Numbered from the stretch's first letter, positions 1 to 64,000 are shown. The stretch is DNA of 64,000 nucleotides from Alphaproteobacteria bacterium (GCA_964291675.2 OZ219866.1:448001-512000), one strand, 5' to 3'. Notes: generated by a model not told the origin, from the sequence alone. Numbers and translations: made by a program.

Positions 1-525
1 AACCGGCTTCACGCTGTCCTCGTAGACGTTGACGTACTGCCCGTCGCCGCCCGCGTGCTTGGCCTCCAGCGAGTCGAGGTCGGCGGCGGTGAACACGTAG
101 CGCGCGTTGGGGAAGGTGGGCTCCCAGCGCCCGTCCACGAGGCACGTGTTCCAGCCGACATGGTCGACATGGAGGTGGGTGATCAACACGAGGTCGATGT
201 CGTCGGGCGCGTAGCCCGCCGCCGCCAGGTTCTCCAGCCAGGGCCACTGGCCGTCCGTCCAGTAATCCCGCCGGCGCCCCGGCTTGTCGTTGCCGACGCA
301 GGTGTCGATCAGGATGGTGCGTTCGCCCGCGCGGAACACGTAGCTCTGCATGCAGGATTCGAGCAGCCAGCGCGCCTCGTCGAAGAAGCGCGGCATCAGC
401 CAGCCCCGCTCGCGCTCGAAATCGCCGGGCGTGGAATCCGGGTACATCGCCCCGGGATCGAAGATCGGCGTGTCGTCCTCGAGCACCCGGGCGAGCTCCA
501 GCCTGCCGATGGTCACCGTCGCCAT
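1..525 (-). CDS. MBL-fold metallo-hydrolase (3' end runs off the window)
   Basis: Hand translation from ATG at 525: MATVTIGRLELARVLEDD...ILIDTCVGNDK...LITHLHVDHVGWNT...PTFPNARY; HxHxDH motif; GGAGG RBS upstream. Not in ORF track because incomplete. Confidence 0.85.
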   Translation of the reverse strand, partial: MATVTIGRLELARVLEDDTPIFDPGAMYPDSTPGDFERERGWLMPRFFDEARWLLESCMQSYVFRAGERTILIDTCVGNDKPGRRRDYWTDGQWPWLENLAAAGYAPDDIDLVLITHLHVDHVGWNTCLVDGRWEPTFPNARYVFTAADLDSLEAKHAGGDGQYVNVYEDSVKPV

Positions 526-555
526 TGCATCCTCCGACCGAGCCTTCCCCCAAGT

Positions 556-667
556 CGTCTTGGCCGGCCCCCGGATCAAGTCCGGGGGTGATCCGGGCAT
601 CTCTCTCCGCAAGTCCAGCCTGTCGCCCGGAAGCCGCTTCATCGCCGGAGCAAGTCGGGCCATGACG
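556..667. repeat. REP-like palindromic element with nested hairpin
   Basis: Imperfect terminal inverted repeats CGTCTTGGCC (556) / GGCCATGACG (ends 667); perfect internal stem CCCCCGGA-TCAAG-TCCGGGGG (568-588). Confidence 0.6.
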
Positions 668-718
668 CGGCGGGGGCGCCGCGCAAATGGATAGAAACTT
701 GGGGAGTACGACACTAGC

Positions 719-1579
719 ATGGGATTTTACGATCGCGCGAACGGCAAGACGATGTCTCACCCTTGCGCCGCGCCGCATGCGGTCACCGCGGCCGAGTTCG
801 ACTGCGAGGTGATCCGCAACGATGCGGTCAACGCCGAGTACATGCATATCGTGGCGACCGCCGAGCCGCTCGCGACATCGATCCGGGCCGGCCAGTTCTT
901 CCACATGCTGTGTCCGAAGGGCGGGGCGAACGCCCCGTTCTTCCGCCGCCCGATGAGCGTCTACCGGGCCGACCCGGAGCACGGCACGGTCGCCTTCCTC
1001 TACAAGGTGACCGGCAGCGGGACGCGGGCGCTGGCGACGCTGGCGCCGGGCGACCGGCTCGACTTGTTCGGGCCGCTCGGCGTCGGCTTCGCGCTGGAGC
1101 CCGGGTGGCGGCGCATCGTGGTGGTCGGGCGCGGGGTGGGGCTTGCGACGCTCGCCCCGCTGGCCGAGCTCGCGGCGGCGAGCGGGGTGGGCGTGACGGC
1201 GGTCCTGAGCGCGCGCTCGCCGGCGGTGATGATGTCGGCCGACCGCTTCCAGGCGATCGGCGCCGAGACGATCGAGGTCACCGACGCCGAGGGGACCAGC
1301 GGCCCCGCCCGGCTGGAGCGCACCCTGCGCGGGCTGATCGCGGAAGGCCGGGCGGATGCGTTCTTCACCTGCGGCTCCAACCGGCTGCTGCTGCTGCTCC
1401 AGCGCCTCGGGCGCGAGTTCTCCATCCCCGGCCAGGTCGCGCTGGAGCAGCAGATGGCCTGCGGGCTCGGCATGTGCTTCTGTTGCGTGCGCGAGTTCCG
1501 CGTGGGCGACGGCGTCGCCCACCGCCGGGTGTGCTGGGACGGTCCGGTGTTCGACCTTCAGGAGGCGATCTCTTGGTAG
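719..1579 (+). CDS. pyrK: Dihydroorotate dehydrogenase electron-transfer subunit (FAD, 2Fe-2S)
   Basis: RRPMS FAD motif, GPLG, GRGVGLA, C-terminal EQQMACGLGMCFCC...VCWDGPVF cluster motif. Confidence 0.9.
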   Translation: MGFYDRANGKTMSHPCAAPHAVTAAEFDCEVIRNDAVNAEYMHIVATAEPLATSIRAGQFFHMLCPKGGANAPFFRRPMSVYRADPEHGTVAFLYKVTGSGTRALATLAPGDRLDLFGPLGVGFALEPGWRRIVVVGRGVGLATLAPLAELAAASGVGVTAVLSARSPAVMMSADRFQAIGAETIEVTDAEGTSGPARLERTLRGLIAEGRADAFFTCGSNRLLLLLQRLGREFSIPGQVALEQQMACGLGMCFCCVREFRVGDGVAHRRVCWDGPVFDLQEAISW

Positions 1580-2520
1580 ACATGCGCGTCGAGATCGGCG
1601 GGGTGGCGATGGCCAACCCGGTAATGCCGGCCTCCGGAACCTTCGCCGACGGGCTCGACAAGGCGGTCGATTTCGAACGCCTGGGGGCCATGGTGATCAA
1701 GACCATCACCCGCGAGCTCCGGGTCGGCAACGCGCTGCCCCGGGTCTGCGAGACGCCGGAGGGGATGCTGAACTCGATCGGCATCCCGTCCAAGGGGATG
1801 GACTATTTCCACGCCGAGACCCTGCCGCTCTATGCGCGCTACTCGACGCCGCTGGTGGTCAGCATCTCGGCGCCGACGGTGGCCGGCTTCGCCAGCCTCG
1901 CCGAAGAGGTGAGCCTGCCGGGCGTCGCCGCGATCGAGATCAACATCTCGTGCCCCAACCTGGAAGCCGACGGCCAGGCCTTCGCCAACTACACCGAGTC
2001 CACCGAGCGCGCCGTCGCGGCGATCCGCCGGCGCACCTCGCTGCCGCTCTGGGCCAAGCTCTCGCCCAACGTCACCGACGTCGCCGAGATCGGCCGCGCG
2101 GCGGAGGCCGCCGGCGCCGACGCGCTGGTGGTCGCCAACACCTTCCTCGCCATGGCGGTCGACATCGAGAGCCAGCGTCCCAGGCTCGGCAGCGTCACCG
2201 GCGGGTTGTCCGGCCCCGCGATCCGGCCCATCGTGGTCCGCATGACCTATCAATGCGCGCGCGCGGTCGACATCCCGGTGATCGGCTGCGGCGGGATCGC
2301 GACGGCGGACGACGCGATCGAGTACATGCTGGCCGGCGCCAGCGCGGTCCAGGTGGGAACCGTCACCTTCCTCCACCCGACGGCGATGATCTCGGTCCTC
2401 GACGGCATCGAGGATTACTGCCTGCGGCGCGGCTATGCGCGCGTGACCGACCTCGTGGGCGCGCTCTCGGTCGAGGAGGCGGACGAGACCGACATGGAAT
2501 GGGTCGACCCGCTGCGATGA
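1573..2520 (+). CDS. pyrD: Dihydroorotate dehydrogenase catalytic subunit, class 1B (NAD-dependent)
   Basis: NPVMPASGTF, MLNSIG, EINISCPN (class 1 catalytic Cys), KLSPN, GGLSGPAIRP, GASAVQVGT. Start TTG 1573 (GGAGG 7 nt upstream) or ATG 1582. Confidence 0.88.
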   Translation: MVDMRVEIGGVAMANPVMPASGTFADGLDKAVDFERLGAMVIKTITRELRVGNALPRVCETPEGMLNSIGIPSKGMDYFHAETLPLYARYSTPLVVSISAPTVAGFASLAEEVSLPGVAAIEINISCPNLEADGQAFANYTESTERAVAAIRRRTSLPLWAKLSPNVTDVAEIGRAAEAAGADALVVANTFLAMAVDIESQRPRLGSVTGGLSGPAIRPIVVRMTYQCARAVDIPVIGCGGIATADDAIEYMLAGASAVQVGTVTFLHPTAMISVLDGIEDYCLRRGYARVTDLVGALSVEEADETDMEWVDPLR

Positions 2521-3794
2521 GCGAAACCGCCCTCCAGCCCGCCCGGGAAGAGCTGCGCACGCTCGCCGTCGAGACCTTCGACACGCTGCGCCGGGCCACC
2601 GCCGCCAGGCAGGGCGTGTCGCGCGAGAGCTTCGGCGCGGGCGAGAACGCGGCGCTTGAGATCCTGGTCGACCTCGCCCGCCGGTTCGGGCTCGAGACCG
2701 GCACCGACCGGGCCGCAAACCTGCTGATCTCGCTGCCCGGACAGGCGCGGGCGACGCCCTATATCGCCTGCGGATCGCACATGGATTCGGTGCCGGAGGG
2801 GGGCAATTTCGACGGCGCCGCCGGGGTGGTCGCGGGGCTGCTGGCGCTGGTGCGCGCGCGGATGGAGGACGCAAGGCCGAGACACCCGGTCCGGGTGATC
2901 GCGCTGCGCGGCGAGGAGAGCGCCTGGTACGGCAAGGCCTGCGTCGGGTCGAGCGCGCTGTTCGGCCGGCTGCAGAAGGCCGACCTCGCCTCGGTCCACC
3001 GCGACGGGACGGGCACGCTGGGCGAGGCGATGAAACGCGAAGGCGCCGCGGTCGAGGCGATCGAGGCGGGCACGCCGCTGGTCGACCCGGCCGACATCGC
3101 GGGCTATGTCGAGCTGCACATCGAGCAGGGTCCGATCCTGGTCGCCGACAGCCTGCCGACCGCCGTGGTGACCTCGATCCGCGGCAATCTGCGCCACCGC
3201 CGCATCCGCTGCATCGGCGAGGCGGGACATTCGGGCGCGGTGCCGCGCGGGCTCAGGAACGATCCGGTCATGGCCGCCGCCGCGCTGATCCATGCGCTCG
3301 ACAACCACTGGCGGGACTGGCTGGAGCGGGGGCACGACATCGTGGTGACCACCGGCATCGTCGAGACCGACGCCCGGTCGCATTCGGTCTCGCGCATCGC
3401 CGGCGAGGTCGATTTCAGCTTCGAGGTGCGCAGCGAGGACCGGGCGACGCTGGAGGGGTTCTACGAGCTCATGCGGGGCGAGTGCGACCGGATCGCCGAC
3501 GAGCGCCGGGTGATGTTCAACTTCGACCGCAGGGTCGACGCCCCGCCCGCGGTGATGGACCGGCGCTGGGTCGACAAGCTGCTGGCGCATGCCCGCGCGC
3601 TGTCGCTACCCGAACGCACGATTTTGAGCGGCGCCGGCCACGACGCGGCGCTGTTCGCCGCGGCCGGAATCCCGTCGGCGATGATCTTCATCCGGAACCA
3701 CAACGGCTCGCACAACCCGAACGAGGCGATGGACATCGACGACTTCCTCAAGGGCGCCGACCTGCTCTACCGCGCGCTGATCGACCCGCCGTGA
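2517..3794 (+). CDS. M20-family Zn-dependent N-carbamoyl-amino-acid amidohydrolase (allantoate amidohydrolase/ureidopropionase-like)
   Basis: [47 protein letters not shown] motifs; ATGA overlap with pyrD stop. Confidence 0.88.
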
Positions 3795-4846
3795 CGGGCG
3801 AGCGCATCGAGATCGCGCGGCCGGACGACTGGCACCTCCATCTCCGCGACGGCGCGATGCTGCACACCATCGTCGGCTTCTCGGCGGCGGTGTTCGGCCG
3901 CGCCATCGTGATGCCCAACCTGGTGCCGCCGGTGCGCGTCCCGGAGGAGGCCGAGGCCTATCGCGCGCGTATCCGGGCGGCGCTCCCCGACGGCCATCCG
4001 TTCGAGCCGCTGATGACCGCCTACATGACCGACAGCGCCGATCCGGCGGATATCCGGGCCGGGTTCGAGAGCGGCATCTTCCACGCCGTCAAGCTCTACC
4101 CGGCCGGCGCCACCACCAACTCCGAGATGGGGGTGACGCGCATGGCGGCGATCCGCCCGGTGCTGGCGGAGATGGAGAAGATCGGCATGCCGCTCCTGGT
4201 CCATGGCGAGGTCGCCGATCCCGAGGTCGACGTGTTCGACCGCGAGGCGGTCTATATCGAGCGCGTGCTCGAGCCGATGCGGCGCGGCTTCCCGGGGCTC
4301 AGGGTGGTGCTGGAACACGTGACCACGGTCGATGCCGTCGAATACGTGCGCGCCGCCGAGAGCGGGCTCGCGGCCACGATCACCCCGCATCACCTGATGA
4401 TCAACCGCAACGCCATCTTCCGCGGCGGGCTCCGCCCGCACATGTATTGCCTCCCCGTCGCCAAGCGCGAGCGGCACCGCCTGGCGCTGCGCGCGGCCGC
4501 GGTCTCGGGCGATTCGCGGTTCTTCCTCGGCAGCGATTCCGCCCCCCATCCGCGGCGCGACAAGGAGGCCGATTGCGGCTGCGCGGGAATCTTCAACGCG
4601 CCCAACGCGCTGCAATGCGTGGCGCAGGTCTTCGACGAGGAGGGCGCGCTCGACCGGCTCGAAGGTTTCGTGTCCCGCGCGGGCGCGGAATTTTACGGAA
4701 TGGCGCCGAATTCCGACCGCATCGTCCTCGAAAAGGGGGTAGTTTCCGAGGCGCCCCGGGAGCGGGTGGGGGTCGCGGACCACGCGATCAGGGTGTTCGA
4801 CCCCGGCACGCCGGTCTTTTGGCGGATCGTCTCCGGCCTCCGGTGA
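3791..4846 (+). CDS. pyrC: Dihydroorotase (E. coli-type homodimeric)
   Basis: [49 protein letters not shown]; GTGA overlap with upstream stop. Confidence 0.93.
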
Positions 4847-4881
4847 GCCAGCCGGGCGCGTGCGACAGAGCGGAGGGACAG

Positions 4882-5577
4882 ATGCTGCCGACGGCGTTCC
4901 CGGACGAGGCGCAGGTCGCCGAGATGACGGCGCGGATGCTGATCGAGGTCGAGGCGGTACGCTTCCGCGCCGAGGACCCCTACCGCTTCACCTCGGGCTG
5001 GGCGAGCCCGGTCTATATCGACTGCCGGCGGCTGATCTCGTTCCCGCGGGTGCGCCAGACGCTGATGGATTTCGCCGCCTCGGCGATCGTCCGCGAGGTC
5101 GGGTTCGAGACCATCGACGCCGTCGCCGGGGGCGAGACCGCCGGCATCCCCTTCGCCGCCTGGATCGCCGACCGGCTGATGCTGCCCATGCAGTATGTCC
5201 GCAAGCAGGCCAAGGGGTTCGGCCGGGACGCCCAGATCGAGGGCGATTTCGAGGCCGGCTCCCGCGTGATCCTGGTCGAGGACCTGACCACCGACGGGCA
5301 GAGCAAGATCCGCTTCTGCCAGGCGCTGCGCGAGGCGGGCGCCATGGTCAATCACACCTTCGTGATCTTCCACTACGACATCTTCCCGCAGACCCACGAG
5401 CTGCTGGAGCGGATGGACATGAAGATGCTCTCGCTCGCCACCTGGTGGGACGTGCTCGCGGTGTGCAAGAAGCACGCCTATTTCGACGCCGCCACGCTGG
5501 ACGAGGTCGAGAGCTTCATGAACGACCCGGTCGCCTGGTCCGCCGCGCATGGCGGCGCCTCGGAGCTCGCGGGCTGA
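4882..5577 (+). CDS. pyrE: Orotate phosphoribosyltransferase
   Basis: [32 protein letters not shown]-binding [11 protein letters not shown]; GGAGG RBS. Confidence 0.92.
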
Positions 5578-5767
5578 CCCGCCGAACGATGCGGGCCGAA
5601 TAACGCTGCCTTTCCTGTATTCAGCCGGCGACAAGCTCTGTAAATTGCCCCGGATTGAGGATGCCCGCACCGCCCGGGACGGCTCGGCTGCGCCCTGGGG
5701 GGATTCGCGTTTGCGCGGAGGCGCGGAAATCTCTCATTATGCGCCAGTCCCAGGAGGGAGACCGAAG

Positions 5768-6796
5768 ATGACAGGGAAAATCAGGCCGCTCGCGCTCGCG
5801 GCGGCGGTATCGGCGGCGGTGGTGCTCGGCAGCGTCAGCGCCCAGGCGGCGACCAAGATCCGGCTCACGCTCGACTGGATTCCGCAGTCGACGCACGGGC
5901 TGATCTTCATCGCCCAGTACGAGGGCTACTACAAGGCCGAAGGCCTCGACGTGAAGATCGACGAAGGCCGCGGCTCGGCCGACGCGGTCAAGAAGCTGGT
6001 CAGCGGCACCCACGATATCGGCCTCGCCGACATCAACGCCTTGATCCAATACAACGCCAAGAACAAGGGCGCCGAGATCAAGAGCGTCATGATGATGTAC
6101 GAGCAGCCGCCCTTCTCCATCTTCGTCTTGAAGAAGTCGGGCATCACCCATCCCAAGCAGCTCGTCGGCAAGACGCTGGGCGCGCCGGTGTTCGATGCCA
6201 GCTACAAGCTGTTCCCGGCCTTCGCCAAGGCGATCGGCATCGACCCGAACGCGGTGAAGAAGAAGAACATGGACCCGCGCCTGCGCGAGCCGATGCTCAT
6301 CCGGGGCGAGGTCGACGCGATCTCGGGGCACGTGTTCTCCTCGATGCTCAACCTCAAGGCGGCCGGCGTCAAGGAAGAGGACGTCACCTTCTTCATGTAC
6401 GGCGACCACGGCATGGAGTCCTATGCCAACGGCGTTGCCGTGCGCCCCGACTTCATCGCCAAGAACGCGGACGCGGTGCGCGGCTTCGTGCGGGCGACGA
6501 TCAAGGCGACCCGCGACATGGTGCAGAAGCCCCAGCTCGCGCTCGATTCGGCCAAGAAGTTCTCGCCACTGCTCGTCGAGTCGGTCGAGGCCGACCGGCT
6601 GCGGCTCGGCATCAAGTGCTGCGTGCTGACGCCGAACGTGCGCAAGAACGGCTATGGCGGCATCGACATGGCCCGGCTGCAGCGCTCGATCGACCAGGCG
6701 GCGGACGCCTACGGCATCAAGGAGCCGCCGAAGGCCGCCGACATGTGGCTCGACGGCTTCCTGCCGCCGCAGTCCGAACGCTTCATCCACAAATAG
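5768..6796 (+). CDS. ABC transporter substrate-binding protein, NMT1/THI5/TauA family
   Basis: Signal peptide; LDWIPQSTH, GYYKAEGLDVKI, GRGSAD; GGAGGGAG RBS. Confidence 0.85.
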   Translation: MTGKIRPLALAAAVSAAVVLGSVSAQAATKIRLTLDWIPQSTHGLIFIAQYEGYYKAEGLDVKIDEGRGSADAVKKLVSGTHDIGLADINALIQYNAKNKGAEIKSVMMMYEQPPFSIFVLKKSGITHPKQLVGKTLGAPVFDASYKLFPAFAKAIGIDPNAVKKKNMDPRLREPMLIRGEVDAISGHVFSSMLNLKAAGVKEEDVTFFMYGDHGMESYANGVAVRPDFIAKNADAVRGFVRATIKATRDMVQKPQLALDSAKKFSPLLVESVEADRLRLGIKCCVLTPNVRKNGYGGIDMARLQRSIDQAADAYGIKEPPKAADMWLDGFLPPQSERFIHK

Positions 6797-6803
6797 GGTG
6801 CCC

Positions 6804-6826
6804 GGGGCGGGCCGCGTGCCCGCCCC
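6804..6826 (+). other. Intercistronic stem-loop after the substrate-binding gene
   Basis: GGGGCGGGC-CGCGT-GCCCGCCCC, 9-bp perfect stem, no U-tract. Confidence 0.55.
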
Positions 6827-6849
6827 CACCCCTTCCTTCGAGACCGTCG

Positions 6850-7656
6850 ATGGCATTCATCGAGATCGACGAGATCGACCTCACCTACCGCAACAGCGCG
6901 GGCGACGAGGACGATGCCGGCACGCTGGCGCTGCAAGGCGCCAGCCTGACCATGGAACGCGGCGATTTCATCTCGCTGGTCGGGCCGAGCGGCTGCGGCA
7001 AGTCGACCCTGCTCAAGGTGGTCGCCGGGCTGATCCGGGCCAATAAGGGGCGGGTATCGGTCGCCGGCCAGGTGGTCGACCAGCCGCTCAAGATCGTCGG
7101 CATGGCGTTCCAGAACGCGACCCTGCTGCCGTGGCGCTCGACGCGCGAGAACGTGCTGCTGCCGATGGAGATCGTCGAGCCGCATCGGAAGCAGTTCCGC
7201 AGGGAGAAGGCGAAATACGAGGCCATCGCGGACGAGCTGCTGGCCACCGTCGGTCTCGACGGGTTCGGCGACCGGGCGCCCTGGCAGCTCTCGGGCGGGA
7301 TGCAGCAGCGCGCCCAGCTATGCCGCGCCCTGGTGCACGAGCCCGACCTGCTGCTGCTCGACGAGCCGTTCGGCGCGCTGGATGCGTTCACCCGCGAAGA
7401 GCTCTGGGACGTGCTCCAGGCGCTCTACATGAACCGGAAATGCACGGTGATGCTGGTCACCCACGATCTGCGCGAGGCGGTCTACCTGGCCGACAAGGTC
7501 TACGTGATGAGCGCGAGGCCGGGCCGGGTGATCCTCGAGCGCGACATCGAGATCGAACGGCCGCGCAAGCTGGAGCACATGTACCAGCGCGAGACCGTCG
7601 AGCTGGTCCAGGAGCTGCGCCACCACATCAACATCGCGAGAACCGACGATGAGTAG
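6850..7656 (+). CDS. ABC transporter ATP-binding protein (TauB/SsuB/NitT type)
   Basis: Walker A GPSGCGKST, LSGGMQQR signature, LLLDEPFGALD, VTHD. Confidence 0.92.
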   Translation: MAFIEIDEIDLTYRNSAGDEDDAGTLALQGASLTMERGDFISLVGPSGCGKSTLLKVVAGLIRANKGRVSVAGQVVDQPLKIVGMAFQNATLLPWRSTRENVLLPMEIVEPHRKQFRREKAKYEAIADELLATVGLDGFGDRAPWQLSGGMQQRAQLCRALVHEPDLLLLDEPFGALDAFTREELWDVLQALYMNRKCTVMLVTHDLREAVYLADKVYVMSARPGRVILERDIEIERPRKLEHMYQRETVELVQELRHHINIARTDDE

Positions 7657-8431
7657 GAAAACCCTCGAGATTCTGTCGCCGTGGATCGTCACGCTGATCG
7701 TCATCGTCATCTGGGAGGTCGGCGTGCGCGCGTTCGACGTGCCCGCGGTGGTGCTGCCGACCGCGAGCGCGTCGTTCTACGCGATATGGGAGTGGCGCGA
7801 GGGGCTGTGGCACAACGCGATCCCGACGCTGGTGGCGACGCTGCTGGGGTTCGGCATCGCGGTCGTGTTCGGCATCGTGATGGGGGTCTTCATCGGCATC
7901 TCCAAGCCGGTCTATGCCGCGCTCTACCCGCTGCTGGTCGCCTTCAACAGCATCCCCAAGGTAGCCATCGTGCCGATCCTGATGGTGTGGTTCGGGATCG
8001 GGCTGACCACGGCGACGATCACCGCCTTCATCCTCTGCTTCTTCCCGATCGTGGTGAACGTCGCGGTCGCGCTGGCGACCATCGAGCCGGAGCTGCGCGA
8101 CGTCTTGCGCGCGCTCGGCGCGCATGAGCGCGACATCGTCATCAAGGTCGGGATCCCGCGCTCCCTCCCCTATCTGTTCGCCTCGCTCAAGATCGCGATC
8201 ACGCTGGCCTTCGTCGGCGCGGTGATCGCCGAGACCGTGGCGGGCGGCGACGGGATCGGCCATCTGATGCTGGTCGCCAGCTCGAACTTCAACATGGCGC
8301 TGATGATCGCCGGGCTGATCGTGATCGCCGCCATGGCGATCGGCATGTACGCGATCTTCGCGGTGCTCGACCGGCGCTTCACCGGCTGGGCGACGCGCGG
8401 CGACATCCAGTACGCCACGGCGGGCGGCTAG
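7649..8431 (+). CDS. ABC transporter permease (TauC/SsuC type)
   Basis: Multiple hydrophobic segments; NSIPKVAIVP; EAA-loop-like LRALGA...IPRSLPYLFASLK. Confidence 0.9.
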   Translation: MSRKTLEILSPWIVTLIVIVIWEVGVRAFDVPAVVLPTASASFYAIWEWREGLWHNAIPTLVATLLGFGIAVVFGIVMGVFIGISKPVYAALYPLLVAFNSIPKVAIVPILMVWFGIGLTTATITAFILCFFPIVVNVAVALATIEPELRDVLRALGAHERDIVIKVGIPRSLPYLFASLKIAITLAFVGAVIAETVAGGDGIGHLMLVASSNFNMALMIAGLIVIAAMAIGMYAIFAVLDRRFTGWATRGDIQYATAGG

Positions 8432-8439
8432 CCGCCGGC

Positions 8440-8468
8440 TTGCAACGGATCAAGCGGTGTGATACCAA
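8440..8468 (+). promoter_or_regulatory. Putative sigma70 promoter of the atp operon
   Basis: TTGCAA-N17-TACCAA about 100 nt upstream of atpH. Confidence 0.4.
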
Positions 8469-8569
8469 GCCCTGCCTTCGAGAACCGGGCTCCGAACCGG
8501 GCGTCGCGATAGCCGAAATCGCGCTGTATTTCAAAGAGTTGCCGCCGATACGGTCAGGGTTGGAAAGAC

Positions 8570-9129
8570 GTGTCCGCAACGCCGATTGACGTGTCCGGCC
8601 TGCCCGGGCGCTATGCCAATGCGCTGTTCGAGCTGGCGGACGAACGGGGCGCTCTCGATCCGGTGATGGACGATCTGGCGACGCTGCGATCGATGATCCG
8701 CGAGGCGCCGGAGTTCGCGCTTGTGCTCACCAGCCCGGTGATCGGCCGCGACGAGCAGGCGGCGGCGGTCGACGCGGTGATGGAGCGCGCCGGGATCGGC
8801 GAGCTCGCGCGCCGCTTCGTCAACGTGGTCGCGCGCAACCGCAGGCTGTTCGCGCTGCCCGGGATGATCGAAATCTACCGGGCGCTGCTGGCCGCCCGCC
8901 GCGGCGAGATCGCCGCCGAGGTGATTTCGGCCGCGCCGCTGAGCGAGGCCCAGCGGGCGGCGCTGGAGACGGCGCTGACGCGCTCGGTCGGCGCCAATGT
9001 CTCGATCGATCTCAGGGTCGATCCCGCCATCCTCGGCGGGCTGGTCGTGAAGGTCGGCTCGCGCATGGTCGATTCCTCGCTCAGGACCAAGCTGGACAAG
9101 CTGCAGATATCGATGAAAGGGGCCGCGTG

Positions 9130-9130
<1 letters not shown>
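8570..9130 (+). CDS. atpH: ATP synthase F1 delta subunit
   Basis: [35 protein letters not shown]; first gene of the operon. Confidence 0.95.
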
Positions 9131-13030
<3,900 letters not shown>

Positions 13031-13045
13031 GCGGGTATCGCGGAA

Positions 13046-13459
13046 ATGGCCGACACCGTCGAATTCGAGCTGGTCTCGCCGGAGAGGCTGCTGCTCTCCG
13101 TCCCGGTGGAGATGGTGGTGGTCCCCGGCGCGGAGGGCGATTTCGGCGTCCTGCCGGGCCACGCGCCGATGATTTCCACCCTGCGGCCGGGCGTGATCGC
13201 GATCTACAGGGACAAGGCGGTCGACCGCCGGGTCTTCGTCGCGGCCGGCGTCGCCGAGGTCCGGCCCGAGCGCTGCACGGTGCTGGCGGAGGATGCGGTT
13301 CCGCTGGAGGAGGCCGACGAGGCGGAGGCCGAGCGCCGCATCGCCCGGGCGCGCGAGGCGCTCGAACGCGCCGCCGACGAGGGCGCCGCCGAGGAGGCCC
13401 GCAGGCGGCTGGCGGCGGCCGAGGCGCTCCGCGCCGCGATCGCGAACGCCCGCATCTGA
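13046..13459 (+). CDS. atpC: ATP synthase F1 epsilon subunit
   Basis: ELVSPE, PGAEGDFGVLPGHAP; last gene of the operon. Confidence 0.95.
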   Translation: MADTVEFELVSPERLLLSVPVEMVVVPGAEGDFGVLPGHAPMISTLRPGVIAIYRDKAVDRRVFVAAGVAEVRPERCTVLAEDAVPLEEADEAEAERRIARAREALERAADEGAAEEARRRLAAAEALRAAIANARI

Positions 13460-13582
13460 CGAATCGACCGCCCCCTGCCCGCCGCGACCGCCGGATCGCC
13501 GCTTGACATCCCGGGAGTCGGAATGATTTCCTAGCTCATCGATGTCCATGAAAGGCGGGATCACATCAGGGGGAGTGTCGGG

Positions 13583-14398
13583 ATGGCAGGATGGACCCTT
13601 GCCGATATTCCTTGGGATGAATTTGACCGGGATCGGGTCGATCCAGACATTGTTCCGATCGTCAAGGCGGCGAGCCTTGTCGAGTACAACGCCGAGGATT
13701 ATCGGCTCTACCTGAACGGCGTCTTTCACGACGACCCGCGCATGCGGAGGGCGGTCGACGGCTGGGCGGAGGAAGAGGTCCAGCACGGCGTCGCGCTCGC
13801 CCGCTGGGCCAGGATGGCCGATCCTGAGTTCGACTTCGAGGCGAGCTTCGCGCGTTTCCGCGACGGTTTCAGGCTGCCCGTCGGGCTGAGCGATTCGGTG
13901 CGTGGCAGCCGCTGCGGCGAGCTCGTCGCGCGCTGCATGGTCGAGACCGGGACCAACACCTATTACAGCGCGCTCGCCGAAGCGACCGATGAGCCGGTGC
14001 TGAAGGAGATATGCAGGCGGATCGCGGCCGACGAGTTCGCCCATTACTGTCTCTTCCACACCCACATGGAGCGCTATCTGGACCGCGAGGCGCTCGGCTT
14101 CTGGAGCCGCCTGCGGGTCGCGGCGGCGCGCATCGGCGAGACCGAGGACGACGAGCTGGCCTACGCCTATTACGCGGCGAATGGCGGCGACCGTCCCTAT
14201 GACCGGCGGCGCAACAGCGGCGCCTACGGCAGGGGCGCGCTGTCGTACTGCACGCCGGGGACGCTGGAGCGCAGCGTGGACATGGTCCTGCACGCGGTCG
14301 GCATCAGGACGCGGCGCTGGATCTCCCGGCCGGCCGGGCTGTTGTTCTGGGTGCTTCTCAGGCTCAGGATGTCGTTGCTCGCACGCGGCGTGCATTAG
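13583..14398 (+). CDS. Ferritin-like di-iron carboxylate protein (acyl-ACP desaturase-like fold), function unknown
   Basis: Paired ligand sets LVE...EEVQH and VET...DEFAH; GGGAG RBS. Confidence 0.8.
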   Translation: MAGWTLADIPWDEFDRDRVDPDIVPIVKAASLVEYNAEDYRLYLNGVFHDDPRMRRAVDGWAEEEVQHGVALARWARMADPEFDFEASFARFRDGFRLPVGLSDSVRGSRCGELVARCMVETGTNTYYSALAEATDEPVLKEICRRIAADEFAHYCLFHTHMERYLDREALGFWSRLRVAAARIGETEDDELAYAYYAANGGDRPYDRRRNSGAYGRGALSYCTPGTLERSVDMVLHAVGIRTRRWISRPAGLLFWVLLRLRMSLLARGVH

Positions 14399-14897
14399 GG
14401 TCCGCGCCGGTCTCGCGCGCGATCCGGTCCGCGAACGCGGCGGCGATTTCGGCATAGACCGCGCGCTTGAAGGGAACGATCCGGGCCGCGACGTCGGCTA
14501 GCCGCATCCACCGCCACGCGTCGAATTCGGGCGGATCGACGGCGGCGATGTCGATATCTCCGTCCTCGCCGTGGAAGCTTGCGAGGAACCATTTCTGCGC
14601 CTGGCCGCGATAGCGCCCGCCCCACATCCGCCCTTGCAGCCCGGCGGGCAGGTCGTAGGTCAGCCAGCCCTCCGTCGCGTGAACGATGCTCGCCCGGTCG
14701 GTTCCCGTCTCCTCGGCCAGCTCGCGCAGCGCCGCGGTTTCGGGGGATTCTCCGGGCTCGATGCCGCCCTGGGGAAATTGCCAGGAAGCGGGCCTGGTGT
14801 CCCCCCGGCGGCCGGCGAAGACCAGACCGGCCCGGTTGAAGAGCACGATCCCGACGCAGGGCCGGTAGCCTTCGGGCGGCGGGCGGTTTGCGTTCAT
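14364..14897 (-). CDS. rppH: RNA pyrophosphohydrolase (Nudix)
   Basis: YRPCVG, WQFPQGG, Nudix box GGIEPGESPETAALRELAEETG, YRGQAQKWF, VPFKRAVY. Confidence 0.92.
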   Translation of the reverse strand: MNANRPPPEGYRPCVGIVLFNRAGLVFAGRRGDTRPASWQFPQGGIEPGESPETAALRELAEETGTDRASIVHATEGWLTYDLPAGLQGRMWGGRYRGQAQKWFLASFHGEDGDIDIAAVDPPEFDAWRWMRLADVAARIVPFKRAVYAEIAAAFADRIARETGADPNARRVRATTS

Positions 14898-14944
14898 CCG
14901 CGGGCGGCCGGTCCGCGGCTTGCCGGGAGTCCGCGGGTCGGGGA

Positions 14945-16233
14945 TCAGTTGGTGGCTGTTTTTCCGAACAGGGAGAGGCCGCGCAGAAGGTCGAGGGCGC
15001 GCGTCAACTGGTAGTCCTGCGGCGGCTCCTCCGCCTGGCCCTCGGATGGCTTCGCGTCATCCCGGCCCGCCTCCTCGCCTTCGCCCTCGTTCGGGTTGTT
15101 CAGCGCGCCGCGCAGATCGCCCTCGCGCCGGCGTCCCTCCTCGTCGAGGATCTCGACCCGGGCCTGCTCGACCACGATGTCGGGCTCGATCCCCTTGGCC
15201 TGAATCGAGCGTCCGGAGGGGGTGTAGTAATGCGCCGTCGTGAGCCGGATCGCGCCATGCCCTTCCAGGGGAACGATGGTCTGAACCGAGCCCTTGCCGA
15301 AGGAACGCGTCCCCATGACGATGGCGCGGCGGTGATCCTGCAGCGCGCCGGCGACGATCTCCGAGGCCGACGCCGAACCGCCGTTGATCAGCACCACCAT
15401 GGGCAAGCCGTCGGCGCTGTCCCCGGTCTTGGCGTTGAAGCGCTGCGCGTCGTCGGGACGGCGCGACCGGGTGGATACGATCTCGCCGCGTTCGAGGAAG
15501 AAATCGGCCACCTTGACCGATTGTTCCAGCAACCCGCCCGGGTTGTTGCGGAGATCGAGCACCAGCCCCTTCACCTCGCCGCCGATTTCGGCGCGGAGCT
15601 TTTCCATCGCCCGTTCGATCCCGCCCAGCGTCTGCTCGCTGAAGGAGATGATGCGGACATAGCCGATATCCCCCTCGGCGCGCGACCGCACGGACTGGAT
15701 CTTGATCACCGCGCGGGTGATGGTGACGTCGAAGGGCTCGCGGTTGGCGCGACGCACGGTGAGCATGATGTCGGTGTCGGGCGGACCGCGCATGCGCTCG
15801 ACGGCCTCGGACAGGGTGAGTCCCAGCACCGCTTCGTTGTCGAGATGGGTGATCAGGTCGCCGGATTGCAGGCCCGCGCGATGGGCCGGCGTGTCGTCGA
15901 TCGGCGAGACCACCTTGACGAGCCGTTCTCCATCGTGACCTCGATGCCGAGCCCGCCGATCTCGCCGCGGCTCTGGACCTGCATTTCCCGGAAATTCTTG
16001 GCGTTCAGATAGCTCGAATGCGGGTCGAGCGAGGTCAACATGCCATTGATCGCGGACTCGATCAGCTTCTCGTCGCTCACATCCGTGACGTAATCCGCGC
16101 GCACCCGTTCGAACACGTCGCCGAACAGGTTCAGCAGGCGGTAGGTCTCGGACGTGTTCGACTGCGCTTGGGCATGGACCGGAGCGCTCAGAAGAAAAAT
16201 GGCCGCAACCGTTGCGAATTTCCGCAGCCGCAT
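14945..16233 (-). pseudogene. ctpA: S41 C-terminal processing protease, split by a 1-nt frameshift near 15922 (real lesion or sequencing error)
   Basis: 5' part (LDPHSSY, GGLGIEV) in one frame; PDZ remainder and catalytic part (DLRNNPGG, SASASEIV, FGKGSVQ) in another. Adding one base in GGC^TCGTCAAG restores ENG-LVKVVSPIDDTPA. Confidence 0.85.
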
Positions 16234-17486
16234 TATCCGCCCACCTTGTCGCTGTTTTCCGTCAGCCAGGGCAGCGGGTCGACAGGCCGGCCGCCGCGGC
16301 GCAATTCGATATAGAGGCGCTCGCCGACGCCGGAACCCGTTCCCATCGTCCCGACGGGTTCTCCGGAAACCAGGTCGTCGCCGACACGAGCGTCTAGCCG
16401 TTCGAGACCCGCTAGCATCGCATGATATCCCTCGCCGTGGTCGATTATCAAGAGTTCGCCGTAGCTCAGGAAGGGTTCGGCGAAGACCACCCGGCCGGCG
16501 CGCGGAGCGACGACCTGGCCGGAAGAACGGGTTCGTATCGTGACCCCCCTTGTGGCCAGGCCGCTCGGGGCGGGGTCGCCGAAACGGCCGATGACGGGGC
16601 CGGCCGCGGGCAGCCGGGAGGCGGATGCGCGTCTGGAGGCGGGGCGGATGCCGGGCGAGGCGGCGGCCGGGTCCGTTTGCGGGCCGGCCGGGACGAGGTC
16701 TTTGGGCCGCAGCCGCGTCGCCCGGCGCATCCGGGCGAGGCGGTCGATCAACGCTTCGATGCTTCGGGTCCCCTGTTCCCCGCCATCGGGTCCGGACCGC
16801 GCCGCCCCGCTCTCCTCGGACGGCCCGTCGCCGCGGCCGGATCGGATTTCGACCAGATCGGCAAGAACCCGTCGTTCTTCGCCGAGCCTGGCGGCGGCGA
16901 GGCCGTGCTGCCGGCGCTGCCCGGCAATCCGGCGGCGGAGAGAGTGGAGCTTCCGCACATCGGCCGCCAGCCCGCGCGCATCGCGGTCCAGCGACGGCGT
17001 GGCCGCGGCAAGCAGCAGGCGGCCGCGCAGCACGGCGATGGCATTGGGGAGGGGGACGACGGGTCGATGCTCGGGGCGGCGGGCGAGGCGCTGCAGGGCG
17101 GCCAGCAGCCGCGCCGCCTCGTTCCGGCGACCGGCCAGGGATGCGGCGGCGGCGCGCTCCTCGCGGTCCAGCAGCGGAAGCGTGTCCTCCAGCCGCGTCA
17201 ACTCGTCCTCGAGGGCGAGCACGGATGAAGCGGTGGAGACGAGATGCCGCTTGAGCGCGCTCAGCGCGCGCCTTGCCGCCTCGGCCTCATGGCTGAGCGC
17301 CGCCGGGTCGGAGTGCGCATGCCCGATCGCCTCCTCCGCCCGGTCGTTCGGATCCAGGGCCGGGGCCGTTTCGTCACGTGCGTGAGAGGCGTCGAGCGCG
17401 GCGACGGCGGAGAGAGCCGCCACCGCCGCCGCGACGACGAACGGAAATGGCAGGTTCAAGACGCGCTTCGTTCCCTGATGTGCCAT
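16233..17486 (-). CDS. envC: Murein hydrolase activator EnvC-like (coiled coil plus degenerate M23/LytM domain)
   Basis: N-terminal hydrophobic stretch, coiled coil, C-terminal GRVVFAEPFLSYGELLIIDHG...LYIELRRGGRPVDP; position between rlmH and ctpA. Confidence 0.8.
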   Translation of the reverse strand: MAHQGTKRVLNLPFPFVVAAAVAALSAVAALDASHARDETAPALDPNDRAEEAIGHAHSDPAALSHEAEAARRALSALKRHLVSTASSVLALEDELTRLEDTLPLLDREERAAAASLAGRRNEAARLLAALQRLARRPEHRPVVPLPNAIAVLRGRLLLAAATPSLDRDARGLAADVRKLHSLRRRIAGQRRQHGLAAARLGEERRVLADLVEIRSGRGDGPSEESGAARSGPDGGEQGTRSIEALIDRLARMRRATRLRPKDLVPAGPQTDPAAASPGIRPASRRASASRLPAAGPVIGRFGDPAPSGLATRGVTIRTRSSGQVVAPRAGRVVFAEPFLSYGELLIIDHGEGYHAMLAGLERLDARVGDDLVSGEPVGTMGTGSGVGERLYIELRRGGRPVDPLPWLTENSDKVGG

Positions 17487-17523
17487 CCTCTATATAGCGG
17501 CGTGGCAGCCGGGGTTGTAGCCG

Positions 17524-17994
17524 TCAGACCGGTTCCCTCGCCCGGTGATAGGGATGGCCGGCAAGAATTTCCTGGGCGCGGAAGATCTGCTCGGCCAGCA
17601 TGGCGCGGACCAGCAAATGCGGCCAGGTGGCGGCGCCGAAGGCCAGAACCAGATCGGCCGCGCCGACCAGAGACGGCGCGAGGCCTTCGGCGCCGCCGAT
17701 CAGAAAGACGATCTCCTTGCTGCCGCGGTCGCGCAGCTCGCCGAGCCGACGGGCGAAGTCCTCGCTCGACAGGTTTCGTCCCGCGGCGTCGAGCGCGACG
17801 ACAGGGGCACCCGCGGGACAGCACGCGGCGAGCAGCCCGGCCTCGCGCCGGACCGTCTCCGCGGGGGTTCGGCGCCCGCGGGTCTCGACCTCCCGCAACC
17901 GGACGTCCCAGCGGATACGGCTCCGGTAGCGTTCGAAGAGGGTCCGCTCCGGTCCGTCCCTGAACCGGCCGGGCGAAGCGATCGTGAGGCGCAT
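17524..17994 (-). CDS. rlmH: 23S rRNA pseudouridine-1915 N3-methyltransferase
   Basis: FLIGGAEGL, TWPHLLVRAMLAEQIFRA, GHPYHR. Confidence 0.95.
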   Translation of the reverse strand: MRLTIASPGRFRDGPERTLFERYRSRIRWDVRLREVETRGRRTPAETVRREAGLLAACCPAGAPVVALDAAGRNLSSEDFARRLGELRDRGSKEIVFLIGGAEGLAPSLVGAADLVLAFGAATWPHLLVRAMLAEQIFRAQEILAGHPYHRAREPV

Positions 17995-18015
17995 CGAACC
18001 CCGCGCTGCGTCCGG

Positions 18016-18399
18016 TCACCCGCCGGCGCGGGACGGCCGTCCGTCCTGGTCGAGCGCCACGCCCCACATCTTCTCGATGTTGTAGAAGGACCGGATTTCC
18101 GGGCGGAACAGGTGCACGATCACGTCTCCGGCGTCGATCAGCACCCAGTCGCCCTGGCGCAGCCCTTCCGGCTTCAGCCCGACGAGACCGGCGCTCTTGA
18201 GGCGCTGCAGCAGCCGTTCCGCCAGGGCGGCGACCTGGCGGCTCGAAGTACCGGTCGCGACGACCATGTTGTCGGCCATCGTCGACTTGCCCTTGAGGTC
18301 GATATTCACGACATCGACCGCCTTGAGGTCTTCGAGGCAGGTCATGACCACCTCGATCAGGGCCCGGGGGGCCGGTTCGGCCGTTTGGGTCTCTGCTAT
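18016..18399 (-). CDS. rsfS: Ribosome silencing factor (Iojap family)
   Basis: LEDLKAVDV, DWVLIDAGDVIVHLF, FYNIEKMW. Start uncertain: ATA 18399 behind AGGAG, or GTG 18420. Confidence 0.9.
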   Translation of the reverse strand: MAETQTAEPAPRALIEVVMTCLEDLKAVDVVNIDLKGKSTMADNMVVATGTSSRQVAALAERLLQRLKSAGLVGLKPEGLRQGDWVLIDAGDVIVHLFRPEIRSFYNIEKMWGVALDQDGRPSRAGG

Positions 18400-18565
18400 G
18401 GGGCGCTCCTGTCGCGGCACGGCGGCGCCTCGCTCACGGGGCCGCACGCGGCGCTTCGCGGGACGATATTTCGGGTGGCTTGGCCTGCACCGAACCGTGG
18501 GCGTCCCGGGCCGTGGACCCGACCCTCGGCAACGCCCGCGCTGATTCGCTGGCCGGCATGCCGGA

Positions 18566-18594
18566 AGAATAGGCGGCGCGGGCGCAAATCGCAA
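18566..18594 (-). promoter_or_regulatory. Putative sigma70 promoter for rsfS-rlmH
   Basis: Minus strand TTGCGA-N17-TATTCT. Confidence 0.5.
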
Positions 18595-18621
18595 TGGAGA
18601 GCGCCGGCCGGGCTCCATCCA

Positions 18622-19938
18622 TCACACCAGCCCCGGCAGCCAGAGGCAGGTCGCGGGCAGGGCGAGGATGATCGCCACGCGGACGAAGTCGCTCAGCAGA
18701 AACGGCACGATGCCGCGGAACGAATCGCCGAGCGGGACGCCGTCGGCGAGCGAGTTGATCACATAGACGTTGAGGCCGATCGGCGGGGTGATCAGCCCCA
18801 CCTCGACCACGATCAGGGCGAGGATGCCGAACCAGATCGCGATCTCCTCCTCGCTGAAGCCGAAATCGAGCCCGGTGACCAGCGGGAAGAACACCGGGAC
18901 CGTGAGCAGGATCATCGCCAGGCTGTCCATCACGCAGCCCAGCACCAGATAGACCAGCAGGATGCCGATCAGGATCGACATCGGCGCGAGCCCCGACGCC
19001 GCGAGCAGGTCGGCGAGCTCGACCGGGATCTGCGACAGCGCGAGAAAGCCGTTATAGATCTCGGCGCTGATCAGGATGATGAAGATCATCGCCGTGGCCT
19101 GGGCGGTCTCCAGCAGGCTGGAGGCGAAGCTCTCCCAGCTCAGCCGGCCGAAGACGATCGCCACCAGCCCGGTCGCCGCGGCCCCGATCGCCGCGCCTTC
19201 GGTGGGGGTGAACACGCCGAGATAGATGCCGCCGATGACGAGGACGAAAATCGCCGCCACCGGCCACACCGCGCCGAGGCTCCTTATCCTCTCGCGCAGC
19301 GGCACCGACGGGGCGACCGGGCCGGCTTCGGGGTTGAGCCGGACATAGACGGCGATGGCGATCGCATAGCCGACGGTCGCGACGATCCCGGGGATCAGGG
19401 CGGCGAGGAACAGCTTGCCCACCGACTGCTCGGTGATGATGGCGTAGATCACCAGGATCACCGAGGGCGGGATCAGGATGCCGAGCGTGCCGCCGGCGGC
19501 GAGCGTGCCGGTCGCCAGCGCGCCGGAATAGCCGTAGCGCTTCATCTCGGGTAGCGCGACGGAGGCCATCGTCGCCCCGGTCGCGATCGACGAGCCGCAG
19601 ATCGCGCCGAACGCCGCGCAGCCGCAGATCGTCGAGATCGCGAGCCCGCCGCGCCGGTGTCCGACCCAGGCGCGCGCGGCCTCGAACAGCGAGCGGCTGA
19701 GCCCGGCCTGGGTGGCGAACTGCCCCATCAGCAGGAACAGCGGCAGCACGGATAGCGTGTAGCTGGAGACCCGCCCGAACGGGCCGGTGTTCAAGAGGTT
19801 GAGAAACGCCGACCAGCCGGCGAGCGACACAAAGCCGAACCCGCCGACGACGAACATCGCCACCCCGACCGGCATGCGGAAGGCGATCAGGATCAGGCAG
19901 ATCGCGAACAGGAGGGCGCCGAACTCGATATTGCTCAT
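18622..19938 (-). CDS. TRAP transporter large permease (DctM)
   Basis: LPLFLLMG, GAICGSS, GGTLGILIPPS, FTPTE, ITPPIGLN. Confidence 0.92.
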   Translation of the reverse strand: MSNIEFGALLFAICLILIAFRMPVGVAMFVVGGFGFVSLAGWSAFLNLLNTGPFGRVSSYTLSVLPLFLLMGQFATQAGLSRSLFEAARAWVGHRRGGLAISTICGCAAFGAICGSSIATGATMASVALPEMKRYGYSGALATGTLAAGGTLGILIPPSVILVIYAIITEQSVGKLFLAALIPGIVATVGYAIAIAVYVRLNPEAGPVAPSVPLRERIRSLGAVWPVAAIFVLVIGGIYLGVFTPTEGAAIGAAATGLVAIVFGRLSWESFASSLLETAQATAMIFIILISAEIYNGFLALSQIPVELADLLAASGLAPMSILIGILLVYLVLGCVMDSLAMILLTVPVFFPLVTGLDFGFSEEEIAIWFGILALIVVEVGLITPPIGLNVYVINSLADGVPLGDSFRGIVPFLLSDFVRVAIILALPATCLWLPGLV

Positions 19939-20453
19939 CGGCGAAGCATGCGGATATGGCGCCAGAGCACCCAGACGCAGACCGCGGTCAGCAGCATCGC
20001 GCCGAGCAGCGCCGGGAAATAGCCCCAGTAGATGGGGATGTCGAGAAACAGCGTGGTCTCCTCGTCGGCGAGCTTGTGCAGCCCGCCGACCAGGAGCCGC
20101 CAGGCGATCAGCCCGGCGACGACGGCAAAGGCGAAGCTGTGCACCGTATCGAGCGCCGTCTTGCGCCGCGGCGACAGCCTGGCGGTGAAGAACTCGACGA
20201 CGATGTTCGCGTTCCTGAGATGGCAATAGGGGAAGAAGGCGAACACGGCGACGCCGCAGACCAGCTCGGTGATCTCGTAATCGCCGGGGATCGGCGCGTT
20301 GAACGCGTAGCGGCCGATGACGCTGATCACGGTCATCGCCATGACCCCGATCAGCAGCACCCCGCCGGCCATCGCCACCGCCCGGCCGATGCGCTCGATC
20401 GCGGCGTCTAGCCGGGCCTCCCCGGGACCGGGTTCCGCGCTATTGCCGATCAC
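19935..20453 (-). CDS. TRAP transporter small permease (DctQ)
   Basis: Four hydrophobic segments, VIGRY..NAPIPGDYEI; lies between dctP and dctM. Confidence 0.88.
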   Translation of the reverse strand: MIGNSAEPGPGEARLDAAIERIGRAVAMAGGVLLIGVMAMTVISVIGRYAFNAPIPGDYEITELVCGVAVFAFFPYCHLRNANIVVEFFTARLSPRRKTALDTVHSFAFAVVAGLIAWRLLVGGLHKLADEETTLFLDIPIYWGYFPALLGAMLLTAVCVWVLWRHIRMLRR

Positions 20454-20470
20454 CCGGGACGGCCCCGGGG

Positions 20471-21505
20471 CTACTGGCTGTATTTGGCGACCAGCCGCCT
20501 CGCATCGGCCACCAGCGCCTTGCCGTCATGCCCCTTGGCGGCGACCTTCTCGACCCAGGCGTCGACCACCTTCTGGGTGGCCTTGCGCCAGCGTTGGCGC
20601 TCGGCATCGTCGAGGGCGAGGATCCGGTGGCCCCGCTCGACCGCGAGCGCGCGCCCGGGCTTCTCGTCGTCCTGCCACATCCGGCCGAGCCGCCTGGCGA
20701 GCCCCATGCCGGTGCTGTCGTCGACGATCTTGCGGATGTCGGCTGGCAGCCCGTCATAGCGCTTCTTGTTCATCGTCATCAGGAAGAGCGCGCAGGAGAG
20801 CGCCACCTCGGTGTGGTACCTGGTCACCTCGTGCAGGCGGAACGGGCGCATGATGGTCCAGGGAATCCACGTCCCCTCGACGACGCCGCGCGACAGCGCC
20901 TCGTAGACCTTGGGGATCGGCATGCCGACCGGGACCGTTCCGAGCGCCCGCAGCATCGCCGCGCTCGCCCGCGACGGCGCGCGCATCTTCATCCCCTTGA
21001 GGTCCTCGAGCTTCTGGATCGGCTTCTTCGCGGTGTGGATGTGGCCGCGCGCGGTGGCGTGGAACACCAGGGGGTGCGTGTCCTTGTACTCGTTGCGCAG
21101 CCACTTGCCGTAGAACTCGGTCAGCGCCTGGCTGGTCGCCACCGCATCGCCGGCGACGAAGGGAAGCTCGAACACCTCGGTCAGCGGAAAGCGGCCCGGC
21201 GAGTAGCCGGGCAGCGTCCAGACGATGTCGACCACCCCGTCGCGCGCCTGGCCGTAGAGGTCGGACGGCTTGCCGCCGAGCTGCATCGCCGGGAAGACCT
21301 GGACCTTCACCTTGCCGGCGGATTGCTTCTCGATCTCCTTCGCCCAGGGCCGCATGAACAGGCGGTTGGCGATCGCCTTGGGCGAGTTGAAGTTGTGCAG
21401 GCGCAGCGTGAGCTCCTGCGCCCCGGCCCCGCCCGGAAGCGCGAACAGGGACCCCGCGGCCAGCACGGCAAGCGCCGCGGCTGCGATTGCGCGCATCACA
21501 CCCAT
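20471..21505 (-). CDS. TRAP transporter substrate-binding protein (DctP)
   Basis: Signal peptide; FPAMQLGG, DGVVDI, DLKGMKMRA with conserved Arg, YEALSRGVV. Confidence 0.92.
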   Translation of the reverse strand: MGVMRAIAAAALAVLAAGSLFALPGGAGAQELTLRLHNFNSPKAIANRLFMRPWAKEIEKQSAGKVKVQVFPAMQLGGKPSDLYGQARDGVVDIVWTLPGYSPGRFPLTEVFELPFVAGDAVATSQALTEFYGKWLRNEYKDTHPLVFHATARGHIHTAKKPIQKLEDLKGMKMRAPSRASAAMLRALGTVPVGMPIPKVYEALSRGVVEGTWIPWTIMRPFRLHEVTRYHTEVALSCALFLMTMNKKRYDGLPADIRKIVDDSTGMGLARRLGRMWQDDEKPGRALAVERGHRILALDDAERQRWRKATQKVVDAWVEKVAAKGHDGKALVADARRLVAKYSQ

Positions 21506-21542
21506 GGTTTTCCTCCCCTCGGTCGGCGGACGGTCGCCGGTC

Positions 21543-22421
21543 TCAGAACGGCCTGCCGCCCTTGATCGTCACCCGCTGCATGGTCCGCCGCACCGGATAG
21601 TAGTCGTTGGCGGCGTAGTGCTGGGTCGACGGGTTGTCCCAGAACACGATGGAATCGGGCTCCCAGCGAAAGCGGAACTGGTGTTCCGGGATGCGCGGCA
21701 GGGTGAACAGAAACTCCAGCAGCGCCTTGCTCTCGTCCTGCCGCATGTCCTTGATGGCGATGGTGAACTGCTCGTTCACGAACACCGCCTTGCGCCCGGT
21801 CACCGGGTGGGTGCGGATCACCGGGTGCGCCGGGTTGGGCAGCTCGATCTCCATCTCGGCGAGCTTCGCGTGCCGTTCCCGGGGGGCCATGCGGTCGAAC
21901 TTGCGGCGGAAGTTCTTGAAGTCGTGGATCGCCTCCAGGCCCGACAGGAAGCTCTGCATGCGGTCGCTCAGACCGTCATGGGCGGCGCACATATCGGCCC
22001 ACATCGTGTCGCCCCCGACCGGCGGGATGGCGACGCAGCGCAGGATCGAGCCCATCGGCGGCTCTTCGCGGAAGGTCTCGTCCGAGTGCCAGATATCGGT
22101 CGAGAAGACCGGGTTGTCCTTGTGGTTGTCGAGCACGATGACCTCGGGCAGGTGCTCGAGATGCGGGACGAAGGGGTGGACGGAGACCTCGCCGAACCTG
22201 CGGCCGAAGGCGAGATGCTGCTCCGGGGTGATGTCCTGGTCGCGGAAGAAGACGACCTTGCGGTCCATCAGCGCGTCATGGATCGCCGCCACCGTGCCGT
22301 CGTCGAGCGGTCGGGCCAGGTCGACACCGCGTATCTCGGCGCCGATGGTGGGCTCCGCCGGGACGATCTCGATCCCGCCCTCCGACGCATCCGGGCGGCT
22401 TCGTTGGGCAAGCTGCGGCAT
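21543..22421 (-). CDS. TauD/AtsK-family Fe(II)/2-oxoglutarate dioxygenase
   Basis: IGAEIRGVDL, VFFRDQ, WHSD (HxD), GGDTMWA, HPVIRTHPVTG, FWDN...QH...R. Confidence 0.93.
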   Translation of the reverse strand: MPQLAQRSRPDASEGGIEIVPAEPTIGAEIRGVDLARPLDDGTVAAIHDALMDRKVVFFRDQDITPEQHLAFGRRFGEVSVHPFVPHLEHLPEVIVLDNHKDNPVFSTDIWHSDETFREEPPMGSILRCVAIPPVGGDTMWADMCAAHDGLSDRMQSFLSGLEAIHDFKNFRRKFDRMAPRERHAKLAEMEIELPNPAHPVIRTHPVTGRKAVFVNEQFTIAIKDMRQDESKALLEFLFTLPRIPEHQFRFRWEPDSIVFWDNPSTQHYAANDYYPVRRTMQRVTIKGGRPF

Positions 22422-22447
22422 CGCGCACCCCCTGTATCCTGTGGGAA

Positions 22448-22476
22448 AGCGTATTTCCCGGCGCCGGAGAAGGCAA
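22448..22476 (-). promoter_or_regulatory. Putative sigma70 promoter for the tauD-TRAP cassette
   Basis: Minus strand TTGCCT-N17-TACGCT just upstream of the dioxygenase start. Confidence 0.5.
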
Positions 22477-22538
22477 GCCGGCGGCGGGCGTATCGAAGGA
22501 CGCCACGCCGCTTCGGTTCCACTCGAACCGGACAGGCT

Positions 22539-23171
22539 CTATGGCGCGCCCGCCACCCGGTTCAGCGTGCGGCCCGCGCGTATCTCGGTCGCCGAGGCGG
22601 GATGCAGCCGGGTATGGAAGAAGCTCCACGCGGGCGGCCTGGCTTCCGCCAGCTTGTGCGCGTCCTTCGACCTGACCTTGAAGCGGGAGAAGGCCTGCGC
22701 CGCCTTGCCGGCCAGCGCGTCGAAGGAATACGGCGCCCGGTCGAACACGGCGATCGGCGCGAGGTTGAAGATCCTGGTCCATTGCCGCCACTGCGAGAGC
22801 TGCACCAAATTGTCGGCGCCCATGATCCAGACGAAATGCATGCGCGGGAAGCAGAAATCGAGCGCCGCCAGGGTGTGCGCGGTGTAGCCCGTGCCGAGCC
22901 GCCGCTCGATATCGGTGACGGCGATCGCCGGGTGGGTCGCAAGCGCCCGGGCGCCGGCCAGCCGCTCTTCGAACGGCGCCATTCCGGCGGTCGGCTTCAG
23001 CGGGTTCTGCGGCGAGACCATCCACCAGATCTCGTCCAGGCGCAGGTTCTTGAGCGCCAGGATCGAGATATGGAGATGGCCGTCATGGGCCGGGTTGAAC
23101 GACCCGCCCAGCAGGCCGACCCTGAGGCCCGGCGCGTCCAGGCCGCGGCGAATCGACGTGTAGACGGTCAG
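22539..23171 (-). CDS. nadD: Nicotinate-nucleotide adenylyltransferase
   Basis: Frame extends upstream of the ORF-track start through [14 protein letters not shown]; WIMGADNL and SAT motifs. Probable CTG start overlapping the proA stop. Confidence 0.9.
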
Positions 23172-24451
23172 GGCCGAACCTGCCCCGACCCGCGCACCAC
23201 GTATTTGAAGGTGGTGAGCTGTTCCACCCCGACCGGGCCCCTGGCGTGCAGCCGCCCGGTCGAGATGCCGATCTCCGCCCCCATGCCGAACTCGCCGCCA
23301 TCGGCGAACTGGGTCGAGGCGTTGTGCAGCACGATCGCCGAATCGACGGCGCCGAGAAAGCGCTCGGCGGCGGCATCGTCGGCGGTGACGATCGCGTCGG
23401 TATGCTGCGAGCCGTGCGTGTTGATATGGGCGATCGCGTCCTCCAGCCCGCCGACCTGCTTCACCGCGATGATCGCGTCGAGATACTCGGTGTCCCAGTC
23501 GCTGTCGACGGCCGGTGCCACCCGGTCGTCGAGCGCCCGCGTGTCGGCGCAGCCGCGCAGCTCGCAGCCGGCCCGGGCGAGGTCGTCGAGGATCGGCGGC
23601 AGCACGTCGCGCGCGACCGCGCGGTCGACCAGCAGGGTTTCCGCCGCGCCGCAGATCCCGGGCCGGCGCATCTTCGCGTTGAAGGCGATGCTCCGCGCGG
23701 TCTCGGGATCGGCGCTCCGCTCGACATAGACATGGCAGTTGCCGTCGAGATGGGCGATCACCGGGATCCGGCTCTCCCGCTGCACCCGCTCGATCAGCGA
23801 CTTGCCGCCGCGCGGCACGATGATGTCGATCAGCTCGGCCATGGTCAGCATGGCGCCGACCGCCTCGCGGTCGGTGGTCGGCACCATCTGGATCGCCGCC
23901 GGCGGCAGACCGGCCTCGGCCAGCCCGGCCCGCAGGCAGTCCATGATCGCGCCCGAGGAGTGATAGCTCTCGGAGCCGCCGCGCAGGATGGCGGCGTTGC
24001 CGGATTTGAGGCAGAGCGCGCCGGCATCCGCGGTCACGTTGGGGCGCGATTCGTAGACGATGCCGATCACCCCGAGGGGAACGCGCACCCGCTCGATATG
24101 GAGCCCGTTCGGCCTCTCCCAGGCCGCCATGACATCGCCCACCGGGTCGTCGAGCGCGGCGACCGCCTCGATCCCTGCGGCCATCGCCTCGATGCGCGCC
24201 GGGGTGAGCTCGAGCCGGTCGACGAAGGCATCGGTCAGCCGGGCGGTGTCGACCGCGGCGAGGTCCCTGCCGTTGGCCTCGACGAGCCTGTGTTCGCTCG
24301 ACCTGATGTGCCGCGCCGCGGCGTGCAGCGCGCGGTTCTTCTCGTCGGCCCCGAACCCGCCCAGCGCCCGCGCCGCCGCGCGGGCGTCGCGGGCGAGGCG
24401 CTCCATCGACGCCCGAACGTCGTTCTCGTCGACCGCAACCTGGGTCGCCAC
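23168..24451 (-). CDS. proA: Glutamate-5-semialdehyde dehydrogenase
   Basis: [46 protein letters not shown]; GTG start with GAGGGAGG upstream. Confidence 0.96.
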
Positions 24452-24464
24452 CCCACCCTCCCTC

Positions 24465-26611
<2,147 letters not shown>

Positions 26612-26869
26612 CTATTGAGCGGGATCGACGGAAACGTAGATCCGCTTGTTCGCGCGGCGGCGAAACGCGACCCGCCCGGCGGCGGTTGCGAAGATCGTGT
26701 GGTCCTTGCCGATCCCGACATTCTCGCCGGGATGGAACTTCGTCCCGCGCTGGCGGATGATGATGTTGCCGGAGATGACCGCCTGGCCGCCGGCCTTCTT
26801 GACGCCGAGCCTGCGGCCGGCGGAATCGCGGCCGTTGCGGGAGCTTCCGCCGGCTTTCTTGTGCGCCAT
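26612..26869 (-). CDS. rpmA: 50S ribosomal protein L27
   Basis: [29 protein letters not shown]; TAATG overlap with rplU. Confidence 0.97.
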
Positions 26870-27213
26870 TACGAATTCTCCCCTGCGCCCTTGCCGGCAC
26901 CGCCGGCCAGAATGTCGGTTATGCGCAGCACCGTCTGATACTGGCGGTGGCCGTGCTTCCGGCGGTAGTTCTTCCGCCGCTTCTTCTTGAAGACGATGAT
27001 CTTGTCCGCCCGGGTCTGGTCGAGCACGGTCGCCGACACGAGGGCGCCGTCGACCAGCGGGCTGCCGACGATCGGACCCTTGCCGTCGTCGAGCATCAGC
27101 ACCTGGTCGAGTTCGACCGCCGCGCCGGGCTCGCCGGGCAGGCGTTCCACCTTGATCACGTCGTCCTTCTGGACGCGGTATTGCTTCCCGCCTGTGCGTA
27201 CGACTGCAAACAT
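26869..27213 (-). CDS. rplU: 50S ribosomal protein L21
   Basis: [31 protein letters not shown]. Confidence 0.97.
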
Positions 27214-27284
27214 CGGTCCGGCCAGTCAGAGAGGGCGCGGCGCCGGCGGAACGGCCGCCGAAGACCCGCGCGAGGCGAGGCGGG

Positions 27285-27312
27285 ACTATAGCCGGGGCGC
27301 CCGCATTGTCAA
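27285..27312 (-). promoter_or_regulatory. Strong sigma70-type promoter for rplU-rpmA
   Basis: Minus strand TTGACA-N16-TATAGT. Confidence 0.7.
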
Positions 27313-27333
27313 CGCCGGGGCGGGACATCCGGG

Positions 27334-28065
27334 CTAGGGAACCGGCGGCGACTCGACGCTGTCGAACAACGCGGCGATGCCGTCGCCGAAGGCCTGCCGC
27401 ATGCGGGAGAAATAGGCGTCGTCGGCCGCCACCTCGACGCGGGTCCCGCCATCGAGCGCATCGCGCCGATAGACCAGGAGGTCGATCGGCGGGCCGACCG
27501 AGATATTGCTGCGCATGGTGGAATCGAAGGAGATCAGGGCAGCCTTGGCGGCTTCCGCCAGCGCCATGTCATGGCGCACCACGCGATCCAGGATCGGCTT
27601 TCCGTACTTGGTCTCGCCGATCTGCAGGAACGGGGTATCGGGCGTCGCCTCGATGAAGTTGCCGGCCTCGTAGATCTGGAACAGGCGCGGCGGACGGCCC
27701 GCGATCTGGCCGGCGACCAGGAAGCTGGTGCCGGGATCGGCGCCCGAGGCGCGGACCGTCTCGGCATCGTCGCGCATCACGTCCCTGAGCACGGAACCGA
27801 CGATCCGGGCCGCGTTGAACATGCTCGCGGACTCGAACAGGCTGTCCTGGCCCTGGCGGCTGGCGAGCCGTTCGCCGACCACCGAGATCACGGATTGCGA
27901 CGTCGCCAGGTTGCCCGCCGACAGGAGCGCGATCACCCGTTCGCCAGGTTGAGCGTACACCGTGAGCTTGCGGAACGAAGCGACGTGATCGACGCCCGCC
28001 GCCGTCCTGGTATCGGCGGCCAGCACCAGCCCCTGTTCGAGCAGCATGCCGACGCAGTAGGTCAT
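27334..28065 (-). CDS. Anbu, proteasome-beta-like Ntn peptidase
   Basis: MTYCVG (Thr1 after Met removal), [49 protein letters not shown]. Confidence 0.92.
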
Positions 28066-28110
28066 CGAATCGGCGCTCTCCGGCCCGGCCCGAAGGCGCG
28101 CCGTGCCGCT

Positions 28111-28932
28111 TCAGGACGCACCCCGCCGCCTTTCCTCTACCCTCACGGACACGGTCAGACGCTCTTCCGCGTCGCCGCCCTCGCGCACGCCACGGATCGG
28201 GCAGGCGCTCTCGTAGTCGAGACCGATCGCGGTGCCGACATAGCACTCCGTGCCGCAGGTCCGGTTGGCGACGTCGAAGCTGACCCATCCCAGCCCGTCC
28301 ACCCAGGCGGCCGCCCAGGCATGGCCCGCCGTCGCCGGTTCGTCCTGTTCGGGGACGTGGAGATAGCCGCTGACATAGCGCGCCGGGATGCCGAGCGCGC
28401 GGCAGACGGCGATGAACACATGGCTGTGGTCCTGGCAGACGCCGACGCCGTTCCGCAGCGCCTCCGAGGCGGACGACTGGACGCCGGTCGTGCCTTCGCG
28501 ATAGTCGATGCGATCGCGGATCGCGGTCGCGATGCGATGCACCGCGTCCAGCCGGTCGGCGGCGACGGCGTCCGCGAAAGGCGCGGCGAAGCCGGCAATC
28601 GCCTCGTCCGCGGCGGTCAGCGGCGTCGGCCGCAGATAGGTCTCGACCGGAACGGTTCCCTGCTCGTCCGGCAGCACCCCGTTGGTGTCGACGGTCTCGA
28701 CCTCTCCCTCGGCGGCGATCTCGATCCGCTCGCCGGGACGGTCGAGGATCAGCGTGTCGCACTGGTTGCCGAAGGCGTCGACCCAGCGGGTCAGGCTCCC
28801 CGGGGCCTCGATGTTCCACCGGATCGCGCGCTGCGAGGCGTTGGCGTAGGGGGTCAGGCGAAAATACTGGATGCCGAACGAGATCGCGGCGTCGTAGTGA
28901 TAGGCGGTGCGGTGAACGATGGAGAGCCGCAT
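28111..28932 (-). CDS. Transglutaminase-like protein (bacterial N-terminal domain plus papain-like core)
   Basis: HRTAYHY, RLTP, DAFGN; triad GVCQDHSH / HAW / FD; GLDY. Confidence 0.92.
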   Translation of the reverse strand: MRLSIVHRTAYHYDAAISFGIQYFRLTPYANASQRAIRWNIEAPGSLTRWVDAFGNQCDTLILDRPGERIEIAAEGEVETVDTNGVLPDEQGTVPVETYLRPTPLTAADEAIAGFAAPFADAVAADRLDAVHRIATAIRDRIDYREGTTGVQSSASEALRNGVGVCQDHSHVFIAVCRALGIPARYVSGYLHVPEQDEPATAGHAWAAAWVDGLGWVSFDVANRTCGTECYVGTAIGLDYESACPIRGVREGGDAEERLTVSVRVEERRRGAS

Positions 28933-29897
28933 CAGGCGGGAAGCCCGGAACGTTGCCGCATCATGAAGTCGTGCTCGATCTGCATGCCGAGCTCGCCGTT
29001 GCGTTCGATGAAGCGGGTCAGGAATTGATGCAGCCCCTGCTGGAAGATGCCGTCGATCCGGCCGAACCGGAGCCCGGCATGGATCTCGCCGGCGATCCGC
29101 TGGCATTCCCGGGGCCGGCCCTGGCAGAGCGCGTCAAGCTGCCCGGTGATGCGGTCGAAGCAGGCCATCAGCGACCGCGGCATGTCGCGCCGCAGCAGCA
29201 ACAGCTCGGCCACCCTGTCCGGCTGAATCACGTCGGAATAGACCTTGTGGTAGGCGCGGAAGGCGCTCAGCGAACGGAGCACCGCCCCCCACTGGTAGTA
29301 GTCGACCGACCCGCCGATATGCTCGTCGCTCGGCAGCAGCACGTGGTATTTGGAATCGAGCAGCCTCGCCGTGTTGTCGGCGCGTTCGATCGCCAGGCCG
29401 AGGTCGAGAAAGGCGTAGCTCTCGTCGCGCAGCATGGTCGCGTCGGTGACGCCGCGGAAGGAGTGGGTGCGTTCCTTGATCCAGTCGCAGAAATCGCGCA
29501 CGCCGCCGTTGAACAGCGATGTCGAGTCGTAGTCGCGCAGCTCGAGCCAGGTGGCGTTGATGCTCTCCCACATCTCGACCGTGACCGACGCCCTGAGCGC
29601 GCGCGCATTCTCCCGCGCGGCGCGGACCGAGGAAAAGATGCTGGAGGGGAAACCGTCGTCGAAGGCGAGGAAGAGGACCGCGCTCGCGCCCGAAATCTGG
29701 CCCCCGAAGGTGACGAAATCCTCCGGGTAGCCGGCGACTTCGAGCGTCGACCCCCAGACCGATTCCTGCGCCTGGCCCGGCACGTCGAGGAGCACCATCC
29801 GGTTGGCGACGTCGATCAGCCGGGCCATGTTTTCGGCCCGCTCGATATAGCGCGCCATCCAGTAGAGCTGGTTGGCCGTGCGGCCCAGCATGGTCAT
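28932..29897 (-). CDS. Alpha-E domain protein (DUF403)
   Basis: MLGRTANQLYWMARYIERAEN, ARENAR, EMWE, IERADNTARLL, PRSL. Confidence 0.92.
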   Translation of the reverse strand: MTMLGRTANQLYWMARYIERAENMARLIDVANRMVLLDVPGQAQESVWGSTLEVAGYPEDFVTFGGQISGASAVLFLAFDDGFPSSIFSSVRAARENARALRASVTVEMWESINATWLELRDYDSTSLFNGGVRDFCDWIKERTHSFRGVTDATMLRDESYAFLDLGLAIERADNTARLLDSKYHVLLPSDEHIGGSVDYYQWGAVLRSLSAFRAYHKVYSDVIQPDRVAELLLLRRDMPRSLMACFDRITGQLDALCQGRPRECQRIAGEIHAGLRFGRIDGIFQQGLHQFLTRFIERNGELGMQIEHDFMMRQRSGLPA

Positions 29898-31303
29898 GCT
29901 TCGAGCACCCATGTGTCCTTGGTGCCGCCGCCCTGGGAGGAGTTCACCACGAGCGAGCCCTCGGTCAGCGCCACCCGGGTCAACCCGCAGGGCACCACCG
30001 AGACCGTCTCGCCGCTCAGCACGTAGGGGCGGAGATCGACATGGCGCGGGGCGATGCCCTCGTCGACGAAGGTCGGGCAGTGCGACAGCGCGAGCGTCGG
30101 CTGGGCGATGAAATTCTCCGGGCAGTCGAGGATCCGGGCGCGATAGGCTTCGCGCTCCCCGGCGGTGCTCATCGGCCCGACCAGCATGCCGTAGCCGCCC
30201 GAGCCGTGGACCTCCTTGACCACCAGCTCCGCCAGGTGTTCCAGCGTGTAGGCGAGATCGTCGGGCTTGCGCAGCACATAGGTCTCGACGTTTTCGAGGA
30301 TCGGCTCCTCGCCGAGATAGAAGCGGACGACCTCGGGCACGTAGGGGTAGATCGACTTGTCGTCGGCGAAGCCCGTGCCGAACGCGTTGGCGAGCGTCAC
30401 CCGCCCGCCGCGGCAGACCGAGAGCAGCCCGGGCACGCCGAGCTGCGAATCCGGGCGGAAGGCGAGCGGGTCGAGAAACTCGTCGTTGATCCGCCGGTAG
30501 ATCACGTCGACCCGCTTGAGCCCCTCGATGGTCCGCATCAGCACCTGACCGTCGCGGACCACCAGATCCTGACCCTCGACCAGCTCGATCCCCATCGCAT
30601 CGGCGAGGAAGGCGTGCTCGAAATAGGCGCTGTTGTAGGACCCGGGGGTGAGCAGGACCACCGTCGGATCGTCCACCCCCGGCGGCGCGGTGGCGCGCAG
30701 GTTGCGCAAGAGCTCCTGCGGGTAGTGCTCTACGGCGGCCACGTCGACCCTGGCGAACAAATCGGGGAAGAGCCGCATCATCGTGTTGCGGTTCTCCAGC
30801 ATGTAGGACACGCCCGACGGCGAGCGCAGATTGTCCTCCAGCACGTAGAACCGGTTCTCTTCGACGCGGACGATATCGATGCCCGCGACATGGACGTAGA
30901 CGCCGCGCGGCACGTCCAGCCCGTACATGTGGGGCTCCAGCAGCGCGTTCGAGAGCAGCACGTCGGCGGGCAGCACCCCGGCGCGGACGATCTCCCGCTG
31001 GTGATAGATGTCGTGGATAAACATGTTGAGCGCGCGAACCCGCTGGATCAGCCCCGCCGACAGGTGCTCCCATTCCCCGGCGGAGAAGATGCGCGGGATG
31101 ATGTCGAACGGGATCAGCCGCTCGGTTCCGCCTTCCCGGCCGTAGACCAGGAAGGTGATGCCGAGGCGCCGGAACAGCATCTCGGCCTCGTCGCGCTTCG
31201 ACTTGAGGCGCTCGACGGGGGTCCCTTCGAGCCAGGCGGCGAGCGCGCGATAGGCATCGCGCACCCCGCCTTCGGGCAGGTTCATCTCGTCGTAGAAGCG
31301 CAT
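29894..31303 (-). CDS. Circularly permuted type-2 ATP-grasp amidoligase
   Basis: ERLIPFDIIPR, LEDNLRSPSGVSY, NSAYFEH, GSGGYG, NSSQGGGTKDTW. Confidence 0.93.
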   Translation of the reverse strand: MRFYDEMNLPEGGVRDAYRALAAWLEGTPVERLKSKRDEAEMLFRRLGITFLVYGREGGTERLIPFDIIPRIFSAGEWEHLSAGLIQRVRALNMFIHDIYHQREIVRAGVLPADVLLSNALLEPHMYGLDVPRGVYVHVAGIDIVRVEENRFYVLEDNLRSPSGVSYMLENRNTMMRLFPDLFARVDVAAVEHYPQELLRNLRATAPPGVDDPTVVLLTPGSYNSAYFEHAFLADAMGIELVEGQDLVVRDGQVLMRTIEGLKRVDVIYRRINDEFLDPLAFRPDSQLGVPGLLSVCRGGRVTLANAFGTGFADDKSIYPYVPEVVRFYLGEEPILENVETYVLRKPDDLAYTLEHLAELVVKEVHGSGGYGMLVGPMSTAGEREAYRARILDCPENFIAQPTLALSHCPTFVDEGIAPRHVDLRPYVLSGETVSVVPCGLTRVALTEGSLVVNSSQGGGTKDTWVLEA

Positions 31304-31346
31304 CGCCGCCAAGCCTTCCCTCGCCGTCGACGAATAGAGCGAATCC

Positions 31347-33557
31347 TCACAGAAATGTATAGGGGTCGATGTCGACATGGACGCGTACGCCGCGCCCCGT
31401 CGGGACCTGGCGCAGCCAGCGCTCGATCGCCGGCTGGACGCGCACGCCGAGCGGCGCCTTGACCAGGAACCGCCGCCGGTGCCGTCCGCGGATCAGCGCC
31501 AGCGGCGCCGGCGCGGGGCCGAGGACGGTCACCTCGCGGCCGCGCGGCGCGGCCCGGGCCAGGGCGCGGCAGGCGGCGTCGACGGCGGGCTCGTTGCGCC
31601 CGGAGACCACGATCCCGGCGAGCCGGCCGAAGGGCGGCATCGCGTGGCTCTCGCGCGCCCGCGCCTCGCTGGCGAGGAAGCCGTCGCGGTCGCCGGCGAC
31701 CAGCGCGGCCATCACCGGATGGTCCGGGTCGTAGGTCTGGATCAGGGCGCGGCCGGGCCGCGCGGCGCGCCCGGCGCGGCCCGCCACCTGATGCAGCACC
31801 TGGAAGCTGCGCTCGGCGGCGCGCAGATCGCCGCCGTCGAGCCCGAGATCGGCATCGACCACGCCGACCAGGGTCAGGTCGGGGAAGTTGTGCCCCTTGG
31901 CGACGAGCTGGGTGCCGATGACGATATCGTAGTCGTGCCGCCGGATGCCCCCGATCAGCGCCTCGGCGGCGGATGCGCTGCGCAGCGCATCGCTCGACAT
32001 CAGCGCCAGACGCGCCCCGGGGAAGGTCTCGGCCGCCTCCTCGCTGAGCCGCTCGACGCCCGGGCCGCAGGCGACGAAGGCGTCCTCGGCCGCGCATTCC
32101 GGGCAGGCACCGGGCGGCGGCGTGGAGAAGCCGCAATGGTGGCATTGCAGCTTGCGCGCGAGCCGGTGATCCACCAGCCAGGCGCTGCATTGCGGGCACT
32201 CGATCCGGTGCCCGCAGCCGCGGCAGAGGGTAAGCGGCGCATAGCCCCTGCGGTTGAGGAACAACAGCGCCTGCTCGCCCGCGTCCAGCGTCCGCGCCAC
32301 CGCCTCGCGCAGGCGCGGCGACAGCCAGGTCTGGGGCGCCATCGTCTGTTCGCGCATGTCGATCGCCGCTATCTCCGGCAGCGCCGTGCCGCCGAAGCGC
32401 TCGGGGAGGGAGATCCGCCCGTAGCGCCCGCGGCGGACATTGACCACGGTCTCCAGCGTCGGCGTGGCCGAGGCGAGGACGATGGGGCAGGCCGCGTCCC
32501 GCGCCCGCACGATCGCTATGTCGCGGGCGTTGTAGATCACCCCGTCTTCCTGCTTGAAGCTGGAATCGTGCTCCTCGTCGACGACGATCAGGCCGAGCTC
32601 GGGAAACGGCAGGAACAATGCGGACCGCGCGCCGACGACGACCCGTGCCCTGCCGCCGGAGACCGCGCGCCAGGTCTCGCGCCGGCGCGAGCCCGTGACC
32701 TCGGAGTGCCAATGCAGCGGCGGTGCCCCGAAGCGGTCCTCGAAACGCCGCAGCCAATCGACGGTGAGCGCGATTTCGGGCAGCAGCACGAGCACCTGCC
32801 GTTCGCGCGCCAACGCCGCGGCGATCGCTTCGAAATAGACTTCGGTCTTGCCGGAGCCGGTGATCCCGTCGAGCAGCGTGATCGAATCGGACACCCCGGC
32901 GGCGATCGCTCCCCGGAGACGCCGGGCGGCGGCGTCCTGGGCCGGGCTGAGGACGGGCCCCCTCCGCCGCCAGTCCGGCGGCTCGATCTCCATCGCGGGT
33001 TCGACGGAGACGGCGCGCACCAGCCCGTGCTCGACCAGGCCGCGCACCACGCCGGCGCCGCTGCCGGTCGCGCGGGCGATCTCGGCGGCCCGGCAGGCGC
33101 GGCCGTGAGCGAGGAAATCGAGCACGCGCTTGCGCGCGGCGGTCAACCGGACCCCGTCTTGCGCGCCGGACGGGTCGAGCGCATAGGCCGTCTCCAACCG
33201 TGGGGGGTCGAGCGCCTGGGGTACGCTCATCGCCATGCGCAGCACCGCCCCCGGCGGCGACATCGTGTAAGTGGCCGTCCAGTCGACGGTGCGCAGCAGA
33301 TCGGCCGGAAGCGGCGGCACGTCGAGCACGGCGGCGATATCGCGGAGCTTCGCCTCGTCGACATCGCCCCCGGGCTCGCCCCACACCACGCCGGTCACTT
33401 CGCGCGCGCCCAAGGGCACGCGGACGAACCGCCCGGGGGCGAGTTCCATGCCTTCGGGCACGCGATAGTCATAGGCGCCGGCGACCGGCAGCGGCACCAG
33501 AACGGCGGCCCGGGCGGAGTCGATTCGCGACGCTGTCCTGACAAGGCCGGGCTTCAT
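31347..33557 (-). CDS. priA: Primosomal protein N' helicase
   Basis: GITGSGKTEVY, DEEH, NRRGY, four CxxC motifs, QVAGRAGR. Confidence 0.96.
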   Translation of the reverse strand: MKPGLVRTASRIDSARAAVLVPLPVAGAYDYRVPEGMELAPGRFVRVPLGAREVTGVVWGEPGGDVDEAKLRDIAAVLDVPPLPADLLRTVDWTATYTMSPPGAVLRMAMSVPQALDPPRLETAYALDPSGAQDGVRLTAARKRVLDFLAHGRACRAAEIARATGSGAGVVRGLVEHGLVRAVSVEPAMEIEPPDWRRRGPVLSPAQDAAARRLRGAIAAGVSDSITLLDGITGSGKTEVYFEAIAAALARERQVLVLLPEIALTVDWLRRFEDRFGAPPLHWHSEVTGSRRRETWRAVSGGRARVVVGARSALFLPFPELGLIVVDEEHDSSFKQEDGVIYNARDIAIVRARDAACPIVLASATPTLETVVNVRRGRYGRISLPERFGGTALPEIAAIDMREQTMAPQTWLSPRLREAVARTLDAGEQALLFLNRRGYAPLTLCRGCGHRIECPQCSAWLVDHRLARKLQCHHCGFSTPPPGACPECAAEDAFVACGPGVERLSEEAAETFPGARLALMSSDALRSASAAEALIGGIRRHDYDIVIGTQLVAKGHNFPDLTLVGVVDADLGLDGGDLRAAERSFQVLHQVAGRAGRAARPGRALIQTYDPDHPVMAALVAGDRDGFLASEARARESHAMPPFGRLAGIVVSGRNEPAVDAACRALARAAPRGREVTVLGPAPAPLALIRGRHRRRFLVKAPLGVRVQPAIERWLRQVPTGRGVRVHVDIDPYTFL

Positions 33558-33622
33558 GCTCTACACTCTAAGCGGTCGTTCCGAGGCGTCCACGCCGCGT
33601 CTCCGGGCAGGAAGGAGCCGCT

Positions 33623-34285
33623 ATGAAGTTCTTCGTCGACACGGCGGATGTTGGCGAGATTCGCGACCTCGCGGCGACCGGCCTCCTCGACGGCGTGACC
33701 ACGAATCCCTCTCTGGTCGCCAAGTCGGGCCGGCCCTTTCTGGAGATCATCCGCGAGATCTGCGAGGTGGTCGACGGCCCGGTGAGCGCCGAGGTCGCCG
33801 CGACCGATCATCCGACGATGCTGTCCGAAGGCCGCAAGCTCGCCCAGCTTGCCGGCAACGTCGCGGTCAAGGTGCCGCTGACGCCCGACGGCCTCAGGAC
33901 CTGCCGGGCGCTCGCCGATGACGGGGTGATGGTCAACGTTACCCTGTGCTTCTCGGCCAGCCAGTCGATCCTCGCCGCCAAGGCCGGCGCCGCCTTCGTT
34001 TCGCCCTTCATCGGCCGTCTCGACGACATCAGCCGCGACGGCATGGGGCTGATCGAGGATATCCGTATGATCTACGACAACTACGAGACGTTTTCGACCG
34101 AGATCCTGGTCGCCTCCGTCCGCAGCCCCAACCATGTCGCGGAAGCCGCCAAGCTCGGCGCCGACGTGGCGACCATTCCGCCCGGCGTCCTTCGCCAGCT
34201 GTTCAACCATCCGCTGACCGACAAGGGTCTTGACGCGTTTCTCGCCGACTGGGCCGCGACCGGCCAGTCCATTCTCGACGCCTGA
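33623..34285 (+). CDS. tal: Transaldolase / fructose-6-phosphate aldolase family
   Basis: [19 protein letters not shown] (Schiff-base Lys), [23 protein letters not shown]. Confidence 0.9.
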
Positions 34286-34289
34286 GGCG

Positions 34290-34991
34290 ATGCCCAAAGC
34301 CATCGACGACCCGACGCTGGGCGCGAAACCCGAGCTGACCGCCGAAGACATCCGCGACTGGCTCGCCGCCAACCCCGACTTCCTGGACCGGAATGCGGAC
34401 CTTCTGGTCGCGCAGGACGCGCGCCATGCCGACGACATACCCGGCGTCGTCGATCTCCGGCGGCACATCCTGGAAGGGCTGAGGCGCAGCCTCGAACGCC
34501 AGAAGGCGCGGGAGCGGGAGATCCTGCTCGCCGCGGAGGACCGGGCGCGAGCGGTCGCGCGGACGCAGGACGCGGTGCTCGCGGTGCTCCGGCAGACCTC
34601 GCTCGGGGGGCTTGCCCAGCGGGTCGCCTCGCAGTTTCCGGTCCTGTTCTCGACCACCGCGGCGGCGCTCGTGGTGGAAGGCGGCCTCGGGGCCGGGCAG
34701 GGGGAGCTGCTGGCGCTTCCGACGGACGTGATGGACACCCTGATCCCGCCGGGCAAGACGGCTCGCCTCGGACGGGCGACCGACGCCGACCGGTGCGCGC
34801 TCGGCGACCGGTTCTCGCTGGTCGAATCGCTGGCGGCGATCCGTCTCCAGACCCGGCACGGCCGCTTCGCCCTGGTCCTGGGTTCGTCGACCGCGGACGA
34901 GTTTGCGCCGGACCAGGGGACCGACCTCCTCGACTTTCTCGGCAGCGTTCTCGAGCACGCGATCGACAGATGGCCGCGCCGCCGGCGCTAG
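34290..34991 (+). CDS. DUF484 family protein
   Basis: WLAANPDFL, VVDL, C-terminal LGS...F.P.QGTDLL.FL; adjacent to xerC. Confidence 0.8.
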   Translation: MPKAIDDPTLGAKPELTAEDIRDWLAANPDFLDRNADLLVAQDARHADDIPGVVDLRRHILEGLRRSLERQKAREREILLAAEDRARAVARTQDAVLAVLRQTSLGGLAQRVASQFPVLFSTTAAALVVEGGLGAGQGELLALPTDVMDTLIPPGKTARLGRATDADRCALGDRFSLVESLAAIRLQTRHGRFALVLGSSTADEFAPDQGTDLLDFLGSVLEHAIDRWPRRRR

Positions 34992-35920
34992 CCCGCTTCG
35001 CCGCCGCGCCCGACCTCGCCGAGGCGATCGCCGCGTGGCAGATCTGGCTCGAGACCGAACGCCGCGTTTCCGCCCACACGACCGCGGCCTATCTCGGCGA
35101 TCTGAAGACCTTTCTCGACTTCGTCGCCGAACACAGAGGCGGGTTCGCCGGTCTCGCGGTCCTGGAGTCCCTGGAACACGGCGACTTCCGGTCCTATCTC
35201 GCGCAGCGGGCGATGAACGACCGGGCGCGTAGCTCGACCGCGCGTGCGCTGTCGGTGTTGCGCAGCTTCTTTCGATTTCTCGAACGCACCGAGCGGGCGC
35301 GGAACGGCGCGATCTCGGCGGTCAGGACGCCCCGCCTGCCGCACACGGTGCCGAAACCCGTCGCCGCCCGGGACGCGCTTGCGATGATCGCCCTGGCCGG
35401 CGACACGGCACGCAAGAAGCCGTGGATCGCGGCGCGCGACACCGCGCTTCTCCTCCTGCTCTACGGCGCCGGGCTGCGCATCGACGAAGCGCTCGGCCTC
35501 GACGCCGACCGGACCCCGTCGGGCGAGTCCCTGCGCATCCTCGGCAAGGGCGGCAAGGAACGCATCGTGCCGATCCTTCCGGCGGTGCGCGAGGCGGTGG
35601 CGGCCTATGTCGAGGCCTGCCCGTTCGCCCTGCGCGACGGTCCCCTGTTCCGCGGCGCGCGCGGCGGACGGCTGAATGCCGGCGTCGTGCAGCGCGAGCT
35701 GCGCACGATCCGCGGCGCCCTCGGCCTTCCCGAAACCGCGACGCCGCACGCCCTGCGCCACAGCTTCGCGACCCACCTGCTACAGGCGGGCGGCGATCTG
35801 CGCGCGATTCAGGAGCTTCTGGGCCACGCCTCGCTGTCGACCACGCAGCGCTACACGGAGGTCGACACGGCGACGCTGGTCGCGGTCTATAACGACGCCC
35901 ACCCCCGCGCGCGCGGCTGA
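34970..35920 (+). CDS. xerC: Tyrosine recombinase XerC
   Basis: LLYGAGLRIDE, GKGGKER, TPHALRHSFATH, LGHASLSTTQRY. Confidence 0.9.
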   Translation: MAAPPALARFAAAPDLAEAIAAWQIWLETERRVSAHTTAAYLGDLKTFLDFVAEHRGGFAGLAVLESLEHGDFRSYLAQRAMNDRARSSTARALSVLRSFFRFLERTERARNGAISAVRTPRLPHTVPKPVAARDALAMIALAGDTARKKPWIAARDTALLLLLYGAGLRIDEALGLDADRTPSGESLRILGKGGKERIVPILPAVREAVAAYVEACPFALRDGPLFRGARGGRLNAGVVQRELRTIRGALGLPETATPHALRHSFATHLLQAGGDLRAIQELLGHASLSTTQRYTEVDTATLVAVYNDAHPRARG

Positions 35921-35941
35921 CTCCGCCGCCCCGCCGGCATT

Positions 35942-37357
35942 TCAGATGTGGATCTCGCGGCCCTCGACCGCGAGCGCGGCCTCCTTGATCGCCTCGTTCA
36001 GCGTCGGATGGGCATGACAGGTGCGGGCGATATCCTCCGCCGAGGCGCCGAACTCGATGGCGAGCGCAAGCTCGGCGATCATCGTGCCCGCTTCGTGTCC
36101 GACGATATGGGCGCCGAGCAGCGCATCCGTCTCGGCGTCGGCGAGGATCTTCACGAAGCCGTCGACCGTCGCCTTGCTGCGCGCGCGTGCGTTGGCGGTG
36201 AACGGGAACCGGCCCACCCGGACCCGCCGACCCTGCTCGTGCAGCGCCTCTTCGGTCGCGCCCACCGAGGCGGCTTCGGGCTCGGTGTAGACCACGCCGG
36301 GGATGGCATCATAGTTGACGTGCCCGGCCTGGCCCGCCATCAGCTCCACCGCCGCGATCCCTTCCTCCTCCGCCTTGTGCGCCAGCATCGGGCCGGGGAT
36401 CGCATCGCCGATCGCGAAAATCCCCTTCGCATCGGTCTCGAAGCGTGCGTCCACGGCGATGAATCCGCGCGCGTCGCGCCGGACGCCCGCCTCCTCCAGC
36501 CCGAGACCTTGCGTGCACGGCCGGCGGCCGACGGCGACCAGAACGACATCGCAGTCGATGGTCTCGGCGTCGCCGCCGCCGGCGGGCGCGACGGCGATCC
36601 GCAGCCCGCCGCCGTGCCGCTTGGCCCCGGCCACCTGGGTGCCGGTCCGCAACGTCATCCCCTGCCTGGCGAGCGCACGGGTCATCTGCCGGGCGACCTC
36701 GCCGTCCATCGTCGGCAGGATCGTCTCCATGTACTCGACCACCGTCACCCTTGCGCCCAGGCGGCTCCAGACGGAGCCCATTTCGAGCCCGATATAGCCG
36801 CCGCCCACCACCACCATCCGGTCGGGCACGGCGGAGAGCGAGAGCGCCCCGGTCGAGGACAGGATGCGCTCCTCGTCGATCTCGAGCCCGTCGAGCGCCG
36901 CGGTCTCCGAACCGGTGGCGATCAGGATACGGTCGCCTTCGAGGGTGCGGGCCGGCGCGCCGCCATCCCCCGGGCGGACCGCGACACGGCCGGGGCCGGC
37001 GATCCGCGCGCGGCCGAGGATGGGCTCGATCCCGTTCTTCCTGAACAGGAAGGCGACCCCCTTGGTCAAATCCTCGACCACCTTGTCCTTGCGGGCGAGC
37101 ATCGCGGGCAGGTCGAGGGAAACGCCGTCGACCGCGACCCCGTGTTCGGCCAGCCGGTCGCGCGCCTCGACATAGCGTTCGGACGATTCGAGCAGCGCCT
37201 TGGAGGGAATGCAGCCGACATTGAGGCAGGTGCCGCCCAGGCTCGCGCGCTTGTCGATGCAGGCGACGGAGAAGCCGAGCTGGGCCGCGCGTATCGCCGC
37301 GCTGTAGCCGCCCGGACCGGCGCCGATGACGATCAGGTCGTAACGCTTGTCTGGCAC
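35942..37357 (-). CDS. lpdA: Dihydrolipoyl dehydrogenase (E3)
   Basis: GAGPGGY, GGTCLNVGCIPSK, GGGYIG, HAHPTLNE. Confidence 0.96.
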   Translation of the reverse strand: MPDKRYDLIVIGAGPGGYSAAIRAAQLGFSVACIDKRASLGGTCLNVGCIPSKALLESSERYVEARDRLAEHGVAVDGVSLDLPAMLARKDKVVEDLTKGVAFLFRKNGIEPILGRARIAGPGRVAVRPGDGGAPARTLEGDRILIATGSETAALDGLEIDEERILSSTGALSLSAVPDRMVVVGGGYIGLEMGSVWSRLGARVTVVEYMETILPTMDGEVARQMTRALARQGMTLRTGTQVAGAKRHGGGLRIAVAPAGGGDAETIDCDVVLVAVGRRPCTQGLGLEEAGVRRDARGFIAVDARFETDAKGIFAIGDAIPGPMLAHKAEEEGIAAVELMAGQAGHVNYDAIPGVVYTEPEAASVGATEEALHEQGRRVRVGRFPFTANARARSKATVDGFVKILADAETDALLGAHIVGHEAGTMIAELALAIEFGASAEDIARTCHAHPTLNEAIKEAALAVEGREIHI

Positions 37358-37367
37358 GGATCGGTTC

Positions 37368-38612
37368 TCAGGCTTCGAGCAGGATGCGCTCCGGATCCTC
37401 GATGCACTCCTTGATGCGGACCAGGAAGGTCACCGCCTCGCGGCCGTCGACGATGCGGTGATCGTAGGAGAGCGCGAGATACATCATCGGGCGCACCGTC
37501 ATCTCGTCCTCCACGACGACCGGCCGCTTCTCGATCTTGTGCATGCCGAGAATGCCCGACTGCGGCGGGTTGAGGATCGGGGTCGAGAGCAGCGAGCCGT
37601 AGACGCCGCCATTGGTCACGGTGAACGTGCCGCCGGTCAGGTCCTCCATCGAGAGCCTGCCCTCGCGCGCCCGGGCCGAGAGATCGGCGATACCCGCCTC
37701 GATGCCGGCGAAGGACAGCGCATCGGCGTCGCGCAGCACCGGCACCACGAGCCCCTGCTCGGTGCCGACGGCAACCGCGATGTCGTAGTGGTTCTTGTAG
37801 ACGATGTCGGTCCCGTCGACCTCCGCGTTGACCGCCGGCACCTCCTTGAGCGCGACCACCGCGGCCTTGACGAAAAAGCTCATGAAACCGAGGCGCACGC
37901 CGTGCCTCTTCTCGAAGGCCTCGCGCAGCCGCGCGCGCACCGCGATGACCGCGGACATGTCGACCTCGTTGAAGGTGGTCAGCATGGCGGCGGTGTTCTG
38001 GGCCTCCTTGAGGCGTTCGGCGATGCGCTGGCGCAGCCGCGTCATCGGCACGCGCTCCTCGCGCGCGGCGGCGGGGAAGGGGGCGACCCGGGCGGCAGCA
38101 GGATCGGGGGCGGGGGTCGCGGCCGGGGCCGGGGCCGGGGCCGCGTCGCCGTCCGCGTCGGCACTGCCGGCGAAATGGGCCAGAACGTCGCCCTTGGTCA
38201 GCCGCCCGTCCTTGCCCGTTCCCGCGATCTGCGCCGGGTCGAGCGCGTGCTCCTCGACCAGCTTGCGGACCGCGGGCGACAGCGCCTGCGGCGCCTCGGG
38301 CGACGCTGCGGGCTCGGGCTCCGGCGGCGGCGGGGAAGGGGCCGGGGGGGCCGAAGGCGGCGCGGCGGCGCTGCCCGCTGCCTCGATCTGGCCGAGAACG
38401 GCGCCGACCTCGACGGTCTGGCCCTCTGCGACCTCGATCGCGCCCAGCACGCCGGCGGAAGCGGCCGGCACTTCGAGCGTGATCTTGTCGGTCTCGAGCT
38501 CGACCAGCGGCTCGTCCATGACGACCGCATCGCCGGCCGATTTGAGCCATTTGGAGACGGTCGCTTCGGTCACCGATTCGCCGAGCGCGGGCACAACGAT
38601 CTGGGTCGCCAT
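37368..38612 (-). CDS. sucB: 2-oxoglutarate dehydrogenase E2 succinyltransferase
   Basis: Lipoyl domain ELETDKI, E3-binding domain, [12 protein letters not shown]. Confidence 0.96.
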
Positions 38613-38671
38613 GGCTTCCTCTTTCTGCCGGTCGTGGGGAACCTGGCGGCGTCCCCGGTGGCGGGGCGGCG

Positions 38672-41500
38672 CTAGGCTGCGGCCAATGCCTCGTGGATCA
38701 GGCCCTTCTGTTCGCGGGCGTGCTGGGCGGCCAGCCCCGTCGCCGTCGAGGCGGCCTCGGGACGGCCGGCATAGACGGGCCGCGTGGCCCGAACGTCGAG
38801 TGTCGCAAGAAGCTCCTCGATCCGCCGGTCCATGTAGGTCCAGCCGCCCATGTTGCGCGGCTCCTCCTGGCACCACACGACCTGCGCGGAAGGATAGCGC
38901 GAGAGCTCCGCCCCGAGCGAGATGTTCGGGAAGGGGTAGAGCTGCTCGACCCTGACAAGGGCGATGTCGTCGATCTGCCGCTCTTCGCGGGCTGCCAGTA
39001 GGTCGTAATACACCTTGCCGCTGCACAGGACGACGCGGCGGATGTCCGCATCGGCCGCCGCCGTGCCGGGATCGGGGAGGACCCGGCGGAACGAGGACCC
39101 GGCGCACATGTCGTCGAGCCGCGAGACGCAAAGCTTGTGCCTGAGCAGCGACTTGGGCGTCATGACGATCAAAGGCTTGCGGAACTTGCGATGGATCTGC
39201 CGCCTCAGCGCGTGGAAGTAGTTGGCCGGGGTGGTGATGTTGCAGACCTGCATGTTGTCGTCGCCGCAAAGCTGGAGGTAGCGCTCGATGCGGGCCGAGG
39301 AATGCTCCGGCCCCTGGCCCTCGTAGCCATGCGGCAGCAGCATCACCAGCCCGGACATGCGCAGCCACTTGGTCTCGCCGGACGAGATGAACTGGTCGAT
39401 GATGAACTGCGCCCCGTTGGCGAAGTCGCCGAACTGCGCCTCCCACAGCACCAGCATGTTCGGGTCGGCGAGCGACATGCCGTATTCGAAGCCGAGCACC
39501 GAGGCCTCGGCCAGCGGGCTGTCGCGCACCGCGAGCCTCTCCTGCCGGTCGCAGACATGGGCGAGCGGCGTATAGGCTTCCTGGGTCTCCTGATCGATAA
39601 GCACCGCGTGGCGCTGGGAGAACGTCCCGCGGCGGCAGTCCTGGCCGCTGAGGCGCACGAAACGCCCCTCGGCGAGGATGGTGCCGAAGGCGAGCGCCTC
39701 GGCGGTCGCCCAGTCGACGCCCTCGCCGGTCTCGAACATCGCCCTGCGGGCGTCGATGAAGCGCTGGAGCTTGGGGTTGAGGTTGAAGCCCTCGGGAACC
39801 GCGCTCAGCGCGCGGCCCACCGCGTCGAGCGCTTCCCTTGTGACGGCGGTCTCGCCGCGCCGTTCCTCGAGCGACGGGGCGGTGGTGATCTCCGCCCATT
39901 CGCCCTCCAGCCAGTCCGCCTTGTTGGGCTTGTAGCTCTTGGCCGCCTCGAAAGCATCCTCCAGCCGCTGCCGGCACTCCCGGGTGACGCCGTCGACGGC
40001 CTCGCGGGTCAACAGGCCTTCCTCGACCAGCCGGTCGCCATAGACCGATGCGACGGTCGGATGGTCGGCGATCGCCCGGTACATCACGGGCTGGGTGAAG
40101 GCGGGCTCGTCGGACTCGTTGTGCCCGAAACGGCGATAGGACCAGATGTCGAGCACCACATCCTTGCGGAACTTGTCGCGGAATTCGGTCGCGATGCGCG
40201 CGACATGGATCACCGCCTCCACGTCGTCGCCGTTGACGTGGAAGATCGGCGCCTGCACGCATTTGGCGATTTCGGTCGGGTAGCGCGAGGCGCGCGTCGC
40301 CGCCGGGCTGGTGGTAAAGCCGATCTGGTTGTTGACCACGAGATGGATCGTCCCGCCGGTCCGGTAGCCCGCGATCTCCGACAGCCCGAAGGTCTCGGCG
40401 ACCATGCCCTGGCCGGCGAAGGCCGCGTCGCCGTGCATCAGGATGCCGATCACGCGGCGGCGCTCGCGGTCGCCGCGCTGGCGCTGCTTGGCCCGGACCT
40501 TGCCGACGACGACCGGATCGACGGCTTCGAGATGGGACGGGTTGGCGGCGAGCGAAAGATGCACCTTGATGCCGTCGAACTCGCGGTCGGCTGACGCTCC
40601 GAGATGATATTTTACGTCGCCCGAGCCGATCGATTCCGGCTGGTGCGACATGCCGCGGAATTCCGCGAATATCGCCGCATAGGGCTTCAGCATGACATGG
40701 GCGAGGACGTTGAGCCGCCCGCGATGCGGCATGCCGAGCACGACCTCCTCGACGCCGAGCTGGGTGCCCCGCTTGAGGATCTGTTCCAGCGCCGGGATCA
40801 GCGACTCGCTGCCGTCGAGCCCGAAGCGCTTGGTGCCGGGATAGCGCACATGGAGGAACCGCTCGAAGGATTCGGCCTCGACCAGACGTTCGTGAATGGT
40901 CTCCTTGCCGCGCTCGGTGAAATCGGTCCGGTTGTGGATCTCCTCGATGCGGTCCTGGATCCAGATCTTCTCCTCGGCCGAGGTGATGTGCATGTATTCC
41001 ACGCCGACCGTGCCGCAATAGGTCCGGCGCAGACGATCCACGATCTGGCGCAGCGTGGCGCGTTCGAAGCCGAGCGTGTTGACATAGATCGGCCGGTCGT
41101 GGTCCGCCTCGGTGAAGCCGTAGCTCTCGGGGTCGAGCTCGCTGTGCGGCGGATGCTTCTCGAGCCCGAGCGGGTCGAGGTCGCAGTACAGATGACCGCG
41201 CACGCGGTGCGAGCGGATCAGGGTCAGCGCCTGCAGCGAATCCCGCGTCGCCTGGCGCAGATCGACGCCATCGGCGGCGGGCGCGCCGGCCGGAGCCGCG
41301 GGCCGTTCCGCGTCGGTCGCCTGCCCGGGCGCATCGTCGAGCGCGCGGAGCACGCCCGGCGCCTCGTCGCGCAAATCGGCGAAGAACGCGGCCCAGTCGG
41401 CGTCGACCGATTCCGGGTCGGCGGCAAACCTGGCGTAGAGCTCCTCGATGAAGGGGGCGTTCGCGCCCGCAAGGAAGCTGGTGTCTGCGGGTTTGGTCAT
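38672..41500 (-). CDS. sucA: 2-oxoglutarate dehydrogenase E1
   Basis: [26 protein letters not shown]...[18 protein letters not shown]. Confidence 0.96.
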
Positions 41501-41569
41501 GGGCTTTGGCTCAGCTCGTTGCTCCGTCTGCGCTACCGCAACGCGGGATCGCCGGTCCTGGGGCGGGGT

Positions 41570-42445
41570 TCAGCCCCGCATCGCCTCGGCCATGGTTTCG
41601 CCGATGGCGGCGGGAGAGGAGGCGACCCTTATGCCGGCGTCCCTGAAGGCTTCGATCTTGTCTCCCGCGGCGCCCTTGCCGCCCGAGATTATCGCGCCGG
41701 CATGCCCCATCCGGCGTCCGGGCGGGGCGGTCACACCGGCGATGAAGCCGACGATCGGCTTGCTGGTTTTCGATTGCTTGACGAACGACGCGGCGTCTTC
41801 CTCGGCGCCGCCGCCGATCTCGCCGATCAAGACGATGCCTTCGGTCTCCTCGTCCGCCAGAAAGGCTTCGAGGCAATCGACGAAGTCGGTGCCGTTCACC
41901 GGATCGCCACCGATCCCGACGCAGGTCGACTGGCCGAGCCCCGCCGCCGTGGTCTGCGCCACCGCCTCGTAGGTCAGGGTTCCCGAGCGCGAGACGATGC
42001 CGATCCTGCCGCGCAGGTGGATATGTCCCGGCATGATGCCGATCTTGCACTCGTCGGGCGTGATCACGCCCGGGCAGTTGGGGCCGATCAGCCGCGAGTC
42101 GGAGCCTTCGAGCACGCGCTTGACCCGCACCATGTCGATCACCGGGATACCCTCGGTGATACAGACGATCAGCGCGACTTCGGCCTCGATCGCCTCGAGG
42201 ATCGCATCGGCCGCGAAGGGCGGTGGGACGTAGATCACCGAGGCGTCCGCGCCGGTCCGTTCGACCGCCTCGGCTACGGTGTCGAACACGTCGAGGTCGA
42301 GATGCCTTGTGCCGCCCTTGCCGGGCGTCACCCCGCCGACCATCCGGGTTCCGTAGGCGATCGCCTGCTCGGAATGAAACGTGCCCTGCGCGCCGGTGAA
42401 GCCCTGGCAGATGACCCGGGTCTCGGCGCCGACGAAGACGGCCAT
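41570..42445 (-). CDS. sucD: Succinyl-CoA synthetase alpha subunit
   Basis: [27 protein letters not shown]. Confidence 0.97.
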
Positions 42446-43614
42446 CAGCCGGCCTCCCGCACGGCGTGGACCACGCGCTCGGCCGCTTCCGCGAGCGTAT
42501 CCGCCGAGATGATCAACAGCCCCGAATCCGCCAGAAGCTTCTTGCCCAGCTCCACATTGGTGCCGGCGAGGCGGACCACAAGGGGTACGTTGAGATTGAT
42601 CTCGCGCGCCGCCGCGACCACGCCTTCGGCGATGACGTCGCAGCGCATGATTCCGCCGAAGATGTTGACCAGGATACCTTCGACATGGGGATCGGAGAGG
42701 ATCAGCTTGAACGCCGCGGTCACCCGCTCGCGCGAGGCGCCGCCGCCGACATCGAGGAAGTTCGCGGGCTCGCCGCCATGCAGCTTGATGATGTCCATCG
42801 TCGCCATGGCCAGCCCGGCGCCGTTGACCATGCAGCCGATATTGCCGTCGAGCTTGATGTAGTTGAGGTCGTGCTTGAGCGCCTCGCGCTCCATCGCGTC
42901 CTCTTCGTCCTCGTCGCGCAGCTCGATCACGTCGGAATGCCGGAACAGCGCGTTGTCGTCGAACGCCATCTTGGCGTCGAGCGCGATCACCTCTCCGGCG
43001 CCGGTCACCACCAGCGGGTTGATCTCGACGATCGACGCGTCGAGCCCGATAAAGGCCTCGTAGATGCCGGTGATGAACCTCACCGCGTCGTTCAGCTGCC
43101 CGTCGCCGAGGGCGAGGCCGAAGGCGATCCGGCGTGCGTGGTGGGGCCGGATTCCGGTCGCGGGATCGATGTCGGCGGCGATGATCTTCTCGGGCGCATC
43201 GGCGGCGACCCGCTCGATCTCCATGCCGCCCTCGGTCGACGCCATGACGGTCACCCGGCCGGTCTCGCGGTCGACCAGCATGCCGAGATAGAGTTCGCGG
43301 GCGATGTCGCAGCCTTCCTCGACATAGACCCGCTTGACCCGGCGGCCTTCCGGCCCGGTCTGGTGGGTGACGAGGTTCATGCCGATCATCGCCTGGGCGG
43401 CGTCGCGCACGTCGTCGACCGACCGGACCACCCTGACCCCGCCGCCCTTGCCGCGCCCGCCGGCGTGGATCTGCGCCTTGACCACCCAGACCGGCCCGCC
43501 GAGCGCGTTCGCCGCATCGACCGCCTCGGCGGCGGTGTAGGCGACCTTGCCGCGCGGCACGGCGACGCCGTAGCGGGCGAGGAGCTGCTTCGCCTGGTAC
43601 TCGTGGATATTCAT
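42445..43614 (-). CDS. sucC: Succinyl-CoA synthetase beta subunit
   Basis: [38 protein letters not shown]. Confidence 0.97.
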
Positions 43615-43633
43615 TGCGACCCCGCGTCGCGGA

Positions 43634-45806
<2,173 letters not shown>

Positions 45807-45874
45807 CGCATTCCGTGTCGGTGGAGACGTCTCGGCGGCGGATGGCGGCACTCTCTTCCGGTCCCCGTCCGCCG

Positions 45875-48613
45875 TCAACCGGCGGGCGGCGCGAGAAAGG
45901 CTCGCGTGGCGTCGACCGCCTCGGCGAGGCCGACGCGTTCGACGGCGACCTCGTCCGGGAAGGCGCCGCTCAGCCGCGACGGCATCCTCGGGTCGAGCAG
46001 GACGAACACGCCGCGGTCGTCGGCCTGGCGCACCAGCCGGCCGAAGGCCTGCTTGAGACGGAGCCGGGCCAGCATGTCGTCGTAGCGGATGTCAGGGAAC
46101 GCCTTGCGGCGTTCGCGATGGAGGATGGTGGGCCGCGGCCAGGGCAGGCGATCGAACACGATCAGCCGCAGCGAACGGCCCGGCACGTCCACGCCGTCCC
46201 GCATCGCGTCGGTGCCCAGCATGCAGGAATCGGTCTCGGCCCGGAATATGTCGACCAGGCTGGTGGTATCGAGACTGTCGACATGCTGGGCGAGCAAAGC
46301 AAGGCCGGCCTTCTCCATGTCGGCGGCGATGCGCTCGTAGACCGCGCGCAGCCGGGCGATCGCGGTGAACAGGCCGAGCGCACCGCCGGCCGAGGCCTGC
46401 ATCAGCGCGCGGTAGGCGGCGGCGACCCGGTCGAGGTCGTTCCTGCGGACATCGGTTACGACGAACACCCGCGCGAGCCGGGCATAGTCGAACGGCGAGG
46501 GTACGTCGACGCGGACGGCCGGCGCCGCCAGGTGGCGCGCGCCGGTCCGCATCTCGGCAACCCCCCAGTCCGCCTCGACGTCCCCGGTCGCGTCGCGCAG
46601 CGTGGCCGACGTCACGACGATGCCGTGGCTCGGCGCCGCGACCAGCCGGGCGAAGGGCAGCAACGGGTCGAGCCAATGGCGATGCATGGCAACATCGACA
46701 TCGCGCCCCTGGAGGCGGCTTACCGAGAACCAGTCGACGAAGGTCTCGGGCGGGCCGTCGTGCAGCGCGCGCAGCATGGCGCGCCAGGCTTCGAGTTGGC
46801 CCTCGATCCTGATCCCGAGGCCGCGCGCGGCGGCGTCGAGGCGGTTGCGGGTCGGCGTGTCGAGCTCGTCGGCCCGTTCGTCGAGCAGGGCTTCCAGGCG
46901 CTGCGACACCCTCTGCGCCGGCGCGATCAGCCGGTCGAGCGCCGCCGCCAGACGGTCCGCCGCCTCGATCAGCCCGGGGACCGGCGGCCCGGTCTCGGCC
47001 TCCAGATCGTAGGGGATGCCGGTATCCCGGGCGCGGGCGTAGACCTGTCGGCGAATTGCGGCGAGGAAGGCCTCGGCGGTCCCGCTCGGCGCATCCCGCG
47101 CAAGCCGCGCGTTCCAGCCGGACGCGGGCAGGACCCGTGCCGCTTCGAGGGTCGCCTGGAGGGCCTCGCCCAGGGCGTCGTCAAGCATCGCCGCGTCCTC
47201 GATGCGCCGCGCGAGGCCTCGCGCGCGCTCCTGGCGCCGGTCCTCCGCACCGCGCAGCCAGCGCCTGAGATCCGCCCCCTCCTGCCCGCTGAGGCGCGCG
47301 GCGAACGCGCCGTCGGCGGCATCGAACACATGGTGCCCCTCGTCGAAGATCACGCGGGTCGGCGCGAGGCGCTCCGCCGCTCCGCCGGCGGCCGCCAGCG
47401 TCATCACCAGGGCATGGTTGGCGATGACGATTTCGGCCCGCCTGGCGCGCCGGGCGGTGCGTTCGATGAAACATTTGTGGTAGTGGGCGCAGGCGGAGTA
47501 GATGCACTCTCCCCGCCGGTGCGCGAGGTCGAGCGTGCCGCGGCGTCCCAGCAGGTCGGCGAGCCAGGCCGGGAAGTCCCCGCCCGCCATGTCGCCGTCC
47601 CGGGTCGCCGCGGTCCAGCGCGCGACGAGGCCGAGGGCGACCGCGCTGTCGGAGCCGGCGCCGCCGACGCGCCCGAGCGCCTCCTCCAGGTTCAGCAGGC
47701 ACAGATAGTTGTCGCGTCCCTTGCGGACCACCACCCGGCGGTGCTTGACATCGGGGTCGGGGTGGAGGCGGTCGAGCTCGCCGTCGATCTGGCGCTGCAG
47801 GTTGCGGGTGAAGGTGCTGATCCACACCGGCCCGCCGTTCTTCTCCGCCCACAGGCTCGCCGGCGCGATATAGCCGAGCGTCTTGCCGACGCCGGTGCCG
47901 GCCTCGGCGATCACCGCGTTGGGGCAATCCTCGCGGTCGCGCGGCGCGAAGGCCCCGGTCAGCGCGGAGGTGTAGTCGGCCTGCCCCGACCGGTCCTCCG
48001 CGCCGGGTCCGAGCAGACCGGCGAGCCGGCGCCTCGCCTCGGCCGGTTCCACGGCGGCGCCGCCGGGCGGCGGCGGGGGCGCGTGTTCGGAGATCTCGGG
48101 CAGGCGGTTCCAGACGCGGAGCGCCCTTGAGTCCGCCGGGGCGCCATCGGCGCCGCCGAGCCGGTCGAGAACGGCCGGACCCCAGGGCCAGCCGGAAGCC
48201 GCCATGAACGACGCGATGGCAGCGCCGTCCCGGTCGTCCGCCTCATCGAGCTCGTCGAGCAGCGCCCCGGCGGCGCGGGCGAGAGCGAGCGCCTCCTCCC
48301 GCAGCCCCCGGGGGCGCGGCAGGCCGAGCGCGTCGGCGAGCCCGCCCGGGGTCGGCAGGCAGCGGATGGCCGGGCGGACGAAGGCGAACAGCTCGAGCAG
48401 GTCGCAGGCCCTGAACGGCCTTGCGCCGAGTCGCTGCGCGACCGATTTCCGGTGGCACAGGATGGGAACCATTCCCGCGCCCAGCGCGGCGACCGCGTCG
48501 CGATGCGCCAGCGTCCGCGCCTCGCCCGCGGCATCGAGGATCAGGGATTCCCGGATATTGGCGACCAGCACCGGATGGTCGGCGGAATCGCCAAAGAGGT
48601 CGGCCGATGCCAT
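45875..48613 (-). CDS. DinG/XPD-family ATP-dependent helicase with Fe-S cluster
   Basis: [17 protein letters not shown]...[29 protein letters not shown]. Confidence 0.92.
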
Positions 48614-48678
48614 ATCCCGACTATACTACAGCGCCGCCGGTCGACGCCGGACGGCGCGATACCCGAGCAGTGCGAGCG

Positions 48679-50259
48679 ATGAGCGGAAAGACACCGGCCG
48701 ACGAGCCCCGATCCTGGCCCTTCGAGGAGGCGCGCAAGGTCCTGAAACGGACCGGCGGCACGGTCCCGGCGACGGGTCACGTCCTGTTCGCGACCGGCTA
48801 CGGCCCGTCGGGGCTGCCCCATATCGGGACGTTCGGGGAGGTCGTCCGCACCCAGATGGTGCGCCGGGCGCTTGCCGAGCTGTCGGACCTGCCGACCCGG
48901 CTGTTCGCCTTTTCCGACGACATGGACGGGCTGCGCAAGGTCCCGGACAACATCCCGAACCCCGACATGGTGGCGCGGCATCTGGGCAAGCCGCTCACCG
49001 CGATCCCGGACCCGTTCGGCACGCATGAGAGCTTCGGCCACCACAACAACGCCCGGCTGCGCAGCTTCCTGGACCGTTTCGGCTTCGACTACGCGTTCAA
49101 GAGCGCGACCGAATGCTACGAGTCGGGCGCTTTCGACGCGACGCTGCTCGCCATCCTCGCCGACTACGAGCGCATCACCAACGTGATCCTGCCGACGCTC
49201 GGGCCGGAACGGCGTGCGACCTACAGCCCGTTCCTGCCGCTCTGCCCCGATACCGGACGGGTGCTGCAGGCGCCGGTCGTCGCCCGCGACGTCGATGCCG
49301 GCACCATCGCCTACCGGGCGGATGACGGGCGCAGCGTCGAGGTCCCGGTGACGGGGGGGCATTGCAAGCTGCAATGGAAGGCGGACTGGGCGATGCGCTG
49401 GGTCGCGCTCGGCGTCGATTACGAGATGTCGGGCAAGGACCTGATCGACTCGGTCCGGCTGTCGGGGCAGATCTGCCGGCTGCTCGGCGCGCGCCCGCCC
49501 GAAGGCTTCACCTACGAGCTGTTTCTCGACGAGGCGGGGGAGAAGATATCGAAGTCGCGCGGCAACGGGCTGTCGGTCGAGGAGTGGCTGACCTACGCGC
49601 CGACCGAGAGCCTGGCGCTGTTCATGTACAACTCGCCGCGCAAGGCGAAGCGGCTCTATTTCGACGTCATCCCGCGCCAGGTCGACGACTATCTCGGCTG
49701 GCTGGAGAAATTCGCCGGCCAGAACGGGGCCGAGAGGCGGGACAACCCGGCATGGCACATCCACGCCGGCGAGCCGCCCGCGCCGGAGGGGCATGTCGGG
49801 TTCGGACTGCTGCTCAACCTCGCCTCGGCCTGCAACGCCGAGGACGCGGCGATGCTGTGGGGCTTCATCACCCGCTACGCGCCCGCGGCCACGCCGGCGA
49901 GCGCGCCGATCCTCGACCGCCTGGTCGGGCATGCGCTCGCCTACTACCGGGACGTCGTCAAGCCGGCCAAGCGCTACCGCAAGGCAACCGACGAAGAGCG
50001 CGCGGCGATCGCCGAGCTCGCCGACGCGCTGGAAGCGCTGCCGCCGGGCGCCGACGCCGAGACCGTCCAGAACGAGGTCTACGCCATTGGCAAGCGGCAC
50101 GACTTCGCGAGCCTGCGCGACTGGTTCCGCGCGCTCTACGAAGTCCTGCTCGGCCAGAGCCAGGGCCCCCGCTTCGGCTCGTTCGTCGCGCTCTACGGGA
50201 TCGCCGAGACGGTCGCCCTGATGCGCCGGGCGCAGGCCGGCGAAACCGTCGCGGGATAG
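48679..50259 (+). CDS. lysS: Lysine--tRNA ligase, class I
   Basis: [27 protein letters not shown] (KMSKS-like), QGPRFG. Confidence 0.95.
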
Positions 50260-50262
50260 TCG

Positions 50263-51123
50263 TCAGGCGGCGCGGCGGCGGCCTTCGCGCCGGGCGAATT
50301 CGAGATAGAGGTCGCGCGCGAGCCGGGCGAGCGGGCCGTCGGTGTAGCTCTGCTCCTCGACCCGGGAGATCGGCAGGACCTTGGAATAGTTGCCGGTGAG
50401 AAACACCTCGTCGGCGGCCAGCACGTCGTCGACGGAGAGCGTCGCCTCTTCGACGCGCACGCCGGCGCCGCGCATCAGCCCGATCACCCGCGCGCGCGTG
50501 ATGCCGGCCAGGAAACAGCCGTTCGCGGCCGGCGTCTTCACCACCCCGTCCTTCGCCATGAACAGGTTGTTGGTCGCGAACTCCGCGACATTGCCGTCGG
50601 GATCGAGCACCATCGCCGTGTCGTAGCCCTTGTCCCGCGCGGCCCTCATGCAGCGGACCACGTTGGGGTAGAGGCAGGACGCCTTGGCGTGGGTCGGCGC
50701 CATCTCCGGCGACGGGCGCCGGAACGGCACCAGGCAGGCGGTCAGCCCGCGCCATTCGGGCAGCGGAGACTCGAAGATCGTGAGCAGGAACCGCGCCGCG
50801 GCGTAGTCCGGCACCACGAACCCGTCGGTGAAGTAGAACATCGGACGGATATAGAGCTCGGCTTGGGCGTCGAAGCGCTCGATCCCGTCCCAGCACAGGG
50901 CCTCGATCGCCGGACCGTCGATCGCGGGCTCGATTCCCACCGACTCGGCCGACCGGATTATGCGCGCGCAGTGCAGGTCGAGATCCGGCGCGAGCCCGGC
51001 GAACGCCCGCGCGCCGTCGAACACGGTGGAGGCCATCCACCAGCTATGGTCCATCGGGCCGAGAATCGGCGGGTTGCCCTGGTGCCAGACGCCTTCGTGA
51101 TAGGTGAGAGACTTCCCGGTCAT
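50263..51123 (-). CDS. Branched-chain amino acid aminotransferase-like (PLP fold IV)
   Basis: VFDGARAF, HCARI, AKASCLYPN (PLP Lys), EFATNNLF, LAGITR. Confidence 0.9.
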   Translation of the reverse strand: MTGKSLTYHEGVWHQGNPPILGPMDHSWWMASTVFDGARAFAGLAPDLDLHCARIIRSAESVGIEPAIDGPAIEALCWDGIERFDAQAELYIRPMFYFTDGFVVPDYAAARFLLTIFESPLPEWRGLTACLVPFRRPSPEMAPTHAKASCLYPNVVRCMRAARDKGYDTAMVLDPDGNVAEFATNNLFMAKDGVVKTPAANGCFLAGITRARVIGLMRGAGVRVEEATLSVDDVLAADEVFLTGNYSKVLPISRVEEQSYTDGPLARLARDLYLEFARREGRRRAA

Positions 51124-51572
51124 GCTTTCCCTTGATCGTTACCGCCGGCCGCGGCGAGCTCGTGGATGCGCCGGACCATGGCGTGCAACCCGTTGGCCCG
51201 GCTGCCGCTCAGATGCGAGCCGAGCTCGAGCGCCTCGAAGAACGCCGGCGGGGTGGCGAGAATTTCCTCCGCCGTCCGGCCGGAATAGATCCTGAGCAGG
51301 AGGGCGATCAGCCCGCGCACGATGATCGCGTCGCTGTCGGCCCGGAAGCGGAGCTTCGCGCCGTCGCGGTCGGCGTAGAACCAGACCCGCGACTGGCAGC
51401 CGGGGACCAGCCGGGCGTCGACCTTTTCCGCCTCGCCGAGCCCGTCGAGCCGCTTGCCGAGATCGACGATGTATTCGTAGCGCTGCACCCAGTCGCCGAG
51501 AAAGGCGAACTCCTCGACGACGTTGCGCTTGGCATCGTCGATGCTCTCGATCCGCTCGATGGCGCCAGACAC
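51120..51572 (-). CDS. sufE: SufE-family sulfur acceptor
   Basis: RYEYIVDLGK, VPGCQSRVW (acceptor Cys), DSDAIIVRG, SRANGL. Start approximate. Confidence 0.9.
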   Translation of the reverse strand: MSGAIERIESIDDAKRNVVEEFAFLGDWVQRYEYIVDLGKRLDGLGEAEKVDARLVPGCQSRVWFYADRDGAKLRFRADSDAIIVRGLIALLLRIYSGRTAEEILATPPAFFEALELGSHLSGSRANGLHAMVRRIHELAAAGGNDQGKA

Positions 51573-51690
51573 GTCGTTGGTTCCCGCTCGCGTGGCATCC
51601 GATATAGAGCACGCCCCGGGACCCGGCAATCGTGCCGGGGCGGCGCGCGGAGCGCTTTCCTTTTGCCCGCCGGCATGGCATCCAGAGGGA

Positions 51691-52548
51691 ATGACCCGAC
51701 ACCCCGTCGCATTGACCGGCGTCGAGCCGCTTGCGGACGCCTATGACGGCTTCATCGTCGACGTCTGGGGCGTCCTGCATGACGGGCTCAGGCTCTATCC
51801 CGGCGTGTGCGAAGCCCTCGACCGGCTCGCCGAACGGGGCAAGGCGGTGGTGTTCCTGACCAACGCGCCGAGACGCTCGCGGGACGTGGCGCGCATGCTG
51901 GCGCGGCTGGAGCTGCCCGAACGCCACCGGCGCAACATTATGGCCTCGGGCGAATCGGTGCATGAAGCGCTGGCCGACCGCGCCGATCCGTTTCACGCCG
52001 GGCTCGGACGGCGCTGCCTGGTACTCGGCGAGGCGACCGGGAACGACATCCTGACCGGGCTCGACATCGAGCGGGCCGCGACGTTCGAGGACGCCGAGTT
52101 CATCGTCAATATCGGCCCCTGGCGCGCCGATGCGGCGATGGAGGAGTACGAGCGGGACCTCGCGCGGGCGGCCGGGCTCGGCCTCCCGATGATCTGCGCC
52201 AACCCCGATCTCGCCGTCATGCAGGGCGGCCGCGAGATGCTGTGCGCGGGCGCGCTGGCGGCGCGCTACGAGGCGCTGGGCGGCCGCGTCGCCTATCACG
52301 GCAAGCCCCACCCGGCGATCTACGACACTTGTCTCGCCCGGCTCGGTGGGCCGGCGCGCGACCGGGTGGTGGCGATCGGCGATTCGCTCGGCACCGACAT
52401 CAGGGGCGCGGCCGCGGCGGGGATCGAATCGGCGCTGGTCCTCGCCGGGCTGCACGCGGCGGCGAGCGCATGCGGCGAGACCCTTGCGGCGCTCTACGCC
52501 GAGCACGGGGCGGTGCCGGATTTCACCCTGCCGGGCCTTGTCTGGTAG
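51691..52548 (+). CDS. HAD-superfamily class IIA hydrolase (TIGR01459-like)
   Basis: DVWGVLHDG, TNAPR, CANPD, GKPH, IGDSLGTDI. Confidence 0.9.
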   Translation: MTRHPVALTGVEPLADAYDGFIVDVWGVLHDGLRLYPGVCEALDRLAERGKAVVFLTNAPRRSRDVARMLARLELPERHRRNIMASGESVHEALADRADPFHAGLGRRCLVLGEATGNDILTGLDIERAATFEDAEFIVNIGPWRADAAMEEYERDLARAAGLGLPMICANPDLAVMQGGREMLCAGALAARYEALGGRVAYHGKPHPAIYDTCLARLGGPARDRVVAIGDSLGTDIRGAAAAGIESALVLAGLHAAASACGETLAALYAEHGAVPDFTLPGLVW

Positions 52549-52599
52549 CCCGGCCTCGCCGGACGGCTGACGGCGCCGGGCGGCTGCGGCGGGGATCGC

Positions 52600-53763
52600 G
52601 TGCCGGCACTGCTGCTCACCGTGTTCGTCGACCTGATCGGCTTCGGGATCGTCCTGCCGCTGCAGCCCTTCTACGCCCAGGCCTTCGGCGCGAGCCCGGG
52701 AACCGTGACCCTGGTCGCGGCGAGCTACACCGCCGCCCAGTTCGCCTTCGCCCCGGTCTGGGGCAGGGTGAGCGACCGCATCGGCCGCAAGCCGGTGTTG
52801 CTCGCGACCTCGTTCGGCGCCTGTCTCGCCTATGTCTGGCTGGCGCATACCGACACGCTCGAAGGCCTGTTCCTGGCGCGCGCCTTCGGCGGCATCATGG
52901 CGGGCAATATCGGGGTCGCGCACGCCTATGTCGCGGATGTCGTGCCGGCCGAGCGGCGCGCCGGCGCGATGGGACGGGTGGGCGCGGCGGCCGGTCTCGG
53001 CTTCGTGGTCGGGCCGGCGATCGGCGGCCTGCTCGCCGGCCCGGACCCGCTGCAGGCGGATTTCGCCTCCCCCTTCCTGTTCGCCGCCGGCATCGCGGCG
53101 CTCGCCTTCGTGCTCACCGCGATCCTGCTGCGCGAGAGCGCGGGCAGCGGCCAGCGCGCCGGCGCCCGGGCGAGCGCCTCCGGCCGGGTGTGGCGCCGGG
53201 TTCGCGAGGCCGGTATCGCTCCGCTGCTCCTGCTGGTGTTCGCCTCGCCCTTCGTCTTCGCCGGGATCGAGACGGTGTTCGCGCTGTGGTCCGAGGCGCG
53301 GTTCGGCTGGGGGCCGACGCGCAACGGCTACATGTACACCTATATGGGCGCGGTCGCGGTGCTGGTTCAGGGCGTGGCCGTGGGGCCGATCACGCGCCGC
53401 GCGGGCGAACGCTACACGGTGGCGGCGGGCATGGGCATGACCATGACGGGGTGCCTGGTCCTGCCGGAGGCGGGCGGCACGGCAGGGATCATGCTGGGGC
53501 TCGGCCTGATCGTCGCCGGGATCTCGGTCTGCGGCCCCTCCCTCGCCTCGCTGATCTCACAGCGCGCGCGGTCGTACGAGCGCGGCATGCTCATGGGAAT
53601 CTCGCAATCCTCCGCCGGGCTCGGGCGGATCCTCGGCCCGGCGCTCAGCGGCTCGATCTTCGCCGGTCTCGGACACGACTGGCCGCTCCTGCTCGGCGCC
53701 GCCGTCATGTGCGCGGCGGCGGCGCTGGCGATCGGCCTCGCGCTCGGCAACCGCGCATCTTGA
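52600..53763 (+). CDS. MFS transporter (DHA1/TetA-like)
   Basis: [10 protein letters not shown], motif [24 protein letters not shown]; about 12 hydrophobic segments. Confidence 0.88.
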
Positions 53764-53818
53764 CGGCGGCGCGCGGGGACGACTAAAAAGCGCCCCTCAT
53801 CCGAACGGAGTGCGGACG

Positions 53819-54112
53819 ATGGCACGGCGTTGCAGCGTGACGGGTACGGGCGTGCTGACGGGGAACAATGTCAGCCACGCCAACAACAAGACCAGGCGGC
53901 GGTTCCTGCCCAACTTGCAGACGACGTCGCTGCTGTCCGACGCGCTGGGCAGGACGGTGAAGCTGCGGCTGACCGCGCGGACGATCCGCTCGATCGAGCA
54001 CAATGGCGGGCTCGACGCCTATCTCCTTGGCACGCCCGACGGGAAGCTCACCGGGGAAGCCGTCCGCATCAAACGCCAGATCCGCAAGGCGGCTTCGGCG
54101 TCCACAGGCTAG
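53819..54112 (+). CDS. rpmB: 50S ribosomal protein L28
   Basis: [26 protein letters not shown]; TTGACG-N18-TAAAAA promoter-like motif at 53760-53789. Confidence 0.96.
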
Positions 54113-55983
54113 GCGATCAGGCGCTCGCCGAGGGCGGCGCCGCCGCGCAGATCTTCCTCGAACAGCTCGGTGAGCCGGCCCATCATGGTGCCGCCGAGCT
54201 GCTCGGCATCCATGATCGTCACCGCGCGGTTGTAGTAGCGGGTCACGTCGTGGCCGATTCCGATCGCCGTCAGCTCGACCGGCGATTGACCCTCGATCCA
54301 GGCGATGACGTCGCGCAGATGGCGCTCCAGATAGTTGCCGGGGTTGACCGACAGGGTCGAGTCGTCGACCGGCGCGCCGTCCGAGATCACCATCAGGATG
54401 CGGCGCTGCTCGGACCGGGCGATCAGCCGATGATGCGCCCAGATCAGCGCCTCGCCGTCTATGTTCTCCTTCAGCAGCCCCTCGCGCAGCATCAGGCCGA
54501 GCGACTTGCGGGCCCGGCGCCAGGGCGCGTCGGCGTCCTTGTAGACGATGTGGCGGAGATCGTTCAGCCGGCCCGGGTTGGGCGTCTTGCCCTCGGACAG
54601 CCATTTCTCGCGCGCCTGGCCGCCCTTCCAGGCGCGGGTGGTGAAGCCGAGGATCTCGACCTTCACGCCGCAGCGTTCGAGGGTGCGCGCGAGGATGTCG
54701 GCGCTCATCGCGGCGACCGTGATGGGCCGGCCGCGCATCGACCCCGAATTGTCGATCAGCAGCGAGACCACGGTGTCGCGGAACTCGGTCTGCTTCTCGA
54801 TCTTGTAGCTCAGCGGGTGCATCGGGTTGACGACGACGCGGGACAGCCTGCCGGCGTCGAGCAGCCCCTCCTCCAGGTCGAACTCCCAGGACCGCGATTG
54901 CTGGGCCAGCAGGCGGCGCTGCAGCCGGTTGGCGAGCCGGGCGATGATGCCCTGGAGATGCGCGAGCTGCTGGTCGAGATGCTGGCGCAGCCGGCCGAGC
55001 TCGTCGGCGTCGCACAGCTCCTCGGCCTCGATCACCTCGTCGAATTCGACGGTGTAGGGCCGGTAGGCGGGCTGGCGCGCCTCGTCGGGCAGGAAGCCCT
55101 CGGCGCGGCGGCGCTGGGCGCGCTCGCCCTCCTCGTCCCCGGTCCCCGGCATCATCTCTTCCTGGACCTGTTCGGCCATCGAATCTTCCGAGTCCTCGCC
55201 CTCCCCGTCCTCCATGTCGGACGACGGCGAGCCCTCCATCTCCGCCGCCGCGCCGTCCATCTCGGTGGCCTCGGCGTCGTCGTCCTCGGAGTCCGATTCC
55301 TCGCTGTCCTCGCCCCGGTCGGTGGCTTCGCTGTCGCCCTCCCCGGGCTCCTCGTCCAGCAGGTCGAGGTCGTAGAGCAGCCGGTTCACCGTGCGCGCGA
55401 AGGTTTCCTGGTCGCCGATGGCGGCTTCGAGCGCCGCGAGGTCGGCCTCGATCCTGTCGCCGATCTCCTCGCGCCAGAGATCGATCAGCGGCCGCGCGGC
55501 ATCGGGCAGCCGCCTGCCGGACCACTTTTCCCGCGCCATCATGCCGACGGCCTCGGCCAGCGGCGCATCCTCGATATCGGCGATCCGGGCATAGCCCCGG
55601 GTCTGGCAGCGCCCGGCGAGCGCGGCCTCGAGATTGGCCGCGACCCCCGCCATATGCCTGGCGCCGATGGTCTCGACCCGAACCTGCTCGAGCGATTCGA
55701 ACACCGCGCGCGCGGCCTCCCCGGCCGGGGCGCGGCGGGCATGCAGCTCGGTGTCGTGGTGGCGCAGCTTGAGCGCCATCGCGTCGGCCTCGCCGCGGAG
55801 CTGCGAGACCTCTTCGCCGGGCAGGTCGCGCGACGGCACCGGCAGCCGCGCCTGGTTCTCGACCAGGCGCGGCTCGGCGCCGAAATTGACCGTCACGTCC
55901 TCGCGCCGGGCGATCGCGCGCATCGCCGCGCCGGTGACGCGGCGGAACGCCTCGATCGGGGTATCGGCCGTGGTCGAGCTCAC
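54109..55983 (-). CDS. cobT: Cobaltochelatase subunit CobT (vWA domain)
   Basis: [10 protein letters not shown], acidic linker, [36 protein letters not shown]. Confidence 0.93.
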
Positions 55984-56002
55984 CGGGCGTTCCGCCGGAC
56001 CG

Positions 56003-57007
56003 TCAGCCGCGCCCCGACTTGGCGGCGGCCTCGGGCAGGTCCTCGCCCATGCAGCGCTGGTAGTACTCGGCGACCGCGGGCCGCTCCAGCTCGTCGCATT
56101 TGTTGAGGAAGGTCATCCGGAAGGCGGTCGCGATGTCGTCGAACAGCCGGCTGTTCTCGGCCCAGGTGATGACGGTGCGGGGCGACATCACGGTGGAGAT
56201 GTCGCCGTTCATGAAGCCGGCCCGCGTCATGTCGGCGACCGAGACCATCGCGCTGATCGTCTTGCGGCCGCCCTCGTCGTCATAGTCCGGCACCTTGGAA
56301 AGAACGATCTCCTCCTCGTCCTCGCGCGGCAGGTAGTTGAGCGTGGCCACCAGGTTCCAGCGGTCGAGCTGGCCCTGGTTGATCTGCTGCGTGCCGTGAT
56401 AGAGGCCGGTGGTGTCGCCGAGCCCGACCGTGTTGGCCGTCGCCATCAGCCGGAACGCCGAGTGCGGCCGGATCACGCGGTTCTGGTCCAGCAGCGTCAT
56501 CTTGCCGTCGACCTCCAGCACGCGCTGGATGACGAACATCACGTCGGGCCTGCCGGCGTCGTACTCGTCGAACACCAGCGCGCAGGGGCTCTGCAGCGCC
56601 CAGGGCAGGATGCCCTCGCGGAACTCGGTCACCTGCTTGCCGTCGCGCAGCACGATCGCATCCTTGCCGATCAGATCGATGCGGCTGATATGGCTGTCGA
56701 GATTGACCCGGATGCAGGGCCAGTTGAGCCGCGCCGTCACCTGTTCGATATGGGTCGACTTGCCGGTTCCGTGGTAGCCCTGGATCAGGAGCCGCCGGTT
56801 GTGCTTGAGGGCGACCAGGATCGCCAGCGTGGTGTCGTGATCGAAGCAATAGGCTTCGTCGAGGTCGGGCACGTGGTCGGACGGCGCGACGCTGAACGCC
56901 GGAACCTGCAAGTCGGTGTCCAGCCCGAAGACCTGGCGTACCGAAACCGTCATGTCGGGCATCACGGGGCCGCTGCCATTGGCCCCGTTGCTGTTCTCAG
57001 CTGACAT
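56003..57007 (-). CDS. cobS: Cobaltochelatase subunit CobS (AAA+)
   Basis: [35 protein letters not shown]. Confidence 0.95.
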
Positions 57008-57044
57008 AGGAAATCGATCCTTGGTGGGTGTAACGTGAAGCGGG

Positions 57045-57602
57045 CTAAAGGGAGCGTGCGGCGCTGAGCGTGCGGTAGGCGTCGTTGACCAGCTTGAGGC
57101 GTTCTTCCGCGCGCTTGTCCCCGCCATTGACGTCGGGGTGCAATTGCTTGACGAGCTCCTTGTAGCGCAGCTTCACCAGATCCGCCGTCACGGGCGGGGA
57201 AAGATTCATCACGTCGAGCGCCCGCTTCTCCGCCGGGTCGGTCAGCGCCAGCCGGTCGCCCGCGTCATGGGCGGTGCGCGGCTCTCCGGAGAACAGGCCG
57301 AACGGATCGCGCGCGTCGAAACGCGCCTCCGCGCCTGCCGCTCCGAACGGCCAGGACGGACGCCGCCAAGTGGTGTCGGCACGGCGGTGGGCCTCGATCT
57401 CGGCCTCGCCCATGCCCGCATAGTAGTCCCAAGCCTTGTTGTACGCGCGAACATGCTCCAGACACAACCAAATATACTCGGACAGCCGCTCGCGCGAGCG
57501 CGGGGCACGGTATTGCGCCGGTTCGTCGCAGCCGGGTGCCGCGCAAATCCGCGGCCCGCATTCGACGCCAAGCTCGACAGAGACATTGCCGTCCGCCTTC
57601 AT
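57045..57602 (-). CDS. J-domain co-chaperone with N-terminal Cys/His motif
   Basis: C..PGC...[14 protein letters not shown]-terminal [11 protein letters not shown] (HPD). Confidence 0.9.
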
Positions 57603-57609
57603 GGCGCGC

Positions 57610-57638
57610 AGTATGCGGCTGGCGCTGAGGGCAGGCAA
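57610..57638 (-). promoter_or_regulatory. Putative promoter giving a leaderless J-domain mRNA
   Basis: Minus strand TTGCCT-N17-CATACT-N7-ATG. Confidence 0.55.
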
Positions 57639-57691
57639 GCGCGGCCAGGGTGGGAAACCGGGCGCCGGAACGGGACGGGAAACCGGCGGTC

Positions 57692-57967
57692 ATGGGCGTG
57701 GCGGAAGTCATTCGAGGCAAGCTGGAAGAGACGTTTCGCCCGGTGCATCTGGAGATCGTCGATCAGTCCCACCTCCATCTCGGCCACGCCGGCGCGCCGG
57801 AAGGCGGGGAGAGCCATTTCCGGGTCGAGATCACGGCGGCCGCCTTCGCCGGCAAGGGCCGGGTGGAACGCCAGCGCATGGTCTATGCGTGTCTCGCCGA
57901 CGAGCTGGCGGGGCCGGTGCATGCGCTCTCGGTCGCCGCCCGTGCCCCTGCCGATGCGGATCCGTAG
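57692..57967 (+). CDS. bolA: BolA family protein
   Basis: DQSHLH.GH, GESHF, RVERQRMVY, VHAL. Confidence 0.92.
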   Translation: MGVAEVIRGKLEETFRPVHLEIVDQSHLHLGHAGAPEGGESHFRVEITAAAFAGKGRVERQRMVYACLADELAGPVHALSVAARAPADADP

Positions 57968-58104
57968 GGACCGACACCAACCCGGGCGGCGCGCGGCGCG
58001 CCGGTGACGATCCGCCCGGCTTGCCGCCCACCCTGCCGAACCCGATGCTGGGTCGAGCGGGCGCGTGTCCGCTGCGGGGGTCCGTCTGTTCTGAAGGAAT
58101 GTCG

Positions 58105-59256
58105 ATGCCGGCATGGGTGCGGCTTTCGATCGGCGGGGCGGCGACGCTCCTGGTCGGCATGGGGCTCGGCCGGTTCTCCTACACGCCGCTGATCCCCGCG
58201 CTGATCGAGGAGGGCTGGCTGACCGCCGCCGAGGCCGGATCGGTGGCGGCGTTCAATCTCGCCGGCTTTCTGATCGGCGCGCTCGGCGCGCTCTGGCTGC
58301 GCCGCCTGATCGGCGAGGCCGCCCTGCTCAGGCTGTGTCTCTGGATCACGCTCGCCTGCCTGGTCGCCAGCATCGCCCCCGCGGGAGCGGCGTGGCTGAT
58401 CTTCTGGCGCTGCCTCGCGGGGATCGCGATGGGCGTCATGATGGTGCACGCGCTCGCCATCGTCACCCGGCATGCGCCGCCCGAGCGCCTGGGCGCGGCA
58501 ACGGGGATCGTGTTCACCGGCGTCGGCATCGCGATCCTCGCCTCCGGCGTGCTGGTGCCGCTGCTCGCCGGGCACGGGCTGCTCGCGGCGTGGTCCGGGC
58601 TCGCCCTGTTCGGCGCGCTGGGGGTCGGGGTGGCGCTCTGGGGCTGGCGCGCGGCGGAGCCCGCGCCGCGGGAACCCTCCCTGTCGCGCTTTCGCCCGAG
58701 CGCCGCCGCGTTCCGGCTGATCGCGGCGCAGAGCCTGTTCGGGATCGGCCTCGTCCCGCACAGCATCTACTGGGTCGACTACCTGGTGCGCGGGCTGGGG
58801 GAGAGCATCGCCGTCGGCGGCTTTCACTGGGTGCTGTTCGGGCTCGGCGCGATGACCGGGACCTTTCTCTGGGGACGCCTCGCGGACGTGATCGGACACC
58901 GCACGGGCCTCGTTCTGGTGCTCTCCAGCCTGGCCGCGGGGGTCGCCTTGCCGGTCCTCCTTCCCGTGGGCTGGGTGCTGGTCCTCTCGTCCCTGGTGGT
59001 GGGCGCGCAGCCGGGCTTTTCCGCCATCGTTTCGGGCCGCGTGCAACAGGTCGTCGGACCGGACGAGATGCCGCCGCTGTGGCACGCCATGATCCTGACC
59101 GGCGGCGTCGCCCAGGCCGTCGCCGGCTATCTGCTGGTGGCCCTGTTCGAGATCGCGGGCAGCTACGTGCCGATCTTCCTGATCGGCGGTGCGGCGATGG
59201 GCACGGGCGCGATCCTGGTGGTCAACCTGAAGGCCGGCGCGTCCGTGCATCGGTAG
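58105..59256 (+). CDS. MFS transporter, YbfB/YjiJ family
   Basis: MGLGRFSYTPLIP, NLAGFLIG, GVGIAI, GRLADVIG. ATG 58099 is an alternative start. Confidence 0.85.
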   Translation: MPAWVRLSIGGAATLLVGMGLGRFSYTPLIPALIEEGWLTAAEAGSVAAFNLAGFLIGALGALWLRRLIGEAALLRLCLWITLACLVASIAPAGAAWLIFWRCLAGIAMGVMMVHALAIVTRHAPPERLGAATGIVFTGVGIAILASGVLVPLLAGHGLLAAWSGLALFGALGVGVALWGWRAAEPAPREPSLSRFRPSAAAFRLIAAQSLFGIGLVPHSIYWVDYLVRGLGESIAVGGFHWVLFGLGAMTGTFLWGRLADVIGHRTGLVLVLSSLAAGVALPVLLPVGWVLVLSSLVVGAQPGFSAIVSGRVQQVVGPDEMPPLWHAMILTGGVAQAVAGYLLVALFEIAGSYVPIFLIGGAAMGTGAILVVNLKAGASVHR

Positions 59257-59331
59257 GGCGTGACAAGGCGAAGCCATTATCCGTATGGTCGCACCGGAGA
59301 ACCAGCAACCGAGGACAGGGAGTCACAAGGG

Positions 59332-60309
59332 ATGAGACATCTTCCGGTAGCCGGGCCGATCGCCGCCGCCGCGGTTCTCGCGGTGGGGCTGCAACCCGCG
59401 TTCGCAGCGGAATCGACCGTCAAGGTGGTCACCATGCTGGCCAAGAAGACCCCGATCGGCCAGTCCTTCGACGGCTTCATCGCGCGGCTCAACAAGAAGC
59501 TGGAAGGCGAGCTGCGCATGGACTGGCGCGGCGGGCCGGAGGTCGTTCCCCAGTTCAAGCAACCCAACGCGGTGCGCCTGGGCTCGGTCGATGCGACGCT
59601 GACCAGCCCGAGCTATGCCAACGGGATTCTCAACGTCTCGGGCGCGGCCAACTACTCGAACAAGACCTATGAGGAGATCAAGGCCACCGGCTATCACGAC
59701 TACATGGCGGAGCTCCACGCCGCCAAGGGCTTGATCTATGTCGGCGAAGCGCCGGTCTCGCAGCTCCGTTTCCACTTCTTCCTGCGCGACCCGATCGGCT
59801 CGCTCGCCGACTTCAAGAACTTGAAAATCCGGGTCTTCCCGGCGATCGCGCCCGCCGTCGCAGCGCTCGGCGGCTCGCCCCTGACCCTGCCGATGACGGA
59901 GATCTACACCGCCATGGAGCGCGGCATCGTCAAGGGGTTCGCGACCGGCGTGTCCGGCGTGGCGCGGCAGTACAAGGGCCTGCTCGGCGCCTATGTGGAA
60001 CCGGGCTTCTACCGCGCGACGTTCCACTTCCTGGTCAACCCGCGCGCCTGGAACAAGATCCCGGCGGCGACCCGCGCCAAGGTGGTGGACTTCGTGCGCA
60101 ACGTCGAGCCGCCGACCTACGAGGCGAGCTGGAACGAACGACTCAAGAACGGCTATGCGGATCTCGGCAAGACCGGCGTCAAGACGGTCCGGTTCTCCGC
60201 CGACGAGGAGAAGAAATTCGCCAGGCTGGTGCTGGAGGCGGCCTGGGCGGCGGTGCGCAAGAAGGCCCCCGAGGAGGGCAAGCGCCTGCAGTCGATGCTG
60301 ATGAAGTAG
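59332..60309 (+). CDS. TRAP transporter substrate-binding protein (DctP)
   Basis: Signal peptide; GGPEVVP, DFKNLKIRV, EIYTAMERGIV. Confidence 0.9.
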   Translation: MRHLPVAGPIAAAAVLAVGLQPAFAAESTVKVVTMLAKKTPIGQSFDGFIARLNKKLEGELRMDWRGGPEVVPQFKQPNAVRLGSVDATLTSPSYANGILNVSGAANYSNKTYEEIKATGYHDYMAELHAAKGLIYVGEAPVSQLRFHFFLRDPIGSLADFKNLKIRVFPAIAPAVAALGGSPLTLPMTEIYTAMERGIVKGFATGVSGVARQYKGLLGAYVEPGFYRATFHFLVNPRAWNKIPAATRAKVVDFVRNVEPPTYEASWNERLKNGYADLGKTGVKTVRFSADEEKKFARLVLEAAWAAVRKKAPEEGKRLQSMLMK

Positions 60310-60335
60310 CCCGATCCGGCCCCCAGCCCGCATTT

Positions 60336-60369
60336 CCCGCCCGCCTCCGCCGGACCGGAAGCGGGCGGG
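60336..60369 (+). other. Intercistronic stem-loop after dctP
   Basis: CCCGCCCGC-C-TCCG...CGGA-A-GCGGGCGGG GC-rich hairpin. Confidence 0.55.
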
Positions 60370-60387
60370 TTCGCGACGGTCGAGGTC

Positions 60388-60903
60388 ATGCGCGATACGC
60401 TGAACCGGGTCGCCGGTTGGTTCGACCTGCTGAACCGCGGGCTGGCTGCGCTCGCCTGCGCCGTGTTCGTGCTGGTGGCGCTCGCGGTGTGCGCCGAGAT
60501 CGTCACCCGCGCCGCGCTCGACATCTCCAACCCCTGGCTGGTCGAGCTCAGCGAGATCGCGCTGCTCTACATCACCTTCCTGGCGGCGGCCTGGGTGCTG
60601 GGCAACGACAAGCATGTCGCGCTCGACCTGCTGCTCAACCGGGTGGACGCGCGCACCGCCCGCTACCTGCACCTCGTGCTCTCGATCGCCGCCGGCGTCG
60701 CGTGCTTCATCGTCGCCTGGTTCGGCGTGCTCACCGCGCTCGACCAGTACGGGGCCGACATCCGCGAGCCCACGATCATGGCGCCGCTGACCTGGTGGAT
60801 CACCGCCGTGGTGCCGTTCGGCTTCACCCTGCTGGGCGTCCAGTTCCTGCGCCGCGGGCTGCGCGCCATGCAGGGCCTGCCGCTCGCGGTCGGCCGGCGC
60901 TGA
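60388..60903 (+). CDS. TRAP transporter small permease (DctQ)
   Basis: Four hydrophobic segments, W..ELSE, HVALD. Confidence 0.9.
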   Translation: MRDTLNRVAGWFDLLNRGLAALACAVFVLVALAVCAEIVTRAALDISNPWLVELSEIALLYITFLAAAWVLGNDKHVALDLLLNRVDARTARYLHLVLSIAAGVACFIVAWFGVLTALDQYGADIREPTIMAPLTWWITAVVPFGFTLLGVQFLRRGLRAMQGLPLAVGRR

Positions 60904-60915
60904 GGGCGGTCCGCG

Positions 60916-62229
60916 ATGGAATGGTACGAGGCCTTTGTGGTCATCATGGGCGGGCTGTTCGTCCTGATGTTCATCGGCCTGCCGGTGGCGTTCACCTTTC
61001 TCATCGTCAACCTGATCGGCGCCTATATCTTCTTCGGCGGCGTGCCGGGCATGCTGCAGCTGGTCATCCAGATCTCGGAATCGCTCACCACCTTCACCCT
61101 GGTGCCGGTCGCCCTGTTCCTGCTGATGGGCGAGATCATGTTCCACTCGGGCATCGGGTTCGACCTTCTCGATACCCTCGACAAGTGGTTCGGCCGGCTG
61201 CGCGGCCGCCTCGCCCTGATGGCGGTGGGGGGCGGCGTGCTGTTCTCGGCGCTGACCGGGAACAGCATGGGCAGCATCGCGCTGCTCGGCTCGACCCTGG
61301 TGCCGGAGATGGAGAAGCGCGGCTACCGCAAGCCGATGTCGCTCGGCCCGATCCTCGGCAGCGGCGGGCTTGCGATCATGATCCCGCCGAGCGGGCTCGC
61401 GGTGCTGCTGGGCGTCATCGCCGAGCTCTCCATCGGCCGGATCCTGATCGCCATCATCCTGCCGGGCGTCATCATGGCGGCGCTCTATGCCTGCTACATC
61501 GTCGGGCGCTGCGTGATCGACCCCGACGTCGCGCCGGCCTTCGAGGTCGAGCCCATCCCGTGGCCGGTCAAGCTCCGCGCCGGCGCGGCGCATGTCCTTC
61601 CGGTCGGCTTCATCATCTTCATGGTGGTCGGCGTGATCTTCGTCGGCCTGGCGACGCCGAGCGAGTCCGCGGCGTCGGGCGCGCTCGCCACCTTCCTGCT
61701 CGCGGTGTTCCGCCGGCGCATGACCTGGGAGGTGTTCCGCAAGGCCATCGTCGGCAGCCTCGAGATCTCGGTGATGCTGCTGCTGATCATCTCCGGCGCG
61801 CTGGCGTTCACCCAGATGCTCGCCTTCACCGGGGCGACGGAGGGCCTGGTCGATACGGTGCTGGGCATCGACGCCGGGCCGATCGCCGTCGTCCTGCTGA
61901 TGATCGTCACCGTTGTCGTGCTGGGGATGGTGATGGGTCCGGTGCCGATCATGCTGGTCACCCTGCCGGTCTTCGTGCCGGTGGTGGATCAGCTTGGCTA
62001 CGATCCGATCTGGTTCGCGGTGCTGTACTTGATCGCCATCGAGACCGGGTCGACCTCGCCTCCGTTCGGGGCGGGGCTGTTCGTCATGAAAGGCGTCGCG
62101 CCGGCCGGCACCACGATGAACGAGATCTACCGCGCGGCCATCCCCTTCCTGGTCTGCGACGTTATCGCCATCCTGATCGTGCTGGCCTTCCCGGCGATCG
62201 TCGCCTGGCCGCTGGCGCAGATGTTCTGA
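60916..62229 (+). CDS. TRAP transporter large permease (DctM)
   Basis: LFLLMGE, GGLAIMIPPS, ATPSES, SPPFG. Confidence 0.92.
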   Translation: MEWYEAFVVIMGGLFVLMFIGLPVAFTFLIVNLIGAYIFFGGVPGMLQLVIQISESLTTFTLVPVALFLLMGEIMFHSGIGFDLLDTLDKWFGRLRGRLALMAVGGGVLFSALTGNSMGSIALLGSTLVPEMEKRGYRKPMSLGPILGSGGLAIMIPPSGLAVLLGVIAELSIGRILIAIILPGVIMAALYACYIVGRCVIDPDVAPAFEVEPIPWPVKLRAGAAHVLPVGFIIFMVVGVIFVGLATPSESAASGALATFLLAVFRRRMTWEVFRKAIVGSLEISVMLLLIISGALAFTQMLAFTGATEGLVDTVLGIDAGPIAVVLLMIVTVVVLGMVMGPVPIMLVTLPVFVPVVDQLGYDPIWFAVLYLIAIETGSTSPPFGAGLFVMKGVAPAGTTMNEIYRAAIPFLVCDVIAILIVLAFPAIVAWPLAQMF

Positions 62230-62239
62230 GAGGTCCCCG

Positions 62240-63133
62240 ATGTACGTCACCATGCTCGGCACCGGAGCCCCGTTTCCCGACCCGAACCGGGCGCAGTCCG
62301 GCATCCTGGTCACGCTGGAGAACGGCGCGCGCTACATGTTCGACTGCGGCAACGGCACGGTGCGCAACATGGTCGCCGCCAACGCCAGCCCGACCGAGGT
62401 GAAGGCGGTGTTCCTGACCCATCTCCACCACGACCATATCTGCGACTTACCGCTATTCACCATCGCCGGGTGGATGTGGGACCGGCCCGACTCGCCGGTC
62501 GTGCTGGGCCCCAAGGGGACCGGGCATTTCTGCAAGATGCTGTTCGAGGGCGGCGCCTTCGATGCCGATTTCCGGGCGCGCAGCGCCTACCCGCTGAGGC
62601 AGCAAAACCTCGCCGCCATGCGGCCCGACGTGCGGGAGGTCGAGCCCGGCCTGGCCTATCGGGACGACGATGTCCGCATCCATTGCGATCACGTCGAGCA
62701 CATCCCGCGCGAGATCAGCGAGTGCTTCGGCCTGCGCTTCGAGGCCGAGGGCAAGGCGGTCGCGTTCTCCGGCGACACCGCGCCCTGCGAGGCGGTCGTG
62801 CGGCTGGCCCGCGACGCGGACGTGCTGATCCACGAATGCACGTTTCCCCAGGCCTTCATCGATTTCCGCACGCGCGCCGGGGTCGGCACCTTCGCCCACA
62901 CCCCGCCGGAGGATCTCGGCCGGATCGCGCGCGACGCCGGCGTCAAGCTGCTGGTGGCCACCCATTTCGGACACTTCGATTCGACCAACCCGGTGATCCG
63001 CAGGGAGTCCACCAACCACTACCCGGTCGATCTCATGGGGCCGCATCTGATGGACGAGGTGGTGCACGACATACGCAGGCACTATTCCGGCCCGCTGATG
63101 ACGGCCTATGATCTGATGAGAGTGAACCTGTAG
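62240..63133 (+). CDS. MBL-fold hydrolase, RNase Z/arylsulfatase-like
   Basis: LGTG, FDCG, THLHHDH, SGDT, HEC, THF. Confidence 0.88.
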   Translation: MYVTMLGTGAPFPDPNRAQSGILVTLENGARYMFDCGNGTVRNMVAANASPTEVKAVFLTHLHHDHICDLPLFTIAGWMWDRPDSPVVLGPKGTGHFCKMLFEGGAFDADFRARSAYPLRQQNLAAMRPDVREVEPGLAYRDDDVRIHCDHVEHIPREISECFGLRFEAEGKAVAFSGDTAPCEAVVRLARDADVLIHECTFPQAFIDFRTRAGVGTFAHTPPEDLGRIARDAGVKLLVATHFGHFDSTNPVIRRESTNHYPVDLMGPHLMDEVVHDIRRHYSGPLMTAYDLMRVNL

Positions 63134-63172
63134 CGCTCATGCGCTTCGAGAGCTCCGAAAGGGAGACGAGAC

Positions 63173-64000
63173 ATGAAGTTCCTGGCGACAACCGCAATCG
63201 CCGCCGCCGTCCTCGCGGCGGGCGCCTCGGCGCAGACCGTCAGCATCGGCACCAACCCGCAGGGCTCGCTCGCCTACGCGACCGGCGCCGGCGTCGCCAA
63301 GGTGGCGATCGAGGACGCCGGGGTGAAGATGCGCGTCGTGCCGCAGGGCGGGCCGGTGGTGACGCTGCCGCTGCTCAATGACGGCGAGCTCGACTTCACC
63401 ATCTCGGTCAGCGTGGTCACCGCCTTCGCCAGGTCGGGCGGCGCCATGTTCAAGGGCCGCAAGCAGGAGAACGTCCGCGTCGTCGCCTCGCTGTTCCCGC
63501 TGGTGGTCGGCTGGTACGTGCGCGACGACTCGCCGATCAAGACCCTCGGCGACCTCAGGGGCAAGCGCGTGCCCTCGCGCTACACCAAGCAGAAGATCGC
63601 CGGGCTGTTCGCCCGCGCGCTGATGGCGACCGCCGGGGTGACGGAGAAGGACGTGAAGGGCGTTCCCGTGCCCAACGGCGTGCGCGGGGTGCAGGACTTC
63701 ATGGAAGGCAAGGTCGACGCGGCCAACTTCTCGCTGTCCTCGGGCAAGACCCGCCAGGCCCATGCCGCGGTCGGCGGCATCCGCGTGCTGTCGGCGGAGA
63801 TCAACGACAAGACCCAGGCGATTCTGCGCAAGATCGCCCCGGGCGCGGTGCTGGGCACCATCCAGCCCTCGGCGGAATATCCCGGCGTCAAGGGTCCGAC
63901 CAACACGCTGATCGCGCCCTTCATCGTCAACGCCAGCACCGGGACACCGGACGAGACCGTGTACGAGGTGGTCAAGGCGCTGCATGCCAACAAGAAGAAG
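63173..64000 (+). CDS. TAXI-family TRAP solute-binding protein (3' end runs off the window)
   Basis: Hand translation from ATG 63173 (GGGAG RBS): MKFLATTAIAAAVLAAGASAQTVSIGTNPQGSLAY...SPIKTLGDLRGKRV...TVYEVVKALH. Not in ORF track because incomplete. Confidence 0.82.
   Translation, partial: MKFLATTAIAAAVLAAGASAQTVSIGTNPQGSLAYATGAGVAKVAIEDAGVKMRVVPQGGPVVTLPLLNDGELDFTISVSVVTAFARSGGAMFKGRKQENVRVVASLFPLVVGWYVRDDSPIKTLGDLRGKRVPSRYTKQKIAGLFARALMATAGVTEKDVKGVPVPNGVRGVQDFMEGKVDAANFSLSSGKTRQAHAAVGGIRVLSAEINDKTQAILRKIAPGAVLGTIQPSAEYPGVKGPTNTLIAPFIVNASTGTPDETVYEVVKALHANKKK

Follow-up and report, generated by a model that had tools for sequence, protein, structure and literature searches.

A pyrimidine operon with an embedded candidate ureidosuccinase gene in a Defluviicoccus-like alphaproteobacterium

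Here, we describe an operon from a window of 64,000 nucleotides (GCA_964291675.2, OZ219866.1:448001-512000), by which we mean the whole stretch of DNA analysed. It is the principal pyrimidine operon of a Defluviicoccus-like alphaproteobacterium, covering the middle steps of the pathway, and it carries between pyrD and pyrC a gene for an amidohydrolase of the M20 family. The M20 protein is a member of a distinct orthologous group linked to pyr genes, and is probably an N-carbamoyl-L-aspartate amidohydrolase (ureidosuccinase, EC 3.5.1.7), a substrate assignment drawn from gene context. For the operon as a whole we favour, with about an even chance of being right, a two-way role, in which the sole de novo pyr genes are joined by an accessory candidate ureidosuccinase that would enable the breakdown of orotate.

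The ureidosuccinase reaction converts N-carbamoyl-L-aspartate to aspartate, CO2 and NH3, and the enzyme activity has been known since the 1950s. No published gene or sequence family for it was found in the literature searched, and databases give the M20 protein only a generic name. The gene presented here may reveal the one responsible for this activity, and the same set of genes could also degrade orotate.

Gene content and layout

All eight genes are present on the plus strand of the window, without internal stops. The features of the locus are:

714..751, plus strand, conserved 5' leader immediately 5' of pyrK, near-invariant in an alignment with four same-genus loci
752..1579, plus strand, pyrK-like, FAD/NAD(H) and 2Fe-2S electron-transfer subunit of a class-1B dihydroorotate dehydrogenase (DHOD), 275 aa
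1582..2520, plus strand, pyrD, catalytic subunit of a class-1B (NAD-linked) DHOD/orotate reductase, 312 aa
2517..3794, plus strand, M20 hydantoinase/carbamoylase-family amidohydrolase, candidate ureidosuccinase, 425 aa
3791..4846, plus strand, pyrC, type-II (E. coli-type, homodimeric) dihydroorotase, 351 aa
4882..5577, plus strand, pyrE, orotate phosphoribosyltransferase of the 231-aa NF001729 type
5578..5767, plus strand, pyrE-transporter spacer of 190 nt, its 3' half conserved in a same-genus genome (alignment with locus L101)
5768..6796, plus strand, NMT1/THI5-like periplasmic substrate-binding protein with a signal-peptide-like N-terminus, 342 aa
6850..7656, plus strand, ABC transporter ATPase, 268 aa (PF00005, 109.9 bits)
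7649..8431, plus strand, ABC transporter permease, 260 aa (PF00528, 89.6 bits)

The order pyrK-pyrD(1B)-carbamoylase-pyrC-pyrE followed by an ABC importer had been proposed in a first-pass annotation of this DNA and is confirmed. The first four genes had also been described as overlapping at their stop and start codons. This holds for two of the three junctions, pyrD/M20 (4-nt overlap ATGA, 2517-2520) and M20/pyrC (4-nt overlap GTGA, 3791-3794), but not for pyrK and pyrD, which are spaced by 2 nt. Between pyrC and pyrE lies a gap of 35 nt, and the permease gene overlaps the ATPase gene by 8 nt. The ATG at position 719, where pyrK had been thought to begin, is not its start codon. Two same-genus relatives read ATA at this position, and an in-frame TAG occurs in four of four same-genus loci aligned; we therefore place the start at 752.

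The cluster is devoid of pyrB, pyrF and carAB, as annotated before: pyrB (C1:818372-819310) and pyrF (C2:3405570-3406223) are located elsewhere, and the eight typed genes include no carAB. No regulator is found among the typed genes of the operon, and the gene 5' of it encodes an MBL-fold hydrolase. Scanning the 5' leader yielded no promoter-like site, scanning the 190-nt spacer yielded no site resembling a terminator or a promoter, and an Rfam search of positions 1-9000 at E<=1 returned no family apart from one chance-level match.

Typing of the pyrimidine enzymes

PyrD scores above the equivalog cut-off of NF005574 (341.3 versus 269) and above that of TIGR01037 (297 versus 270), and its best solved structure is the L. 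lactis DHOD B (1ep1, 229 bits). In the alignment with 1ep1, the NISCPN loop with the catalytic Cys and the Lys and Asn residues of the orotate/FMN pocket, whose roles are known from the L. lactis enzyme, are all conserved. All 23 signature positions scored match those of other M20-linked PyrD proteins, while proteins of the PyrD2 type differ. A PreA type was rejected (NF006183, 137 versus a cut-off of 335).

The pyrK product matches the Pfam domain DHODB_Fe-S_bind (PF10418) with 45.3 against a cut-off of 23.9, and a CX4CX2C...C motif is visible at its C-terminus. All four NCBIfam PyrK equivalogs stay below their cut-offs, the best being NF000799 (127.9 versus 314); pyrK adjoins pyrD in every relative locus examined. 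PyrC and PyrE both exceed their equivalog cut-offs, PyrC that of the type-II model TIGR00856 (409.5 versus 292.95) and PyrE that of NF001729 (395.5 versus 245). PyrE further matches the structure 4ohc with 331 bits, and an alignment shows that it has the PRPP motif and the lysines of the flexible loop.

Copy number in the genome

Completeness of the genome is rated at 93.7% and contamination at 6.7%. It contains no class-2 pyrD (TIGR01036), and neither do the other genomes of its genus, g1 (0 of 12 in total, this one and 11 others, several of which are single-contig and 100% complete), nor those of the genera g4 (0 of 1) and g5 (0 of 2). All 16 relatives outside these three genera have it. The earlier expectation that alphaproteobacteria usually use a class-2 PyrD thus describes these relatives, but not the genome at hand. 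It had also been proposed that a separate class-2 pyrD, pyrB and a second pyrC would speak for a catabolic role of the cluster. Neither a class-2 pyrD nor another type-II pyrC was found: the window pyrC is the sole match to TIGR00856 above the cut-off, and pyrE, too, was detected only once in the genome. Two genes of type-I amidohydrolases are located at C2:404462-406090 and C2:2844554-2845969.

Searching the genome with PF01180 gave four genes of the DHOD family, including the window pyrD. The paralog PyrD2 is still above the NF005574 cut-off (320.6 versus 269) and carries the substitutions N64Q, N126T, S210V, G211S and T260Y at canonical DHOD positions. A 1A-like protein encoded on C1 shows K40G, N163S, N186V and T187N, and the fourth member is PreA-like. 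Judged from sequence, this genome has no canonical pyrK/pyrD, pyrC or pyrE besides those of the window, where the part concerning a sole DHOD rests on the signature residues, so that the operon must serve de novo synthesis.

The M20 protein and its linkage to pyr genes

The M20 protein belongs to the hydantoinase/carbamoylase subfamily (TIGR01879, 276.3 versus a cut-off of 204). Its His/Asp/Glu-Glu/His/His metal and catalytic motifs align with those of allantoate amidohydrolase (1z2l), which is also its best solved structure, and of L-carbamoylase (3n5f), and they are invariant across 87 homologs. Two arginines set the pyr-linked proteins apart: R162 is present in 95% of this group and 0% outside, R222 in 100% and 9%, respectively.

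Several known specificities were tried and rejected. AllC (TIGR03176, 195.3 versus 597.75) and a further allantoate amidohydrolase model (NF006775, 239.2 versus 479) are far below their cut-offs, and the second-best NCBIfam model, the "allantoate amidohydrolase" subfamily NF006771, also remains below (369.8 versus 399). ErtD/ErtE of ergothioneine catabolism, where the N-carbamoyl-L-glutamate amidohydrolase (NF058540) acts on an acidic N-carbamoyl-L-amino acid one carbon longer than carbamoyl-aspartate, shares the same M20 carbamoylase family. The window protein is not a member of ErtE, because its score stays below the cut-off (282.3 versus 520); no ergothioneine-pathway genes were found as neighbours.

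Of 31 relatives, 25 have an M20 ortholog as a conserved part of the cluster. Among the eight relative M20 loci fetched, pyrK-pyrD-M20 occurs in all and is accompanied by pyrC and pyrE in seven, the eighth being a contig of 3.4 kb. A wider linkage survey covered the best 80 loci by M20 similarity, 37 with at least 45% identity and 43 below. A pyrE or a pyrE-like/paralog gene lies within 4 kb in 32 of the 37 closer loci, and pyr genes of any kind in none of the 43 others. The first-pass annotation had named conservation of M20 beside pyr genes as a check on its reading, and this conservation is indeed observed. The pyr-linked loci span Alpha- and Betaproteobacteria and one Desulfobacterota genome.

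Within the group of 37, pyrK and pyrD are found in eight loci and pyrC in six. Since 24 of the 32 pyrE-linked loci have neither pyrK nor pyrD, reduction of orotate is not general to the M20/PyrE pair. PyrE of the NF001729 type occurs in 24 of 25 M20-positive relatives and in one of six M20-negative ones. Class-wide, this PyrE type was detected in 82 of 201 genomes and M20 (E<=1e-80) in 11, of which five reach 45% identity. M20 is hence absent from most alphaproteobacteria with the same PyrE type, and we regard it as an accessory rather than a core biosynthetic step.

A two-way role and related systems

The reactions of PyrKD and PyrC are reversible, and the operon could therefore run in both directions. 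In the forward direction, it would lead from carbamoyl-aspartate via dihydroorotate and orotate to OMP, for de novo synthesis of UMP. Backward, orotate and NADH would give dihydroorotate, carbamoyl-aspartate and finally aspartate, with part of the orotate being salvaged by PyrE. M20, translationally coupled between pyrD and pyrC, would hydrolyse N-carbamoyl-L-aspartate to aspartate, CO2 and NH3. This route from orotate to aspartate is our best guess for what M20 adds. At an earlier stage, the lineage probably had both the module and a class-2 PyrD, a combination that persists in many relatives, and later lost the class-2 enzyme. Against a two-way role stands the loss that a hydrolase of carbamoyl-aspartate, translated together with the sole PyrC and PyrD, would inflict on de novo synthesis through an ATP-wasting cycle; the sequence gives no hint of how this would be prevented. 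Unlike its accessory versions, the operon also has no dedicated regulator.

Such accessory versions exist in several taxa. In Roseinatronobacter (L042), a separate operon comprises an XRE regulator, a TRAP importer (DctP/DctM) and pyrK-pyrD-M20-pyrE2, while a class-2 pyrD and a pyrC-pyrE pair are located elsewhere in the genome. Its products share 54% (PyrK), 56% (PyrD), 47% (M20) and 51% (PyrE) identity with the window orthologs. It differs from the window operon, where all genes are single-copy, the importer is an ABC transporter of another family and a regulator is missing, in that it comprises a second pyrE along with its regulator and TRAP genes and lacks pyrC. The Roseinatronobacter DctP matches 4NN3 with 421 bits, the next match reaching 160. 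4NN3, a binding protein of Maridesulfovibrio salexigens, is given as crystallised with orotic acid in PMC11668362. Paracoccus likewise has an accessory module in addition to a class-2 pyrD and to a pyrC-pyrE pair at another site. In Bordetella tumbae, Comamonas testosteroni and C. aquatica, the PyrE linked to M20 is divergent and additional to a first PyrE copy. The neighbours of the M20/pyrE pair in B. tumbae (L014) and Methylobacterium gregans (L025) are LysR regulators and binding proteins of the TctC or polar-amino-acid ABC type. Regulated, transporter-linked operons of this kind would be easier to reconcile with taking up and using an external compound than with housekeeping inside the cell.

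The closest known route is the orotate fermentation of Clostridium (Zymobacterium) oroticum by NADH-orotate reductase, dihydroorotase and ureidosuccinase (EC 3.5.1.7). PyrK/PyrD, PyrC and M20 of the window can be matched to these three reactions. Class 1B DHODs are described as using NAD+, and the C. oroticum DHOD as belonging to this class, in PMC10395836. Both systems share an NAD-linked, reversible class-1B DHOD. In contrast to C. oroticum, the window enzymes double as the only biosynthetic copies of the cell, pyrE is part of the unit, and the host is an aerobic or facultative alphaproteobacterium instead of a fermenting clostridium.

Ring reduction, ring opening and decarbamoylation by homologous enzyme superfamilies also make up the reductive catabolism of uracil and thymine, which employs PreTA/PydA, dihydropyrimidinase and an M20-type beta-ureidopropionase (PDB 8c46, 1r3n). 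These two structures match the window M20 with 128.7 and 117 bits, respectively. PyrD and PyrC of the window, however, are canonical orotate/dihydroorotate enzymes above their equivalog cut-offs and not of the PreA or hydantoinase type. De novo pyr operons of Firmicutes, e.g., Bacillus subtilis, contain pyrK-pyrD, and here as there the class-1B genes are co-transcribed with pyrC and pyrE. Unlike these operons, the window unit is without pyrB, carAB, pyrF and PyrR, has M20 between pyrD and pyrC, and encodes a type-II and not a type-I PyrC.

Alternative explanations

Rather unlikely, in our estimate, is a purely biosynthetic operon with M20 as an internal safety valve or repair enzyme that does not deal with external orotate. 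As a valve, M20 would dispose of surplus carbamoyl-aspartate whenever high NADH brings the NAD-linked DHOD to a halt; as a repair enzyme, it would clear N-carbamoylated amino acids formed from stray carbamoyl phosphate or cyanate. The single canonical copies of pyrD, pyrC and pyrE fit such a role, as do the missing regulator, the genus-specific transporter link and the way M20 tracks the NF001729-type PyrE among the relatives. It is also in agreement with the situation in SAR116 genomes, where M20 adjoins a housekeeping-type pyrE, and at locus L013, where it adjoins a housekeeping-type pyrE and pyrC, in neither case together with a 1B DHOD or a match to the window transporter. Yet most alphaproteobacteria with the same PyrE type manage without M20, several taxa hold it in regulated, transporter-linked operons with a second PyrE, and one of these operons encodes a close homolog of the orotate-bound binding protein.

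The first-pass annotation had gone further and read the cluster as a dedicated operon for orotate uptake and reductive catabolism or salvage, apart from de novo synthesis. Its orotate catabolism gains from the conservation of M20, from a gene content that matches the C. oroticum route, and from the modules of Roseinatronobacter and Paracoccus, which coexist with class-2 pyrD and separate pyrC-pyrE. The purely catabolic part is not supported, and we consider this version improbable. No housekeeping copies were found elsewhere in the genome, neither a class-2 pyrD nor a further type-II pyrC or pyrE, the catalytic pockets of the remaining DHOD-like proteins are altered, and no regulator was found, with the transporter linked within the genus only. 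The annotation itself had listed, among the findings that would refute it, that these are the only pyrD and pyrC of the genome, and this is what the searches indicate. There is equally little probability that M20, and with it perhaps the ABC importer, has a ureido substrate unrelated to pyrimidine metabolism, such as a product of purine degradation (allantoate, ureidoglycolate) or a different N-carbamoyl amino acid, its operon position being a historical accident. The allantoate amidohydrolase type of its second-best NCBIfam model and best structure points this way, and so does a transporter ortholog next to genes of xanthine dehydrogenase appearance in one genome. However, the allantoate amidohydrolase equivalogs all score far below cut-off, the exclusive pyrE linkage is hard to ascribe to accident, and the eight typed genes include no other purine-catabolic gene.

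The downstream ABC importer

The importer may carry orotate or a related heterocycle, and its link to the pyr operon is specific to the genus. It adjoins the pyr cluster in all four same-genus loci and is absent from the pyr loci of g4 and g5. Orthologs were matched in 12 other genomes, and in all six other alphaproteobacterial loci fetched they have no pyr genes alongside. The binding protein passes the broad Pfam NMT1 model PF09084 with 142.5 bits and belongs to a different family than the orotate-binding 4NN3. An importer of the sulfonate/taurine/nitrate (NitT/TauT) type was rejected, as the binding protein stays below the SsuA and taurine cut-offs (TIGR01728, 57.7 versus 163.5; TIGR01729, 43.9 versus 304.25), and the ATPase is NitT/TauT-family-like, but below cut-off.

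Importers of the ThiXYZ type combine a ThiY-like binding protein with control by a TPP riboswitch. The nearest solved structure of the window binding protein is the pyrimidine (FAMP)-binding ThiY 3ix1, with 64.6 bits only; given this weak match and the lack of a TPP riboswitch in positions 1-9000, an HMP/FAMP importer of this type was rejected. In one of the other genomes, the transporter ortholog directly adjoins the xanthine dehydrogenase-like genes mentioned above, which were recognised by sequence appearance only.

Gene organization of the locus

The + strand at 719-8431 carries eight genes without internal stops (family scores vs cut-offs in brackets):

752-1579, +, pyrK-like gene (Pfam DHODB Fe-S domain 45.3 vs 23.9; every PyrK equivalog below cut-off)
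1582-2520, +, class-1B pyrD (NF005574, 341.3 vs 269)
2517-3794, +, M20 hydantoinase/carbamoylase-family amidase (TIGR01879, 276.3 vs 204)
3791-4846, +, type-II pyrC (TIGR00856, 409.5 vs 292.95)
4882-5577, +, pyrE (NF001729, 395.5 vs 245)
5768-6796, +, binding protein, NMT1/THI5-like
6850-7656, +, ABC ATPase
7649-8431, +, permease

Overlaps of 4 nt join pyrD to M20 (ATGA) and M20 to pyrC (GTGA), while gaps of 2 nt, 35 nt and 190 nt separate pyrK from pyrD, pyrC from pyrE, and pyrE from the binding-protein gene, respectively. This is in good agreement with the cluster described in the first-pass annotation, with small corrections to the pyrK start and the junctions. An ATG at 719 was considered as the pyrK start and ruled out, since same-genus relatives carry ATA at that site and an in-frame TAG. 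GC3-based gene picking is noisy and served only to choose ORFs for family searches.

The 5' leader directly upstream of the pyrK start (714-751) is nearly invariant, lacks anything like a Shine-Dalgarno sequence ahead of the pyrK ATG (752) and matches no Rfam family. An Rfam scan of window positions 1-9000 returned a single chance-level match only, a promoter scan of the locus returned no sites, and the four terminator-like sites are no more than occur in shuffles. The stretch that separates the binding-protein and ATPase genes (6797-6849) contains a GC-rich inverted repeat, GGGGCGGGC...GCCCGCCCC, which may serve as an intra-operon stabilising hairpin.

Directly after the permease gene follow atpH, atpA, atpG and atpD (8570-13030), with a weak terminator-like hairpin at 8505-8523 in between. 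On the other side, an MBL-fold hydrolase gene with weak lactonase-like matches is divergent from pyrK (window 1-720, - strand; full gene G000:C2:447662-448720). It keeps its place beside the cluster in the source genus g1 and the two related genera g4 and g5 (six loci, 68-89% identity), and is not beside the cluster in the remaining relatives.

Pieces of 90-100% identity over pyrD/M20, pyrC, pyrE, the binding protein and the permease, as well as one 708-nt contig spanning the pyrD/M20 junction, occur in the RNA library X1 (labelled sponge metatranscriptome, Logan contigs); they place these sequences in an RNA library only, as the contigs are blind to transcript level, strand and operon ends and DNA carry-over is possible.

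Copy number of pyrimidine genes in the genome

The source genome G000 (4.8 Mb in two contigs, C1 and C2) is rated 93.7% complete, and Defluviicoccus MAGs are the closest records that carry a name. A PF01180 search found four genes of the dihydroorotate dehydrogenase (DHOD) family:

window pyrD, class-1B
C2:2747727-2749500, -, stand-alone second pyrK/pyrD pair (PyrK2/PyrD2), with 55% and 47% identity to pyrK and pyrD of the window
C1:817430-818308, class-1A-like, 292 aa, directly adjoining the only aspartate carbamoyltransferase gene
match at C2:1211112-1212092, PreA-like protein of 447 aa

The last of these was tried as a class-2 pyrD (26% identity) and dropped on family typing. Class-2 pyrD, the quinone-linked type, has no TIGR01036 match in this genome and 11 other g1 genomes, some of them single-contig and 100% complete, nor in g4 (0/1) or g5 (0/2); it was found in all 16 other relatives. 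As a signature of the canonical enzyme we used 23 positions conserved between the window PyrD and the L. lactis DHOD B (1ep1). Every M20-linked PyrD keeps this pattern. PyrD2 carries the substitutions N64Q, N126T (the Asn of the SCPN loop), S210V, G211S and T260Y, and the class-1A-like protein on C1 carries K40G, N163S, N186V and T187N. Relatives with a class-2 PyrD can carry PyrD2-type pairs as well (loci L102, L103 and L105); such pairs therefore represent an accessory family and not the housekeeping enzyme, and PyrD2 probably acts as a DHOD-like reductase on another substrate.

Both pyrE and type-II pyrC are present in one copy each, and pyrF is located at C2:3405570. Two type-I cyclic amidohydrolases score above the broad pyrC_multi domain cut-off and below every dihydroorotase equivalog; one of them is best typed as an allantoinase. 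By this typing, the window is predicted to hold the only canonical DHOD, dihydroorotase and OPRTase of the genome, and the operon must therefore serve de novo synthesis. The first-pass annotation had proposed a dedicated operon for orotate uptake and reductive catabolism or salvage, and had named sole copies of pyrD and pyrC as evidence against it; with exactly these sole canonical copies in the window, a purely catabolic operon is not borne out. Particular to this window is that the pyrK-pyrD-M20 module is part of the only pyrD/pyrC/pyrE operon.

The only aspartate carbamoyltransferase gene is found at C1:818309-819436 (TIGR00670, 265 vs 237). By sequence appearance, its surroundings (C1:810000-824000) comprise two large molybdopterin-oxidoreductase-like ORFs as well as CoA-transferase-, SDR- and aldehyde-dehydrogenase-like ORFs. 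The class-1A-like gene occurs in all 12 g1 genomes and not in g4 or g5. At C2:2169076-2171700, a hydantoinase/dihydropyrimidinase-like gene adjoins a further homolog of the M20 carbamoylase, which shares 33% identity with the window M20; this is a separate hydantoin- or dihydropyrimidine-type pair.

Conservation of M20 and its linkage to pyrimidine genes

Orthologs of M20 are present in 25 of 31 relatives, this genome counted. All eight M20 loci fetched from relatives contain pyrK and pyrD, and seven also contain pyrC and pyrE; the eighth, where these two were not seen, is a 3.4-kb contig. The expectation that M20 is kept beside pyr genes in relatives thus holds.

Among the genomes with M20, class-2 PyrD was found in 10 and not found in 15; among those without M20, it was found in six and missing in none. 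The module and class-2 PyrD therefore coexist in many relatives, and class-2 PyrD is missing exactly in three genera, all of which carry the pyrK-pyrD-M20 module. This distribution fits a takeover by the module after loss of class-2 PyrD. That these three genera, all from one alphaproteobacterial family, have a NAD-linked class-1B DHOD in place of the class-2 type bears on the redox coupling of pyrimidine synthesis under anaerobic/aerobic cycles or inside hosts.

In contigs limited to one genome per species, 575 relatives of M20 were confirmed, and the neighbourhoods of the best 80 were surveyed for pyr genes within 4 kb. Of these 80, 37 share at least 45% identity with M20; a pyrE or pyrE-like gene is nearby in 32 of the 37, pyrK and pyrD in eight, and pyrC in six. 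The five without pyrE comprise two loci cut by contig ends (L012, L037), the Paracoccus locus L057, which has pyrK-pyrD, and two Propionivibrio loci without a scored pyrE. None of the 43 relatives below 45% identity has any pyr gene within this distance. Hosts of M20 include Bordetella, Comamonas, Methylobacterium, the SAR116 cluster, Rhodocyclaceae, Stella, Roseinatronobacter, Paracoccus and a Desulfocapsaceae MAG.

By this survey, the pyr-linked M20s form a distinct orthologous group. Two arginines, R162 and R222, are near-invariant within this group and lacking in other homologs, which would be compatible with a substrate that bears a second carboxylate. Database names of the homologs are generic (Zn-dependent hydrolase, N-carbamoyl-L-amino-acid hydrolase). 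In a set of 201 alphaproteobacterial genomes, 82 have an NF001729-type PyrE and only 11 an M20 match at E<=1e-80 (five with at least 45% identity), and thus M20 is not a core pathway step.

Accessory versions of the module

In Roseinatronobacter (L042), the gene order is XRE regulator, TRAP DctP, DctM, pyrK, pyrD, M20 and a second pyrE; a class-2-scale DHOD match and a pyrC-pyrE pair are located elsewhere in the genome. The L042 DctP matches PDB 4NN3 with 421 bits, the next structure with 160. The structure 4NN3, from Maridesulfovibrio salexigens, had orotic acid bound (PMC11668362). The Paracoccus locus carries pyrK-pyrD-M20 beside a second DHOD match, with pyrC-pyrE in a separate place.

Besides a canonical PyrE (205, 185 and 186 bits on TIGR00336), Bordetella tumbae, Comamonas testosteroni and C. 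aquatica have a divergent second one, and it is this copy that is linked to M20 (85, 75 and 65 bits, respectively). In Methylobacterium gregans the PyrE beside M20 is the stronger of two weak matches, and in a SAR116 genome the only good match. The paralogs retain the PRPP and loop motifs and the NF001729-type C-terminal extension. In the two family-typed loci with a pyrE-M20 pair, those of B. tumbae (L014) and M. gregans (L025), the pair has a divergent LysR regulator upstream and, downstream, a binding protein of the TctC or polar-amino-acid ABC type.

Taken together, these accessory versions fit the uptake and use of orotate or of its reduced, ring-opened precursors, where nitrogen would be released through M20 and nucleotides formed through PyrE. 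The conserved M20/PyrE pair across Proteobacteria suggests that trade in orotate, dihydroorotate and carbamoyl-aspartate as nutrients is commoner than recognised. At L014-L017, L019, L023-L026, L033 and L038 (Bordetella, Comamonas, Methylobacterium, Rhodocyclaceae and others), a divergent pyrE paralog and, after it, M20 form a compact unit without pyrK, pyrD and pyrC; this arrangement suggests that the compound used is carbamoyl-aspartate or dihydroorotate and not orotate.

Proposed role of M20 in the operon

The PyrKD and PyrC reactions are reversible. In the forward direction, the operon would build OMP from carbamoyl-aspartate. In the backward direction, orotate would be broken down to aspartate, NH3 and CO2; M20 would render this route irreversible by hydrolysing carbamoyl-aspartate, and some of the orotate would be salvaged by PyrE. 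Orotate fermentation by C. oroticum follows the same chemistry as this backward route, and reductive uracil catabolism is a parallel route. PyrK and PyrD would form the NAD-linked class-1B DHOD; class 1B uses NAD+, and the C. oroticum orotate reductase belongs to class 1B (PMC10395836).

The analysis establishes gene identities, copy numbers and linkage; the M20 substrate and any reverse flux are inferred. Ureidosuccinase activity (EC 3.5.1.7) was described in the 1950s; a search of open-access papers and preprints yielded neither a gene cluster described for orotate catabolism nor a gene assigned to ureidosuccinase. M20 offers a concrete, widely distributed candidate gene for this enzyme. The main weakness of this reading is that a co-translated carbamoyl-aspartate hydrolase would form a futile cycle with ATCase. 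A high Km, making M20 an overflow valve, or allosteric control could avoid the cycle, and neither is evident from the sequence. We tentatively suggest, at somewhat less than even confidence, that M20 is the long-missing ureidosuccinase gene and that a former accessory NADH-orotate-reductase module replaced the quinone-linked DHOD in this lineage, leaving de novo synthesis and orotate breakdown in one translationally coupled operon. If true, this implies kinetic or allosteric control against hydrolysis of the cell's own biosynthetic intermediate. A candidate carbamoyl-aspartate-degrading enzyme hard-wired into the sole pyrD-pyrC-pyrE operon turns flux control in a two-way pathway into a testable question.

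The ABC importer

The three transporter genes follow pyrE in all four same-genus loci (L009, L010, L027, L101) and are found neither at the g4 and g5 loci nor at those of other relatives. Since the 3' half of the 190-nt spacer between pyrE and the transporter genes is conserved, a separate transporter promoter is possible. Of 200 other alphaproteobacteria, 12 have orthologs of the binding protein (41-53% identity); six of these loci were fetched, and all six are free of pyr genes and M20 in the neighbourhood. Among solved structures, the pyrimidine-binding ThiY comes closest, with just 64.6 bits, and no TPP riboswitch was found in the Rfam scan of window positions 1-9000. Uptake of orotate by this importer is a reasonable guess that finds no support in this analysis and that we consider rather doubtful. 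At the closest outside ortholog of the importer (L122, G084:C7, ~4250-10650), two genes that by appearance encode xanthine-dehydrogenase subunits come after the transporter genes on the same strand, a hint that transporters of this family may take a heterocycle as substrate.
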